Part shown: piece after piece, positions 1 through 64,000 of the stretch
Position numbering within the stretch: the stretch's first letter is position 1
Layout of the letters: each line of letters begins with the position of its first letter
NCBI GenBank assembly: GCA_963698845.1
Contig: CAVOSH010000006.1
Coordinates: 37,242-101,241, forward strand
Reading direction: 5' to 3'
Length of the DNA stretch: 64,000 nt
Origin: an uncultured Acidobacteriaceae bacterium
GTDB taxonomy: Bacteria; Acidobacteriota; Terriglobia; Terriglobales; Acidobacteriaceae
Program-made: the position numbers and the translations under genes
The notes under the pieces: model-generated
Told to the model about the DNA's origin: nothing
The model's database searches: none
The model's input: only the letters and a program-made list of their open reading frames with translations

Positions 1-599
1 TGGGCCGATTGCTGACCGACCTCCAGCCAGAGCCGGAGGTCCTGGGTTCCGAAGTAACGGGGCTGCTTGCCCTGATGTTGCTGCAGGAATCCCGTCGCGC
101 CGCCAGAACCTCTCCGACCGGAGAGCTGATTTTGCTGGAGCACCAGGATCGCTCGCTCTGGAACCGGGAGCAGATCGCGGAGGGAGTGGCCTTGGTGGAG
201 AAAGCCCTGCAGTCCCGCCGCTTCGGCTCTTACACCCTGCAGGCTGCGATTGCGGCCGTTCATGCGGAGGCGGAATCGATGGCTGCGACCGACTGGCGAC
301 AGATTGTTGCGCTTTATAACCAATTGCTGCGAATTCAGCCCTCGCCGGTTGTACATCTGAATCGTGCCGTGGCCATTGCCATGTGCGATGGTCCAGAGGC
401 CGGTCTGAAGCAGATCGACGAGGTGTTGGAACACGGCGAATTGGTGAATTACTACCTGGCGCATTCAGCCCGTGCCGATATGTACCGCAGGCTCGGCCGG
501 ACGGCTGAGGCCCGGGCCTCTTATGAGAAAGCTCTGGCGCTGACCCAACAGGAACCAGAGCGGCAATTCCTGCAAGAGCGGATCCGGCAGCTGAAATAA
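1..599 (+). CDS. ECF sigma factor, C-terminal part only (5' end outside window); ECF42-like TPR/DUF6596-type extension
   Basis: Frame is open to the window edge. Translation ...DRSLWNREQIAEG...YTLQAAIAAVHAEA...ALYNQLL...HLNRAVA...YYLAHSARADMYRRLGRTAEA..YEKAL is the typical C-terminal extension of ECF sigmas that neighbour YCII/DGPF genes. A DGPF gene follows 90 nt downstream. Confidence 0.75.
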   Translation, partial: GRLLTDLQPEPEVLGSEVTGLLALMLLQESRRAARTSPTGELILLEHQDRSLWNREQIAEGVALVEKALQSRRFGSYTLQAAIAAVHAEAESMAATDWRQIVALYNQLLRIQPSPVVHLNRAVAIAMCDGPEAGLKQIDEVLEHGELVNYYLAHSARADMYRRLGRTAEARASYEKALALTQQEPERQFLQERIRQLK

Positions 600-614
600 A
601 AAATCTGGACGACC

Positions 615-650
615 TGTCGAATTCAGGTGGGGCCGCTCGACTATACAGTG
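615..650 (+). promoter_or_regulatory. ECF42-type promoter candidate P1: TGTCGA-N17-CGACTATA, GTG 6 nt after CGAC
   Basis: TGTCGA at 615-620, CGAC at 638-641, upstream of DGPF gene 691. Same architecture as the cassettes at 1403, 2292 and 7773. Confidence 0.5.
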
Positions 651-690
651 AAAGCCGGACAAACGGCGCTCAACACTCAAGGAGAAAACC

Positions 691-1116
691 ATGCGTTTCA
701 TGATGATCATGTTTCCGAAAAGCTACCAAAACGCCAAACCCGGCACGGTGCCCGACCTCAAAGGCATGGAGGAAATGGGCAAGTACAACGAGGAACTAGG
801 GAAGGCCGGCGTGCTGCTGGCGCTCGACGGGCTGACTCCGCCCGCGACGATGAGCGCGCGGGTCACCTTCAAGGACGGAAAATCGAAAGTTACCGACGGC
901 CCGTTTACCGAAGCCAAGGAAGTGGTCGGCGGCTACTGGATCATCCAGGTGAAGTCGCGTGAAGAGGCGCTGGAATGGGCCTCGCGCATCCCCGGAAAGG
1001 ATGACGAAATGGTCGAAGTTCGCCGGATGTTTGACCTGACCGACTTCGATCCCGAGACCCAAAAATATATCCAGGAGAAATTCGGCGACGACGTCGCCGC
1101 TGAGATGCGCCAGTAG
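691..1116 (+). CDS. YCII-related / DGPF domain protein
   Basis: 141 aa with AAGGAG RBS at 679-684. Motif ...KVTDGPFTEAKEVVGGYWIIQVKSREEALEWA... is the DGPF signature of YciI-family proteins. Confidence 0.85.
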   Translation: MRFMMIMFPKSYQNAKPGTVPDLKGMEEMGKYNEELGKAGVLLALDGLTPPATMSARVTFKDGKSKVTDGPFTEAKEVVGGYWIIQVKSREEALEWASRIPGKDDEMVEVRRMFDLTDFDPETQKYIQEKFGDDVAAEMRQ

Positions 1117-1147
1117 CAAAAACTCTCTCCGCTTTGTCGATTTCGCC

Positions 1148-1189
1148 GGGTGCCCCACTCATTCGCGGGTTTCGAATGAGTGGGTGGGG
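1148..1189. repeat. REP-like palindromic unit, family 1 (GGGTGCCCCACTCATTCG-loop-CGAATGAGTGGG)
   Basis: 12-nt arms CCCACTCATTCG / CGAATGAGTGGG. Further copies at 1323, 4375, 4598 and 6907. Confidence 0.75.
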
Positions 1190-1316
1190 CGGAATACGTT
1201 ATTGTCAGCGGCCATTCCTGAGGATTTCCCTTCACGAAGCCCTCTTCGCCGGAACCACACGTCCGGAAGCTGCTCCATTTCCACCCATCGGGTTTTTCCG
1301 CCAGACCTCGCTTCAC
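1190..1316 (-). mobile_element. Remnant of a REP-associated tyrosine transposase (RAYT, IS200/IS605 Y1 family) C-terminus
   Basis: The minus frame reads (V)KRGLAEKPDGWKWSSFRTCGSGEEGFV. This matches the conserved NPV.xGLxxxPxDWxWSS C-terminal block of Y1 transposases. No HUH/Tyr catalytic part lies upstream. It is flanked by oppositely oriented REP copies. Confidence 0.45.
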
Positions 1317-1322
1317 TGTACC

Positions 1323-1378
1323 GGAGGCAGTGACTCGCGGAACCTTTCATTCAAACCCCGCGAATGAGTGGGACCCCC
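1323..1378. repeat. REP-like unit, family 1, long form, inverted relative to 1148-1189
   Basis: GGAGGCAGTGACTCGCGGAACCTTTCATTCAAACCCCGCGAATGAGTGGG. Near-identical long form at 4598-4657. Confidence 0.7.
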
Positions 1379-1402
1379 CTCGCAAAATAATCTCGTCTCG
1401 GA

Positions 1403-1437
1403 TGTCGATTTTCTCCGCGCGCGCCGACTAAAGGGTG
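1403..1437 (+). promoter_or_regulatory. ECF42-type promoter candidate P2: TGTCGATTTTCTC..N16..CGACTAAAGG then GTG
   Basis: TGTCGA at 1403-1408, CGAC at 1425-1428, GTG at 1435. The -35 block is identical to P3 and P4. Confidence 0.55.
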
Positions 1438-1494
1438 AACGCTCCAGCGCGCAAGGCTGTGCTGCTGGCCCGCGAAAAAGTATGGAGGAGAGCG

Positions 1495-2238
1495 ATGATT
1501 CGAAATCAAGTACACGGTATTTTCCTGGGCGCATTCGTACTCGTCGTCGCGCTGACTGCGACCCGGCCCGCTGCCGCACAAGAGTCCAAAGAAGCATATC
1601 CAGCCATGGCCCCGATCGAACAATATCTAATGAATCGCGACGCGGAAATAGCTCTGGCCCGCAGCGCCGCTCCAGACGCCATTTCCCACGACGCTTCAGT
1701 TCTCGTGCTGACCCGCCACGGCTACGAAACCGCAGTCGAAGGGAAAAACGGCTGGGTCTGCTGGGTCGGACGCGCCTGGTTGGCCATGTTCGATAATCCC
1801 GAATTTTGGAATCCAAAAGTTCGCGCCGCGGATTGCCTTAACCCACCGGCCGCCCGCTCAATCCTTCCGTACGCCTACAAGCGCGCCGAATTACTTCTGG
1901 CGGGCCATTCCAAACAAGAAGTCATCGCCGCAATCAAGGCCGCCATCGATAAAAAAGAATTACCCTCCCTCGAGCCGGGGACTTTCTCCTACATGATGTC
2001 GAAGGGCTCATATCTCACCGATAACGGCGGCCACAACGGCCCCCACCTGATGTTCTACGAAGCAGCGAAAGACGGTGCAGACTGGGGCGCAAATCTCACA
2101 AACTCCCCAGTCTTCTCGGTAAATTACTGGTATGGCTCTGCGCAATCCTACCCACAACTCAAATCTTTCCCACCGCTGTCCGTCTTCCTGATAGGAGTAG
2201 ACAAATGGTCCGATGGAACGCCGGCACCGAGCAGGTAA
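1495..2238 (+). CDS. Secreted protein of unrecognised family (signal peptide)
   Basis: ATG 1495 is preceded by GGAGGAG. N-terminus MIRNQVHGIFLGAFVLVVALTATRPAAAQE. The ORF is also open from GTG 1435, an in-frame 20-codon extension that carries the conserved mini-ORF. Confidence 0.7.
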   Translation: MIRNQVHGIFLGAFVLVVALTATRPAAAQESKEAYPAMAPIEQYLMNRDAEIALARSAAPDAISHDASVLVLTRHGYETAVEGKNGWVCWVGRAWLAMFDNPEFWNPKVRAADCLNPPAARSILPYAYKRAELLLAGHSKQEVIAAIKAAIDKKELPSLEPGTFSYMMSKGSYLTDNGGHNGPHLMFYEAAKDGADWGANLTNSPVFSVNYWYGSAQSYPQLKSFPPLSVFLIGVDKWSDGTPAPSR

Positions 2239-2291
2239 AACCCCGGCGCCCTGCTGGGCGACCACAAACTGAACAAATACTTCGCCTCGGC

Positions 2292-2326
2292 TGTCGATTT
2301 TCTCCGTGGGCGACGACTATAAGATG
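2292..2326 (+). promoter_or_regulatory. ECF42-type promoter candidate P3
   Basis: TGTCGA at 2292-2297, 16-nt spacer, CGAC at 2314-2317, TATAAG, ATG at 2324. Confidence 0.55.
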
Positions 2327-2378
2327 AACGAGCGAGGCAAGGCTGTGCTGCTGGCTCGAAAAACACAAAGGAGTGTTC

Positions 2379-2747
2379 ATGCCACAATATTTAGTTTGTA
2401 ACTACATCTCCGACAACTTCGACCCGTCCAGCGTGACCGAAGAGATGATGGAAGAGATCCACGCGCTCAACCGCGAATTGATTGCTGCCGGCGCCAGGAA
2501 GTTCGCCTGCGGCATTGCCCCGCCCGCCAACGCCAAGACGCTGCGAAAGCAGCCCGACGGCAAGGTGCTCATCACCGATGGACCGTACACCGAAACCAAG
2601 GAGCACATGGGTGGATTTTGGATCTTGGAAGCCGCCAATATGGATGAGGCACTCGCATGGGCGAAGAGGGCTGCCATCGCCTGCGACGTGCCCGGCGAGG
2701 TGCGCGAACTTCTCTTCTATCCGGCTCCGGAGGAAGCAGCGAAATAG
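2379..2747 (+). CDS. YCII-related / DGPF domain protein
   Basis: AAAGGAG RBS. Motif ...LITDGPYTETKEHMGGFWILEAANMDEALAWAK... Confidence 0.85.
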   Translation: MPQYLVCNYISDNFDPSSVTEEMMEEIHALNRELIAAGARKFACGIAPPANAKTLRKQPDGKVLITDGPYTETKEHMGGFWILEAANMDEALAWAKRAAIACDVPGEVRELLFYPAPEEAAK

Positions 2748-2750
2748 CAT

Positions 2751-2803
2751 GGTGCCCCAGGTTCACGTTCCTGCTTTTGGACGTTAACCTGGGAACGTGC
2801 GAC
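2751..2803. repeat. REP-like unit, family 2 (GGTGCCCCAGGTTCACGT..GGACGTTAACCTGGGAAC)
   Basis: Imperfect palindrome immediately after the stop codon. A second copy with an insertion lies at 3502-3580. Confidence 0.7.
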
Positions 2804-2863
2804 CAACCAGTTTTCCCACCTCTAGCCCAATCGCAGGGCGAACCCTTCGACTGCTGTGCGCAA

Positions 2864-2921
2864 CGGCTATAGGATGAACGATGCAGCGCGAGGCTATAAA
2901 CTTCGCACGCACTGGCAATAA
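2864..2921 (+). promoter_or_regulatory. Degenerate copy of the cassette (CGGC-TATAGG-ATGAACGATGCAGCGCG..), no TGTCGA at the proper distance
   Basis: Shares CTATAGGATGAACGAT.CAGCGCG with the 7795 copy. ATG 2874 opens a 15-codon ORF MNDAARGYKLRTHWQ*. Lies upstream of the DHFR-family gene at 2937. Confidence 0.3.
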
Positions 2922-2936
2922 AGGCAGGACCATCGA

Positions 2937-3491
2937 ATGAGAAACGTAATCTTCGCCATCAACGTCAGCCTGGATGGCTGCTTCGACCACACCGCGGTAA
3001 ATCCTGACGACGAAATACTTGAATATTTTACGCACCTCACGCGAGAGGCTGACCTGCAAGTCTTCGGTCGCAAGACCTGGCAATTGATGGTGCCTTATTG
3101 GCCGGAGGTCGCCAAGGACCCGTCCGCGTCCAAAGCGGACAAGGAGTTCGCTCAAGCTTTTGTCTCTCTCAACAAACTGGTTTTCTCGCGATCCTTAGAC
3201 AGCGTTGAAGACAAAAACACGAGATTTGTTCGCACGGACCTTCGCGACGAAATCCTTAAACTCAAGCAGGAACCAGGCAAGAATATTTTAGTCGGCGGGG
3301 TAGATATTCCTTCGCAACTGATCGAGCTTGGCCTGGTCGACGAATTTCGTTTCGTCGTTGCGCCGGTCATTGCAGGCAACGGACGACGGTTGCTGGAAGG
3401 CGTCAACTTGCCGGAGAAATTGCAATTGAAGCTGGTTGACTCAAAGATTTTTAAGTCAGGATGTGTTGCGCTTCGTTATCGGAAGCCGTGA
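2937..3491 (+). CDS. Dihydrofolate reductase family protein (RibD C-terminal domain type)
   Basis: 184 aa. MRNVIFAINVSLDGC...FGRKTWQLM...ILVGGVDIPSQLIELGLVDEFRFVVAPVIAGNGRRL is typical of the family. Confidence 0.85.
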   Translation: MRNVIFAINVSLDGCFDHTAVNPDDEILEYFTHLTREADLQVFGRKTWQLMVPYWPEVAKDPSASKADKEFAQAFVSLNKLVFSRSLDSVEDKNTRFVRTDLRDEILKLKQEPGKNILVGGVDIPSQLIELGLVDEFRFVVAPVIAGNGRRLLEGVNLPEKLQLKLVDSKIFKSGCVALRYRKP

Positions 3492-3501
3492 CATTCAGGC
3501 T

Positions 3502-3630
3502 CGGTGCCCCAGAGCCTGCCCTGAGCCCGCCGAAGGGTTCACGTCCTTCCTTTGGACGTTAACCTGGGAACCGTGCGACGAATCATCTCGCTGCGGAACC
3601 CCACTCAAGCCGCTTTTGTTTGGGTGGGTG
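3502..3630. repeat. Two adjacent REP-like units (family 2 with insertion; family 1b CCCCACTCAAGCCG..TTTGGGTGGG)
   Basis: 3502-3580 repeats the 2751 unit, with an inserted AGCCTGCCCTGAGCCCGCCGAAGG. 3593-3630 resembles 4307-4346. Confidence 0.65.
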
Positions 3631-3664
3631 TTTTCCCAGCGCAACCCATGTTAGGGGAGACTGT

Positions 3665-4275
3665 ATGAGAAAGATCAAGATCATCGAACACATCACGCTC
3701 GACGGCGTGATTCAGGCGCCCGGCGGCCCGGACGAAGACGGCGACTATCCCTACGGCGGATGGGCGGGGCCGCATTCGGATCCTGATGGAGGAGCGGCCA
3801 TCGTCGCGGCTCAAGGTGAGCGTTTTGATCTGCTGCTGGGCCGGCGAACTTACGACATCTTCAGCGGCTTCTGGCCCAAGGCCCCGAAGAGTCCTATGTC
3901 GGACAGCTTGAACGCGGCGACAAAATACGTCGCCACCCACAGGCCGGACAGCCTCGCATGGGGACCGGCCGAGGCCCTTGGAGCGGACATTGTTAGGGCA
4001 TTCGCCGCATCAAGGAGAAAGACGGGCCGCAGCTGATCGTCTGGGGCAGCTCGCAGCTGACACCGGTGCTGCTCGAACACGAACTTGCGGATGAGGTCCT
4101 GCTGCTGGTCTTTCCGGTTCTGCTGGGCAAAGGCAAACGTATCTTCTCGGAGGGAACTCCGCCACGCGAACTCGCGCTGGTCAGCACGAAGGCTGTGGGC
4201 TCGGGCGTCATCATCAGTACCTACAAGCCGAACGGTCCTTTGCGCACCAGCTCCTACGCCGACGCAGGGGAGTAA
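3665..4275 (+). pseudogene. Second RibD_C/DHFR-family gene, one frame break
   Basis: MRKIKIIEHITLDGVIQAPGG... continues in another frame as GIRRIKEKDGPQLIVWGSSQLTPVLLEHELADEVLLLVFPVLLGKGKRIF. The break is at the G-run 3996-3998; one extra G would restore the frame. Confidence 0.75.
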
Positions 4276-4306
4276 GCCGAGATCTTCGCCCAACCTACGC
4301 AACTCG

Positions 4307-4412
4307 CGGGTGCCCCGCTCAAGCCGGGTTTGCTTGAGTGGGTGGGTTGACTTCGTGTCGGATCATCGAATCTCCCACTCATTCGAACCCCCGCGAATAA
4401 GTGGGGCACCCG
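4307..4412. repeat. REP-like units (family 1b at 4307-4346, family 1 at 4375-4412)
   Basis: GGGTGCCCCGCTCAAGCCGGGTTTGCTTGAGTGGGTGGG, then CCCACTCATTCGAACCCCCGCGAATAAGTGGGGCACCCGG. Confidence 0.7.
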
Positions 4413-4597
4413 GCCCCGCCGCCGACGCTAGTGAACCCAGGTTAGCGTCCGAAACCGGGCCGCGAACCTGGGGCACCAGGCCCATGCATCCGTGCGGTCC
4501 GCAGGGGGCTAAAGCCCAGATCGTGAGATTACGCTGGTTGGCACGACTAAAAGTCGTGCCCCGATACAAAACAGGTCGACTGGCGATGGGACGTACT

Positions 4598-4657
4598 GGA
4601 GGCTGTGACTCGCGGAACCCACTCATTCGAACCCCCGCGAATAAGCGGGGCACCCGG
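4598..4657. repeat. REP-like unit, family 1, long form
   Basis: GGAGGCTGTGACTCGCGGAACCCACTCATTCGAACCCCCGCGAATAAGCGGGGCACCCGG. Confidence 0.7.
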
Positions 4658-4736
4658 CCGCCCGGCCTGATTTCAGCCTATCGGGCAATTTGATAGATTG
4701 AATTGCTTGGCACTTCGCATTCCAACGGGGTGGGTC

Positions 4737-5492
4737 ATGAGCTACTTCGTCGTTAGCGCAATCACGTTCGGCCTGATCTTCTTCGCCGGTTTGCTGGGGA
4801 TGCTCCTGCGCCGGGTCTTGCCCAAAGACCATCTCAGCGACGACTCGAAAGACGTAGTGAAGTTGGGTATGGGACTGGTGGGCACGATGGCGGCGCTGGT
4901 CCTCGGCTTGCTCATCTATTCGGCCAAAGCCACGTGGGATGCGCAAGAAACCGCGCTGCTGCAAGTGTCGGCGCAAGTGATCTCGCTCGACCGCACGCTT
5001 GCTCTGTACGGGCCTGAGGCCAGTGGGCCGCGTCAGGTCCTTCGGGGCGATGTGGTTAACATCATCGGCCGGCTGTGGCCGGAGCAGATGTCGAAGATGG
5101 CGGAGTTGGCTCCGACCGGAGGCCTCTCCGGGGCCGTTTACGATTCGATCGAATCGCTTTCGCCAAAAGATGACCGGCAACGACTGCTCCGCACGGAAGC
5201 CTTACAGCTGGCAACCGGGATTGGGCAAGCTCGATGGTTGATGTATGAACAAGGCACAACCATGGTGTCCAAACCGCTGGTGATGGTGGTGGTGTTCTGG
5301 CTGATTTTTATCTTTCTCAGTTGGGGTCTGTTTGCCCCAGGCAATGCGACCGTCATCGCTACATTTTTCATTGCAGCAGTTTCCGTTTCGGCTGCGCTTT
5401 TTATGGTTCAGGAGATGTATATGCCTTACGCAGGAGTGATTCGCATCTCCAGCGCTCCTCTGCTCGCCGCTTTATCGCAGCTGGGCCAGTAG
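4737..5492 (+). CDS. DUF4239-like membrane protein
   Basis: N-terminal TM (MSYFVVSAITFGLIFFAGLLGMLL) and two C-terminal TM segments. Paralogous in layout to 16218-16988. The family assignment is from memory of the architecture. Confidence 0.65.
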   Translation: MSYFVVSAITFGLIFFAGLLGMLLRRVLPKDHLSDDSKDVVKLGMGLVGTMAALVLGLLIYSAKATWDAQETALLQVSAQVISLDRTLALYGPEASGPRQVLRGDVVNIIGRLWPEQMSKMAELAPTGGLSGAVYDSIESLSPKDDRQRLLRTEALQLATGIGQARWLMYEQGTTMVSKPLVMVVVFWLIFIFLSWGLFAPGNATVIATFFIAAVSVSAALFMVQEMYMPYAGVIRISSAPLLAALSQLGQ

Positions 5493-5536
5493 TGGGCATT
5501 ATTTCGAGCCCCAAAAGGTCAGCCTGACGAAAGTTC

Positions 5537-6010
5537 TCACTGCCGCAGTTTGGCTGCGAGCCTGTTATCGACGCTGAATTTGCCTGGACCGGAGCAGATC
5601 AGCCAGAGGAAGAAGAGCACGTACAGCGCTTCCGGAAGATAAAGAAAGTTGTCCAGCCAATTTAGCGGCGAAATCCCTTTGGGCAGTCCGGCCAATTTCG
5701 TCGTCAGAATGGCAACCATCATGTCGCCCAGCAAAGCGAGGCAGGCCAAGCTGGTTAGAAACCCTGCAATCAACATCAGGCCTCCAACGAATTCGACGCT
5801 GGATACGAAGTAGACCATTACGTGCGGGAGAGGAACATTGGCTGCCACCAGCGTTTCATACATGGTCTGGGTCTGCGCGGGAACGAAGAGTTTGTTTGCC
5901 CCGGATATAGCGAAAAAAGCGCCCAGCGCGATGCGTACCACCAGAATCGCGTATTCCTCGAGTTCGCGGCTGCCCAGCAACAAGTACCGGATCAAGCGTT
6001 GCCATCCCAT
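5537..6010 (-). CDS. DoxX family membrane protein
   Basis: 157 aa. ...VRIALGAFFAISGANKLF... with four hydrophobic segments. Confidence 0.8.
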   Translation of the reverse strand: MGWQRLIRYLLLGSRELEEYAILVVRIALGAFFAISGANKLFVPAQTQTMYETLVAANVPLPHVMVYFVSSVEFVGGLMLIAGFLTSLACLALLGDMMVAILTTKLAGLPKGISPLNWLDNFLYLPEALYVLFFLWLICSGPGKFSVDNRLAAKLRQ

Positions 6011-6316
6011 CTGTGGTCACCCCCAGCAAAACCCAGTCATCATAAATCACGGTCCGTTCAGCCACTTCCTGATAAGGCCCCCGGTTTAACCAGACACACA
6101 CACGGCCCGATGACCATCCAGAGCATAATCTTCACCCGATGCTCTGCTTAGTAACCGATACGTTCGTCCAATAGATTCCCCGTCGCGGTTCTGGCTTAAT
6201 GTGTGTGCCGCGGATGGAAGCAATTGTGGGCGTTGCCACCCGCGCCTCAAATCCAGCGGAGACCGGGATTGCCGGGACACCGTATCTTGATCAGCACTGT
6301 ATCGAAGGAGCCAGCA

Positions 6317-6763
6317 ATGAACAACGTACAAGTCGAACAGAAGAGTTATGAGATGCCGCCGAAGGAAGGAATCAGCATCGCGCAGTTTCTCACCGTGGCC
6401 GACATCGGGCGATCGGCTCGCTATTACGAAAAGGTCTTCGGCGCTCGCATTCTGACGCTGGGTGACGGCAACGCGCCTGCGTACCTTCTGTTTGCGAATA
6501 TCTGGATGATTCTGAACGTTGGGGGCGGCCCGACCCCCGACAAGCCGACGGTGACGCTCAGCGTCCCCGACCCGAATCACATCAACAGTTTCCTGAATCT
6601 CCGCGTGGCCGATATTCAAGCGTGCTACAAGCTATGGAAAAGTCGGGGAGCGGAGTTCATCACCGAACCGATCCCCAAGTACGGCGAAATCCGCTGCTAT
6701 ATCCGCGATCCTGACGGCTACATTATCGAGGTTGGACAGAGCACGGATGTCGTCTACGGTTAA
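6317..6763 (+). CDS. VOC / glyoxalase-bleomycin resistance family protein
   Basis: GAAGGAG RBS before ATG 6317. ...YYEKVFGARIL...RCYIRDPDGYIIEVGQS. Confidence 0.8.
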   Translation: MNNVQVEQKSYEMPPKEGISIAQFLTVADIGRSARYYEKVFGARILTLGDGNAPAYLLFANIWMILNVGGGPTPDKPTVTLSVPDPNHINSFLNLRVADIQACYKLWKSRGAEFITEPIPKYGEIRCYIRDPDGYIIEVGQSTDVVYG

Positions 6764-6906
6764 CGCCCGGCTTGGATGGGACACAGGAATGAGCGTTCCT
6801 GACCACACCGTCCAACCGGTACTTTGGCATGGAGCGATAGGTTAGTCCGATAAATTCTTCGTCGCGCCTTTTACCCGATCGTGCCCGAAGGCGTCGCCTC
6901 GCGAAA

Positions 6907-6943
6907 CCCACTCATTCGAAACCCACGAATGAGTGGGCACCCG
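6907..6943. repeat. REP-like unit, family 1
   Basis: CCCACTCATTCGAAACCCACGAATGAGTGGGCACCCGG, between convergent genes. Confidence 0.75.
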
Positions 6944-7005
6944 GAATGCCCCTCGAGTGACTTCCGCAATCAGCCGAGCTTAGCCCGATTCTGAAAGAGA
7001 AGGCC

Positions 7006-7575
7006 CTAGGCTGCCCGCTCAGAACGAATGGGGGCGGCTGGTACGACGATTTCAACAAGTCCGGTGGCCACGTCATACACGAGGCCGGAGACGAGCCACT
7101 CTCCCGGCAAGGCGGGAATCGCCCGGAGCAAAGCAATGTCGGCGGCAACCGCAGCCTGGGGATCGGTGACTGCTTTCGCCTTGAGTTCCGCTTCCTCTAT
7201 TTGAAAATAGTGCGTCAGCATGGCGGGATCGCCGGCGAGGCGAGTGATGCCGCAATCAGTGTGTTGGAGTACGACGATATGAAACTCGCCACCGCCTCCA
7301 GGAATCCCCCCGGCAACTTCGCCGATTCGCCCGAGCAGGCCCAACTGCTCCAGCAACGCAGGTGTGATTCGACCGCCGATGTTGCGGATCACGACAGCCT
7401 CCCCAGGCTTAATTCCAAGTACGTGAACCGGGTCCACCCGCATATCAGCGCAACCGATGATGATTGCCTTCACATTCGGGAGCGCCCTTGCAAGCGAGGG
7501 CATCAGCGCCCCTCCAGCAGACTGCTGAGCGGCAAAGTCTTTGTTACGTCGTAACATAGAGTCAAGACTGTTCAT
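7006..7575 (-). CDS. Beta-class carbonic anhydrase
   Basis: AAGGAG RBS upstream of ATG 7575. Zinc-ligand pattern GCADMRV ... HTDCG. Confidence 0.85.
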   Translation of the reverse strand: MNSLDSMLRRNKDFAAQQSAGGALMPSLARALPNVKAIIIGCADMRVDPVHVLGIKPGEAVVIRNIGGRITPALLEQLGLLGRIGEVAGGIPGGGGEFHIVVLQHTDCGITRLAGDPAMLTHYFQIEEAELKAKAVTDPQAAVAADIALLRAIPALPGEWLVSGLVYDVATGLVEIVVPAAPIRSERAA

Positions 7576-7772
7576 GTTGATTCTCCTTGAGAGAGGCTGC
7601 GTGGCCCATTGCCGAAACCGCTTAGTCAAGCCGACGGCCGCGAGCAAGCCGTAAGGCTTCCGGCGGGTCAGGCAGAGAAACGCCAATGTCGTTCTCTACT
7701 CTCAAGTGTTTTGGTAGCGCGCCTGATCGTTTCGAACCATCCGACGCAAGAAAAAAATAGTTCGTCTCATGC

Positions 7773-7807
7773 TGTCGATTTTCTCTATCCCGAACGACTA
7801 TAGGATG
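7773..7807 (+). promoter_or_regulatory. ECF42-type promoter candidate P4
   Basis: TGTCGA at 7773-7778, 16-nt spacer, CGAC at 7795-7798, TATAGG, ATG at 7805. Confidence 0.55.
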
Positions 7808-7860
7808 AACGATCCAGCGCGCGAAGCTGTGTTGCTGGCTCTACCAATCGGAGAAGAACA

Positions 7861-8607
7861 ATGAAATACATCTGTTTCGGATACTACGACAAAGACAAAT
7901 TCGACGGCATGCCCGAGGCCGAGCGAAACGCCATGTTCGACACATGCTTTGAATATGACGACCATCTTCGCGCCAACGGACATTGGGCTGGTGGAGAAGC
8001 GCTTCAGCCTGCGGAAACCGCCTTGACCCTGTCCTGGAAGAACGGCAAAGTCGCGACTACGGACGGTCCCTATACGGAAACCAAGGAACAACTCGGCGGC
8101 ATCCTCGTCCTTGAGGCGCGGGACATGAATCATGCGGTACAGCTGATGTCGCAGCATCCGGCGATGAAGTACGGCAACACGTTCGAGATCCGGCCGGTAG
8201 GGGACATGAGCGAAATCATGAAGGCAAGCGAGCAGCGGCGGCAAGAGCGCGAACACGGTGACGCGACTGAACGCGTTGCGTGCCGTGGCGGGCTGAAAAG
8301 CCAGAGTCCCTCGGCGGGATCCAAAGACAAATTGACTCGGGACGACGAGCCTGAGAGGCCTCGCTCTACCCGAGCTGAGCGGCCTATCGAAGCCCCGAGG
8401 CATGCGACGTCGACGCGGAGAACGCACCATGACAGTCAGAGCGGATTTAATTCTTCAGGACCTGAAGGTCGCGCTGCGGTCGCTGTGGCGCAGCAAAGGC
8501 CTGTCGATCACGGTGATCGTGACGTTGGCGCTGGGCATTGGCGCCAATGCCGCCATCTTCAGCCTGGTGCGCGGCGTTCTGCTGCGGCCGCTGGTCAACC
8601 GCGGTGA
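7861..8607 (+). CDS. YCII-related / DGPF domain protein; C-terminal boundary doubtful
   Basis: The first ~120 aa are typical (..VATTDGPYTETKEQLGGILVLEARDMNHAVQLM..). The remaining ~125 aa are Arg/Ser/Asp-rich and overlap the ADOP gene start by 180 nt. Confidence 0.7.
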   Translation: MKYICFGYYDKDKFDGMPEAERNAMFDTCFEYDDHLRANGHWAGGEALQPAETALTLSWKNGKVATTDGPYTETKEQLGGILVLEARDMNHAVQLMSQHPAMKYGNTFEIRPVGDMSEIMKASEQRRQEREHGDATERVACRGGLKSQSPSAGSKDKLTRDDEPERPRSTRAERPIEAPRHATSTRRTHHDSQSGFNSSGPEGRAAVAVAQQRPVDHGDRDVGAGHWRQCRHLQPGARRSAAAAGQPR

Positions 8608-10929
8608 GGACCGGCTGATCTACATTCGGCAGAGCGCGCCGGGATACGGGCGAGGAAGAGGTGGCCTTTTCCGTGCCGGAGGTCCAGGACCTGAAAGGGA
8701 GCGTGAAGTCGGTCGGCTCGTTTGGCGAGTTCTCCACGATCGGCTTCACCATGATAGGGCTGGGCGAGCCTCGCGAGGTGCGCGCCGGAGTAGTCGACGG
8801 ATCCTATTTCGAGGTTATGGGACTGCGCCCGGTGCTGGGCAGGCTGCTCGATCAGCACGACGATGGTCCCAATGCCGCCGGCGCCTGCGTGCTGACCTAT
8901 CGTTTCTGGAAGGACTCGCTGAAGGGCGATCCGACGGTGATCGGCAAAACCATACGGCTTGATCCGCGTTCGGCCACCATCGTCGGCGTGCTGGAGCCGT
9001 CGGTGCAGTATCCGTCGCAGACCGAGATCCTGGTCAATGTGGTGACCAGTCCGCATCATCTTTCGGCCACCATGGTCACGGGGCGCGTGCACCGCATGAC
9101 CGAGTTGTTCGGCCGCCTGGCGCCCGACGCCACGCTCGACCAGGCCCGCGCCGAGCTGCGCACGGATTATGCGGCGATGGTGCGCGCGCATCCCGAAGCT
9201 TACCCGGCGAGCGCACACTACCAGATCGATGCCGTGATGCTGCGCGACCAGATCACGTCAGGCGCAAAGACGATTCTCTGGGTACTGCTGGCGGCATCAG
9301 GTCTCATCTTTATCATTGCGTGTTCGAATGTCGCCAATCTGATTCTGGCACGCTCGGTGCGCCGCGAGGGCGAGCTGGCGATTCGCGCCGCGCTGGGGGC
9401 GACCACCGCCGCGTTGCGGCGAACGCTGCTGGCGGAAAGCCTGCTGCTGTCGGTGGCGGGAGCGGTGCTGGGCGTTCTCAGCGCGCAGCCGATGGTGGCC
9501 GTTCTGGCGCGCTATGCCTCGCGCTTTTCCGTCCGCGCCCTCGATTTGAAGGTTGATATGACCGTGCTGTGGGTGGGAGCGGCGCTGGCCGTCATCTCCG
9601 CGGTACTGCTGGCGTTTGTGCCGCGCCTTCCCTCGGTGGAGTCGTCGGGAGGAATCGGGCTGGCCAGCAGCAGTACAGCGTCCGCATCAGCAGCGGCACC
9701 AGCCGCCGGCTACGGATCTTTGCCGTTACCCAGATTGCGGCTTCCTTCATGTTGCTGGCCGGCGCCAGCGTTCTCATCAAGACCTTGATTACGCTTCAGG
9801 AAACGCGGACCGGCTTCGACATGCATCGTGTCCTGGCGGTGAACGTGCCGGTCATGTCGTACGGAAAAACTTCCGACGACATCATCAATTTCTATCGCGA
9901 GGTGATTCGAGCGCATCAGCGAATTGCCAGGGGTGGATCGCGTCGCATTAGGTACGAACGTTCCCTGGCGCGACGCCGGCAACTTCGGTCCCGGCTTCCA
10001 ATTCACCGGCGAGGGCCACGTAAAAGGCAATCACGAAGAAGACCCGTTGGCGCAGCTTCGCGTGGTGTCGCCGGGATTCTTCGCGTCGCTGGGAGTGCCG
10101 CTCATCGCCGGCCGCGACTTCAACGACAACGACCGGCGCGGCGGTGAGCCGGTCGTCATCCTCAGCCAGAGCGCGGCGCAGCGCATGTTCCCCGGTCAGG
10201 ATCCTATCAACCGCCACATCATGTGGACCGACCCGGTAATGCAGTTCGTCTACATCAGTCACCGGACCGCGCCGCGTCGTGGGTGTTGTCGCCGATGTGG
10301 ACGACGAGCATATCGAGCCGGAGCCGACGCTCACGATCTATCATCCCTTTGGGCAAGTTCCCGACGATACCAGCAAGGAGCTGCCGCTGTTCGGCGGCCG
10401 GCTGTTCGTCCATACCCGCTCCGATCCTCATGCCTTGATCATCCCGCTGACGCGCATCATCCGCGGCCTGTCTTCGGAACAGCCGGTGGAGCACGCTGCC
10501 ACGCTGGAAGACATTCGCGCCGAAGTGCTGACGCCGGACCGGCTGAATACGCTGGTCTTCAGTGGCCTGGCGGGGCTGGCGCTGGCGATTGCCGTGGTCG
10601 GCGTCGCCGGCGTGCTGGCATTCTCGGTCAGCGGACGCACGCGCGAGTTCGGTATCCGGCTGGCGGTGGGAGCGCAGCCCCGACACTTGCTGATGGGCGT
10701 AATCACCGAAGGTGCGGTGATGGCTGTGTCCGGCATTGTGGCAGGCGCAATCCTCGGTTACGGGTTAGCGCGCGTGGCCAGCAGTTATTTCCCATCGCTG
10801 CAGATGCCGAGCGCGTGGCCGGTGATTGCTTCGGTCATCGTGCTATTGGTCGCCGCAATTATCGCGTCCATGTTTCCTGCAGCACGAGCTGCACACGTGG
10901 ACGTGACCGAAGCCCTGCGTGCTGAGTAG
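8429..10929 (+). pseudogene. ADOP-family (acidobacterial duplicated orphan permease, MacB/FtsX-like) permease with four frame breaks
   Basis: MTVRADLILQDLKVALRSLWRSKGLSITVIVTLALGIGANAAIFS... continues through four other ORF-track frames to a C-terminal FtsX domain. Breaks near 8641, 9680, 9915 and 10265. The spliced length of ~833 aa fits the family. Confidence 0.8.
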
Positions 10930-13716
10930 AGAGCCTCGCGGTTGGTATCGTGCCAATAGACGTTTTGCCGCTACTTCGGAGGTTCCCCGAAGGCTCGTAG
11001 TTGAGGTTCTGCCCCAGCCAGCGCTCGACCTCGGCAACACGCATGGCTTTGCGCTTGGCATAGTCAGCCACCTGATCGCGGTCGATTTTGCCGAGGCTGA
11101 AGTAGCGTGACTGCGGATGGGCGAAATAAAGCCCACTCACGCTCGATCCGGGCCACATCGCAAATGATTCCGTAATCCGCATTCCGGTATTGGCCTGTAC
11201 ATCGAGCAGACGCCACAGAGGGCCCTTCTCGGTGTGGTCCGGGCATGCCGGATAACCCGCAGCAGGCCGGATGCCGCGATACTTCTCCTGAATCAGATCG
11301 GCGTTGCTCAGGTTCTCGTCGCGAGCCGTAGCCCCATTCATCGCGCACCCGCTTGTGCAGGCACTCCGCGAAAGCTTCGGCCAAACGATCGGCAAGAGCT
11401 TCCGCCATGATGGCGTTGTAGTCGTCGTTCTCCGCCCGGAAGCGGTCGCACAGTTCCTTCAGGCCGATACCACTGGTCACGGCAAACGCGCCGATGTGGT
11501 CCGAAAGTCCTGTCTCTCTCGGCGCGATGAAGTCAGAGAGCGAGCGGCAGGGCTCGTTGCCGTCCCGGTCCGATTGCTGGCGAAGGAAATGGAATCTCTC
11601 CAGAACATTTTCGCGTGTGGCGTCCGAATACAGCTCGACATCGTCGCCAACCGCGCTGGCAGGAAAGAAGCCATACACGCCCTGCGCGGTGATCAGGTTC
11701 TTCTTAATGATCGTATCCAGCAGCGCATTCGCTTCGGCGAAAATCTGACGCGCCTGCGCACCCTGCTCCTCGTGATCGAGAATGCGTGGATACACGCCCT
11801 TCAGTCCCCAGGTATGGAAGAACGGCGTCCAGTCAATGAAGTCACGCAGTGTTGCCAGCGGAAAGTTCTTCAGCACGCGCACGCCGGTAAATCGCGGGCA
11901 CGGGCAAATCCTCGGCACGCCATTCGATCGGAGTGCGGCGTGCGCGCGCCGTTTCGAGCGAAACGACCTGCAGACGCGGTGCGGCGTGCGCTTTCCGCAG
12001 CGCGTCGTAATCAGCACGATGCTGCGCTACGAACGCCGGCTTACCTTCGTCACTCAGCAGGCTGGTCGTGACCGGCACCGCGCGGCTGGCGTCGAGCACG
12101 TGGACCACGGGCTCGCTGTAGTGCGGAGCAATTTTAATCGCCGTATGCCGACGGCTGGTGGTAGCGCCTCCGATCAGCAGCGGCAGTTTGAAACCCTGGC
12201 GCTCCATCTCGCGCGCCACGTGAACCATTTCGTCGAGCGAAGGCGTAATCAGACCGCTCAGCCCGATCAGGTCCGCCTTCTCTTCCTTGGCGCGCTCCAG
12301 GATCTTTTCGCAGGGAACCATCACTCCAAGGTCGATGACCTCGTAGTTGTTGCACGCCAGCACGACTCCGACAATGTTTTTGCCGATATCGTGAACGTCG
12401 CCCTTCACCGTGGCCAGCACGATCTTTCCCTGCGCCTTCACTTCCTGGCCCGCCGCAACCATCGCCGCCTTTTCGGCTTCCATGAACGGCGTCAGGTGAG
12501 CGACCGCCTTCTTCATCACTCGTGCGGACTTCACCACTTGCGGCAGGAACATTTTGCCGGATCCAAATAAATCGCCGACCACGCCCATGCCGTCCATGAG
12601 CGGACCTTCGATCACCAGCAAAGGACGGCCAAACTTCAGGCGCGCTTCCTCCGTATCGGCCTCGATGTAGGCATCAATTCCTTTCACCAGCGCGTGCGAG
12701 AGACGCTCTTCGACGGTGCCACTGCGCCATTCCTCGGCCTTCTTTTCCGTGACCGCCGCGCTCACCCCTTTGAGCGTTTCGCCATAATCGACAAGCCGTT
12801 CGGTCGCATCGGGCCGACGGTTTAGGAGCACATCCTCAACCAATACTTTCAGTTCTGGATCGATCTCCTCGTACACTTCGAGCATCCCGGCATTCACGAT
12901 GCCCATGTCCATACCCGCCGCGATGGCGTGATACAGAAACGCGGAGTGCATGGCTTCGCGAACCTTGTTATTACCGCGAAAGCTGAACGAAATGTTCGAC
13001 ACGCCGCCGCTCACCTTGGCATGCGGCAGGTTGGCTTTGACCCACCGCGTGGCATTGATGAAGTCAACCGCGTAATTGTTATGCTCCTCCATGCCGGTGG
13101 CCACGGTGAGGATGTTGGGATCGAAGATGACGTCTTCGGGCGCGAAACCCACCTCGTCAACGAGTATGCGATAGGCGCGTTCGCAGATGCGGATCTTGTC
13201 TTCGTAGGTTGCGGCTTGGCCCTTCTCGTCGAAAGCCATGACGATCGCCGCGGCGCCATACTTCAAAACAGTTGCGGCGTTGTGACGAAACTTCTCTTCG
13301 CCTTCTTTCAGTGAAATCGAGTTGACGATGCCTTTGCCTTGCAGGCATTTCAGGCCCGCTTCGATGACCTCCCATTTCGAGGAGTCGATCATGAACGGAA
13401 CTTTGGCGACCTCAGGCTCGCTGGCCAGCAGCAGCAGATAGCGGGTCATCGCGGTGACGCCGTCGATCATGCCCTCATCCATGCAGATGTCGAGGACATT
13501 CGCGCCGTTTTCCACCTGCTGCCGGGCAATGCTGACGGCTTCTTCGTACTTGCCTTCCTTGATCAGCTTCGCGAACTTCGGCGACCCGGCCACGTTCGTC
13601 CGCTCGCCGATCACCATGTAGACGCCAGCCTGCTGAGTAAACGGCTGCGACCCCGACAGGCGGAGCGGCTTGGGCTCCACGGCGCTGGCAGTGTTTACGC
13701 TCTCGGAGACGCTCAC
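10859..13716 (-). pseudogene. metH: Methionine synthase MetH: pterin-binding, B12-binding and AdoMet-activation domains; two frame breaks in the 3' third
   Basis: Strong collinearity with E. coli MetH ([12 protein letters not shown].., [44 protein letters not shown]). Breaks near 11895 and 11326; at 11326, removing one G of a GG run restores [13 protein letters not shown]. Confidence 0.85.
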
Positions 13717-14840
13717 GCTCTTCCCTCGCTGCGGCCGTAATTTTCTAAGGCAAGCTCAGGCTCCCATTTTCTCGGAGGCTGACCTTCCAGCGCCTTGGCG
13801 ATGGCGGCGATGTGCTCCGGCGTGTTGCCGCAGCAGCCGCCGGCAATGTTGATCAGTCCGGCTCGCGCGAAATCGCCCAGGTAGCGCGCCATATCTTGTG
13901 GACCGAAATCGAATCCCGTTTCCGCCAGCGGGTTCGGCAGACCGGCATTGGGATAGCAGGAAATCGGCACGTCCGCTTTTTCGGCAAGCTCTTCCAGAAA
14001 CGGATACATCAGGTCAGGGCCGATCGAACAGTTGAGGCCCACCGACAACGGCTTCACATGCCGAACGGCGTTCCAGAACGCTTCGGTGGTCTGCGCGGAA
14101 ATCATCGTCTCACCGCCCCGCCCTACCGCCGCCGAGATCATCACCGGCAACTGTTTGTCGTCTTCGTCAAACACCTCGCGAATGCCAACCAGCGCCGCCT
14201 TGGCATTTAGCGAATCGAAGATCGTCTCAACCAGCAGCAGGTCAACGCCACCAGCCATGAGTCCGCGTATCTGCTGCTTGTATGCAGTCTTCACCTGATC
14301 AAAGGTGACCACCCGAAAGCCGGGATCATCGGCATCAGGCGAGTTCGAGAGCGAAACCGTCAGCGGTCCAATTGCGCCGGCGACGAAACGCTGGCGCGAG
14401 GTCGCAGTGCCCACGCGGTCCGCCCACTCCCGGCACTGCTGAGCCGATTTCTCGTTGATCTCCCACGCCAGGTCTCCCAGGAAAGGATCGTCGACCACCT
14501 TCTGATAGAACTCGGGATCCTTCCGGCCACCACGCTCGCGCGGATCTTCAACGAAAAATTCACTCTGGGTAATGCTGGTCGCACCGAAGGTATTGGTCTC
14601 AATGATATCGGCGCCGGCCTCCAGAAAGCGGCGATGGATGTCACCGATCATCTTCGGCTGGGTGAGCGAGAACAGGTCGCCATTGTTCAGCAGACCTTTG
14701 GTCGCGTCCTTGAAGCGCTCTCCCCGGATGTCGGTTTCTTTCATGCCGTAGGTGCGGATGGTCGTACCCATCGCTCCATCGATGATGGCAATGCGTTCGG
14801 CGAGGATCTTCTCCAGAGGATGTTCGTGAGCTTTCATCAT
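13713..14840 (-). CDS. metH: MetH homocysteine-binding (S-methyltransferase) domain as a separate ORF
   Basis: 375 aa, ..[27 protein letters not shown]... Its TGA overlaps the GTG of the next ORF (GTGA at 13713-13716). In E. coli this is one polypeptide. Confidence 0.8.
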
Positions 14841-14975
14841 CTATGTCCTTGTGGCCCTGTCTGCCGTAGTCGCGTCAAGTCAAAGGACAGCGCGTGACCG
14901 GGAAATGCCAACGCCTTTAGTGTGCATGAGCGCAAATTGGCTGGTGGTGCCTGATTTCCCTTTCTTTTGATTATA
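14841..14975 (-). promoter_or_regulatory. metH upstream region: TATAAT box and stem-closed leader
   Basis: On the minus strand, TATAAT at 14970-14975. The 7-bp stem GGGAAAT/ATTTCCC (14954-14960 / 14900-14906) encloses an inner GCCAA/TTGGC pair. No known riboswitch class was recognised. Confidence 0.3.
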
Positions 14976-15128
14976 ACGAGGCGGTAAACGTTCCAAACTC
15001 GTTACCCGGCGCGGCATGGCAATGTGATACGTTGGCAACGGCTTTAGGCAATCGTGTTACGGTGATAACGATCCAGTCTGTGCCCTGCAGCCGCAGTTCG
15101 CGAAGAAAGCAAGTAGCAACCCAAAAGC

Positions 15129-16163
15129 ATGGCAGCTCACAGCACTCGCAAGGCGCTTCGTTCCAGCCGGAGCAGTCACCGGCATTGGCAGCCTGCCTTT
15201 CAAGTCCGGACATCGGCCGTTGCAGCGGTAGCCGAAATGTCGGCACAGGATTCCCTTTCTGGCCGCAGTTGCCGCAACTCTCCGACTGCGAAAATATCAT
15301 CGGCCAGGGTTTAGGCGCCGTGGCGAATCTGATCGAGTCTCGCGAGGAAGGCTACGGTTACCAGGTCAAGGAGGGCGAGTTGGATTCGGTGCTCGAAATC
15401 TTTCACCGGAGTGATGGCGAGCTGACGCCGGCAGAACGCGGCGGGATTCGCGGCTTTCGAAGAAGCGCTCTCATCAGGTCTCTTCCGCGAGGCCGTCGCC
15501 GTTAAAGGGCAGATCGAGGGCCCGATTACGCTGTCGGCCTATCTTTTTCATCGAGGCCGGCCATTCCTGTCGGACCCTGCACTCTTTGCCGCCGTCGCAT
15601 TTCACATCTCGCAGATCGTCTGCTGGCAGATCGACCGGCTGAAGCGGGCTGGCCTGCCGGTATTGCTGTTCGTCGATGAGCCGGCGTTGTGCCTCGAAGC
15701 GCCGGCAGGAGGATTGTCGCGGAGGAAAAGAGGCTCGAGGCATTGGCGGTCACCCTTGAAGATGCGAGAGTTCGCGGGGCCTACGCGGGATTGCATTGTT
15801 GCGCGACGCGTCCGTTCGAACGAATGCGCCGCGCCCAGCCGGACATCTTCTCGTTCGATGCCGATGAGGGCTGGAGCAGTTTTTCGCCGATTCGCATGCG
15901 CTCGACTTCGTGCATCAAGGCGGAATGGTTGCGTACGGTATAGTTCCGACCCGGCCGGGCTTCAACGCCGTCGATTCCGCGAGCATCTTGTTCGCTGGCT
16001 GCAAGCGGCGTCCCAGGCCGGCGATCCGCAGGAGTTGGCTCAACGCGCTATGATCACGGCGACTTGCGGACTGGGACTGCTCGATCCGTCTTCCGTCGTC
16101 GAATCGTTCGGCGTCGCGCACAGCATCAGCAAACTGATTCGAGCCCTGGCCGGGGAACAGTAG
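15129..16163 (+). pseudogene. MetE-like (cobalamin-independent methionine synthase catalytic-domain family) gene, at least five frame breaks
   Basis: The pieces TGIGSLPF, FPFWPQLPQLS, KGQIEGPITL, LLFVDEPAL, GLHCCA, FSFDADEG and ITATCGLGLL appear in order but in alternating frames. Breaks near 15200, 15455, 15705, 15862 and 15985. The start is uncertain. Confidence 0.5.
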
Positions 16164-16217
16164 CATCGCAACACCGCGGCCGCAGCCGGTGCGATCAAAC
16201 AGGAGTAAAGTTCACTA

Positions 16218-16988
16218 ATGAATTTTCTTCTCGGTGCCCCATGGATTTTCTTCGTCTGCGTGGCAGCGGCACTCTTTGTGTCAACGCTAGTGGGGTTCAG
16301 GCTCGCGTCGGCCACGAGCGTAAACGAGGACGCCCATCGTCATGAGCACATCTCAGGACTGCGCGAAGGCCTGTTCGTCCTGCTGGGCCTGTTGCTGGGC
16401 TTTACGATCGCCATGGCGCTTCCCAGATTCGACCAGCGCAGAGACCTGGTCGCCGAAGAAGCGCATGCCATCGGCACAGTGTGGCTGCGAGCCCAGTTAC
16501 TGCCGGAGCCTGAACGCTCGAAGAGCGAGCAATTGTTGCGCGAATATGTCGGCGTGCGAAGATCTTTTGCCGGAGAGACGCTGGGAAACCCCGTGGAGTT
16601 GGACCGTACCATCCAGCAGACCAACGCTATTCAAGATGAGCTTTGGAAGCAGGCGCTGCAGGTCGCACAACAGAACCAGAGCGCCATCGTCACCTCCTAC
16701 GTGCAGGGTCTGAACGAGATGGTCGGCATCTCCGAGAAGCGCCTGGCGGCCTTCGAGAACCGCGTTCCCGAAGCTGTGTGGATCATTATCCTGGTGGTCG
16801 CCATCTTTCAGAGCTTCATCACGGGCTATAGTCTGAAGCGCAAAATCTGGCTGTCTCTTATTGTCACGCCGCTGGTGATGGCGCTGGTCATGGCCCTAAT
16901 TGTCGATCTGGACGATCCGCACACCGGCCTGATCCATATTCAGCAAAACAGCATGAATCGGCTAGCCAGTGAACTGAACGGGCAGTGA
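16218..16988 (+). CDS. DUF4239-like membrane protein (paralogue of 4737-5492)
   Basis: 256 aa with the same TM layout as the first copy. Confidence 0.65.
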   Translation: MNFLLGAPWIFFVCVAAALFVSTLVGFRLASATSVNEDAHRHEHISGLREGLFVLLGLLLGFTIAMALPRFDQRRDLVAEEAHAIGTVWLRAQLLPEPERSKSEQLLREYVGVRRSFAGETLGNPVELDRTIQQTNAIQDELWKQALQVAQQNQSAIVTSYVQGLNEMVGISEKRLAAFENRVPEAVWIIILVVAIFQSFITGYSLKRKIWLSLIVTPLVMALVMALIVDLDDPHTGLIHIQQNSMNRLASELNGQ

Positions 16989-17065
16989 GCGTTTGCAATT
17001 TGACCCGGAGATAACACTTAGCAACTCCCTCTTTTAGAGATACGATTTCTCAACGAGGAACCACG

Positions 17066-18565
17066 ATGGCTGGAGCGGCAATCTCGATAAACAGATTGAG
17101 TCTCGCTCTACTCGTGGCGTCGCTCCCATCGATGCTATTCGGCCAGGCTGCTCCCATGTCAAGCCCACCCGCACAGACTCTCGCGGCCAGCCCCGCGCTG
17201 CAATCCGCAGGAGCGGAAGCACAACTTCCAGTCAACTTCGAGCGCCACACCGGCGACCTCGACGAGATGGTGAAGCGCGGCAGCATCCGCGCCCTTGTAC
17301 TTTACAGCCGCACCGGATTTTTTTACGTCAACGGGCGACCTGCCGGTATCAATTACGAGGCCCTGAGCGCCTTCCAGCAGTTCGTGAACCGAAGGCTTCG
17401 CGGCAGACAACACATCGAGGTCACGTTCATCCCGATGCGCCCGGACCAGATTCAGGCAGCGCTGACACAAGGAGTGGGCGATGTCATTGCCTACGGCCTG
17501 GTGGAGACTCCCGAGCGCGCACAGGAAGTTTCCTTCTCGATTCCGATCCAAACTGATGTGAAGCAGGTCGTGGTAGGCGGCAAGAATTTCGGCACCATCT
17601 CGAGCGTGGACGATCTGAGTGGAAAGAAGATCTTTGTAAATCCTCTCGCGTCCTACTCTCAGAACCTGGAGAAGGTCAATGCAACCCTGCGCAGTCAGGG
17701 CAAGCCGCCCATCCTGATCGAAGCAGCCGACAAAAACCTGATGGACGAAGACCTGATGGAGATGGTTAACGCGGGCTTGCTGCCCGCCACGGTCACGCTA
17801 GCGGAGCGTGCCGATCTGTGGTCTCAGGTCTTGCCCAGTATCACTCCGTATCCGAAGGTCGCCATCGGCAGCGAAGGGAACCTGGCATGGGCGATGCGCA
17901 AGAACAATCCGCAATTAACCCAACTGGTAGACGACTTCGCCAAAACCCACGCCGCCGGAACATCCTTCGGCAACACTTTGCTTCGCGAGTACCTTCAGCA
18001 AGGCACAGCGCTGAGGGATGCGACCTCGGAATCCGAGATCAAAAAGTTCAAGGAGCTGGTGGCATACTTCAAGAAGTATGCGTCCCAGTACAACTTCGAT
18101 TACCTGATGATCGTAGCGCAAGGCTACCAGGAATCGATGCTGGAGCAGTCGGCCAGAAGCCCCGGAGGAGCGGTTGGCATCATGCAGGTCAAGCCCTCGA
18201 CCGCGGCGGCCGCGCCTATCAGCATTCCCGACATCATGACCGCCGAGAATAACATTCATGCCGGCGTCAAAATCCTGCGGGACATTGCGGACCAGTATTT
18301 CAATGATCCGGCGATCGATCCGACCGACCGCCTGCTGTTCACCTTCGCCGGATACAACGCCGGCCCCAATCGTATCGCTGACCTGCGCAGGAGAGCGGCC
18401 GTGCAAGGGCTGGACCCGAACAAGTGGTTTGGAAATGTCGAGTTGCTGGTTGACCAGACTGTAGGACCGGTGACCGTGCAATACGTCAGCAACATCTACA
18501 AGTACTACGTTGCTTATCGTCTGGTCGTGCAGGAGGAAGGCTCGCTGCAGGGATCGGTGAATTGA
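17066..18565 (+). CDS. MltF-like lytic transglycosylase (periplasmic solute-binding family 3 domain + SLT domain)
   Basis: 499 aa with a signal peptide. SLT catalytic block ...QGYQESMLEQSARSPGGAVGIMQVKPSTA... and ..AGYNAGPNR.. Confidence 0.85.
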   Translation: MAGAAISINRLSLALLVASLPSMLFGQAAPMSSPPAQTLAASPALQSAGAEAQLPVNFERHTGDLDEMVKRGSIRALVLYSRTGFFYVNGRPAGINYEALSAFQQFVNRRLRGRQHIEVTFIPMRPDQIQAALTQGVGDVIAYGLVETPERAQEVSFSIPIQTDVKQVVVGGKNFGTISSVDDLSGKKIFVNPLASYSQNLEKVNATLRSQGKPPILIEAADKNLMDEDLMEMVNAGLLPATVTLAERADLWSQVLPSITPYPKVAIGSEGNLAWAMRKNNPQLTQLVDDFAKTHAAGTSFGNTLLREYLQQGTALRDATSESEIKKFKELVAYFKKYASQYNFDYLMIVAQGYQESMLEQSARSPGGAVGIMQVKPSTAAAAPISIPDIMTAENNIHAGVKILRDIADQYFNDPAIDPTDRLLFTFAGYNAGPNRIADLRRRAAVQGLDPNKWFGNVELLVDQTVGPVTVQYVSNIYKYYVAYRLVVQEEGSLQGSVN

Positions 18566-18595
18566 GGAAGGACGTGAACACACGCACGTCCTTCC
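18566..18595. terminator. Perfect 11-bp hairpin between convergent genes
   Basis: GGAAGGACGTG-aacacacg-CACGTCCTTCC starts directly after the 18565 stop. No U-tract follows. Confidence 0.45.
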
Positions 18596-18605
18596 CCGCT
18601 GAACC

Positions 18606-20300
18606 TCAGTCTGCTGACGGAACTGCAATAGGCATCTTGCCCGGTTCAAGCAGCGGCAACGGGTTGTTGGGGTGCTGCAGGTCGGGAATCAAGTCGTTCG
18701 AAGCCCCACCAGGAAAGCGCTTGATGCTGGGATACTTGATAATGCTCTGGTCGAAGTCGGTCAGTGTTTGTGAAAAGACAGCCGCCGACCAACCGTTATC
18801 CTCACCGGCGTACCTGCCCGGAGAGGTCTTCAGGTTGTTCATCTCGCCTTCGGCTCCGTTGAAGATCATGTCGTATCTCTCGAACGGATCCATGCTCAGG
18901 TTGTAGACAGCAGGAATGGAACCGAGTCCCTGGGTTGGGCCAAGCCATGAGTCCTTTGCCGTCCAAACAAATTTCCAGGCAATGTTCACCCAGGGCTCAT
19001 TGGGGTCGCCGGCCATGTCCGCACGGATGGCATTCAGATATTCGCCATTGATGTAAACCCACGACCTGCGGGCCGAGTGCTGCGCCTTGCCCAATATGTA
19101 AGCGCTGTTGTCGATGCTGTCGAAGTAGATGGGCTTGCCGTTGTTATCCTTCATCTCGCCGGTGGGAGGAGGCGTAATACCGGCCATCGACGCCAGTGTC
19201 GACCAGCAATCGATGTGCGACATCATCTCGCCAAAGCTCGACCCAGCCTGAATGTGTCCGGGCCACCACATGATCGCGGGTACGCGCCAGCCACCTTCGA
19301 AGGCCGAACCTTTCTCGCCGCGAAATGGCGTGGTGCCGGCATCGGGATAGGCATCGAGCCACGCGCCGTTGTCAGCCGTCACGATCACGATGGTATTCGG
19401 CGCGTCGGCACGGATCTCATCCAGCACCTTGCCGATGTCGGCGTCCATCTCCATCAGCGAGTCCGAGTAGTCGCCAAGATGCGACTTGCCGCGGAAGTCG
19501 GGCGCCGCATTGGTCGGGTTATGCATCTTGATCCAGTTGACGTCCATGAAGAATGGCTTGCCGCTCTTGGCATGCTCCTTGATGTAGGCGACTGCGTTGT
19601 CGGCCTGCCGCTCATCGTAGGTTGCCAGCGAGTCATAGGTGATGGTTCCGACTTTCGTTGCTGGTTTGCCGGCTACACCTTCCCATTCGCCGAGGTTGAC
19701 GACGGAGTCATACATCTTTTCGAAGTCGGGGTTGTACGACGGGAACCAGGGATGAAACCACTTCGAGGTGTCGTTGTAGGAGTACACACCGGCGTAATAC
19801 GCGGCGAACTGCTTCATCTCGTCGAAGCCATGATTGATGGGATAGGCAACCGGCTTGTCGCCCAGGTGCCACTTGCCGGAGAAATAGGTGCTGTAGCCGT
19901 TCTTCTTGAAGAACTCGGCAATGGTTGGGGTCTCGGGGCGCAGGTAGTTTTCGTCGCCCGGCGCCACTACGATCGACAGCGCCGAGCGAATCGGTATGCG
20001 TCCCGTGATGAAGGAGGCGCGGCCGGCGGTGCAACTCGCCTGCCCATACCAACTGGTGAAGACGGCGCCCTCCTTGGCCATGCGGTCCACATTCGGCGTG
20101 GGATGCCCTAGGGTCAGGCCTCCTCCCGAATACGCACCAAAGTCGTTCCAACCGGTGTCATCGGTCATCAGCATGACGATGTTAGGACGTTGTGTATTTG
20201 TAGCTTGTGCTTCAGCGCTGACACCGCCGCCCAAGAAGAGCAGGCTTTGCACGGCAAGGGTTCCTAATGCGATTTTGGCGATCATAGCTTCCAAATCCAT
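18606..20300 (-). CDS. Arylsulfatase-family sulfatase (secreted)
   Basis: ATG 20300 is preceded by GGAGGAAG and followed by a signal peptide. ..NIVMLMTDDTGWND.. and the active-site stretch QASCTAGRASFITGR. Confidence 0.85.
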   Translation of the reverse strand: MDLEAMIAKIALGTLAVQSLLFLGGGVSAEAQATNTQRPNIVMLMTDDTGWNDFGAYSGGGLTLGHPTPNVDRMAKEGAVFTSWYGQASCTAGRASFITGRIPIRSALSIVVAPGDENYLRPETPTIAEFFKKNGYSTYFSGKWHLGDKPVAYPINHGFDEMKQFAAYYAGVYSYNDTSKWFHPWFPSYNPDFEKMYDSVVNLGEWEGVAGKPATKVGTITYDSLATYDERQADNAVAYIKEHAKSGKPFFMDVNWIKMHNPTNAAPDFRGKSHLGDYSDSLMEMDADIGKVLDEIRADAPNTIVIVTADNGAWLDAYPDAGTTPFRGEKGSAFEGGWRVPAIMWWPGHIQAGSSFGEMMSHIDCWSTLASMAGITPPPTGEMKDNNGKPIYFDSIDNSAYILGKAQHSARRSWVYINGEYLNAIRADMAGDPNEPWVNIAWKFVWTAKDSWLGPTQGLGSIPAVYNLSMDPFERYDMIFNGAEGEMNNLKTSPGRYAGEDNGWSAAVFSQTLTDFDQSIIKYPSIKRFPGGASNDLIPDLQHPNNPLPLLEPGKMPIAVPSAD

Positions 20301-20720
20301 TTTGCTTCCTCCGTGTTGTAAGACTCTGTAGTGTTCTCTTCCCAACCCCGCACCCACCGTGGACACAGCGGGCCTTCGGCTTTCGGCTGCTCACAGCAGC
20401 CGTATAGCAGAGCGAACCCGCAGGACGTGAACTCCGAGAAGGAGTACAGTCGCTGCCCTGAAAAGAACAGTGAGTGTATCGACGAAATTGTGAACTTCTG
20501 GATTACGTTTTTCAAGAAAATCAGCATGAAGATGCCGAAAGTTCTACGTCGTATGTAGCCGGCGTACTTAGATTTTGGTGCGGACTTTCATATGTTAGAA
20601 ACAATTTGTATTGCGTTTCGAAGGCGACGCCTTCGTTGTGAAACAGAGAAACCACCGATCGGCGAATCGCTGGGGGACGCAGACACGGCTCGTGCTAGTC
20701 TTTTGGTTCAACCGTGCCTT

Positions 20721-21224
20721 ATGAACGCTATCGGCCAGTCCGTGCCCCAGCCTGACCCGGAGCTGGGCGTGCTGTCGTCCGAATTGGCGGCTCGCATTGA
20801 CGACTTCTGCAGCGCGCCGGATCTGCGCCAGCGCACTGCCGCGCTTGTCCGGCTGACCCGATCGACGCGCAGCGAGGATTCGCGTGCCTCGCCCGAGCGC
20901 GGCCAGCAATCCATCGCGCATTATATGGAGGCGAATCCGGCGGTGCGTGCGCGCTTCCAGGCTTCCGGGGCAGCGCTGTTGCGCGAGCTGAACTCGCTTT
21001 CGCTGTTCGCGGAAGCGGGCATCCCATCCGATCACAGCCTGCTCTCCGAGATTGCCCAGCGGCTGGCTGCAAAATTCCTTCCCTCGGCGCAATGGGGCAT
21101 CCTGCGCTTCATCGTGAGCGATGCCTTGCGCTCTCCGCTGCAGTTCATCTTCCCGCAGTATGGGGGAGTGGCAGCGGAACTGCCGGCCGAAGATTCCGAA
21201 GGCGACGAGGCACTCGGCGTTTGA
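20721..21224 (+). pseudogene. Possible N-terminal fragment of a PF10136-type 'site-specific recombinase' family protein
   Basis: The frame is GC3-rich. ..LSLFAEAGIPSDHSLLSEIAQRLAAKFLPS.. resembles the N-terminal region of that ~650-aa family, but the ORF stops after 167 aa, just before the Dyp gene. Confidence 0.3.
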
Positions 21225-21290
21225 TGACAATGCGATGAACATCGCGGAGCAAGGTTTGTTCCTGCTCGCGAGCCTCGATATCATATCGGG

Positions 21291-22187
21291 ATGCATTCAC
21301 CGCAGAGCGGTATCTTCGCACTTGGAACTTCCTCCCACGCCTACCTTGAGTTCGATGTTCTGAACCAGAAGAACGGGGCTCCGCTGGTGAAGGCGATCTC
21401 GTCCCTGCGCGAGCCGCGGACCACCATTGGCGGCATCAACCTGGTCGTCGGTTTTCGGCCCGAGCTGTGGAGCAACGTCTTTCCACACGCCACGCCCGCG
21501 GGAATTCATGGCTTCAACCAGGACATCGTCGGCATTGAGAATTTCAAGATGCCTGCGACCCAGCACGACGCCGTGCTGTGGCTCTCGGGCAGCGCCTACG
21601 ACGTGGTCTTCGACGAGGCGCATGGGGCCATCGCCGCACTGAAAGACTTGGCGACGGTCGCCGAAGAAACTTCAAGCTGGCCCTATCGCCATGACCGCGA
21701 TCTCACCGGCTTCATCGATGGCAGCGAGAATCCCAGCCTGGTCAAGGCCCCTGAAGTGGCGCTGATCCCGGAAGGCCAACCCGGCGAGGGTGGAAGCATC
21801 CTGCTGCTGCAGAAGTGGCAGCACGATACCACAGCGTGGGAGTCGCTCCCGGTCGAGAAGCAGCAGACGGTGATGGGACGCATCAAGGCCGATAGCGTCG
21901 AGATCGAAAACAAGGCGCCGGACTCGCACGTGGCCAGCACCGACCAGGATGAGTTCGGAAAAGTCTTCCGCCGCAACATGCCCTACGGCACCGTCACCAA
22001 TCACGGAACCATGTTCGTCGGCTTCAGCGCCGAGCAGGAGCGCCTGCACAAAATGTTGGAGAGCATGGCTGGCCTGAAAACTGGCCGCCGCGACGCGCTC
22101 ACCCGCTACACCCGGCCGCTCACCGGCGCTTATTACTTCGTTCCCTCGACGGAACTCCTGCTGCAACCGGACGACGACGACAACTGA
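21291..22187 (+). CDS. Dyp-type peroxidase (YfeX-like)
   Basis: 298 aa. ..HDRDLTGFIDGSENP.. and ..FRRNMPYG..GTMFVGF.. motifs. Confidence 0.9.
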   Translation: MHSPQSGIFALGTSSHAYLEFDVLNQKNGAPLVKAISSLREPRTTIGGINLVVGFRPELWSNVFPHATPAGIHGFNQDIVGIENFKMPATQHDAVLWLSGSAYDVVFDEAHGAIAALKDLATVAEETSSWPYRHDRDLTGFIDGSENPSLVKAPEVALIPEGQPGEGGSILLLQKWQHDTTAWESLPVEKQQTVMGRIKADSVEIENKAPDSHVASTDQDEFGKVFRRNMPYGTVTNHGTMFVGFSAEQERLHKMLESMAGLKTGRRDALTRYTRPLTGAYYFVPSTELLLQPDDDDN

Positions 22188-22254
22188 CGTCCGCGTCCTT
22201 TCTGATGTGAGTTCCGACTGAAGGCGGCGGCGGAATCGTGGCACGACCGAAAGA

Positions 22255-22704
22255 TCAACTTCCCGACGCCGCCAGGGGAATCTCCACTCCCTTGATCGCG
22301 CCGATCTCGCGCATCATCGTCAGCTGGTCCCAATTGTCCCAGCCCGCAACGATTTTTCCGTTGGCGATTTTCACCAGCGAGATCCCGGTGATGCGCACCT
22401 GTTTGCCGCTGGCCGGCAGGCCGAGATGATCGCCGCGATGCGTCATGGTCGCCGACCACCGCGCCGCAACTTTATCTTCTGTGGCAAACGCATCCTCGAT
22501 GGTCACATGAATATCGGGAAACGCGCCGCGCAGCTTTTCAACGAACGCCTGGAATTCATGCGGGCCGCGAATCACTACCTCCGCGCCACCTTGTCCGACG
22601 CCGACTGCATCGGCGGCCATCAGCTCAGGAATCGTAGCAACCTGGCCGCGGTTCCAAACCTCGTCGAACCAGCGCCGCACGATTGTGATGTTGTCCTGGG
22701 ACAT
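22255..22704 (-). CDS. SnoaL-like ester cyclase family protein
   Basis: AGGAGGGAGG RBS before ATG 22704. MSQDNITIVRRWFDEVWNRG... Confidence 0.8.
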   Translation of the reverse strand: MSQDNITIVRRWFDEVWNRGQVATIPELMAADAVGVGQGGAEVVIRGPHEFQAFVEKLRGAFPDIHVTIEDAFATEDKVAARWSATMTHRGDHLGLPASGKQVRITGISLVKIANGKIVAGWDNWDQLTMMREIGAIKGVEIPLAASGS

Positions 22705-23022
22705 GTTGCTCCTCCCTCCTGTGAGCCGCCAGTCTGACACGATCCAATACCCTGTCAAGCGATTTGCTCTGGCGAAACGCAGGAGGGCCTTCCGCCCTGA
22801 AAAATCCAGAAATCGCGTGACGGTTTTGCCCTTTTCTTTGCGCAATGCGAGTCAGGGATCTTCCGACTGTGGGGCGAGCCACGCCATTCGGATGCAAGCG
22901 GCCAAAACCGCGATGAGCACTCAGCTTCCTTTGGTCGGGCGCTGATTTGCGGCGCGTGTGGAGCGGGTCCCCGCCGTGCAAACCTGTTTACGTTGTGCCG
23001 ATGCCAACCCGAGGAGAGACGT

Positions 23023-25893
23023 ATGCTGACTAGGAGCTGGTCGAGCAGGATCTGCATCACCGTTGCGTTTTGTGCCGTGATGACCATCGCCTCTGCTGCA
23101 CAGACCTTCACCAACCTGCACAGCTTCAGCGGCAGCGATGGAATGAATCCTTACCGGGAGTGGCTCGTCCAGGGTGCCGACGGCAACTTCTATGGCACCG
23201 CCGAGAACGGAGGCACGGACAATTACGGCCTCGTGTTCAAGATGACTCCGGATGGCACGCTCACCTTGATTCATGAGTTTGTCGGCACCGATGGCGAATA
23301 CCCGTCAAGTGGTCTGGTGCAGGACGCGGCCGGTAATCTCTATGGCACCACGCGCACGGGCGGCCCCGGTCCCGACCCTGGCGTCGTTTACAAAATCACG
23401 CCACAGGGTACGTTTAGTGTCCTCACCGGAGCGGGCGGCGGTGTAATCTACGCACCGCTCCTCCTGGCCAGCGACGGGAATCTCTATGGCGTTGCCTATG
23501 GTGGTGGCAGTGACGGCACCGCGTTCAAGATCGGCACGGATGGCAGCAACTTTACGGTCTTGTACACATTCTGCTCGCAGGCCAACTGCGTCGACGGCGC
23601 ACACCCATTGGCCGGGCTGGTGGAAAGTCCGGACCACAATTTCTACGGCACCACAACCTACGGAGGAGCCAACGGGAATTATGGGGTCGTGTTTCGGCTC
23701 ACGCCTGAGGGCGCCTACACCGTGCTGCACAGCTTTAGCGGTGCCAGCGATGGCAATAGCCCGCGCGGCAAGCTGCTCCTGGCCAGCGACGGGTATCTGT
23801 ATGGCACGGCTAATTTGGGTGGCGCCGGCGGTGGCGGCACGATTTTCAAGATCAGGCCGGATGGCAGCGGCTTCAGCGTAGTCTTCGCGTTTTGCAGTCA
23901 CTCCTGCCCGGATGGGGCCACGCCGGAGTCGGGGCTAATCGAAGCCTCGGACGGCAACTTCTACGGAACCACGGGTGGCTCCGGACAGTATGGTCGTGGC
24001 GCTGTCTACCGTCTCGCTCCCAACGGCCAGGTAACCCTTCTTCACGCCTTTTGCAATTGCGGCGACGGGAGCAATCCTTATACCGACCTGCTCCTGGCCA
24101 GCGACGGCTTCCTCTATGGAACGACCTACATCGGCGGAGCTAACAATGACGGAACCGTTTTCAAGTTGACCGGGCCGCCGACGATCTTGACCACAACAAC
24201 GCTCACAACAGCTCCCAACCCTTCCCATCTGAACCAACCCGTCACCATGACCGCGACGGTCCAGGCACAGAACGGTTTGACGCCGACCGGCAACCTGATC
24301 TTCAAGAGCGACGGCGCTCAGATTGGGGCCGCGCTTCTATACTTCGGCACTGCGGTGCTGAATTATTCCGGCTTGTCGATGGGCACGCACGAGATTGTCG
24401 CGGTCTATGCGGGCGGCGGTGGCTTTGCCGGCAGTACATCGAACACCGTGCAGCAGGTGGTAGAGTTGCCGCTCAGTACGACGACCGTCACCAGTTCGCC
24501 GAATCCGTCTGTTGTCGGCGATCAGGTAACGATCACCGCATCCGTTGGCCCTCTGGGACCACCTGCGCCCACGGGCTCGGTCAGCTTCACTTCGAATGGC
24601 AGCGGGATCTCGGGCTGCACATCCATTGTCCTGAACTCAGACGAGGCCGTTTGTACTACGTCGACACTGCCCGTCGGTACAGATGCGATTGTCGCGACCT
24701 ATTCGGGGGATGCCAACTACTCGCCCAGCAGCGGGGGCGTCACCCAGATCGTCAACCCTGTTCCCTCGCCGCTACAGTTTGTTGCCATCACGCCGTGCCG
24801 CGTGGTCGACACGCGCAATCCGAACGGCGCGTTTGGCGGACCGGCGATTCCGGCCAATAGCTCGCGCGCGTTCCCGCTGTCAGAGGGCGACAACCCCTGC
24901 GGCATCCCCGCAACCGCCGCCGCCTATTCGCTGAACGTCACCGTGATCCCGCAAGGGCGGCTGGGCTATCTCACTATCTGGCCCACCGGCGAAGGCCAGC
25001 CCGCTTCATCGACGCTCAACTCCCCCGACGGCCGCACCAAGGCGAACGCAGTGATCATTCCCGCGGGCGCGCCCAGCGGATCGGTCAGCGTCTTCGTCAC
25101 CAACACCACCAACGTTGTGCTCGACATCAACGGATATTTCATTCCAGCAAACGGTTCGACGCTCGAGTTCTATCCCGTGGCGCCCTGCCGCGTAGCCGAC
25201 ACGCGTGGGCCCAACGGATCGCTGGGCGGACCTTCGCTCGTCGGGGGACAGGAGCGCGATTTCCCGGTGCTGAGCAGCAGTTGTGGTCTCCCAAGCACTG
25301 CAGCCGCCTACTCGCTCAATTTCACCGTCGTTCCCAGGAACAACGGCGTGGTGCACTACCTGACGGTCTGGCCCCAGGGCCTCACGCGTCCCACGGTGTC
25401 GACGCTGAATGATCCCACGGGTACCAACGTCGCCAACGCGGCGATCGTTCCGGCCGGCACCAGCGGCGGTGTCGCCACCTACGTTACCGATGACACCGAC
25501 CTCCTCATCGACGTGAACGGCTACTTCGCCGCGCCCGCAAGCGGCGGACTGTCGTTCTACGCGCTGACGCCCTGCCGCGTGCTCGACACCCGCCAGAGCG
25601 GTCCGCCGTTCCAGGGAGAGTTGACGGTCGAGGTGCAGAACAGTCCTTGCGGACCACCGGCGACTGCGCAAGCTTACGTCTTCAACGCGACTGTCGTGCC
25701 GCCGGGGCATCTCGGCTATCTGACCTTGTGGCCTGATCCGCAGCAGCAGCCAACCGTCTCCACGCTCAACGCAGCCGACGGCGCCATCACCTCCAACCTG
25801 GCGATCGTGCCCAACGTGAATGGCAAGACCGACGCGTTCGCCTCCAGCGACACGCAGTTGATCATGGATATTTCAGGCTACTTCGCACCTTGA
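23023..25893 (+). CDS. Large secreted protein: GloVer tandem repeats + Ig-like domains + three PCRVxDTR modules
   Basis: Signal peptide, then about 7 repeats of the type G..P..GL..(A)SDGN(F/L)YGTT..GG..G.G.V(F/Y)(K/R)(L/I). Two Ig-like segments follow, then three ~120-aa modules starting near 24769, 25162 and 25549. Not one frame break in 2.9 kb. Confidence 0.8.
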   Translation: MLTRSWSSRICITVAFCAVMTIASAAQTFTNLHSFSGSDGMNPYREWLVQGADGNFYGTAENGGTDNYGLVFKMTPDGTLTLIHEFVGTDGEYPSSGLVQDAAGNLYGTTRTGGPGPDPGVVYKITPQGTFSVLTGAGGGVIYAPLLLASDGNLYGVAYGGGSDGTAFKIGTDGSNFTVLYTFCSQANCVDGAHPLAGLVESPDHNFYGTTTYGGANGNYGVVFRLTPEGAYTVLHSFSGASDGNSPRGKLLLASDGYLYGTANLGGAGGGGTIFKIRPDGSGFSVVFAFCSHSCPDGATPESGLIEASDGNFYGTTGGSGQYGRGAVYRLAPNGQVTLLHAFCNCGDGSNPYTDLLLASDGFLYGTTYIGGANNDGTVFKLTGPPTILTTTTLTTAPNPSHLNQPVTMTATVQAQNGLTPTGNLIFKSDGAQIGAALLYFGTAVLNYSGLSMGTHEIVAVYAGGGGFAGSTSNTVQQVVELPLSTTTVTSSPNPSVVGDQVTITASVGPLGPPAPTGSVSFTSNGSGISGCTSIVLNSDEAVCTTSTLPVGTDAIVATYSGDANYSPSSGGVTQIVNPVPSPLQFVAITPCRVVDTRNPNGAFGGPAIPANSSRAFPLSEGDNPCGIPATAAAYSLNVTVIPQGRLGYLTIWPTGEGQPASSTLNSPDGRTKANAVIIPAGAPSGSVSVFVTNTTNVVLDINGYFIPANGSTLEFYPVAPCRVADTRGPNGSLGGPSLVGGQERDFPVLSSSCGLPSTAAAYSLNFTVVPRNNGVVHYLTVWPQGLTRPTVSTLNDPTGTNVANAAIVPAGTSGGVATYVTDDTDLLIDVNGYFAAPASGGLSFYALTPCRVLDTRQSGPPFQGELTVEVQNSPCGPPATAQAYVFNATVVPPGHLGYLTLWPDPQQQPTVSTLNAADGAITSNLAIVPNVNGKTDAFASSDTQLIMDISGYFAP

Positions 25894-26030
25894 GACAGCG
25901 GTGAATGAGGGCGGACGGCTGCAGCCGTGCCGAAAATATTTTTCCAGGACGGCTTCGGCTTCCGAGGTGATAGCTCCCTTAGACCTGTCGTCAGTTGAAG
26001 CCGACTCTGCCGAGTCGATCGTGTTTCAAA

Positions 26031-26185
26031 ATGCAAGCCTGAAGGCGTGCTCCACCCGCAATCCGGCAGGCTGCGCTTCCCACAAAACCGGACCTCCAGA
26101 ATCGCGGGCCATGGAGAGGGGTGGAGCACCGCTTCAGCGGTGCAGATAAGGCAGCGCCTGAAAAATCCGGCTTCAGCCGCTAAGG
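26031..26185. repeat. Intergenic mosaic repeat, family B (ATGCAAGCCTGnAGGCGTGCTCCACCC / GGGTGGAGCAC hairpins / CGGCTTCAGCCGCT)
   Basis: 26031-26060 matches 34825-34855. The inverted partner at 26118-26144 matches 34703-34730. CGGCTTCAGCCGCTAAGG at 26168-26185 matches 34754-34772. Confidence 0.7.
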
Positions 26186-26248
26186 TTACGACTCTAAGCC
26201 CCGCCGTCGGCTCCCTGGAATGCGATACATTGATAGCTGCGACGCTCA

Positions 26249-27679
26249 ATGTACCGCGGCGCCCCAAGCTCCTGCAAGGATCAGCCACAGAAATTGCCTG
26301 CGCCCAAGCTCTTCCCGTTCAAGGCGAATATCTCTGCCGAGCCGGCTTCGGTGATCGCGAAGAAATCCGCCCGGCTCACGCTCTGGCCACTGATTGTCGC
26401 CACGTTCTTCATGGTCTCGGGCGGAACCTATGGCACGGAAGACATCGTGCGCGGCGCGGGCTACGGCGGCGCCATCCTCATCCTGCTGCTCACGCCAGTT
26501 GTGTGGAGTTTGCCGACGGCGTTCATGATCGGCGAACTTGCCGCCGCGCTGCCGGAAGAGGGCGGCTATTACGCCTGGGTGCGGCATGCCCTCGGCAACT
26601 TCTGGGGCTTTCAGGAGGCGTGGCTCTCGCTGCTGGCCAGCGTCTTCGACATGGCCATCTATCCCACGCTGTTCGTCCTCTACCTCGATCGCCTGTTCCC
26701 CTGGTTCCGTTTGAATCATCGCGGCATCGTGGTCGGGGTAATCGTCGTGGCGGCCTGCGCGGCGCTGAACATCGCCGGAATCAAAGTCGTGTCGACTACG
26801 TCTCTATGGCTCTTCGCGCTGCTCTCCGCGCCCTTCGCTATCATCGTCGTGCTGGCGCCATTCAAGTTCGGAGCGCTGGCGCATGCGGCGACGCCCCCGT
26901 CGACCGTGCAGGTCGACCTCATGGGCGGGCTGCTGGTGGCGATGTGGAACTACATGGGATGGGATAATGCCTCCACCATCGCCACCGAAGTCGACCAGCC
27001 GCAGCGCACCTATCCTCGCGCCATCCTGGCCAGTGTTCTGCTGGTCGCCGTCAGCTACATCCTTCCCGTAGCCGCAATGTCGTTGACCCGCTTAAGTCCC
27101 ACAGCGTGGGAGACCGGATCGTGGGCCGACATTGCCGGAATGCTCGGCGGTCCGCTGTTGCGTACCGGACTCGTTCTCGGCGGCATGATGAGCGCTTTCG
27201 GCATGTTCAATGCGCTGGTGATGAGTTATTCGCGGCTGCCCTACGCTATGGCGCAGGACGGTCTGCTGCCGGCGGTCTTCGCCAAAGTCACGCCAGGCGC
27301 GAAGGCGCCGTGGGTCTCGATCCTGGTGCTCGCCACCGGATGGGCGCTGTGTCTGGGCTTCGGCTTCGAGCGGCTGGTCACGCTCGACATCCTCATCTAC
27401 GGCTTGAGCCTGCTGCTGGAATTCGTCGCCCTGGTGGGGTTGCGCATCACTCAGCCAGATTTGCCGCGTCCCTTCCGTGTGCCGGGCGGCATGTTTGGAG
27501 TGGTGCTGGTAGGTGTGCTGCCGATGCTCCTGCTGGGCTTTGCGGTCACGCACGCTGAGCACGAGCGGGTCCTCGGCATGAGCAGCTTTTTCTTCGGAAT
27601 GCTGATGATCGCCGCCGGCTTCGCCGCCTACTGCATCGACGCCATATTGACAAAGCGCCCCCGCGTCAGCAGCCGTTAA
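26249..27679 (+). CDS. APC-family amino acid/polyamine permease
   Basis: 476 aa with about 12 TM segments. ..FFMVSGGTYGTEDIV.. GELAAALPEEGGYYAWV.. The start codon is uncertain. Confidence 0.8.
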   Translation: MYRGAPSSCKDQPQKLPAPKLFPFKANISAEPASVIAKKSARLTLWPLIVATFFMVSGGTYGTEDIVRGAGYGGAILILLLTPVVWSLPTAFMIGELAAALPEEGGYYAWVRHALGNFWGFQEAWLSLLASVFDMAIYPTLFVLYLDRLFPWFRLNHRGIVVGVIVVAACAALNIAGIKVVSTTSLWLFALLSAPFAIIVVLAPFKFGALAHAATPPSTVQVDLMGGLLVAMWNYMGWDNASTIATEVDQPQRTYPRAILASVLLVAVSYILPVAAMSLTRLSPTAWETGSWADIAGMLGGPLLRTGLVLGGMMSAFGMFNALVMSYSRLPYAMAQDGLLPAVFAKVTPGAKAPWVSILVLATGWALCLGFGFERLVTLDILIYGLSLLLEFVALVGLRITQPDLPRPFRVPGGMFGVVLVGVLPMLLLGFAVTHAEHERVLGMSSFFFGMLMIAAGFAAYCIDAILTKRPRVSSR

Positions 27680-28458
27680 CCCCGGCGTGCTCGTTTGCCT
27701 CTACGCCGGACCTCGGCGGCCTCGGACTTGCTCAGCGGATCCGCTGGCTGATAGCCGAGTTCCGTTGACAATATCTTTACCAGCTTCGCCAGTACCTTTG
27801 TTCTGGCCCAGTACTTGTCGTTACCTTCGATGAGCGTCCAAGGGGCGGTGGCGGTGCTGGTCTTCACCAGCATCTGCTCCACGGCCTCTTCGTACGCCGA
27901 CCATTTCTGCCGGTTACGCCAATCCTCTTCCGTCAGCTTCCAGGATTTGTAGCCGATGGCCTTGCGCTCCTCAAACCGCCGCAGTTGTTCCTCACGCGAG
28001 ATGTGAATCCAGAATTTCGCCAGGATCGCGCCAAACTCGCGCAGTTGCCGCTCGAAGGAATTGACCTCCTTATAGCCGCGCTTCCATTCCGCTTCGCTGG
28101 CAAAGCCCTCCACCCGTTCCACCAGCACACGTCCATACCAGGAGCGATCGAAGATGGCGATCTGTCCGCGCTCCGGCAACCGCCGCCAGAAGCGATAGAG
28201 ATAGTGCCGTGTTTTGTCTTCGCCATGCGGCGAGCTGATGGGATAGACCACATACCCGCGCGGGTCAAGCTTCTCGGTAATGCGCTTGATGGCGCCGCCC
28301 TTGCCCGCGGCGTCCCAGCCTTCAAAGACCAGGATGACCGGGCGCTTCTGCAGATAGACTTGATAGCCCAATTCCCGGAGCTGGATCTGCCGGCGGGTGA
28401 CTTCGCGAACATAGCTGGCGCGATCGAGAACACGGGTAAGATCGACGGTCTCCAGCAT
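27676..28458 (-). CDS. ppk2: Polyphosphate kinase 2 family protein
   Basis: ..ILVFEGWDAAGKGGAIKRI.. and ..FDRSWYGRVLVERVEGF.. The start ATG overlaps the upstream stop (TGATG at 28456-28460). Confidence 0.9.
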   Translation of the reverse strand: MLETVDLTRVLDRASYVREVTRRQIQLRELGYQVYLQKRPVILVFEGWDAAGKGGAIKRITEKLDPRGYVVYPISSPHGEDKTRHYLYRFWRRLPERGQIAIFDRSWYGRVLVERVEGFASEAEWKRGYKEVNSFERQLREFGAILAKFWIHISREEQLRRFEERKAIGYKSWKLTEEDWRNRQKWSAYEEAVEQMLVKTSTATAPWTLIEGNDKYWARTKVLAKLVKILSTELGYQPADPLSKSEAAEVRRRGKRARRG

Positions 28459-29261
28459 CAGGCGCCGCCTCGTGTCAGCGTCTCCATGGCTTCGCGCAGC
28501 TCGGCGTCTTTCGATACCTCATCGTCGCCGGCATCGCTGCGTGGCGGAGCCTTCGTTCCCAAATTCTTTTCCAGCGCGCTGATGATGGTCTCAAAGACGC
28601 ACTTGCGCGTGTACGACTTCGAGGTCGCTCCGACGATGGTCCACGGCGCAAATTCCGACTCCGTCAACTCCAGCATCTCTTCGGCAGCGGCGAAGTAGTC
28701 GTCGTACTTCCTATGCCTCGACCAATCGGCTTTGGTGACGCGCCAGGCTTCCAGCGGGTTCGCCTCGATCATCTGGAACCGCCGTCGCTGCTCCTTCCGG
28801 CTGATGTGCAGGAAGAATTTGAGGATCACAGTGCCATCGTCGGCCAGCATCCGTTCGAATTCGAGGATGTCGCGAAAAGCTTGCCTGGCCGCCTTCTCCG
28901 CAACCACTTGCTCGACGCGTTCTTCCAGCACCCGTCCGTACCAGCTGTGATCGAAGATCACCATTTCGCCGCGGTTGGGCACCTTCAGCCAGAAGCGCCA
29001 TAGCCACGGACGCTGCTGCTCGTAGGTGCGCGCGGCGGTGATGGGATACAGCTTGAATCCGCGCGGATCGAGCCGCTGGGTCAACGCGCTGATGGTCGTT
29101 CCCTTGCCCGAGGCGTCCCAACCTTCGAAGACGATGAGCGTCGGCACGCCGTTGTCCCAGCATGCCTTTTCCAGATCGTAAAGACGCAGTTGCAGGCCAG
29201 GAACGGTTCGCTTGTACTCTTCCGCCGAAATTTTTTTCTTCAGGTTGAGGTTCTCAAGCAT
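28458..29261 (-). CDS. ppk2: Polyphosphate kinase 2 family protein
   Basis: ..LIVFEGWDASGKGTTISAL.. and ..FDHSWYGRVLEERVEQV.. Confidence 0.9.
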   Translation of the reverse strand: MLENLNLKKKISAEEYKRTVPGLQLRLYDLEKACWDNGVPTLIVFEGWDASGKGTTISALTQRLDPRGFKLYPITAARTYEQQRPWLWRFWLKVPNRGEMVIFDHSWYGRVLEERVEQVVAEKAARQAFRDILEFERMLADDGTVILKFFLHISRKEQRRRFQMIEANPLEAWRVTKADWSRHRKYDDYFAAAEEMLELTESEFAPWTIVGATSKSYTRKCVFETIISALEKNLGTKAPPRSDAGDDEVSKDAELREAMETLTRGGA

Positions 29262-29352
29262 GGCTTGAGTTCATTCTACTCAGAGAACAAAGCCGTCGAT
29301 GTGATGTGCAAACCGGGCGCGGCGAACTCCCCGGCAAATCTACCCTCACCAA

Positions 29353-30141
29353 TTACTGGGCGCTGCGCAACAGTTCCATCAACTGCTGAACCGTGCCCGC
29401 ACCGGCATCGCCAATTACCACGTAGCGCAGTCCGCCCTGGATCCAGGTGCGGAGCGTGAACGACGATGTTTGACCCTGGTAGGACGACACAGGCAGGTCG
29501 AGCTGCGAAGTATCACGGAAGATGAAGACTGAGATGAAATGGCGCTGGTAGCGAAATACCAGGTGCGCGCCGGGCTCCTGGTGAAAATAGGCAACCCGGC
29601 CGCCAACCAGCGTGAACGCCGAGCCCTGAAGTTCGGGCAGCGCAAACGTAAATGGAATCCGTCCCTGGAACCACGGCTTCACTGTGTGCCGGTCGGTCGA
29701 GACGACTTCGACCGGATTTGCGCTGGCCAAGTTCGCCACATGAAGATCAGCGAACTCCGCTAGCGATTTCGATTCCTGCCGCCGGTTCGATGCCACGAAC
29801 AATCCAGCCGCAATCAGCAATAGTGCGGCGACCGCAACCGCCCAGCGCGGCCACATTCCAGACAAGTAATCTGCAAAGACCGGCCGGCGCTTCTTCTTTT
29901 CAGCGATCGCTGGTTGGACTTCGGATTTCGCCGACTCTAAGACCCGCGCCCGCAATTCCGGCGACGCCGAATACCGCATTCCCGCCCGGCGAATGGCCGA
30001 CTTGCTCTCGACTGCAGACAACGCCAGGACTGCGCAGTCCGCACACTTCGCTGCGTGCGCACGAAATGTCGCTGCGTCGGCGGGCGAAAGTTCTCCGTCC
30101 ACGTAGGCGTCGATTCGATTGTGCCACTCAGTGCAGCTCAT
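29353..30141 (-). CDS. Anti-sigma factor (zf-HC2 type) with one TM segment and an extracytoplasmic domain
   Basis: MSCTEWHNRIDAYVDGEL..FRAHAAKCADC (HxxxCxxC). The TM segment is WAVAVAALLLIAAGLFV. Its ATG overlaps the sigma gene stop (ATGA at 30138-30141). Confidence 0.75.
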   Translation of the reverse strand: MSCTEWHNRIDAYVDGELSPADAATFRAHAAKCADCAVLALSAVESKSAIRRAGMRYSASPELRARVLESAKSEVQPAIAEKKKRRPVFADYLSGMWPRWAVAVAALLLIAAGLFVASNRRQESKSLAEFADLHVANLASANPVEVVSTDRHTVKPWFQGRIPFTFALPELQGSAFTLVGGRVAYFHQEPGAHLVFRYQRHFISVFIFRDTSQLDLPVSSYQGQTSSFTLRTWIQGGLRYVVIGDAGAGTVQQLMELLRSAQ

Positions 30142-30695
30142 GATGGACCTTGCTTGCCGGCCGAAGGCGGCCGCGTCCCTTGTTCCGTTAGCAACCGCCG
30201 CAAAGACTTTCGGGCACGTGCCACTCTCGACATGACGGTGCCGATCGGAATCCCCAGCACCTCCGCGATCTCCTTGTATTTCATCTCCTCCACATCGCAG
30301 AGCAGCACGACTTCGCGGTGCTCCACCGGCAAGCGCTCCAGCGCGGACTGCAAAGCTTCGCGGGTGGCGGAGGCCAGAGCCAGCGACTCCGGCGTCTCCC
30401 AAGTCACGGCAACGGAGAGTCCTTCTTCTTCGTCCTCCAGGCTCTCGGTCATCCTCGAAGTTAACCCCGTGCGCGAGGTCAAGAACGTGTTGCGCAGAAT
30501 GCGAAAGATCCACGCCCGGAAATCCGTGCCCGGCGTGAACGATGCAAAGCCGCGCAGGGCCTTGCTGAAAGCTTCCTGCACCAGATCTTCGGCTTCAGTC
30601 TCATCCCGCGCCAGCCAACGCGCGAAGTTGTAGAGCGAGTCGAACAACGGCATTGCGAGCCGCTCGAAATCGCCAGTGCTGTTTTCAGCCTTCAC
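30138..30695 (-). CDS. ECF (sigma-70 family group 4) sigma factor
   Basis: 185 aa with region 2 (EAEDLVQEAFSKALRGF..FRAWIFRILRNTF) and region 4 (EMKYKEIAEVLGIPIGTVMSRVARAR). Confidence 0.9.
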   Translation of the reverse strand: MKAENSTGDFERLAMPLFDSLYNFARWLARDETEAEDLVQEAFSKALRGFASFTPGTDFRAWIFRILRNTFLTSRTGLTSRMTESLEDEEEGLSVAVTWETPESLALASATREALQSALERLPVEHREVVLLCDVEEMKYKEIAEVLGIPIGTVMSRVARARKSLRRLLTEQGTRPPSAGKQGPS

Positions 30696-30710
30696 GCCTC
30701 AACCTCACTG

Positions 30711-30736
30711 AACTCGCCCACGCGGAATTTATTCCC
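30711..30736 (-). promoter_or_regulatory. ECF-type promoter candidate for the sigma/anti-sigma operon (GGGAATAAA..N..GAGTT)
   Basis: Minus strand reads GGAAT-N15-GAGTT, about 15 nt upstream of GTG 30695. It mirrors the plus-strand copy at 30781. Confidence 0.4.
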
Positions 30737-30780
30737 GCATGCCAAATTTATTTTTGTTGGGCACCCGTGCGCTGCGCGGC

Positions 30781-30805
30781 GGAATAAAAAATTCGGACGC
30801 CAGTT
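30781..30805 (+). promoter_or_regulatory. ECF-type promoter candidate for the metallophosphoesterase operon (GGAATAAA..N..CAGTT)
   Basis: GGAAT-N15-CAGTT, 34 nt upstream of ATG 30839. Confidence 0.4.
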
Positions 30806-30838
30806 AGCGATGGTGACACGTAATCGAGGTGTTCGGCA

Positions 30839-31835
30839 ATGAAGCAAGCGACACAAACTAAAGCCGGCGAGATCGTAGTCTCAGACCAGATCTTGCATGA
30901 CCACAATCATGATGGCATCGACCGCCGCGGATTTCTGAAGTGCATGGCTTGGGCCGGCACCGGCGCCTTTTGCGTGATGAAGGGCGGCGTACTCAGCTCC
31001 TACAGTCTGGGTAACCTCTCCGACTTCGGCAAACATGCTGCGAAGGGCGAACTAACCTTCGTCCAGATCAGCGACAGCCACATGGGTTTCGACAAGGCGG
31101 CGAATCCCGACGTAGTCAGCACGTTCCGCGCAGCTATCGACAAGATCAACGCGCTGCCCGCCCCTCCGGCCTTCATCCTGCACACCGGCGATATCAGCCA
31201 TCTCTCCAAGCCCTCCGAATTCGACACGGTCGACCAGTTGCTGAAAAGCGCGAGCGCCAAGGACGTGTTTTTTGTGCCCGGCGAGCACGACGTGCTTAAT
31301 GACGACGGCAAGCAATATCTGGAGCGCTACGGCAAAGGCACGCAGGGCTCCGGCTGGTACAGCTTCGACAACAAGGGCGTTCACTTTGTCGGCCTGGTGA
31401 ACGTGATGAACCTGAAGGCAGGTGGCCTGGGAAGTCTGGGCAACGAACAGCTGGAGTGGCTGGAAAAAGATGTGAAGCATCTCTCCAAGAGCACGCCCAT
31501 CGTCGTCTTCGCGCACATTCCGCTTGTGGAGCGTCTATCCGGAGTGGGGATGGGGCACCGAGGACAGCGCCCAGGCGCTTTCTTACCTGAAGCGCTTCGG
31601 CTCGGTCACCGTACTGAACGGGCATATCCATCAGACCCTGATGAAGGTGGAGGGCAATGTCACCTTCCACACGGCCTGCTCCACGGCGTTTCCTCAACCA
31701 ATGCCCGGCCAGGGACCGTCGCCGGGCCCGATGAAGGTTCCAGCCGACCAGCTGCGAAGCCTGCTGGGCGTGACCGATGTGAACTACGTGCAACACCATC
31801 ACGCACTGGCCATCACCGACAGCAGTTTGGTTTGA
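30839..31835 (+). pseudogene. Tat-signal metallophosphoesterase, one frame break
   Basis: Tat motif DRRGFLK. ..FVQISDSHMG.., ..HTGDISH.., ..VPGEHD.., ..VFAHIPL then WSVYPEWGWG..VLNGHIHQ in another frame. The break is at 31525. Confidence 0.8.
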
Positions 31836-31866
31836 CGAATCGAGAACGGCATTTCAGGAGAGTGCA

Positions 31867-32222
31867 ATGAAAAATAAATTATGGATCTTCGTAATGGCGC
31901 TGGGGTTGATCGCAGCTGGAGCGGGCACGCCGACCGGTGCTATTGCTGACTCTGCGACTTCGCAGGGTGCGGCGGAAGCGGTAGTAAAAATCGATAACTT
32001 CAGTTTTTCACCGGCCACGTTGACCGATTGCCGTGGGCACAACGGTGCGGTGGAGCAATGCTGACGACATCCCGCACACCGTCGTCAGCGACGACAAGAT
32101 TTTCAAGTCGAAGGCGCTGGATACCGACGATCAATTTACTTACACCTTCACCAAAGCCGGGCACGTACGGCTATTTCTGCGGACTTCATCCCAAGATGAC
32201 GGCCAAAATCGTGGTCCAGTGA
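31867..32222 (+). pseudogene. Cupredoxin (plastocyanin/amicyanin-like) protein, two frame breaks
   Basis: Signal peptide, then ..VVKIDNFSFSPATLT | VGTTVRWSNADDIPHTVV..FTYTFTKAG | TYGYFCGLHPKMTAKIVVQ*, giving the H..C..H..M copper ligands. Breaks near 32025 and at G-run 32159-32161. Confidence 0.7.
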
Positions 32223-32683
32223 CGGGGGACATCGTGAACCCCTTTGACCTGAAGTCGGCGCTGCTGGCCAAGCACGCGCAACACGTCGTGCTGATTCATT
32301 TCCCTATTGCGCTATTTCTAACCAGCGTTATGTTTGACTTCGCCGCCCACTGGAAGAAGAGCCGCGTGCTGGCCGCCGTGGCTTACTACAATCTGCTGGC
32401 AGCCGCCATCTTCTGCGTGCCGGTGTTGGCGACCGGCATCCTGGCCTGGCAATTGCAACTCGAAGGACAGCGGCTGAAAGGGATTCTGCTGTACCACCTG
32501 GTTCTCGCGACAATTTCTTGTGTGTTGATCTGGCTGATCGCCTGGATGCAGTTTCGAAACCAGCGAAAGCCGCAGCGGGACCGCACGTCATTGCGTCTGC
32601 CGATCGAAGTCGTGGCCGCGATTGCGATCGCGCTCACCGCTCACCTGGGCGGGTTTCTCAGCGGTGTCAATGGTCCGGGATGA
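32219..32683 (+). CDS. DUF2231 family membrane protein
   Basis: ..HVVLIHFPIALFLTSVMFD.. with four TM segments. The GTG overlaps the upstream TGA (GTGA). An alternative GTG lies at 32234. Confidence 0.7.
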   Translation: MTGDIVNPFDLKSALLAKHAQHVVLIHFPIALFLTSVMFDFAAHWKKSRVLAAVAYYNLLAAAIFCVPVLATGILAWQLQLEGQRLKGILLYHLVLATISCVLIWLIAWMQFRNQRKPQRDRTSLRLPIEVVAAIAIALTAHLGGFLSGVNGPG

Positions 32684-32703
32684 ACTGCCGGGAATGAACT
32701 TCC

Positions 32704-32818
32704 GGGTACCCCATGTCTCGCGGGTTCCGAGACGGGGGGGTGACTTTCAACCATGGGTCAGTGAGTCACCGCATAGGACACGAAAAACCCCAGGTCTCGA
32801 AAACCGCGAGAACTGGGG
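32704..32818. repeat. REP-like units, family 3 (GGGTACCCCATGTCTCG..CGAGACGGGGG; CCCCAGGTCTCG..CGAGAACTGGGG)
   Basis: Two palindromes at 32704-32740 and 32788-32818. They share the head-plus-palindrome design of family 1. Confidence 0.6.
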
Positions 32819-32858
32819 CTTTCGAATTACGCTGGTGACGATCGATGTTAGCCCGGAA

Positions 32859-33212
32859 TCACTGCTGCGGGTGCTGGCCGTGCTGATGGACGTACTTGAT
32901 CACCTCTACTTCGGAGATTGCGATCAGCCCTTCCGACACCATCTCCTCCAGCGCGGGCAGCAGGCGTTGAATGTTCTCATCGGTGTCGATCACCTGCACC
33001 AGGATGGGCGCGTCGGCGGAGAAGCTCAGCAGGTGCCGCCGCCGAATGATGGTGCTGGCGCCATAGCCCTCGATACCGCGCAACACGGTCGCACCGGCGA
33101 TGTCGAGTTCGCGGCAGCGCTCCACGATGGCCTGATAGAGCGGGCGTCCCTTCCACTTGTCGTCTTCACCGAAGTGGATACGCAGCATCTTGGCCTTTCC
33201 CTCGAGTTTCAC
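32859..33212 (-). CDS. DUF190 (PII-like, CrcB-associated) protein, single domain
   Basis: 117 aa. ..MLRIHFGEDDKWKGRPLYQAIVE..AGATVLRGIEGYG.. The ATG overlaps the upstream stop (ATGA). Confidence 0.85.
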   Translation of the reverse strand: MKLEGKAKMLRIHFGEDDKWKGRPLYQAIVERCRELDIAGATVLRGIEGYGASTIIRRRHLLSFSADAPILVQVIDTDENIQRLLPALEEMVSEGLIAISEVEVIKYVHQHGQHPQQ

Positions 33213-33931
33213 TCTGGCTTCTCCTCTTTCTCGGGCAGCGGCGCGTTTGAGTACTTGATGACTTCCGCGTCCGACAGCACGACCAGCCCTTGCTTTACCA
33301 TCTGATCGAGCACCGGAAAGAACGCGCGCAGCTTCTCTTCGGTGTCCACCACGGTCAGCAGGATGGGCGCGTCGTGCGAAAGATTCAGCGCGGAATCCTT
33401 GTGCATGCGGCGATTGGCGCCGTAGCCCAGGATGCCCCGATACACCGTGACTCCCGCAATATCATTGGCGCGCAGCGCCTCTACCAACGCCAGGTACAGC
33501 GGCTTGTCCTGCCAGCGATCGCTCTCTCCGATCAGGATGCGCATGATCTTCGCTGTCGATTGCAGCTTGGCAACGGCAGGCGCAGGCTGCGGCCGCTTCT
33601 TGTCGGTCGCGGGGTTGATGACCATCGTGTCCTGCACTTCGATCAATCCGTGAGCTGCGATCTCGGTGAGCTTGGGCAGCACTTCCTCGACGCGCTCTGC
33701 ACTCTCCACAAATTCAATCTTCATCGGCATCTGGTCGGCAAGCTCGACCAGGCGGCTGGTGTGCAGCTTGTGGTCGGTGCCGAAGCCGGCAATGCCGCGG
33801 GTGACCGTTGCATCGGAGATTCCGCGGAAGAAGAGGTAGTCGAGTACCGCCGCATAGCAGGCCATGCCGTGATACTTCTGTCCCTCCATCACGTAGACGG
33901 TGACTTTCTTCGCTGGCCCGGTGGTTAGCAC
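33209..33931 (-). CDS. Tandem DUF190 protein (two PII-like domains)
   Basis: GTG 33931 is preceded by AGGAGG. Domain 1 ..VTVYVMEGQKYHG..TVTRGIAGFG.. and domain 2 ..MRILIGESDRWQDKPLY..VTVYRGILGYG.. Confidence 0.85.
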   Translation of the reverse strand: MLTTGPAKKVTVYVMEGQKYHGMACYAAVLDYLFFRGISDATVTRGIAGFGTDHKLHTSRLVELADQMPMKIEFVESAERVEEVLPKLTEIAAHGLIEVQDTMVINPATDKKRPQPAPAVAKLQSTAKIMRILIGESDRWQDKPLYLALVEALRANDIAGVTVYRGILGYGANRRMHKDSALNLSHDAPILLTVVDTEEKLRAFFPVLDQMVKQGLVVLSDAEVIKYSNAPLPEKEEKPE

Positions 33932-33971
33932 CTGTCCTCCTGAAAGTTGCGGATTTCTGCAACTGTTCCGC

Positions 33972-34331
33972 TCATACGAACACCCTGCCCACGACATCGC
34001 CGAACCATACGGCGGCGAACCCCGCGATGACACTGACCGCGAGATTCAGCAAGCCGATGGCAAGCTGTCCATCCTGCATGGCACGCAGCGTTTCAAACTC
34101 GAAGGTTGAGAACGTCGTATACGCTCCAATGAACCCGATGGGCACCAGGTAGCGCCAGTTCGGATTGGCCGTGGTGCGCGCCAGCAGTTCCATGCAGACT
34201 CCCAGCACAAAGCACCCGCTGATATTGACCAGCAGCGTTCCGTAGGGAAAGCGGAAGCCCACACGGCTGCCGACGTAGTTGCCGATCAGGTAGCGGGCGA
34301 TGGAGCCGGCAAACCCTCCAGCGCCGATCAT
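33972..34331 (-). CDS. crcB: Fluoride channel CrcB/FluC
   Basis: ..GAGGFAGSIARY..FPYGTLLVNISGCFVLG..GFIGAYTTFSTF.. The start could be GTG 34388 instead. Confidence 0.9.
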   Translation of the reverse strand: MIGAGGFAGSIARYLIGNYVGSRVGFRFPYGTLLVNISGCFVLGVCMELLARTTANPNWRYLVPIGFIGAYTTFSTFEFETLRAMQDGQLAIGLLNLAVSVIAGFAAVWFGDVVGRVFV

Positions 34332-34542
34332 GACATATTTGAGCAAAGTCGAGCTTCCTTCCAATGCAAGGTGAACAGCTTCCACCACCCTTCGGCTTCG
34401 CCAGGGCAGGCTACGGCATGGAGAACACGGACGATAAGGAATCTGTTCTCGTGCTTCCAGCCTGATGAAAGTCAGGTCTGATGTCTATCAATTTTTCTTA
34501 GGAAGACTCGCCGGGGACATGACTCCGCGACAAGTGTTCCTT

Positions 34543-34610
34543 GTCAGGAGTCATCATCTGTCCCGGACTAAGTGAGACAGCGGTTAGGGGTGAACTCCTT
34601 CACCCTGAGG
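34543..34610 (-). promoter_or_regulatory. Fluoride riboswitch (crcB RNA motif)
   Basis: Minus strand reads AGGGUGAAGGAGUUCACCCCUAACCGCUGUC..GACAGAUGAUGACUCCUGAC. This aligns with the Bacillus cereus crcB aptamer GGCGAUGGAGUUCGCCAUAAACGCUGC..GCUAAUGACUCCUAC (quoted from memory). A downstream GACUCC..GGAGUC alternative hairpin follows. Confidence 0.85.
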
Positions 34611-34702
34611 ATGCTTAGTTGATACAGGAGCGCCGCCTTCGAAGTCAAGCGACGCCAAAGAGTACGTAATGGATCAGTCTGCAGTTGTGGACAAGTAATC
34701 TT

Positions 34703-34855
34703 GGGTGGAGCACGCCTTCTGGGCGTGCAGTTGAGATCCTCTCTCTAATCTCTCGGCTTCAGCCGCTGAGGTAGGGATAGATTTACTTCAGACGCTAAAG
34801 CGCTCATCGAATTGGGCCTGCAATATGCAAGCCTGCAGGCGTGCTCCACCCTGCA
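34703..34855. repeat. Intergenic mosaic repeat, family B (second locus)
   Basis: Contains the same three sub-elements as 26031-26185, in rearranged order. Confidence 0.7.
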
Positions 34856-34894
34856 CAGGTGAATTTCAAACTGACCCACTACCCGCCGGCAGAG

Positions 34895-35347
34895 CTACTG
34901 CTGCATCTTCACATGGACTTCCTGGTTGCCTTTCAGCTCAAACGTACAGGCGCTATACGACGGTGTCTTGATGACGGCATGCGGATTATTGGAGAGGCCC
35001 CACTGCTCCTTGGGCTGGCCCACAAAATTCCGATCGAGCTTGTGATTCTTGTTCACGTCGTGGACCAGCGCCACTGCATAGGTTCCGGCAGGCAGATCCG
35101 GAACCGTGATCGTGACCGTGCCTTCGTGCGCCGGTACGGTGATGTCCTTCAGCGCGGTGCTCCGGTCCTCCGCCCATCCCTTGGCAGAGTTGAAGACCAG
35201 CAAACCGACATTCCCGCCCAGGTTGTTGACGCCTTCGACGACCACGGTCAGGGTGTAGCCCGACGTCGAGGCCGCAGCAGGCTGCTGCGCCACGGACGGT
35301 ATTGCGAAAGCCAACGCTAGTACAGCGAAAAGCGCGGAAAAACGCAT
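34895..35347 (-). CDS. DUF2141 family secreted protein
   Basis: GGAGGA RBS and a signal peptide. ..LPAGTYAVALVHDVNKNHKLDRNFVGQPKEQWGLSNN.. Confidence 0.8.
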   Translation of the reverse strand: MRFSALFAVLALAFAIPSVAQQPAAASTSGYTLTVVVEGVNNLGGNVGLLVFNSAKGWAEDRSTALKDITVPAHEGTVTITVPDLPAGTYAVALVHDVNKNHKLDRNFVGQPKEQWGLSNNPHAVIKTPSYSACTFELKGNQEVHVKMQQ

Positions 35348-35543
35348 GAGTCCTCCAAAATTGGTGTCGTTGCTAGGCTGCTCCAGAATCGGGCTGGGTG
35401 TAAACCTAATTTCTCCCCAGTCCTTGACATTCCCGAATCGGGAGCCCGCGCTTCCGCAGTGTTCACACCTCACAGGGATCTGGGAGCTCGCAACCTTACG
35501 ATGAATGGTTCAGCGAAATCCTACCTGCCGTGATCGAGGTGCG

Positions 35544-36017
35544 ATGAAGAAACTTAATGCAGTCGAAGAAGCCCGGGCCATCATGAAAGAAGGCATGGAA
35601 TGGGGCGTATGGAAGTGGTTGATGGAAAAAAAGCGCGTGCGCGGGATTGCCGATCAGGCGCGAACCGCCCTGGATGAACTGGAGATCCAAACCAAACTGA
35701 AATGGCCGGACGAGTACAAGCTTGCCTACAACGAACTGGTCGGCGAGGATGAGCCCAAGCGTGGACGCAAGCCGGCGAAAGACAAGAAATCCCCGGCCGG
35801 CGCCAAGAGCGATCCTAAGATTGTCGCCGCGGTGAAAGCCGTAGCCGAGGCCGACGACGAAGCCTACAACGCGCACGAGGATGCGGAAGAAGTTTTCGCC
35901 GAGGCGGAGCGCAAGATGAGCACCAGCGGCGCGCGCGAGGGCGCAAAGATGGCGCTGATCGCCTACGACAAGCACGAGGCGGCAATCAAGAAAGCCGAAG
36001 CCCTGGCCAAGAAGTAG
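35544..36017 (+). CDS. Hypothetical protein (Lys/Glu/Ala-rich)
   Basis: GAGGTG RBS. 157 aa with no family recognised. Confidence 0.55.
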   Translation: MKKLNAVEEARAIMKEGMEWGVWKWLMEKKRVRGIADQARTALDELEIQTKLKWPDEYKLAYNELVGEDEPKRGRKPAKDKKSPAGAKSDPKIVAAVKAVAEADDEAYNAHEDAEEVFAEAERKMSTSGAREGAKMALIAYDKHEAAIKKAEALAKK

Positions 36018-36305
36018 TAGTCAGTAGTCAGTATTTCCGGCTGGATGAGTTCATACCCAGGAGCTACCAGTTTTGTGTCAGGGCAGGCGTTTACTCGTGC
36101 CGAATGATTTCCATTGATACCGACGGCTTTAGCCGCTGCCTGCGGCACGCAGGGGATAAAGCCCTACGCGCTATTGGGGCGGTTACGGCACGGCTGAAGC
36201 CGTACCCTGACACAACGCAACTCATCCTCGGAACTTTTCCGACTCACCCTCCGTATCTTCCACTGTGAACGAGGCGGCCACCGCGGCCGCGGAAGGAGTG
36301 GAGCG

Positions 36306-36656
36306 ATGGACGGAAACTTTGTAGGATTCGCAGCAGTTGTGATGGTCTTCGCCATACCGCTGGCAGCCATCTACGCCTTTTACCGGGTGCGCCGTTTGCG
36401 CACTGAAGAGCGCCTGGCGGCTATCGCCCGCGGCGTCACTGTCCCCATGGAACCCGAGTTGTCGCAGGCCGCGCACTCGCGCCGCTGGGGCATTCTGCTG
36501 GTCTTCGGCGCGCTCGGCTACTTCCTCACCTTTAGCCTGATTGGACGCGTGGAGCCTGATGCGCATGTCGCCGCGGCCTTTGGAATCATTCCGTTTGCCA
36601 TCGGCCTGGGTTTCTTCCTGGATTCGGTTTTGATCCGGCGCGATTTGAAGGCGTAG
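36306..36656 (+). CDS. Small membrane protein (three TM segments), family not recognised
   Basis: GGAGTGGAG before the ATG. The hydrophobic segments are separated by RVRRLRTEERLAAIARG. Confidence 0.55.
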   Translation: MDGNFVGFAAVVMVFAIPLAAIYAFYRVRRLRTEERLAAIARGVTVPMEPELSQAAHSRRWGILLVFGALGYFLTFSLIGRVEPDAHVAAAFGIIPFAIGLGFFLDSVLIRRDLKA

Positions 36657-37028
36657 TGCGGCGTGCTACCGCCCGGGTCACGAACAATTGATCTGCGCGA
36701 TCATGCCAGAATTCGAGCCGATACAACGCCCACCGCTCTGGTGGGCGTTTCTATCTTCGGCTGATTGTTCTCTCGATGGTCATCTGGGTCTTCAACCGAT
36801 CGGTGTCATCCTGAGCGCAGGCGTGCGCCGTTTGCACGCCGGAGCCGAAGGACCGCTACCTTCAGCGGGCGGTCGATTCGCAAGGACAGGGGGCCATCGG
36901 CTGCGCTTGGGATGGCACACGAATTTTCTTGACGTATCGTGCCCATTCCTGCCGCAAGCCAGTCAACTGACTCCGGCTCACGCGCTGCGCCCCCACTCTG
37001 AGTGGCGACTGCTGCATAAGCCACCCTC

Positions 37029-38789
37029 TCACAGATCCATGACCAGATCATCGCGCGGCGTACAGCAGCAGATCAGGACATTGCCTTCGGCCGGAGCTTG
37101 CAGCGGTTCCGGATTGTAGCTGACAGAGCCGGAGATCATCGTGGTCTCGCAGGTGTGACAGACGCCCGTTCGGCACGACCAGCGTACGGGGACGTCACAA
37201 GCTTCGGCCAACTCCAGCACGCTTTGATATTTCGGATCCCAGTTAACGTCGATACCACTTCGCGCAAACGAGACGCGAGGACCTGTGCCCAATGCTGTCG
37301 CAGGCTGGTGCGGCTTCCTTTGGGCTGCTCCGACAACGCCCGGCGTGATTGGTCCTTCAGCTCCAAAGATTTCCTCGTGCACCTGGGAGGCGGTAACTCC
37401 CCAGGCGAGTAATCCAGCCTTGAGATCGTGCAGAAACGCCGCCGGTCCACATAAATAGAAATCGGAATCACGTGGTACAGATAATTGCTCGATGGCGGCA
37501 ATGTCGATGCGTCCCGGCGCGTCGAAGTCGGAGCCTGGCCGATCCTGCTGGCCCGGTCTGCTGTAGCGGACATAACTTCGACCGCGCTGCAAGGACTTGA
37601 CCAGCTGGCGCGACTCTTCGAAGAACGGATGGTCCTCGCGATTGCGCGCTCCATACAGCCACCAAACTTCCCGCCTAGACGACTTCGCAGCCAGCGCGTG
37701 CAACATTGCCAACAGGGGTGTTGCTCCCACTCCCGCGCCAAGCAGCACGACCGGACCGTCGCCGGCGGCGAGCGTAAATGTGCCTCGTGGCGCACTGACG
37801 TCCAGAAGATCACCCGGACGGATCTCATGATGGAGATAGCTGCTGGCAAGGCCGTGTTCTTCCAGCTTCACGCTCACCCGGTAGCGATCGGGGCTCGGCA
37901 GATCCGACAAGGAATAATTGCGCAGCACTGCCGGAGCATCGGGCTTCACGCGCATTCGTAGAACCACATACTGCCCCGGTAGCGCAGGACTGAGCGGTTT
38001 TTCATCCGGCGCTTCCATGACGAGCGAGAGCACGCTGCTGCTCTCGTGATTCATCTGCGACACGCGAAGCGGGCGAAAGCCAGGCCATGCCGGCGCCGGC
38101 TCGGTCACGCCGATCAAGCCGGCATTTCCGGTGGTGCCGCCCTTCTCCTGCTCTGCCAAAATGGCTCGAAACGATTGCTGCCAGCCGGGACTCAACGCGG
38201 GGATGCTCAGGGCCTCTTCCAGCTGCTCTCGGGAAGCAGTGTTCAGATAAAGCAGGGAGTCGACCTCGGCGACCGTCATGCCAGCAGGGCCATCGGCGAC
38301 TTTGATGATTTCGTCGCCGCCCTGCACCTCGCCCTCTTGCAGCACGCGAAAGTAAAAGCCCGGCCGATGATGCGAAACCAGCAGAGCAGGCATTCGCGGC
38401 TCGTTCATCCGTATACCTACGCGGTAGCAGGTGACTCGCGGCTGCGTCACCTCAAAGAGCGCGCTTCCGATCTGGAAGCGATCGCCTATGCAGGTTTCGT
38501 CGTCGGCCCAGCCCTCGATGGTGAAGTTCTCTCCGAACTGTCCGTAGGTAAAGTCATTCCGCCCAAGCTGCTGTTCCCAGTAACGGTAAGAATCCAACTG
38601 GTAGACAAACACCGCCCGCTGCTCGCCGCCATGCCCCGCCAAGTCTCCCTGCCCATCGCCCTCAAGGTTCAGACGGCGTACCTGTCGACGGCCCTGGACT
38701 GGATTCTTCCAGATCCCGGTGTTCACGGTCCTGCCCTTCCACGAAACGTCGCGAGGGAGACCCACATTAACGGAGATCAGCTTTGCCAT
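37029..38789 (-). CDS. MOSC domain - FAD/NAD(P) ferredoxin-reductase-like - 2Fe-2S ferredoxin fusion oxidoreductase
   Basis: 586 aa. N-terminal YiiM-like MOSC (..GDGQGDLAGHGG..QPRVTCYR..), an FNR-like middle, and the C-terminal cluster CRTGVCHTCET. Confidence 0.9.
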   Translation of the reverse strand: MAKLISVNVGLPRDVSWKGRTVNTGIWKNPVQGRRQVRRLNLEGDGQGDLAGHGGEQRAVFVYQLDSYRYWEQQLGRNDFTYGQFGENFTIEGWADDETCIGDRFQIGSALFEVTQPRVTCYRVGIRMNEPRMPALLVSHHRPGFYFRVLQEGEVQGGDEIIKVADGPAGMTVAEVDSLLYLNTASREQLEEALSIPALSPGWQQSFRAILAEQEKGGTTGNAGLIGVTEPAPAWPGFRPLRVSQMNHESSSVLSLVMEAPDEKPLSPALPGQYVVLRMRVKPDAPAVLRNYSLSDLPSPDRYRVSVKLEEHGLASSYLHHEIRPGDLLDVSAPRGTFTLAAGDGPVVLLGAGVGATPLLAMLHALAAKSSRREVWWLYGARNREDHPFFEESRQLVKSLQRGRSYVRYSRPGQQDRPGSDFDAPGRIDIAAIEQLSVPRDSDFYLCGPAAFLHDLKAGLLAWGVTASQVHEEIFGAEGPITPGVVGAAQRKPHQPATALGTGPRVSFARSGIDVNWDPKYQSVLELAEACDVPVRWSCRTGVCHTCETTMISGSVSYNPEPLQAPAEGNVLICCCTPRDDLVMDL

Positions 38790-38986
38790 ACTCTGCAGCC
38801 TCTACGGACACCGGTTGCAACCGTTTCCTTGCGGGACGCGGCCGATGAACCAATTCTTGCAGCACCTCATGACGCTCACGCCGCGTCGCGTATGAGCGTA
38901 TGATGAAGCACACCTGCACTTCCATTCAATTTAGAAACCAGTGGACCGAATCGCAGGGAGCTGCCAAAACCGATGAGAGGCGTGGG

Positions 38987-39244
38987 ATGGAAAAGCCTGT
39001 GAGTACGTATGTCGTGTCGTTCGACGTTGAGCCTTACCACCAGGGGACACGCCATCATTGGATGATCTGCCGGTCGCAGAATCCTGACGAACTAGTGTCC
39101 TGGGGCCACGCGCCGACGCGCGAGCTGGCCGAACGTGCTGCTGAAAAAGAAATGGAAGAACTGTCCTGCGGCAGAACCCAGGGCGGGAACGCAGCCGGTA
39201 CCGTGAAGCCTCTCACGCACCGTATTGCCAACGGAAATTATTGA
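38987..39244 (+). CDS. Hypothetical small protein
   Basis: 85 aa from MEKPVSTYVV. No family recognised. Confidence 0.4.
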   Translation: MEKPVSTYVVSFDVEPYHQGTRHHWMICRSQNPDELVSWGHAPTRELAERAAEKEMEELSCGRTQGGNAAGTVKPLTHRIANGNY

Positions 39245-39269
39245 GCCGCCGGAGCTGAACTCCGGCGGC
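39245..39269. terminator. Perfect 10-bp hairpin between convergent genes
   Basis: GCCGCCGGAG-ctgaa-CTCCGGCGGC starts 1 nt after the 39244 stop. No U-tract follows. Confidence 0.4.
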
Positions 39270-39339
39270 AGGATATGCGTTCCTTCGGCAATGACTTTTG
39301 GCCTTCTGGCAGGGTCTGTACAGACGAAACGGAGCGCGA

Positions 39340-39558
39340 TTAGCGCCGATCGTCTGAGTTGGTACGGGCCTTTTTGCGCGCGCGCTTGCGAGCCAGAGCT
39401 TGCTTCACCCGCTTCTTCTCACCCGGCTTCAAGTAGAAAGAATGACGCTTGACGTCCTTGATGATGTCTTCGGTTTGAACCTTGCGTTTGAAACGACGAA
39501 GGGCGTTCTCCAGCGACTCGCCCTCTTGTAATCTGACCTCTGCCAAATCTGCCTCCAA
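39340..39558 (-). CDS. rpsU: 30S ribosomal protein S21
   Basis: ..EVRLQEGESLENALRRFKRKVQTEDIIKDVKRHSFYLKPGEKKR.. The true start may be the TTG four codons in. Confidence 0.85.
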   Translation of the reverse strand: MEADLAEVRLQEGESLENALRRFKRKVQTEDIIKDVKRHSFYLKPGEKKRVKQALARKRARKKARTNSDDRR

Positions 39559-39698
39559 AATGCGCCGTAATCGGCCTCTATTGAGTGTATATCATTCGCC
39601 GGAAATTGTGGGTGACCGGCGGCCCTGGCCGCTGCCTTGACCCGTAAGAGACCGGCCGTCCACCGGCGTGTCCTGGGCGGGAAGAACGCAACCCTTCC

Positions 39699-40028
39699 CT
39701 ACTCGTCCACCAGCTCCTTCCCCGGATACTGGGCCTCGTAATAGAACTCCAGAGCTTTGTCCAGCTTGGCCCAGAAGGCTGCGTCCCGGACAGGCGGGGC
39801 GTCATTTTTCAGGGCATGATGGCGGGAGCTAGCTCTTAACGTCAGCATCTTGTTGAGAGCGTCGAGCAGGCCCCAGTCGTCGGCTCGCCAGCTTTTCGGC
39901 GGCTTGGCCTTGTAGGCCATCATCTTTTTGATCAGATCCTCGGTTTTGATGTTGCGGAGGACGGGATATAACTCCGCCCAGAGACGGGGCGTGTAATCGT
40001 CGTCCACAAAACGCAGTGGCATCTCCAT
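39699..40028 (-). CDS. Hypothetical protein
   Basis: 109 aa with coding-like composition. No family recognised. Confidence 0.45.
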   Translation of the reverse strand: MEMPLRFVDDDYTPRLWAELYPVLRNIKTEDLIKKMMAYKAKPPKSWRADDWGLLDALNKMLTLRASSRHHALKNDAPPVRDAAFWAKLDKALEFYYEAQYPGKELVDE

Positions 40029-40208
40029 AGAGATAAGTTAATCGAAAGTTGAGTGCAGGCGCGACAAATTATTCGCTGGGAGGAAATGTGATCCCCAACG
40101 GGCTTCCTGAAATGCAATTCCTCCAGAACGTCAACCGCCGCCCATCTCTTTTTCGGGTGTGAACAATCACTATCCTGAGGCGCGGAGAATCACCCAAAGG
40201 CTCGCGTA

Positions 40209-40418
40209 TCACTCTGAGTAACCGTCGTCGCCATCCTCGCCGTCCCCGTCTTCGTCTTCGTCGTCCTGGTCGTCCTCGTCCTCGTCTTCGTCGTCCTGAT
40301 GACGATCCCGCTTTTCTTCTTCTTCTTCTTCCTCTTGCGGATCAGCGCCGAGTATGTCAAAGATGACAGCAGACGCACGGGCTTCGGAAGGTGCGTATTC
40401 AGCTTCTAATTTACCCAT
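40209..40418 (-). CDS. Small protein with extreme acidic tail
   Basis: MGKLEAEYAPSEARASAVIFDILGADPQ followed by about 40 residues of E/D. The DNA at 40240-40345 is a GAC/GAA-type low-complexity tract. Confidence 0.4.
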   Translation of the reverse strand: MGKLEAEYAPSEARASAVIFDILGADPQEEEEEEEKRDRHQDDEDEDEDDQDDEDEDGDGEDGDDGYSE

Positions 40419-40774
40419 ACCCCCAAGCGTACGCTTGTGATTGTGGAAACCGAACCAAAATGCGTGGTGAGTTTGAACATCCGGGCAGGAAACTCTCGTA
40501 CGAGATTTACCGTGCGACAAGAGGAATGGGCGGGTCAGACAAACGCGCGGAAAAATCAGCACAAGGCGGATCGCTAACTCCGGCGCGATTCTCGAGCTGC
40601 TGTCGCAAGGGTTAGGTGCTCTGGTGGGACAAGCCGCCTCACCCGCTCAGGGTATAATCAAGTCATCTCGCATTTTCGAGATGGCTCTCTGGTCCTTCCC
40701 TTCCGCAAGGAAGCAGGCACAATCTTCAGCCCCACTCACCCACGCTCTTCTAGTCGTGCCGGCGAGAGCTTCTC

Positions 40775-41386
40775 GTGGGTCCGACAGCTCCTGGACTAGA
40801 TGGTTTTCACGCGAGGTCATCTGTGAAAGTGGGATCCCAGCCGTCCGCAGCCGACGGCTTAACAAGAGTCAGCATCCTATTAGTCGACGCCAATGCCGAA
40901 AGGCGAGCGTTACGCCGGAAGATCCTGACGATGCATGGCGCCGAAGTAGTTGCTGCGTGTGACGTAACCGAAGCAAGCTCCGTTTGGCATCGCGATCGCT
41001 ACGATATGGTGCTCATTGATATTCGCAGAGACCACCGCGGCTCTCTGGCATGGCGCGATGAAATCAAGAAGGACAAACCAAAGCAGATCGTGGCTTTTCT
41101 GGTGGGCGGACCAAGATACGTTGATTTCGAGCCACTGGCCGACTCCTACACTGCCGAAGGCCATGGCACGCAGTGGGGTGATTCCATGCGGCAGGCGGTC
41201 AGGAAGAGCTGCGAGTCGCTACCGCAACGCAACAGCTTCGTGGAGGCACGTTGGCGGATTGCCGCCGCACGCAGGATCAGCGGACCTCCGGGCACGAGTC
41301 CGGAAATGACGACGAAACCAGCCGAGCCCGTGATGCAACAGGGATCTGATGCCCGCCAAGAAACCGGCGAACAGTTGGTCAATTAG
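40775..41386 (+). CDS. Orphan response-regulator receiver-domain protein
   Basis: ..ILLVDANAERRALRRKIL..YDMVLIDIRRD..KPKQIVAFLVG.. No recognised output domain. The start is uncertain. Confidence 0.6.
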   Translation: MGPTAPGLDGFHARSSVKVGSQPSAADGLTRVSILLVDANAERRALRRKILTMHGAEVVAACDVTEASSVWHRDRYDMVLIDIRRDHRGSLAWRDEIKKDKPKQIVAFLVGGPRYVDFEPLADSYTAEGHGTQWGDSMRQAVRKSCESLPQRNSFVEARWRIAAARRISGPPGTSPEMTTKPAEPVMQQGSDARQETGEQLVN

Positions 41387-41437
41387 GCCGTTGCATAAGC
41401 GCTTTTACAACACGTCAGACAACACAATGGAGAATGA

Positions 41438-41863
41438 ATGAAAACTGAGCTAGTCGCCAAAGTCCCCGGTACCGCGCTGGACCACATTTTGGGCAGTGCT
41501 GTGATTCTCAATTGGCAGGCCGTGGCGTGCCAATACAACTCGGCCACTGTACGTGTTGAGTATCACATTGGGGTAGACGGCTCGGTGGATTACCTGAAGC
41601 TTTGGGCTTGCGGACGCGAATATTGGAGCCTGATCTGCGATTACTCGCCGCACGCAGGCTGGTCGGACGGACCACGATTCTCAAATGGATTTCATTCGCG
41701 CCCGCTGGGCAGGCTATTGCAATCGATCATCATGAATCAGAACATGTTCCGGCATGATTGCAGTCCCAACAGCAGCGCCACCATTGAAATTGGTACGCCT
41801 ACGCCTGAAGAGACGGATTGCGCTACGCAGCGGGTCAACGAAGCTTTCCAGCGCAGCGCGTAG
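41438..41863 (+). CDS. Hypothetical protein
   Basis: 141 aa with a GGAG RBS. No family recognised. Confidence 0.45.
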   Translation: MKTELVAKVPGTALDHILGSAVILNWQAVACQYNSATVRVEYHIGVDGSVDYLKLWACGREYWSLICDYSPHAGWSDGPRFSNGFHSRPLGRLLQSIIMNQNMFRHDCSPNSSATIEIGTPTPEETDCATQRVNEAFQRSA

Positions 41864-41881
41864 AACTGACGGATTCATCGC

Positions 41882-42052
41882 ATGCTGAAATCACATAAAC
41901 AGGCGATCGGCGAAATCAAGTCCGCGCAACAGCGGGTAAGAAAAGCCAAGGAAGAGTGCGATAAGCTGAAAGAAAAGTTGAAGAAGGCACAGGCGCGCCT
42001 GGCTGCTGAAAAGGACCGGCTCAAAAGGAGCCAGGAGAAGCTGGAAAGCTAG
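41882..42052 (+). CDS. Possible 56-aa coiled-coil peptide (below the ORF-track cutoff)
   Basis: ATG 41882 .. TAG 42050-42052. MLKSHKQAIGEIKSAQQRVRKAKEECDKLKEKLKKAQARLAAEKDRLKRSQEKLES. Confidence 0.3.
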   Translation: MLKSHKQAIGEIKSAQQRVRKAKEECDKLKEKLKKAQARLAAEKDRLKRSQEKLES

Positions 42053-42097
42053 TCGAGTGCCGGCGCACAAACTTCAGCCGTACGTCAGAAGACCCGC

Positions 42098-43165
42098 TCA
42101 ATGCACGTTTGCGTGATCCTTTAAAATCGCCGCCCACTCACGATTAATTCGCTGTTGCCACTCTTCGGAGGGCAAACTTCCTTTTGCCTGATAGCCGCTG
42201 CGGCGGTTAGTCTCAGCCACAATCGCTTCGCGCACCGGGTCAAACTCTCCGAGTTCCAGCCGCTGGTAGAGCTGTTCGATCACTCTCACCGGATTGGCGA
42301 TCAGCGATTCGTAAGTAATCGCCGCGAATCGATTGGGCGGCAGATCAGCGGTGGTGGCCGCCAACTTCGCCTCGAAGCGCGGACGATCGCCAAGAACTGC
42401 CTCACGAATTGCGTCGTCAGGCGGTATGGGGCCGATGGCGTAAGTCTCGAACATCTTGCGCCACATGCGAACCACCGACTCGAAATTGGTCACCGGATCG
42501 CGAATGATCACCAGGTACCGCGCATCTGGAAGCAACTCCCGCAGGGTACTGACCCGCGCGCCATGCGTCGGCGACTTCAGAATCAGCGGACGGCCCGCTC
42601 CCCGAACCGACACCCCGGCTAGGAAATTCAGAAAGACTTCCCGCCAATGCTTTTCCTCTTGCGGTGAAAGATCCTTGGGATCCGTCAGCTTCAGCGCTTC
42701 CGGCAGGATCGCAGGAATCAGCAGCGCTTCATAAGGCGAACGCGCACCCAGCGACAGCAACGCGAACTCGTCTTCCTGCGGCGAGGCGGCGCTGACCTCC
42801 ATCTCGTCCATTGGGCGCTGCGTGGTAGAACCTCCGCGCGCCAGCACACCAGCTTCCGAGAAGAGAAAGTGATGCGGGTTCATGCAGGCATGCGTGGTGG
42901 GATATGTATAGCGTTTGTCCAGGCACAGCAGCTCATGCAGCAGGGTTGTGCCGGAGCGCCAATAACCCAGAACCACAACCGCATTGCGCAAGTTTGCCTG
43001 CGCTAGTTGCTGGCGATTGACCGTCTCCTGTAGCCCGGACATGGCGGAGAACACCGAGCCCGGCGCCAGCGTCTGCCAAAGCAGCATGGGGCTGGGCCGG
43101 AGATGCCAGTTCCGGCGGAGCTGTCGCCAGGCGCTGGAGGTCAAGTTGAGATATTGTCGGCTCAC
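42098..43165 (-). CDS. PAPS-dependent sulfotransferase family protein
   Basis: 5'-PSB loop ..VVLGYWRSGTTLLHELL.. The GTG overlaps the upstream stop (GTGA at 43162-43165). Confidence 0.85.
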   Translation of the reverse strand: MSRQYLNLTSSAWRQLRRNWHLRPSPMLLWQTLAPGSVFSAMSGLQETVNRQQLAQANLRNAVVVLGYWRSGTTLLHELLCLDKRYTYPTTHACMNPHHFLFSEAGVLARGGSTTQRPMDEMEVSAASPQEDEFALLSLGARSPYEALLIPAILPEALKLTDPKDLSPQEEKHWREVFLNFLAGVSVRGAGRPLILKSPTHGARVSTLRELLPDARYLVIIRDPVTNFESVVRMWRKMFETYAIGPIPPDDAIREAVLGDRPRFEAKLAATTADLPPNRFAAITYESLIANPVRVIEQLYQRLELGEFDPVREAIVAETNRRSGYQAKGSLPSEEWQQRINREWAAILKDHANVH

Positions 43166-45129
43166 GCGGATGTCTGCAATAGACCGGGGAATTTGGAGTT
43201 GATGGCCTGGCGCAACTCCATCGCCTTTTCCGGATGGTCGGCGCTGCGATCGACCGTCCAGTCCTGCGACTCACTCAGCGGACGCAGCACGCCCTGCTGC
43301 GAAGAAAGCAAGACGACGTACTGATAACGGCTGTCGGTGACGCCAACGGTGCCGTAGTACAACGGCATTGGCTTAAAAATGCTGTTCGTCTCCAGGAACT
43401 GGCAGAAGGCCATGCCACCGTCCTCACCGCTGCCCTGGCCGTTCAGGAAGGGCGCCAGCGAACGGCCCATCATCCAGTCAGGCTTGGGCTGGCCGGCAAT
43501 CTCCAGAATCGTAGGCGCCAGCGAAGTTTGATCCGCGGTATACGAAACGGTGCGGCCCTGCTGCTGACCGGGGGTGCGGATGATCAGCGGAATGTGAATC
43601 TCCGGCCGGGTCATGTACTGATTTTCGTGCTGGTAAACCCCGCCCTCGAAGCTCTCTCCGTGATCGGCCGACACGATGACGGTCGTATTGTTCATTCGTC
43701 CGCTTTTCTCGAAGGCCGACATAAATGAGCCGAAGGCGCGATCGGCGGTCAGGATGAACTCGTCGTAGGCCAACCGCCGCAGATCGACCAGGGGCTGCTG
43801 ATCGGGTTGGTAAACCGGGTAGAAACGACGTGCGCCATCGTCGCCTTCGTCTTCGAACTTGCGTAGCTCCTCATTGGGAAGAAACGTGCCACGTGAAGCA
43901 GCGTCCGGTCGGTACGGGCTGTGCGGCGTCATGACATGAATCCAGAGAAAGAAACCCTCGGGCAGCTTTTCCAGAATCTTCTCCCCATGCGCGAAGCTCT
44001 CGTTCGCCGGATAGCGCCGGAACAGGTCCAACGGCAGGTCGCCCATAAAGTTCCAGGTCGTCATCATGTCGTTGTATTCATCCATCCGGTTGCCGATTCC
44101 GGAATTCTGATGCAACGCTGCAGTACCCTGCCAGAGATGCTGCAACCCGCCCTGCTGAAAGATAGGCTCGGGTAGAAAATCGTATTCGCTGCGCAGGCTG
44201 TCGACCAGGTAGTAGGCATACGGATTCGAGAGGAAAGCGCCGGTAGCGAAGCCGGCCGACCGCATCTGGTGCGGCAGGCTTTTGGTTACTTCACTCGGCT
44301 GAATTCTGCCGATGATCTGGTAAACGCGGTTTTGCGTGGGGTACACGCCCGTCAACATGGTCGCAATGCCGGGAGTGGTGAAGGTCGACGCCGAGTAAAA
44401 ATTCTTGAAGACGGTGGCATTGCGCGCGAAGGCGTCGATGTTCGGACAAGTCGGCAGGCGATAACCATACACCGACATGTCTTCGGCCGACAGGGCGTCG
44501 AAGGTGATCATCAGGACGTTCGACTTCGGCCGCTGTGGAGCCAGTGCCGCCCTTACGATAGGCACGGTTTTGCTCAACGCATACTCGGTAGCGACCAGAC
44601 CGGCAGCGCCGGCCACGGTAGCGATGGCCGCGCGTCGGGTCATCCTGTCGCCCATGAGGCCGTCGATACTGGTCACCACCTGCCGTCGCGTGCGCGGGAT
44701 CCACAGCACCGCGACGAAGACGAGAAAGTGAATGACGAGGAGCGAGTTCAGAGCCTTCGGGCTGAGATCAGCCTTCCAGGAATGTATCAGGGTAACCAGC
44801 GCGAATCGGGAGTCGAAGTAGATCACCAGGATCACGCCCGCTTTGATTGTCCAGTCGGCAATGCGTTGGCGGGATGACTCGAAGCGCCAGAGAAACGGAG
44901 CGACCACCGCGGTGCAAACCGTTCCGGCGAAGATGCCCAGCAGAGCCACGAAAACGAAGCGGACCACCACCTCGAAGACGATCTCGCTGGTGATCAGATA
45001 AAACGTCCAGCCCTGAACTTCTCCCTGGGCGAGTTTCAGCGCTTCGGCGAATAACAAGCCGACAATCCCAAGGGTAATGAGCCGGAACCAGAGGGTTCTT
45101 ACCGTAGAGCGGAAATCACTTCTAGGCAT
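43162..45129 (-). CDS. Membrane-anchored sulfatase-like (LtaS/EptA-type alkaline-phosphatase superfamily) transferase/hydrolase
   Basis: About 5 N-terminal TM segments, then ..NVLMITFDALSAEDM..SASTFTTPGIATMLTG..VIVSADHGESF. A Thr sits at the nucleophile position, as in LtaS/EptA. Confidence 0.8.
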   Translation of the reverse strand: MPRSDFRSTVRTLWFRLITLGIVGLLFAEALKLAQGEVQGWTFYLITSEIVFEVVVRFVFVALLGIFAGTVCTAVVAPFLWRFESSRQRIADWTIKAGVILVIYFDSRFALVTLIHSWKADLSPKALNSLLVIHFLVFVAVLWIPRTRRQVVTSIDGLMGDRMTRRAAIATVAGAAGLVATEYALSKTVPIVRAALAPQRPKSNVLMITFDALSAEDMSVYGYRLPTCPNIDAFARNATVFKNFYSASTFTTPGIATMLTGVYPTQNRVYQIIGRIQPSEVTKSLPHQMRSAGFATGAFLSNPYAYYLVDSLRSEYDFLPEPIFQQGGLQHLWQGTAALHQNSGIGNRMDEYNDMMTTWNFMGDLPLDLFRRYPANESFAHGEKILEKLPEGFFLWIHVMTPHSPYRPDAASRGTFLPNEELRKFEDEGDDGARRFYPVYQPDQQPLVDLRRLAYDEFILTADRAFGSFMSAFEKSGRMNNTTVIVSADHGESFEGGVYQHENQYMTRPEIHIPLIIRTPGQQQGRTVSYTADQTSLAPTILEIAGQPKPDWMMGRSLAPFLNGQGSGEDGGMAFCQFLETNSIFKPMPLYYGTVGVTDSRYQYVVLLSSQQGVLRPLSESQDWTVDRSADHPEKAMELRQAINSKFPGLLQTSA

Positions 45130-45349
45130 CGCGTCGCAGGCGCCGCGTCAGCGCGCTAAAACCAGCGGCAATCTGCTTTCTCAGGAATGTCGCGGCGGCG
45201 GAGAGCATGATCAGGAGTGGGGTGATGATCTGCGAAGCCAGACCTACCGCGTTGGGATCCGTGTACGCATGAGCCGGAGTGGGGACTGACACCAGGAAAA
45301 GAGCACACAAAGCACACACTATTAGGGCAGCTTGGACGCGGTACTTCAT
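45122..45349 (-). CDS. Small signal-peptide/membrane protein, first gene of the operon
   Basis: 75 aa. Overlaps the next gene by 8 nt. Confidence 0.45.
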   Translation of the reverse strand: MKYRVQAALIVCALCALFLVSVPTPAHAYTDPNAVGLASQIITPLLIMLSAAATFLRKQIAAGFSALTRRLRRDA

Positions 45350-45562
45350 TAACCCCTCCGGATCTGGAACCTGCGGCTGACACTCGCAAAATTACGCAGC
45401 GAGTATAGCACGGAACTGCGTTTATCTTGTGTTGTTTCGGAAGATCGTCAAAGCAACGCAGGCCACCCGTATGATGAATTTCGTTTTGGAACAGAACATC
45501 CCGGAGACCGCGCCAAAAATCTCAGCGACAGTGCCCGGATCAATCGGCGTGATCTGTTATAC

Positions 45563-47052
45563 ATGATGGTGGTCATGCAAGGTACCCCGCTCCCATTTGC
45601 TTCCGACCTCGAGCAGGGCCCGGTTTATGACGTCGCCATTATTGGCGGCGGATTCTCTGGCGTCATGACGGCGGTGCATCTGCTTCGCCGCTGCCGCCCG
45701 ACCACATCCATATTGCTGATCGAGCGCGGTGAGCACCTCGGCCGAGGGCTGGCGTTCGGCACCCACACGGCCGAGCATCTGCTGAACGTTCCGGCCAAGA
45801 ACATGAGCGCCTTTGCCGACGAACCAGCGCACTTTCTGGAGTGGCTGCAGCGACACAAGGATGCGGAAATCTCTCCCACTGCCTTTGTCTCGCGGCAGTG
45901 GTACGGAGAATACGTTGGCGGCTTACTGGCGGAGCAACTGCGCCGATCGGATTCGCCGTCGTTTCGCTGCGTCCACGAAGAAGTTGCCGCAATCGAGCGG
46001 CGCGACGACACGCTGCGCCTGAGCCTGGCGAATTCTGCGCCTTGCCACGCCCGCCTGGTGGTCCTGGCCGTGGGTAATTTTCCGCCTCCGGATCCTATGC
46101 CTTTGCGCCAGCTATCGAATCGGCGCTACGCCCGCTATGCCTGGTCTCCCGAGGCGCTGGATGGGATCACGGACTCCGAGTCGGTGCTGCTGATCGGTTC
46201 CGGGTTGACGGCGATCGACCAGGTGGTCGCGCTGAAGGGATGCGGATTCAAAGGCACGATCTACATGCTGTCGCGCCGCGGGCTGCTTCCTGCTTTGCAC
46301 CAGCAGGTGTCAGCCTGGCCGGCGGAATGGACTGCAGAGCTCCCAGGATCGATCAGACCGCTGGTCGCCGAGGTGCGCCGGCAAGTACGGGCTGCGGCCG
46401 AGCAACGGAGTGGATTGGCGGGCGGTGATTGACAGCCTTCGACCCGCGACCCAACGCATTTGGAAGAGCTTGAACGTGGCCGAGAGGAAGAGATTTCTGC
46501 GCCACGTGCGCTGCTTCTGGGAAGTACATCGCCACCGTCTCGCGCCGGAGGTCGGGCGAGCGTTAGAAGAGCTCCGGCAGAGCGGCCAGCTAGTCATGAA
46601 AGCCGGGCGAGTGCTCGAATGCGTTGAACGCGATGGTCAGGTCGAGGTCAGCTATCGCGACCGGGAGAGCATCGGGACGGAAACTCTGCGAGTATCGCGA
46701 ATCGTGAATTGCACCGGGCACGAGACCGATGCGCGGAAAATTGACTCTCCGGTTGTGAGGTCGCTGCTGGACAACCATCTGGCCCGGGTGGATTCCAGTG
46801 CCCTAGGTCTGGATATAAACGAAGATGGCGCCGTGATCGACGCTTCGGGCATGGCTTCGAAGTCGTTTGTTTGCGCTGGGATCGGTGCGCAAAGGACTGC
46901 TCTGGGAAAGTACTGCCGTGCCTGAAATTCGGGTGCAGGCACATGCCCTGGCCGAGCGGCTGGCGCAAGCGCTGGCGAGCCCAGAGGATTCGTATGGAAC
47001 GGTCGCTGCGAGAGCGTCAGGCAATAAGTCTGCTGCCGATCAGATGGCTTGA
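45563..47052 (+). pseudogene. FAD/NAD(P)-binding protein (YdhS-like, PF13454 type), two frame breaks
   Basis: ..YDVAIIGGGFSGV.. and ..VLLIGSGLTAID.. continue as ..WRAVIDSLRP..FLRHVRCFWEVHRHR.., then ..FALGSVRKGLLWESTAVPEIR.. Breaks near 46405 and 46870. Confidence 0.7.
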
Positions 47053-47250
47053 CGGAACGCCACGCTAGAGATTGCACAAACGGCCGTTAAGACGAGAGAT
47101 GGCGCTCGACATCTCCAATTCCGGCACGGATTGGTCAGTAATCGTAGAATGTCGACTAGCAGGCAACGCGCTCGGTCGCAGCTCTATATTCCGGGTTCAA
47201 GGCGCGGCAAGACGGCCAGGCGCAGAACTCGCCATCATGATTTAGGGGAC

Positions 47251-48156
47251 ATGGGTAGCATATCGATGTCACATCTCGACTCTCTTGAAGCAGAAAGCAT
47301 TTACATCATAAGAGAGGTTGTTGCGGAATCGTCGCATCCGGCGATGCTGTATTCGATCGGCAAAGATTCCTCGGTCATGCTGCGCCTGGCGCAGAAAGCG
47401 TTCTACCCAGGCAAGATTCCCTTCCCGCTGCTGCACATCGATACCGGCTTCAAGTTCCGGGAGATGATCGAGTTTCGGGATAATCTCTGTCGCGAGCTTG
47501 GTCTGCAACTGATTGCCTACACCAATAAAGAAGCGGTAGCCGACGGAGCCAATCCGTTTCGGCTGGGCACCAGCCGGTGCTGCGGCTTGCTCAAGACCAA
47601 GGCATTGCTCGACGCTCTCGCCATGAATGGAATTGACGTGGCCATGGGAGGAGCGCGCCGGGAGGAAGAAAAGTCGCGCGCGAAGGAACGAGTTTTTTCC
47701 GTGCGCGATTCGCTAGGCCAGTGGGATCCCAAGAATCAGCGGCCGGAGTTCTGGAACCTCTACAACATTCGACTCGCCGGTCAGCAGAGTCTGCGCGTGT
47801 TTCCGCTCTCGAATTGGACCGAGTTGGACGTCTGGGAGTACATCCAGCGCGAGAACATTCCGGTTGTGCCGCTGTACTTCGCCAAAGAACGCGAGATGCT
47901 GGTACGCGGCGAGCTGCTCATTCCCATGGATCACCCGATGGATCTGCTGCCCGGCGAAAAGCCGCAGCGGATCATGTGCCGCATGCGTTCCCTCGGCTGC
48001 ACCTACTGCACCGGGGCTGTCCGGTCTACCGCATCCAACGTTGCCGAAATCGTCGAGGAGTTGAAGCTGGTTCGCGCCTCCGAACGGCAGAACCGCGTCA
48101 TTGATCACGATCAGGAAGGATCAATGGAGATCAAGAAAAGGGAAGGCTATTTTTGA
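47251..48156 (+). CDS. cysD: Sulfate adenylyltransferase subunit 2
   Basis: ..[40 protein letters not shown].. collinear with E. coli CysD. Confidence 0.9.
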
Positions 48157-50008
48157 GCGCTCATCCTGAACAGCGAGACCTGCTCCGGTTTGTCACCGCC
48201 GGCAGCGTCGACGACGGCAAATCAACTCTCATAGGGCGCCTGCTCTACGAGAGCAACGCCATCTACGACGATCAGCTCCTGTCGGTTAAAAAGGCATCCA
48301 CCGCCAAACACGTTGATCTCGATCTGTCGCTGCTGACCGACGGCCTTCGGGCCGAGCGCGAGCAAGGAATCACGATCGACGTTGCCTATCGCTACTTCGC
48401 AACGCCGAAACGCCGCTTCATCATCGCCGACGCTCCCGGGCACGAGCAGTACACGCGCAACATGGCAACCGGCTCCTCGACCGCCGAAGTAGCGCTGATC
48501 CTGGTGGACGCCAGAAAAGGCGTGCTGCGGCAAACTCGACGGCATGCGCTGATTGCCTGGCTGCTCGGCATTCGCCGCATGGTCATCGCGATCAACAAGA
48601 TGGATTTGATCGGCTTCGACAAGCAGGTGTTCGAATCGATCCGCGAAGATTTTGCCGAGTGCGCGACTTCGTTTCCAGGCACGGAGCTCCTCTTCGTTCC
48701 CCTGAGCGCGTTGAGCGGCGAGAACGTCATTCATAGCAACGGCGTGATGCCGTGGTATGACGGCCCGTCATTGCTGGAGCTGCTTGAGACGCATACCGGC
48801 AACGGCTCCCGCTTCCGAGAGCTTCCGGTTTCCGGTGCAGAGCGTGATTCGTCCGAACCAGGATTTTCGCGGCTATACCGGTCAAGTCAGCTCAGGAAAC
48901 ATCAAGGTCGGCGATGAGGTGGTGGCCTTGCCTTCGGGCCAGCGCACCACCATCTCGGGTATCGTTCTGCATACGCGAAAATCTTCAGGAAGCCGAGACC
49001 GCTCAGTCGGTGGTGCTGACCACCTCCGAGCACATCGATCTGGGCCGGGGCGACATGCTCGTCAGTCCCGGGCAGCTGCCTGTCACTTCGACGCGAATCA
49101 CCGCGAAGCTGATCTGGCTTTCGTCGACTCCTCTGCGCAAGGATGTTCGCTACTTCCTCAAACACACGACCAAGACAGTCGTCGCTCGAGTCAGCCGTCT
49201 GAGCCATGTCCTGGATATCGATCTTTTCGAGGAGCGCCCCGCGGACAGCCTGCAGTTCAACGAGATTGGACAAGTGGAGTTCGACCTTCACACGCCGATC
49301 TTCTGCGATCCTTATCACCGCAAACCGCGCCACCGGCAGCTTCATCATCATCGATCCTCTGACGAACGACACGGTGGGCGCGGGCATGATCGTGGAAGCA
49401 GTTCCCTCCCGAACGGAAGAAGGCCGAGACGAATTCGCCACGATGTCGCGGGTTGAGCAAAAGCGCGGCGTCACGGTCTGGTTTACCGGCCTGAGCGGCG
49501 CCGGCAAGACAACCATCTGCCGGGCTGTCGCCACCGAACTGCTGGCTTATGGCTTGCAGATCGAGGTCATCGACGGCGACGTGATCCGGAAACACCTGTG
49601 CAAGGATCTCGGATTCAGCAAGGACGGATCGGGACGAAAACATCCGCCGCATCGCCTTCGTCTCGAAGCTGCTCACGCGGAATGGAACCGATCGTCCTGG
49701 TCTCGGCGATCTCTCCCTATCGCGCCGCACGTGACGAAGCGCGCAAGACGGTCGGAGATTTCATCGAGGTTTACGTGAATACCCCGCTCGAGATATGCGA
49801 GCTCAGAGACACCAAAGAACTCTACAAGCGGGCCCGTGCCGGCAAGGTCCACGGCATGACCGGCATCGACGATCCTTATGAACCGCCGCTGTCGGCGGAG
49901 ATTGTTTGCGACACGGACAGCCAAAGCTTGCGGGAGATTTCTTCCAAGGTGGTTGCGCACATCCTGGAATATCTTTCGTCAAGCAGCGCTGCCGTCGCTC
50001 AGAAATGA
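48153..50008 (+). pseudogene. cysNC: Bifunctional sulfate adenylyltransferase subunit 1 / APS kinase (CysN-CysC fusion), four frame breaks
   Basis: GTPase motifs [14 protein letters not shown] and NKMD. Then the beta-barrel domains and the APS-kinase P-loop GLSGAGKTT, spread over five frames. Breaks near 48790, 48960, 49320 and 49625. Confidence 0.85.
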
Positions 50009-50036
50009 AGAGTCAGTCGTAAATGGGTGGAGGTTC

Positions 50037-50837
50037 GTGACTCCAGCGGCCATCGGCACCAGGATTCTTATCGGCTTAGTTGTAGGAATTCTCGTGGGGT
50101 TGACCGGAGTGGGCGGAGGCATTCTCCTCCTGCCGATACTGACGTCGGTGCTGGGCGTCGCTCCAATCGTGGCAGTGGGCTCCGATGCCGTCGTCAATTG
50201 CGTGACCAAGATCGGCGCAGGATTTGTTCACTGGCGCCGTGGAAATATCAATTGGCGATTGATCGTGTCGTTGCTTTCCGGAAGCGTGCCTGGAGCGATC
50301 CTGGGCGTCTTCTTCCTGACCGTGCTTCATGCGCGGCATGGCGAGAGCGTCAATCACTTCCTGAAAATTGTCATTGCGATTCTGCTGATCGTCATTCCAG
50401 TCATCTCCTTATTTGTGCGAGGCTCGTCAACATCGAGCCCGATGCCTGCGCACGGGAGATCGGCAGAGAACGATTATGGTATCGCCCTGATCGGATTCGT
50501 CGTCGGATTACTCGTGGGCATCACCTCGATAGGATCGGGGACGGTGACCCTGATGTTGCTGCTCGTGTTCTATGGTTATGCTCCGGCGGTCCTGGTGGGT
50601 ACGGACGTTGTACACGCGTTGCTGCTGACCGGAGTTACAGCACTGCTGCAGATGAAGCTCGGCAATGTGGACTATCCGCTGGTAGGGTACGTCCTGATCG
50701 GGTCGATACCTGGAGGCGTGATCGGGGCGTACATCGCCAATCGCATCCCGTCGAAACGGCTGAAGCAAATTCTTTTTGTCGCTCTAATAACATTCGGGAC
50801 GCGAATGTTCTGGGAAGGAATCGTGCATGGTCAATAG
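50037..50837 (+). CDS. TauE/SafE family sulfite/anion exporter
   Basis: ..GLTGVGGGILLLPIL.. and the second-half repeat ..GITSIGSGTVTLMLL.. About 8 TM segments. Confidence 0.8.
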   Translation: MTPAAIGTRILIGLVVGILVGLTGVGGGILLLPILTSVLGVAPIVAVGSDAVVNCVTKIGAGFVHWRRGNINWRLIVSLLSGSVPGAILGVFFLTVLHARHGESVNHFLKIVIAILLIVIPVISLFVRGSSTSSPMPAHGRSAENDYGIALIGFVVGLLVGITSIGSGTVTLMLLLVFYGYAPAVLVGTDVVHALLLTGVTALLQMKLGNVDYPLVGYVLIGSIPGGVIGAYIANRIPSKRLKQILFVALITFGTRMFWEGIVHGQ

Positions 50838-51635
50838 TTCCGAAGAGCAAGAATATCTCGGCCGCATCGCGCGGAGTTTCGCCGCAACTCACGATCTCGC
50901 CCGAGAACTGGCAAGCCGCAAAGTAGATCCCGCGCAGCCGACAGGAGACGATCAAGAACGCCGAACGTCAGATCAGCGACGTGCTCCGCGAAACGTTGCT
51001 GCAAACCGGCGAGGGCTGGCTTTGCGAGGAGGATGCCGATGATCACGTCCGGCTCGGTTGCGACGTAGCCTGGGTGATCGATCCGGTCGACGGCACGCAG
51101 GAGTTCATAACTGGCGTTCCCGAGTGGAGCATCTCAGTCGGCCTGGTGATTGGAGGCAATGCCATCGCGGGCGGTGTATTCAATCCGTCGACCGAGGAGT
51201 TGGTGCTGGGGGCGTTGAATCTCGGGGTGACTTACAACGGCCGCGAGGTCCGCGCTGCCAGCAAAACGAACATGAACGACGCTGTCGTTCTCGCCAGCCG
51301 ACAGGAATTCAACCGCGGAGAGTGGACTCGCTTTCGAGGGCCGCGGGTTTGCGATCCGGCCTACGGGATCGGTTGCCTACAAGTTGGCGCTGGTTGCAGC
51401 CGGACTGGCTGACGCTACCTGGACGCTATCGCCTAAGCACGAATGGGATGTTGCCGCAGGCGTGGCGCTGATCAGTTCGTCTGGCGCTCGCGTCAGTTTC
51501 CTGGGAGGAGCGCCCGTACGGTTCAACCAGAAAGACACACTGCTGCCAGGCCTGATCGCCAGCAGCGCAAGCATCTGGAGCAGAGTGAATTCGCTCATCT
51601 CTGAAGTCGCGCCGCACTCTGCCGCCACAAGTTAA
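50827..51635 (+). pseudogene. Inositol-monophosphatase family protein (CysQ-like PAP phosphatase candidate), two frame breaks
   Basis: ..WVIDPVDGTQEF.. and ..WDVAAGVALI.. motifs lie in different frames. Breaks near 50940 and 51345. Confidence 0.7.
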
Positions 51636-51827
51636 TCTCCGCTATCACATTCCTCGCTCGAAGGCCTGATCTGGTTACCTGTAGGTTACCTTCGTAACGA
51701 AATCTAGTACCCAAACATGTCGAGAATCGGGCTCCTTCATCTAGCCTAAAGCTGCTCCCTGGTAGATGCGGCGCGTGCCGCCTCCTGATCGTGGAACGGA
51801 CTCTAGAACGAGAAGGGGCCATCCTTC

Positions 51828-54800
51828 ATGGTGACCGCAAGATCGCTGAACCGCTTACTGCTCATCTCCTGCATTTTAACCATTATCCTCAGCAGCATAT
51901 CCCTGGCTGCGCAGAATCCTGTTGGCATTTGGAAGCTGGATGAGGGCTCCGGCGACTCTGGCTTACGACTCGTCCGGCGGCGGCCACACGGCCACCTTGT
52001 CGAGTGGCATTCGATGGTCAAAGGCGGCCAGCACATGGACCGTGTCGAGCGATGGATTGCGTCGAGGTTACGTAACCACTCCATCGCTCGATCTGACTGG
52101 CAGCAAGGCCGTTAGTGTCGCCTTATGGCTGGAGCATTCCTTCTCCACCACCAATGGGCAGAGCCGTACTTTTCGAAGCGGGCAAGAACTACTTGCAGTC
52201 CGAGACCGGCTTCGCTTTGCTGGTCGACAACGATACCTGTCACGGATTTCAGGCCGTCTTGCGCGGCAATGAAGGAACCACAGCAAACTGTTACGCTCAG
52301 CCTTCTGCCGGCGGCTGGCATCACCTGACCGTCGTCTACGACAAGAGCCAAACCGGCGGCAATGCTGTTTCCTTTACGTTGACGGAGCGCTGCAAACTCC
52401 AACTTGGAATCTTTCCTCCGCAACGAATACCAACAATTTTGGAAACGAACCTCTTTACCTGTTGTCGCGAGGCGGCAGCTCGCAGTTCAGCTCCGGAACC
52501 GTCAGTGACTTCCGCATATACGATGGCGCTCTGAGTGATGACCAGGTCCAGCAGATCTACAACGACAAGCTTCTCGAATCACCTGCGGCCATAAGTTACG
52601 TGCAGGGCAACTATGCGGACCCCCAGAGCCCGCAGACAGCCGTCACTGTTCCCTTCACAGCTGCACAAACCGCCGGCGACTTGAACGTTGTTGTGGTTGC
52701 CTGGAAGGACAGTACCGCTACCGTACGTCAGATAACGGACTCGAAAGGCAATACCTATACTCGTGCGGTAGGGCCTACCGTCGTCAGCGGTATCGCTACG
52801 CAATCGATCTATTACGCCAAGAACATTGTCTCGGCGGCGCCGGCAGCAACAGCGTAACGGTCACATTTTCCGGCTCAGCAAAAAATCCCGATGTCCGCGT
52901 TCTGGAATACAGCGGAGCGGACACCACCAGCCCTATCGACGTAACCGCGGCGAGTACCGGCAACGGCCGCGCCTGCAACAGCGGCTCCGCCAACACGACG
53001 AATGCAACCGACCTGATCCTGGGCGCGAACGTTGCGCTGGCGATCACGTCGGGTCCGGGCACCGGTTTCACAAAGCGACTGCTGAGCGCCCCTCAAGGCA
53101 ACATCGTCGAAGACCAATACGTCACGGCAACCGGCGGATATTCGGCCACGGCGCCGCTTCTGCCGGCCGGCACGCTGGATTATGCAGATGGTGGCCTTGC
53201 GCCACCGCCAGCCCACGCTCACATCCATCACAGTGACTCCAGCAACCGCGTCGTATCCGGTGGGAGGTCACCAGCAATTTACCGCCACCGGTAACTACAG
53301 CGACGGAAGTCATCAGGACCTGACGAACTCGGCAACCTGGACTTCCAGTTCCCCATCCGTCGCCACTATCAGCACTGGTGGATTGGCTACTGGTGTTGCC
53401 GCCGGCAGTACCACCATCAAGGCGGCTTCCGGATCGATCCATGGAACGGCTAGCCTGACGGTCACGAACGCTGGGAATTTCAGCATCTCGGCCTCCCCGG
53501 CATCCTTGAGCATTGCCCAGGGTAGTCAGAGCCGACTCGACCATCACGACTGTCGTCAGCAACGGATTCAACAGCTCCATCGCGCTGTCCGCTTCGGGTG
53601 TTCCCTCCGGCACAACCGTCTCGTTCAACCCGACGACCATCGCCGCACCGGGATCGGGCAGCTCGACCATGACGATCACTGTCGGGTCGAGCACGCCCAC
53701 CGGCACTTATCCGATCACCGTAGCCGGCAATGGCGGAGGCGTACAGCAAACCACAACCGTGACGTTGACGGTTACAGGCTTCAGCTACATTCACCATCTC
53801 GGCCTCACCAGCCTCGTTGAGCGTTCTTCAGGGACATGCGGGAACTTCAACCCTCACTACCACGGGTGTGAACGGCTTCAACAGTTCGATTTCGCTTTCA
53901 GCTTCGGGAACGCCGACAGGCACGACCGTAAGCTTTAATCCCAATCCCATTCCGGCGCCGGGCACGGGCACCTCGACCATGACTATCACGGTCGGGTCCA
54001 GCACTCCGGCGGGAACTTACCCCATCACGGTGACGGCAAACGGAGGCGGAACACAGCAAGCCGTGGTCGTTACGTCTGACCGTCACAACATCCGGAACGA
54101 TCAGCTATGTGCAAGGCGCCTACTCGACACCGCAGTCGTCACAGACGACCGTAAGCGTCGCCTATAGCAACGCGCAGACAGTGGGTGACTTGAACGTGAT
54201 TGTTGTGGGGTGGAATGACACCACTGCGACGGTCAGCTCGGTGCAGGACTCCAAGGGCAACGTGTATACCCGGGCGGTCGGACCGACGTTGGTAAGCGGA
54301 TATCTCTCGCAGTCTATCTACTATGCGAAGAACATCGTAGCGGCTGCGGCTGGCTCCAACACGGTCACGGTGACGTTCTCCGCGGCAGCGTATGCGGCCG
54401 ATATCAGAATTACCGAGTACAGCGGAGCCGATCCAAATAATCCGGTTGACGTGACAGCGGCAAATTCGGGCACCACCGCCAGCAGCAGCAGCGGTTCGGC
54501 GACTACAACGAACCCGACCGACCTGATCTTTGGTGCGAACATCGTCTGCTACGCTGACCACCGGGCCGGGCAGCGGCTTTACTAACCGCATGATCACATC
54601 GCCCGATGGCGACATCGTGGAAGATGAGATGGTGACGAGCACGGGCAGCTACAGCGCTACCGCGCCTCTGAGCGCAGCCGGTGCCTGGGTTATGCAGATG
54701 GTAGCGTTCCGGGCGTCGGGCGGCGCTCCGGTGCTGACGTCCATCACCGTCACCCCGGCGAATCCTTCCATCGCCGTGAATGGCCAACAGCAGTTCACCG

Positions 54801-55840
54801 CGACCGGTAACTATAGTGACGGCAGCCATCAGAACTTGACCAGTTCCGCGACGTGGACTTCCAGTTCACCGTCGGTGGCGACCATCACCAGCGGTGGATT
54901 GGCGACCGGTGTGTCCGCCGGCTCGACCACGATCAAGGCCACCTACAACTCCGTCAACGGCAGCACAGGTCTTACCGTGACTGGAACCGGCACGTTCACC
55001 ATCGCTGCCAACCCCACCTCGCTCAGCATCGCCCAGGGCAATCAAAACACGTCGACCATCACCACCACCGTCAGCGGCGGGTTTAATAGTGCGATCGCGC
55101 TTTCGGCCTCCGGAGTTCCCTCCGGTACCAGCGTGAGCTTTAATCCGGCCAGCATTCCGGCGCCGGGTTCGGGCAGCTCGGTCATGACCATCACGGTGGG
55201 CGCGGGCACCGCGGCTGGAACCTATCCCATCACCGTAGCCGGCAACGGCGGAGGCATTCAGCAAACAGCGACTGTGACGCTGACGGTTACCGCCGTGGCG
55301 AACTTCTCTATCTCGGCATCGCCAGCTTCGCTGAGCGTTATGCAGGGCAGGCAAGGGACTTCAACGCTCACTACAACCATAAGCAATGGCTTCAACAGCG
55401 CAATCAGCTTGTCCGCTTCGGGAGCGCCGACGGGCACCACGATCAGCTTCAACCCGGCGACCATCCCGGCCCCTGGTTCGGGCACCTCGGTGATGACGAT
55501 CACCGTCGGGTCTTCCACACACATGGGGACTTACCCCATCACCATCACCGCGACCGCGGGAAGCATTCACCAGACGGTCACTGTCACTCTCACCGTAACT
55601 GCTCAAATTGCTCTGTCGTGGTCGTCAGGTGGGTCACAGAACATCGCGGGCTACAATATTTACCGCAGCACGACATCGGGAGGGCCTTACGCCAAGATCA
55701 ATTCCAGCCTTGATCCGAACATGAGCTACATGGATCAGACTGCGCAGGAAGGTGTGATGTACTACTACGTGACGACCTCCGTCGATACTTCGGGGAACGA
55801 AAGCAGCTACTCCAATCAAGCTTCAGCCATGCTGCCCTGA
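51828..55840 (+). pseudogene. Giant secreted surface protein (LamG-like, unknown ISYVQG.. domain, Big_2, repeated Ig-like modules, FN3-like end), about nine frame breaks
   Basis: Signal peptide. ..WKLDEGSG..LamG-like. Two ~1.5-kb tandem modules at 52591-54099 and 54100-55603. The breaks all lie between 51950 and 54550; the last 1.3 kb is intact. Confidence 0.7.
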
Positions 55841-55859
55841 TCAGCGGCTGACTGGTTGA

Positions 55860-57008
55860 CTATACGGGTTGGGCTTCAGAGTGCCCAACCCGATTTTTCT
55901 TGGCGATCAGCCACGCTGCGGCGAGGTACATGGCGACTCCGAGACAAGTCCCAATGGAATTCGTGATCAGGTCGGTCGTGCCGGAGTAGCGGGTCGGCAG
56001 ATAGGATTGGAAGTATTCGATAACGAAGCTGGTTGCGACTCCGGTGATCACGGCGGCAAGAGCCGCGCCTTTTCCGCGCACAAACGATCGTCCAGAACCA
56101 CGACCGCAATGCAGCCTAGCGGAACAAAGCCCAGAATGTTAATGATGGCGTCACTCGCGATAGCTATCGTCAAAATGGTTCTCGGAGAAGGCGGACTCGA
56201 AGCGCAGCTGGTCCACGGTCCGAAATTTCTGCGGCACGATCAAGTCGACTCCACCCGCAACGGCGTTAGGGATCCTCTCATCCCACGGACCGCGAAACAG
56301 GTAAAGCGCTACCGGGTCTTGCGCAGCAGTAATGGTAGGCGGCCGGTTGCTGTCCATTGCTGCGCATGCTGCCGAACCTCTTCTGCGCTGAGATCGGATG
56401 CGTAGACAGCGAGACCTTCCACTTTTCCCGCCCATCCATCATTGCGGCGCGGCGCATTGCCGAGAATCAACTGGGCCGCCAGATCCTCGCTCGAGAGTTG
56501 AAAGTGAGGAGCATCCAGCGTCATTTGCCCGTCGATATAAACGACCGTCTTCCCTCCGTTCGATGTCAGCGTAAGCAAAAATTCCGATCGGCGAAAGACG
56601 TTTTGTACCACCAGTAATTGCTCGCGACTCGGCGCCTTGCCGAGCGCGGTCGACCAAACGAAGCAGGAGTTCCGGGCCATCCTGCGAGATCGCAAATTCG
56701 CGCCTGCGCTCCTGGTTATAGAAATCCAGGGGCGTTCCGCCGATCCAGGCGGAGGCCGGCTTCAGCCGCAGCTCGAGTGTGCAAGCCCTCCTGCCCGCGT
56801 CCTTAAAACGCAGCATACCATCGCTGATCGCCGTACCCTGCCGGCTGAACCGGATGCCGTCTTCACCCTTTACCCACGTCGCGTCGTTTTTCGGAGCGTG
56901 GAACGGCCACAGTCCTGCCGTCAATGTAGCCAGGAGAGTCGAGGCAAAGAGAACGGCTTGCGAACGGGCGCGAGGCGAGCAGAGCGACGCAAAAGGGCGC
57001 TTCTCCAA
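55860..57008 (-). pseudogene. LamG-like + VanZ-like membrane protein, at least four frame breaks
   Basis: The N-terminal TM and jelly-roll-like part (..TLELRLKP.., ..GKTVVYIDGQ.., ..GKVEGLAVY..) and the VanZ block (..NILGFVPLG.. / ..EYFQSYLPTRYSGTTDLITNSIG..) lie in successive frames. Confidence 0.55.
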
Positions 57009-57123
57009 AGCGGTTGCGGCCCGTCGTCTTCCGCGCGCAGGGCGCCATATTGCCGCCCGGGCAGTTTGTCTCTGGATGCCGTGGGTTCTCGCGTTGTCGG
57101 CAAGGTGGGTCCCAGGGTCGCAG

Positions 57124-59442
57124 TCACGATTTCAGAGTAGTCAGCTGTTTCTTGATGTCATCGGCGGCCGGGTAGTTGGGATCGATCTTCAGCGCCTGCT
57201 CCAAATGTTGGCGCGCCTGGGCCGGGTGCGAGGTTTTCTGGTAGGCCAAACCCAGATGATAGTGAATATCGGCGCTGTCGGAGGCGTTCTGGCTCTGCAT
57301 CAACTTGAGTGCTTGCTGCAGGATGTTCAGGGCGAGAGGATATTCGCCTTTCTGATAGTAGACCCATCCCAAGGTGTCGGCCGCGCCGGGGGAATTGGGC
57401 GCGCTGCGTTGCGCCGACTGCGCCAGTGATAAGGCTTCGTCCAGATTGCCGCCGGAATTCAGCAGGACGTTGGCCAATTCGCGAGCCGCGACCGGATTGC
57501 CAGGCTGGATCTCGCGGGCTTTCTCCAGGCTGCTCTTCGCCAGGCTCCAGTTCCCTTTGGCCTGGTACAACTCGCCCAGCAAAAGATAGAAATCGGCGAT
57601 GCGGGGTTGAATTTGTACGCCCTGTTGACAGGTTGCGATTGCCTGATCCAGTTTTCCTGCTGTCGACTGTGCCTGCGCCAGCTTCAGCCGAGCATCGGTG
57701 TTCTTGGCGTCAAGTTGCAGCGCCTTGCTGAATGCCGCCTCGGCTCCTGGCAAGATCCTTCTTGGCGCGGAATAGGCTTGTGCCCAGCAGATCGTAAAAT
57801 TCGCTGTTGTCGGGAGCTTTGGCAATCTGCGCATTGGCGGCAGCGACGGCGCGATCGACCTGGTGCTGCGCCAGGTAGCTGTTCATCAGGCCCCGAAGGG
57901 CGTCGCTGGAATTGGGGTCGCGATCCAAGTCCCTGCTGATAGGACCGGGCTGCGGCTGCGTAATCCGTCTGAGCGAACTGCAGGTTGCCCCAGTTGCACA
58001 TATCCCAACTGGCTGGCTGGATCGACCGCGATTGCTTTTTGAATATCCTGCTGCGCCAACTGGAACTTCTTCTGGTTGATGTAGGCAACTGCGCGAAGCG
58101 CATAACCTTCCGCCTTGTCCGGCTGCAGGTAGATCATCTGTGAGGTCGCCGCCCGTAGCGTGTCCATGTCGCCGGTGCGCATGGCGGACAAGGCCAGCGT
58201 CCGCTGCGCTTGCAGCATATTTGGATTGAGGCGGATCGCCTCGCGCCATTCGCTTTCGGCGCTATGCAGATCGCCCTGCGCCTGGTAGGCCAGACCGAGT
58301 TGATAGTGGGCGCCGGCCTGGTTAGGGTCGTTCTTAACGGCCGTCTGCAGAGTGGAGACGGCGCCATTAGCGTTGCCGTTAATCAACTGCAGTTGCCCGC
58401 TGATAGGTTAGAGCGACCACATCGCCCGGATAGGACTTCAGAATTTCGTTGACGATCCGGGTAGCTTCATCAAACTGCTTGGCCATGATCAGCAGCTGAA
58501 CATAGTTTCTCTTCACCTCCAGGTCAGCTTGGAATGTTGCGAATAAAGAGAAGCATATTCGGCTCGCGCCTTGTCCATCTCGCCGTTCGAGAAGTAGAAG
58601 TCTCCCAGCATGCGGTAGCCGGTAGAGTCCTCCGGGAACTCCTGCTTGACCTGCTTCAGAAAAGCTTCGGCTTCACCTTTTCTGTTTTCCGCAAGCAGCA
58701 ACCGGGCCAATGCGGCCCGAGCATCCACGTTCTTCGGCGCTATCTGCATAGCGCGGCGAAATTCGCTCTCCGCCTCGGGATAATGGCCTCGCGATTGGTA
58801 ATACGTACCCATCATTAGCGACGCATTCAGATCGTTCGGGCTGAGAGTGACTGCCTTCTTGAAATTCGCTTCAGCTTCGTCAGCCTGCTGATTCTTGACT
58901 TGCATCAGGGCGAGGTTCATATAGAAGTTTCCGTCGCTCGGATTCAGTGCGATGGCTTTTTGCATTTCTGCAATGGCTGCCGGGAATTGGTTTTGCGCGG
59001 CCAGAAGGCTGGCGGCGATGAAATGGGCGCGAGCGTCGTTCGGACGCTGCTGCAGCAGTAATTCGCTCTGCTGCTTGGCCTGCTGAAGATCGCCGGTTTC
59101 GATCAGGAGATTGGCAAGGTCGAAGCGAGCGTCAAAGTTCTCCGGCTGCAAATCCAAAGTGCGAGTGAATTCCTGATAAGCGCTGGGCCACTTCTGAAGC
59201 TTCTTATAGGTCTTACCTAGATCGTAGTGAGCGGCAGCATAGTTATCGTCCAGCTTAATGGCATTCTGAAATTCAATGCCGGCTTCCTTGTATTTCCCGT
59301 CCGCAAAGTACTGCTCTCCTTTTTGAAGGAAATTAACTTTACGGATGTTCGGGTCGCGCGTACATCCGGTAAAGAGAGCGACGGCGGCCAGTGCCAGGAT
59401 GAGGCCCAAAGTGACGCGGGATCTCACTGCAAATTTCTCCAA
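57124..59442 (-). pseudogene. PEP-CTERM-system TPR-repeat lipoprotein (PrsT-like), at least five frame breaks
   Basis: Lipobox LFTGC at the N-terminus. TPR repeats run through about 770 codons but are distributed over six ORF-track pieces. The breaks lie between 57800 and 58520. Confidence 0.75.
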
Positions 59443-59700
59443 TTGTCTTGAGAGTGGAATGAGTATACCGCCGCCGCGAGAGCGCTACGGCGAGAAAAAC
59501 GTCGCCGCACCGTCGGGAGCATTGCAGGTTTGAACCTATCAATCAGGGCGAAAGGCGGACTGCCGCAGCGCTCGGCCGCTGAAGGTGATTTCATCCCGCA
59601 CGCCGATCCCGTCAGAGTGTTGCTAGCTGCGCTTCTACAATCGACGCTCAGTCAGCCCGATGGGTAGTGCTATGTCGCTGAAAACAATAGGTGATAGAGG

Positions 59701-59726
59701 TTGCAAACGCTTGCAACCTGTTGCAG
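59701..59726 (+). promoter_or_regulatory. Three helically phased direct repeats TTGCA(A/G) at 10-nt spacing
   Basis: TTGCAAACGC TTGCAACCTG TTGCAG, about 130 nt upstream of the PEP-CTERM gene. The first two also form the palindrome GGTTGCAA-ACGC-TTGCAACC. Confidence 0.3.
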
Positions 59727-59854
59727 AAATTATCATTCTTGACGAAGCCCCCGGATGGAACGAAGCTAAGCGTGCAGATCTGTCTGGGAAAGGTGTGGGG
59801 CGAGTGGTTTTATCCCAGACGGCTCCCTCAGGATGTACGAGAGGAAAGCATTCT

Positions 59855-60623
59855 ATGAGGAATACGATCCGAGTTTCGCTTTTTGGGATGATGCTTGCGG
59901 TAGCGCTGTTTTGTCTGGCGCCCGCGGCTCTGGCCGGCAATGTGCATATGGCGTTGAACGATCCTCCGTCCAACAACATCATGGACAACATCTATGTTGG
60001 TCCGTACAACGCCACCAACACAGACACCGGTGCGTTCGATGAAGGTCATCTGCGATGACTTCCGCGATGAATCGAACTACAACACTTACACGTACACCCA
60101 GGTAAGCTTCTCCAACCTGGGCAGCAATCTTGGCAGCACTTTGTGGGGCTCGACCTTGCTGCACCAGGGAGACAGCCAGAGTTACATCATGGGCTTGTAC
60201 GACCAGGCGGCATGGTTGGCCGAAGGGATGCTGACCCTGTCTTCGGGGCAACAAGCATACTATGCTTTCGCTCTCTGGGCAGTCTTCGATCCCACCGATG
60301 TGCTGAACTATCTCAGGAGCTTCGGCGACACCAGTGCCTGCAATGCCATCTTCGGCGGACACCAGAACTGTTCCAGTTCCTCCGTTGCCCAGGCCGGCGG
60401 CATTCTCTATAACGCTCAGCAGAATTACATGAATGGAGACTATTCCAATCTTATAATTCTGACGCCGACGGGATGCAGTCTGACGGGCTGCCAAGTGCAG
60501 GAGTTCTTTATGGTCGCTCCGGAAGGCGGATCAGCTTTGCTCTACCTGCTGCTGGCGGGACTGGTTTGCTTCGCGGCCGTACGGCAGTCGAGGCGAGGCG
60601 GACACGTAATGACTTCCGTCTAA
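59855..60623 (+). pseudogene. PEP-CTERM sorting-domain protein, one frame break
   Basis: Signal peptide MRNTIRVSLFGMMLAVALFCLAPAALA. C-terminus ..VAPEGGSALLYLLLAGLVCFAAVRQSRRG (PEP-like motif + TM + basic tail). The break is near 60035. Confidence 0.7.
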
Positions 60624-60641
60624 AATTCACCAATCAATACC

Positions 60642-60676
60642 AAAAAAAAGGCGCTCTCCGCGGAGAGCGCCTTTTG
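60642..60676. terminator. Bidirectional intrinsic terminator
   Basis: AAAAAAAA-GGCGCTCTCCG/CGGAGAGCGCC-TTTT between convergent genes. Confidence 0.8.
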
Positions 60677-60704
60677 TCATCTTGCGATCGCTTTGATGAA
60701 TGGG

Positions 60705-61130
60705 CTAGGAGGGCAGGTATTCTTCGAGCTCCGTCACAGGGGCATTGCACCGGATGGCCAGGGCGAAAGGTACATCCACCGCCGTCGTTTCCACACGCAC
60801 AACTTCCCCATCTCCGACAAGGTATACGGGACGAAGCGACTGGTTTCCGTGGACGCTCAGCACGAAGCTGACCAGGGTGTGTTCGGGAACAGGGAGTGCG
60901 CTCCGCACTAACAGTCCACCCAGGCTAAGATCCTTGCTGACCGTGTCGATTTCCGTGGTCGAGGATCCGTTGTGAAATTTCAGGCGTACCGGGAACTCCA
61001 ACCTGAATCTCCGGTAACCGCGTCCCCGCCATACAGTGGGGTCTTGCAGCATTTTGCTTCTCTCCATTTGGCCCATATCTTTCCAAGCGGTAAAACAACA
61101 TCGTCTATTTTCTTCAAAGGGAGTGCGCAT
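60705..61130 (-). CDS. PilZ domain (c-di-GMP binding) protein
   Basis: RGYRRFRL (RxxxR) and DLSLGG (DxSxxG) at the canonical spacing. The start may be an internal Met. Confidence 0.75.
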   Translation of the reverse strand: MRTPFEENRRCCFTAWKDMGQMERSKMLQDPTVWRGRGYRRFRLEFPVRLKFHNGSSTTEIDTVSKDLSLGGLLVRSALPVPEHTLVSFVLSVHGNQSLRPVYLVGDGEVVRVETTAVDVPFALAIRCNAPVTELEEYLPS

Positions 61131-61293
61131 GGCGGCATCGCCGCTTTCTCATGCCGCTGCCGCCGATGCTGCTGACTTGCCCCGCGCCGGGAGTATGCCT
61201 TGGGGTTGGATCCCAGGATCTGCCCTGCAATACCTATAACGGAGGACTGATACGAATATCTGGCTGATCTATCGAGCCGTAGCGGTGGCGCCG

Positions 61294-61724
61294 TTAGAAG
61301 ATGTACTGATTAGAGCTATTTTTGCCTACTGTCCGAGCCTGATAGGTGTAGGTATGTCCCGAGACTACCGAATAGTCTGTGCAACTGTTGCCGGTGACCG
61401 GTTTCTTGGGATTCATAGGATTCAGCGGTGCGCACTCGTTGGGGTGAGCTTGGCATGACGGACCTGTCTCGCGTCCGATAAATGTAATAACCCTCAACCG
61501 TGCTAGCCGGGGAGACACTCTCGGTCCAGGAGAGTCTGATCGTGTGCGTTGTGGGATTCGCCGTGGCGGCCACCGGCAAAGCTTTCTCTGTTGGAGCCGG
61601 CTGCGCTTTCCGCGCGGTCGGCTGGAGCCGGGTCGCCAGTGCAGCTCTGGGTATCCTGCGGCCGCTGCGCGAGGCAAACAAGACTCGTCAGTAGAATGCT
61701 CGATGCCAAGCAGGAACGCAACAT
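61294..61724 (-). pseudogene. Small secreted FN3-like protein, two frame breaks
   Basis: The signal peptide MLRSCLASSILLTSLVCLAQ, ..IRLSWTESVS..VEGYYIYRTR.. and ..CTDYSVVSGHTYTYQARTV.. lie in three frames. Confidence 0.5.
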
Positions 61725-61764
61725 TCGAGGTGAGCCGAAGACTACACATAAATCTCACTGTCAT

Positions 61765-62681
61765 CTAAGGCCGAGCAGTCATCGACAGATGAGATACGTT
61801 CGCAGCGGTACCTGATTTGGCCCTCCGACTTTCCAGTCGCCGCATCAGGCTGACCACTCCAAATAAAACTGCCACGGCAATGACCAGGAACAGCACTCCA
61901 CCCTGATGATGCAGCGGGCTGTTCAGAACTGCTGGATTCACGTAGGCCCCTAGCGCCTCCAGAGTAAAAACCCGAAGCGCGTTCTTGGCGACTGCGAGCG
62001 GCACCGCAATCAAGATCACGATCAGCCTGCTCCAGTAGGAACGTACCATCAGGCAGGCCATCACAGTCGCCATGACGATCAGGATCATGCTCGAGCGGAT
62101 GCTGCTGCACTCTTCAGCAACCTCGACGGACAGTCCAGGAACCGTCACCACCGTCCCGCTCCCCGTAACCGGAATGCCGACCGCAGCGAACATCTCTCGG
62201 GTTAGCCAAGCCGTGCCGTGCTGCAAGGACACGATGAGATAGTGCACGGCGATCATCCGGCAGCGGCACCAACCATAGCAAAAAGAGCAGGGGAAAAGCG
62301 CAGCCGCGCGCCAGTCGTGTGCCGAAACTAAGTACGAACGCCCCGATCCCCCAGGTAACCAGGGCTAGCATCTCGACCGTCCAGCGCATGCCTACGACCG
62401 AGGTTGCATCCACTCGCGCCCACCGCAGTCCGCTAACCCCGATCAGCGCCGCCAAGGCCAGCAGGGCGATACCCCCGCGCCAAGCTCGGGCGTGCGTGTT
62501 CCGCACTGTCGCGAAGCCGGAGCGCGATCAACAGCACGCTGACGGGAAGAACTATAAGGATGTGCGTATAAGCATCGCCACTAAGCGCCAGCCGAAACGT
62601 AGCAGACAGGACGTTCCACCAGGTCAGTACTGCCACCAGGCAGAGAACTCCGAAAAGCTTGTACGACGCCGAGAAACTCAC
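61765..62681 (-). pseudogene. Exosortase (EpsH/Xrt family), two frame breaks
   Basis: ..DAYTHILIVLPVS.. at the N-terminus. Catalytic region ..VEVAEECSSIRSS.. and ..AKNALRVF.. Breaks near 62490 and 62255. The GTG overlaps the upstream TGA. Confidence 0.8.
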
Positions 62682-64000
62682 GAAACAGTATCCGCTCGGC
62701 GGGGCTCTGGCCTGGCAACAATTCTCGGGGAATGATCGAATTCGTAGGCGATGCCGCCGTCGGCGATGGTCGCGTAAGCCAGAACCGCCTGCTCGGCCAT
62801 CGGCCCGTCGATTATCCATTCTCCGCCACGCTTCACCAGATGCATCTGCCGGCGAGCGCGCCACCATTCATCAACTTCGGCCGGCAAGGCAAACCACAAC
62901 GTGCTGTTGTGACCTCAACTCGGAGAGCCAGTTGAGCAGATCGCGATAGGTATTTCGGGCACGCGGTTCAATGATGTAATCAGGATGGACCAGGAAGCTG
63001 ATAAGACCGTGCTTTTCGCGAATTGCCGCCACCTGAGTCTTCCACAAATCGAGCGAATAGTCGTTGAGTATGTGGAACAACATGTAATCCTGCGTGGTGG
63101 TCAGCGGGATTTCCAAGGTGTCGCCCACAAAGTACGGCATCACCGAGCAGCAACCGCCGTGCTGTGGATCCAGGTGCGCGACGTTGGGTACCGACATGTC
63201 GTAAGAAAACTCTAAGGCATCCATCCACTCGAGGTTGCGATAGAGCACGGCGGCACGAAAGCCCTTCGCGCCGAAAGCTTTGCCGTAGTCGTTGATCTTC
63301 TTCGCGCGGCGAAGAAATTCATCGCGATCGGCAAACAGATATCCGTCGTGATTCAGGTCCTGCACGTTGAGCTCGAAGCCGCGATCGCGCATCTCCTCAA
63401 GCAGTGAGTCCTGAGACGGTATATGGCCCTTCCGGCACGATCTGGAAGGAGGCTTTGATCTCGAACTTCATCATCAAGGTTCATCAACTCGTGGCAGTGG
63501 TCGTGGCCGATCTGCGCCTCCACATCGTGGGTCATCAGAACGCAGCCGCGCGCGCCGTCCGGCCAGAACCATATGAAGGGAACGCGATCGATACCTTGGG
63601 CTTTCATGGATCGGAGCAGCACCTGCTCACTGAATCTGCTCTACCGAGGTGTCGACCGGCCAGCGCGGAAACGCAGTGTGTTCCCATCCTTTTGTATACG
63701 CGCGCTGAAGGTGCTTACGGACTCCGACGCTCAGCCAGGGGCGAATCAGATAATAGACGTTGCGTGCCCAGCGATTGCTTGCGGTCAGCTCGTTCCAGGT
63801 CGAATGACGGACGTAACGCTCGCGCCGCAGATTATTGATAATTTCGGTCGGATCGAAGGGAAGCAGAACAGTGGGACCGTCTTTTCTTACATCCTGCGAC
63901 GCGCAATAAAGCTGGGAACGAACATCGCCTGCACGATGACCGGACGCGCTCCGGCCATAACAGATCGTCTCCTCATCAAATTGAAAATATCCAGAGTCAG
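62678..64000 (-). pseudogene. EPS-locus protein, carbohydrate-esterase-4-like (5' end outside window), three frame breaks
   Basis: ..IPFIWFWPDGARGCVLMTHDVE.., ..DMSVPNVAHLDPQHGGCCSVMPYF.. and ..FLVHPDYI.. lie in successive frames, and the frame is open to the window edge. Breaks near 63630, 63390 and 62885. The family call is tentative. Confidence 0.5.

Follow-up and report, generated by a model that had tools for sequence, protein, structure and literature searches.

PAPS-supplied sulfation clusters are represented by nodPQ with nodH in Sinorhizobium, raxPQ with raxST in Xanthomonas, and cysDNC with stf in Mycobacterium. In all three, the gene of a PAPS-dependent sulfotransferase is flanked by genes for ATP sulfurylase and APS kinase, which thus provide the PAPS that sulfation needs. 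To our knowledge, it is not clear which substrates the mycobacterial Stf1 and Stf9 have. The substrate of Stf3 is a membrane lipid on which a hydroxylase has acted first (PMC7404182). Outside the membrane, BcsG modifies a polymer, and BcsF is a single-pass peptide recruiting a cytosolic partner (PMC11470070). In Halobacterium salinarum, Agl30 and Agl31, one of them membrane-bound, have been shown by genetics to be both required for glycan sulfation (PMC11980604).

The sequence analysed here, the window, is a 64,000-nucleotide stretch of DNA from a soil acidobacterium. In it PAPS-making genes adjoin a widely conserved three-gene unit, comprising the genes of a small membrane peptide, a sulfatase-fold membrane enzyme (SULF), and a sulfotransferase (ST); we know of no member of this triad family that has been studied to date. 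The locus rather likely serves to sulfate a molecule of the cell envelope and itself provides the activated sulfate for this, its nine frame breaks being insertion errors and its genes functional.

Organization of the locus

All the genes that the preliminary description had placed at 42098–51635 were recovered by the ORF map and family profiles, and its account of the gene content holds (Table 1). The minus strand carries the triad, with the peptide gene followed by those of SULF, with its five transmembrane helices, and ST, a Sulfotransfer_3 enzyme, the genes overlapping by 4 and 8 nt. On the plus strand, the flavoprotein gene is followed by cysD, cysN–cysC, the TauE permease gene, and the gene of the inositol-monophosphatase family. 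An Rfam scan of the divergent intergenic region gave no match. A weak promoter-like site lies at 45666–45638 on the minus strand, within the FAD ORF, and the count of such sites is no greater than expected by chance; likewise, terminator-like sites in the window are not more frequent than in shuffled sequences.

Table 1. Features of the putative sulfation locus (positions in the window)
Feature	Position	Strand	Basis or remarks
Terminator-like hairpin	42016..42034	-	64 nt past the ST stop codon; consensus scan only
ST, Stf-type PAPS sulfotransferase, 355 aa	42098..43165	-	Pfam Sulfotransfer_3, 87 bits
SULF, membrane-anchored sulfatase-fold enzyme, 655 aa	43162..45129	-	Pfam Sulfatase 153.7 bits, and SGSH_C
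Small membrane peptide, 75 aa	45122..45349	-	Signal peptide, A-Y-x-D-P motif, one TM helix, basic tail
Divergent intergenic region between the two gene blocks	45350..45562	.	ORF map
FAD/NAD(P)-binding protein (NAD_binding_9, YdhS-like)	45563..47052	+	Pfam PF13454, 127 bits
cysD, sulfate adenylyltransferase small subunit	47131..48156	+	NCBIfam PRK05253 442.9 bits (cut-off 195), PRK12563 439 (cut-off 413)
cysN–cysC fusion (ATP sulfurylase GTPase subunit and APS kinase)	48153..50008	+	Pieces match PRK05506, GTP_EFTU, APS_kinase
TauE/SafE (TSUP-family) permease, 266 aa	50037..50837	+	Pfam TauE, 164 bits
Inositol-monophosphatase-family gene, CysQ-like by context	50827..51635	+	Pfam Inositol_P; putative PAP phosphatase

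PAPS-supply genes and the flavoprotein gene

The true start of cysD probably lies near 47251, as the N-terminal 40 codons of the ORF show many indels when aligned to the relatives L001 and L004 and the family matches begin at residue 44, so that the first ca. 40 codons are probably noncoding. The CysNC orthologue of L001 is intact (621 aa, 793 bits, the cut-off being 715), and the dN/dS of cysNC, 0.067, is similar to that of intact neighbour genes. TauE aligns with the L001 protein from end to end at 89% identity, and its position between cysNC and the phosphatase gene is kept in 11 loci. The last gene of the block had been called a CysQ-like PAP phosphatase; membership of the Inositol_P family is confirmed, while a curated CysQ assignment is not, the intact 268-aa homologue in L001 falling below all NCBIfam cut-offs (91 bits versus 229 for CysQ). 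For the FAD protein, an intact 484-aa homologue is carried by L084, and no solved or curated relative was found.

The scan of the larger window ORFs gave no cysH, no cysIJ, and no classical sulfate-transporter family, and neither cysH nor sir is called in two fully annotated cys-linked relatives. Of the earlier claim that the window has no cysH, cysI/J, or sulfate transporter, the part on the reductive genes stands for the ORFs scanned, and the part on the transporter is doubtful because the TauE permease may itself import sulfate, CysZ of C. glutamicum being a TSUP-family sulfate importer (PMC5840216).

Frame breaks

Nine frame breaks, all single-base insertions, fall within 6 kb: two in the FAD gene (near 46404 and 46867), five in cysNC (near 48792, 48977, 49321, 49625, and 49690), and two in the CysQ-like gene (near 50936 and 51335). 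By tblastn, the FAD gene is split into pieces in frames 2, 3, and 1, cysNC into six pieces in alternating frames, and the CysQ-like gene into pieces in three frames, while ST, SULF, cysD, and TauE are unbroken in the assembly. The breaks noted earlier in these three genes are thus present as described, and they most likely arose as errors in the nanopore assembly of a soil MAG and not through gene decay. All nine are private to the window. MAGs of the same project have private one-base insertions elsewhere (11 in L049, and one or two each in L029, L017, L008, and L009), and L001 has a FAD-gene break of its own at a different site. Short-read contigs of relatives that are 93–97% alike do not have the additional base at 49322 or 50938 (the latter in a 97%-alike contig), and elsewhere in the window metH and a MacB/FtsX gene are likewise split. 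As the breaks have the look of assembly errors, inactivation of cysNC is improbable.

It is extremely unlikely that the locus is decaying, with cysNC and the flavoprotein and phosphatase genes as true pseudogenes of a system being lost. Such decay would fit the crowding of nine breaks into 6 kb beside four intact genes, but they comprise one-base insertions only, with no premature stop substitutions or deletions, and the broken genes have dN/dS values of 0.07–0.1, like their intact neighbours, the N-terminal part of the FAD gene (0.23) excepted. Moreover, the same type of error occurs at other sites in further assemblies of the project, further housekeeping genes of the window are broken as well, and the extra bases are absent from close relatives.

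Proteins of the triad

In ST, the PAPS loop R70-S-G-T-T74 together with R222/S230 shows little or no variation among 40 sequences. The best structural matches of its AF2 model (pLDDT 93.6) are Stf1 of M. tuberculosis (2zq5, TM 0.65) and Stf9 of M. avium (2z6v, TM 0.67), the identity to solved Stf proteins being 15–17%.

SULF has five N-terminal helices, a Tat-like TRRAAI sequence ahead of helix 5, and an outward-facing catalytic domain. In the HMMER alignment to 4upk, Thr251 (codon 44377–44379) occupies the position of the formylglycine Cys and PSR is replaced by PGI; D211, T251, H398, H403, D489, H490, and H501 are invariant in 44 out of 44 sequences. The sulfate-binding Lys of S1 sulfatases is Asn at the aligned position, and a DHGES...H motif, by inspection, recalls phosphoethanolamine transferases. 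For a Thr nucleophile in an S1-type fold, we know of no biochemically defined reaction. SULF had been described as LtaS/EptA-like, which is right as to the architecture and the nucleophile but not as to its nearest relatives: the top 50 Foldseek matches (AF2 model, pLDDT 90.6) comprise S1 sulfatases and phosphonate monoester hydrolases only, with LtaS/EptA-type structures absent from these 50, and the NCBIfam scores for EptA, CptA, and LtaS are at most 38 against cut-offs of 404–970. Judged by the conserved motifs, the fold match of ST, and a dN/dS of 0.05 for each (for ST, versus L001), both enzymes look active.

The small peptide matches no family in NCBIfam or Pfam scans. Its homologues adjoin SULF/ST in 55 loci and all keep [AG]-Y-x-D-P past a signal-like segment; its dN/dS is 0.07.

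Conservation of the triad and genomic context

Forty loci with an ST at least 65% identical were taken as close loci; the triad is conserved in 35 of them, SULF and the peptide each being present in 35. It is also found in MAGs of Bryobacterales and of Alpha- and Gammaproteobacteria at 50–60% ST identity, and in some loci two or three tandem peptide–SULF pairs precede a single ST. The cys genes lie within 10 kb of the triad in 15 of the close loci and not within that distance in the remaining 25. Three arrangements are found: the cys block is divergent from the triad in the window, L001, L004, and others, upstream and co-directional in L008, L017, and L086, and downstream in L022 and L045. In L086, cysD–cysNC–TauE–phosphatase–peptide–SULF–ST form a single seven-gene cluster on one strand with short gaps. 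The functional link between the PAPS genes and the sulfotransferase operon, proposed in the preliminary description together with a check of neighbourhood conservation, is upheld by these arrangements.

In relatives with 34–40% ST identity, SULF–ST stands beside SIS/GmhA-like, GHMP kinase, NTP_transferase, HAD, Bac_transf, and GT4 genes, while L085 has a cluster of GT4, UDP-glucose dehydrogenase, deacetylase, and GT2 genes, then the SULF–ST pair, then lptC, lptA, and lptB. An envelope or glycan target, as suggested earlier, is compatible with this heptose/glycan-cluster context, which is known mainly from distant homologues; the triad of close relatives is usually found by itself, outside glycan clusters. 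The proposed link to exosortase/PEP-CTERM genes is not borne out, that neighbourhood not being conserved among relatives.

Distant homologues of the SULF–ST pair may differ in function from the window triad.

Possible mechanism and alternative explanations

Sulfate would probably enter through the TauE/TSUP permease, whose direction and substrate are putative. By family assignment, CysD and the CysN part of CysNC would form APS, which the fused CysC kinase would convert to PAPS, and the inositol-monophosphatase-family enzyme, judged by its context, may clear the by-product PAP. Cytoplasmic ST would pass sulfate from PAPS, in ester linkage, to an acceptor bound to the membrane, for which a lipid-linked glycan or an envelope lipid is the most likely candidate. 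SULF, with its invariant Thr, complete metal site, and outward-facing domain, would act on that molecule on the outer side of the cytoplasmic membrane; its reaction is most likely the transfer or trimming of a phosphate- or sulfate-linked group via a covalent Thr intermediate. The single-pass peptide probably couples ST and SULF across the membrane, by analogy to BcsF, which recruits the cytosolic BcsE complex to the BcsG-holding Bcs cellulose-synthase complex (PMC11470070). The flavoprotein might conceivably ready the acceptor, e.g., by hydroxylation.

In another reading, the locus would carry out lipid sulfation of the Stf3/Cyp128 type, with no glycan involved: the flavoprotein would hydroxylate a membrane lipid such as menaquinone or a hopanoid, the hydroxyl so formed would be sulfated by ST, and SULF and the peptide would handle or export the product. 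Stf3 works downstream of the hydroxylase Cyp128 (PMC7404182), Stf1 and Stf9 are the nearest solved structures to ST, many ST homologues are auto-named by JGI after the Stf3 reaction, and the triad is mostly outside glycan clusters in close relatives. Moreover, about 10 loci have an FAD/NAD(P) oxidoreductase gene beside the triad, and in one case (L005/L084) the cys block is absent. This explanation is nevertheless unlikely, as the flavoprotein gene is found in only 9 of the 40 close loci, the Stf3 name is an automatic label and not a test, the identity of ST to the solved Stf proteins is low, and glycan clusters surround the distant homologues. It is very improbable that the cys block is a normal sulfate-activation operon serving ordinary sulfur assimilation, by chance beside an unrelated envelope operon. 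Although cysDNC operons are common housekeeping genes and the block is not near the triad in 25 of the 40 close loci, the linkage survives three rearrangements, once as the co-directional seven-gene cluster, and the block always has an APS kinase and a PAP-phosphatase-like gene. Its product, PAPS, is exactly what a PAPS-dependent transferase requires, and neither cysH nor a sulfite reductase gene was found in the two annotated loci and the window ORFs scanned.

A further alternative is a trans-membrane sulfate relay, in which ST would load sulfate from PAPS onto a carrier in the cytoplasm. A lipid alcohol of the membrane could serve as the carrier, or else the peptide could, through the conserved Tyr with which its mature form is predicted to begin. 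Outward-facing SULF, here the actual envelope sulfotransferase, would take over the sulfuryl group as a sulfo-Thr intermediate and pass it to an envelope polymer outside the cell. The strict coupling of the triad genes, with peptide–SULF pairs duplicated ahead of a single ST, is consistent with this scheme, as are the fully conserved active site of SULF, its fold, which is that of sulfate-ester enzymes and not of LtaS/EptA, and the location of Tyr-x-Asp-Pro directly after the predicted signal-peptide cleavage site. In addition, haloarchaeal N-glycan sulfation requires Agl30 and Agl31, and their transfer is enough to bring it about, but neither nucleophile nor donor is stated in that report (PMC11980604). 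A sulfo-Thr intermediate is not known from biochemical work, a peptide carrier would be spent after one sulfate, and the Lys-to-Asn replacement and DHGES...H motif of SULF speak against a relay, which makes it decidedly unlikely. The favoured reading remains PAPS-supplied sulfation of an envelope molecule by ST, with SULF acting on the product.

Comparison with known systems

SULF shares the sulfatase fold (alkaline-phosphatase superfamily) with Agl30/Agl31, the likeness being one of fold; unlike SULF, these proteins are archaeal and have no canonical sulfotransferase partner reported (PMC11980604). Like EptA/MCR-1, LtaS, and BcsG, it has five N-terminal helices, an outward-facing domain, a Thr/Ser nucleophile, and DHGES...H, but it scores far below the NCBIfam cut-offs of EptA, CptA, and LtaS, and a phospholipid donor would be hypothetical. 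The closest relatives of its catalytic domain in both sequence and fold are S1 sulfatases and phosphonate monoester hydrolases (4upi, 6hhm, 2vqr, 4upk), with which it has the C-terminal subdomain and metal ligands in common. Unlike S1 sulfatases, it is fused to five membrane helices, has lost the sulfate-binding Lys, and has T-T-P-G-I with an invariant Thr in place of Cys/Ser-x-Pro-x-Arg, and therefore formylglycine cannot form. ST has the same PAPS-binding motifs as the mycobacterial Stf proteins, its best structural matches (TM 0.65–0.67), but unlike in sulfomenaquinone synthesis by Stf3, there is no Cyp128 at the window locus.

The location of PAPS genes beside ST, recurring in 15 of the 40 close loci, resembles, by general knowledge, that in the nodPQ, raxPQ, and mycobacterial clusters. 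In contrast to them, the window block adds a TSUP permease and a PAP-phosphatase-like gene, and ST invariably occurs together with a membrane enzyme of the Thr-type sulfatase fold and a small peptide. The system is a real, so far uncharacterised kind of PAPS-supplied sulfation cluster.

Gene organization of the locus

The region 42098-51635 comprises two divergent gene blocks, with three genes on the minus and five on the plus strand according to the ORF map. The ORFs, their Pfam and NCBIfam assignments, and the interrupted reading frames agree with the preliminary description, whose observation is therefore confirmed. The minus-strand genes, hereafter the triad, code for a small peptide, a sulfatase-fold membrane enzyme (SULF), and an Stf-type sulfotransferase (ST), the peptide and SULF genes overlapping by 8 nt and those of SULF and ST by 4 nt. 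On the plus strand, a gene for a flavoprotein adjoins the cys block, composed of cysD, a cysN-cysC fusion (cysNC), a permease gene (TauE), and a phosphatase gene. A search of Rfam (E up to 1) found no riboswitch or other RNA element at the locus, and the promoter and terminator scans gave no sites above chance.

Features of the window discussed in the text
Feature	Position (nt)	Strand	Assignment
ST, 355 aa	42098-43165	-	Pfam Sulfotransfer_3
SULF, 655-aa membrane protein	43162-45129	-	sulfatase-family domain
Twin-arginine-like stretch of SULF	44575-44640	-	
Small peptide, 75 aa	45122-45349	-	ORF
FAD/NAD(P)-binding flavoprotein gene	45563-47052	+	Pfam/NCBIfam
cysD	47131-48156	+	Pfam/NCBIfam
cysN-cysC fusion	48153-50008	+	Pfam/NCBIfam
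TauE/SafE permease gene	50037-50837	+	Pfam/NCBIfam
Inositol-monophosphatase-family gene	50827-51635	+	Pfam/NCBIfam
MacB/FtsX permease gene	8661-10925	+	two overlapping ORFs
metH	11064-14840	-	S-methyl_trans; Pterin_bind + B12-binding; Met_synt_B12
Second sulfatase-family gene, 586 aa	18606-20366	-	

Conservation of the triad and its linkage with the cys block

Relatives of ST were found in 308 stretches of one-genome-per-species bacterial collections, and the best 80 of these, with 10-kb flanks, were compared by tblastn and ORF clustering. The 120 best database matches of ST are 72-96% identical to it and mostly unnamed soil-metagenome sequences, and this high identity suggests a conserved cell function rather than an accessory trait.

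Genes accompanying ST in related loci, grouped by ST identity to the window protein
ST identity	Loci	SULF	Peptide	cys genes	Flavoprotein
At least 65%	40	35 (30 directly upstream)	35	15 within 10 kb (12 complete within flank)	9
45-65% (Bryobacterales, Alpha- and Gammaproteobacteria MAGs)	9	7	6	0	1
Below 45%	33	23	4 by tblastn (more by clustering)	0	0

The linkage of cys genes with ST is retained in 15 of the 40 close loci, as would be expected of a dedicated PAPS supply such as nodPQ. It occurs in three arrangements: the cys block may lie upstream and divergent, which is the case in the window, or upstream on the strand of ST (L008, L017, L086), or downstream of ST (L022, L045). In L086 the genes of cysD, cysNC, TauE, the phosphatase, the peptide, SULF, and ST form a cluster of seven on one strand with short gaps. 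A linkage that outlasts several rearrangements is good evidence of shared function. The exosortase neighbourhood has fared differently: neither the PEP-CTERM locus nor the Big_2 surface protein is a conserved neighbour, the latter adjoining the block only in the closest relatives and lying on its other side in L004. Just downstream of the seven-gene cluster of L086 (11445-17126 of that locus) two proteins of ca. 800 aa are encoded, with CBM96 and Peptidase_S74 (endosialidase chaperone) domains, and these are predicted to be tailspike-like carbohydrate-binding proteins.

Bryobacterales also carry ST paralogues (58-75% identical) with neither SULF nor peptide genes adjoining, three of them on separate contigs of one MAG (L033, L040, L048) and one in an 8.76-Mb chromosome (L025). 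SULF-ST pairs with ST of 40-43% identity are found in cultured Alphaproteobacteria, Thalassospira (T. povalilytica and T. lohafexi; L050, L051) and Insolitispirillum peregrinum (L053), and these are possible laboratory models of the family.

The sulfotransferase

The identification of ST as a PAPS-type sulfotransferase with an RSGTT loop is borne out by its profile, motifs, and fold. It scores 87 bits against the Pfam Sulfotransfer_3 profile (curated cut-off 27) and possesses both the 5'-phosphosulfate loop, R70-S-G-T-T74, and the 3'-phosphate motif, R222 and S230; across 40 sequences there is no variation at G72, T73, T74, R222, and S230, and hardly any at R70 and S71. The AF2 model (pLDDT 93.6) has a sulfotransferase fold, for which Foldseek gave Stf1 of Mycobacterium tuberculosis and Stf9 of M. 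avium as the nearest structures (TM 0.65-0.67), followed by the CurM sulfotransferase and tyrosylprotein sulfotransferases. Since ST has neither a signal peptide nor a membrane helix, it should work in the cytoplasm, the site of PAPS synthesis. Many ST homologues bear the name of the Stf3 reaction from JGI, which is an automatic label. In gene context ST differs from Stf3 (Rv2267c), the omega-hydroxy-beta-dihydromenaquinone-9 sulfotransferase, whose P450 partner, Cyp128, has no counterpart in the window locus or in the annotated relatives.

The sulfatase-fold enzyme and the small peptide

SULF matches the Pfam Sulfatase domain (153.7 bits) and SGSH_C, the C-terminal subdomain. Its best sequence matches in the PDB are 4upk, 7p24, and 5g2v, and its 50 best Foldseek matches are all S1 sulfatases or phosphonate monoester hydrolases (PMH). 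It lacks the Cys or Ser of the C/S-x-P-x-R formylglycine motif: in the HMMER alignment T251 takes the place of the formylglycine Cys, with C-x-P-S-R replaced by T-T-P-G-I, and this Thr is invariant in 44 sequences. Equally invariant in these sequences, down to 23% identity, are the putative metal-binding and catalytic residues D211, H398, H403, D489, H490, and H501, and given this invariance the enzyme is very likely active.

In the AF2 model (pLDDT 90.6) five helices (residues 6-41, 47-82, 84-118, 124-153, and 161-186) precede the catalytic domain, whose predicted outward orientation is indicated by the basic N-terminus and a Tat-like TRRAAI ahead of helix 5. The fifth helix is formed by a twin-arginine-like stretch, MTRRAAIATVAGAAG (residues ca. 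164-185), which suggests that the catalytic domain derives from a sulfatase-like Tat substrate to which four further helices were joined. The likeness to LtaS and EptA previously proposed holds for the five-helix anchor, the outward domain, and the Thr nucleophile, but not for the NCBIfam scores (37.9 vs a cut-off of 561 for EptA, 24 vs 404 for CptA, 14.8 vs 970 for LtaS) or for the neighbours in sequence and fold, no EptA/LtaS-type transferase being found among the 50 best structural matches. With its Thr nucleophile and a fold nearest to S1 sulfatases and PMH, SULF is thus no sulfatase in the usual sense, nor is it a documented member of the phosphoethanolamine/phosphoglycerol transferases. 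A second sulfatase-family protein is encoded in the window 23 kb from SULF; it has a signal peptide, its motif (S-C-T-A-G-R) is of the Cys type, and it looks like a genuine secreted sulfatase of the formylglycine type.

The small peptide and its homologues from 55 loci are built alike, with a start resembling a signal peptide, an [AG]-Y-x-D-P motif, one membrane helix, and a basic tail. Should signal peptidase cut after the A-x-A-type site, the conserved Tyr would be the first residue of the mature peptide. No family match was found in Pfam or NCBIfam, and a PEP-CTERM-type sorting signal was rejected (best E 0.19-0.46, with the basic cluster off the very C-terminus). SULF is duplicated in tandem upstream of a single ST in L012, L024, and L030 (two copies) and in L032 (three copies), and most of these copies have their own small-peptide gene just ahead; so the peptide belongs with SULF. 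A parallel from the literature is BcsF, another single-pass peptide, which uses its cytosolic tail to bring a cytosolic partner to the membrane complex containing the phosphoethanolamine transferase BcsG (PMC11470070).

The PAPS block

CysD (439 bits vs a cut-off of 413 for the curated NCBIfam equivalog) and CysNC are secure members of their families by sequence; for the latter the intact orthologue of L001, the closest relative found, scores 793 bits (cut-off 715), and the window pieces between the breaks are 82-95% identical to it at the protein level. The phosphatase was described as a CysQ-like PAP phosphatase. Its membership in Pfam Inositol_P, the only profile it passes, stands, but the intact L001 homologue misses the cut-offs of both CysQ (TIGR01331; 91 vs 228.8 bits) and HisN (96 vs 275 bits), and a PAP phosphatase activity is presumed from the fixed place of the gene in the block. 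TauE scores 164 bits against its Pfam profile (cut-off 32.6). The TSUP family, to which it belongs, spans the sulfate importer CysZ of Corynebacterium glutamicum and sulfite exporters (PMC5840216), and by analogy TauE may be the sulfate importer of the block. This casts doubt on the earlier statement that the window has no sulfate transporter, and strengthens the picture of a self-contained PAPS unit.

Nature of the frame breaks

As assembled, the flavoprotein gene has two breaks, the phosphatase gene two, and cysNC five, all one-base insertions, so that its reading frame is not intact. DNA alignment with L001 and L004 showed that each break is due to one additional base lying outside homopolymers. 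L001, a 119-kb soil contig with the same gene order and an ST 92% identical, codes for CysNC (621 aa) and the phosphatase (268 aa) in unbroken frames, while its flavoprotein gene is split where that of the window is whole. A 12-locus alignment of the cys block revealed private one-base insertions at other positions in sister assemblies, 11 in L049 and one or two each in L029, L017, L008, and L009, the affected assemblies being long-read soil MAGs of the same project, labelled "MFD". Almost all private frameshifting changes in these loci and in the window (46404-51335) are one-base insertions outside homopolymers, with G or C inserted more frequently than A or T.

The search for reads of the source sample found no sequencing run that contains the 4.6-kb block, and single-gene queries returned only soil runs with 3-10% of the words, all from relatives at 90-97% identity. 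Among these, short-read contigs from relatives at 93% and 97% identity span two of the nine break sites, and at neither site is the extra base present. The break sites share no codon or motif, the inserted base varies, and private insertions of this kind occur at other places in other assemblies, so programmed frameshifting or four-base decoding was rejected. The nine breaks are most likely assembly errors. Also split are metH (three ORFs) and the MacB/FtsX permease gene, which fits indel errors across the assembly beyond the cys block. The practical warning is that one-base insertions in these nanopore MAGs mimic pseudogenes.

Proposed function and alternatives

SULF-ST loci with ST of 34-40% identity, from Terriglobales, Sulfotelmatobacter, and Eremiobacteraceae, have as neighbours genes for a SIS/GmhA-like isomerase, a GHMP kinase, an NTP transferase, a HAD phosphatase, a Bac_transf priming transferase, a GDP-mannose dehydratase, and GT4. 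In L085 a cluster coding for GT4, UDP-glucose dehydrogenase, a heparinase-like protein, a deacetylase, and GT2 is followed by SULF-ST and then by lptC, lptA, and lptB. These neighbours of distant relatives suggest that the wider family acts on a glycan of the envelope; most close relatives have the triad alone or with the cys block, and no glycan cluster.

The gene identities, the active-site conservation, and the conserved linkage observed here are probably explained by a unit, supplied with PAPS, for the sulfation of a lipid or lipid-linked glycan of the envelope; the acceptor, the SULF reaction, and what the peptide, TauE, the phosphatase, and the flavoprotein contribute are inferred. ST would act in the cytoplasm, and SULF with the peptide would act on that molecule from the outer side of the membrane. 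Sulfation of a lipid after its hydroxylation by the flavoprotein, by analogy with Cyp128 and Stf3 (PMC7404182), is unlikely; comparison with curated profiles and structures found no solved or curated relative of the flavoprotein, whose gene accompanies ST in 9 of the 40 close loci. It is distinctly unlikely that the triad forms a sulfate relay across the cytoplasmic membrane with SULF as the true outer sulfotransferase, a model that draws encouragement from archaeal genetics, by which the sulfation of an N-glycan was traced to the sulfatase-fold proteins Agl30 and Agl31 (PMC11980604). ST would then spend PAPS on loading a membrane carrier, which would be a lipid or else the conserved Tyr at the N-terminus of the peptide. 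The outward-facing SULF, representing a new class of PAPS-independent sulfotransferases, would take up the sulfate as a sulfo-threonine intermediate and hand it on to an envelope polymer such as LPS or EPS; such a relay, if true, would account for the sulfation of polymers by bacteria outside the cytoplasm.

Plain sulfur assimilation with ST as a chance neighbour appears improbable beside the conserved linkage; as described earlier, no gene for cysH or sulfite reductase was seen among the larger ORFs of the window, and none was called in L001 or L086, the two cys-linked relatives with full annotation. True gene decay, which the broken frames would suggest at face value, is very improbable, the dN/dS of cysNC being 0.067, as compared with 0.05-0.09 for the intact neighbours.

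Comparison with known systems

Animals, algae, cyanobacteria, rhizobia, and mycobacteria are well known to have sulfated envelope molecules, which to our knowledge are hardly described in Acidobacteriota, a phylum among the most abundant in soil. The fixed partnership of ST with a Thr-type SULF and a tiny peptide constitutes a three-gene unit that is seemingly unstudied, a literature search having found no paper describing it. Once identified, the acceptor would reveal a surface chemistry new for soil bacteria and likely to influence their charge, retention of water, binding of metals, and recognition by phages or predators; its identification would also test whether Thr-type sulfatase-fold proteins transfer, rather than remove, sulfate or phosphate groups.

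Sulfate activation genes are known to lie beside a sulfotransferase gene in nodPQ/nodH, raxPQ/raxST, and the mycobacterial cysDNC with stf genes, and this pairing is common to them and the window locus. What is new here is a three-gene unit of fixed composition, in which a Thr-type membrane enzyme of S1 fold goes with a conserved peptide, the wide distribution of this unit in Acidobacteriota and Proteobacteria, and a complete PAPS block with a permease and a phosphatase.
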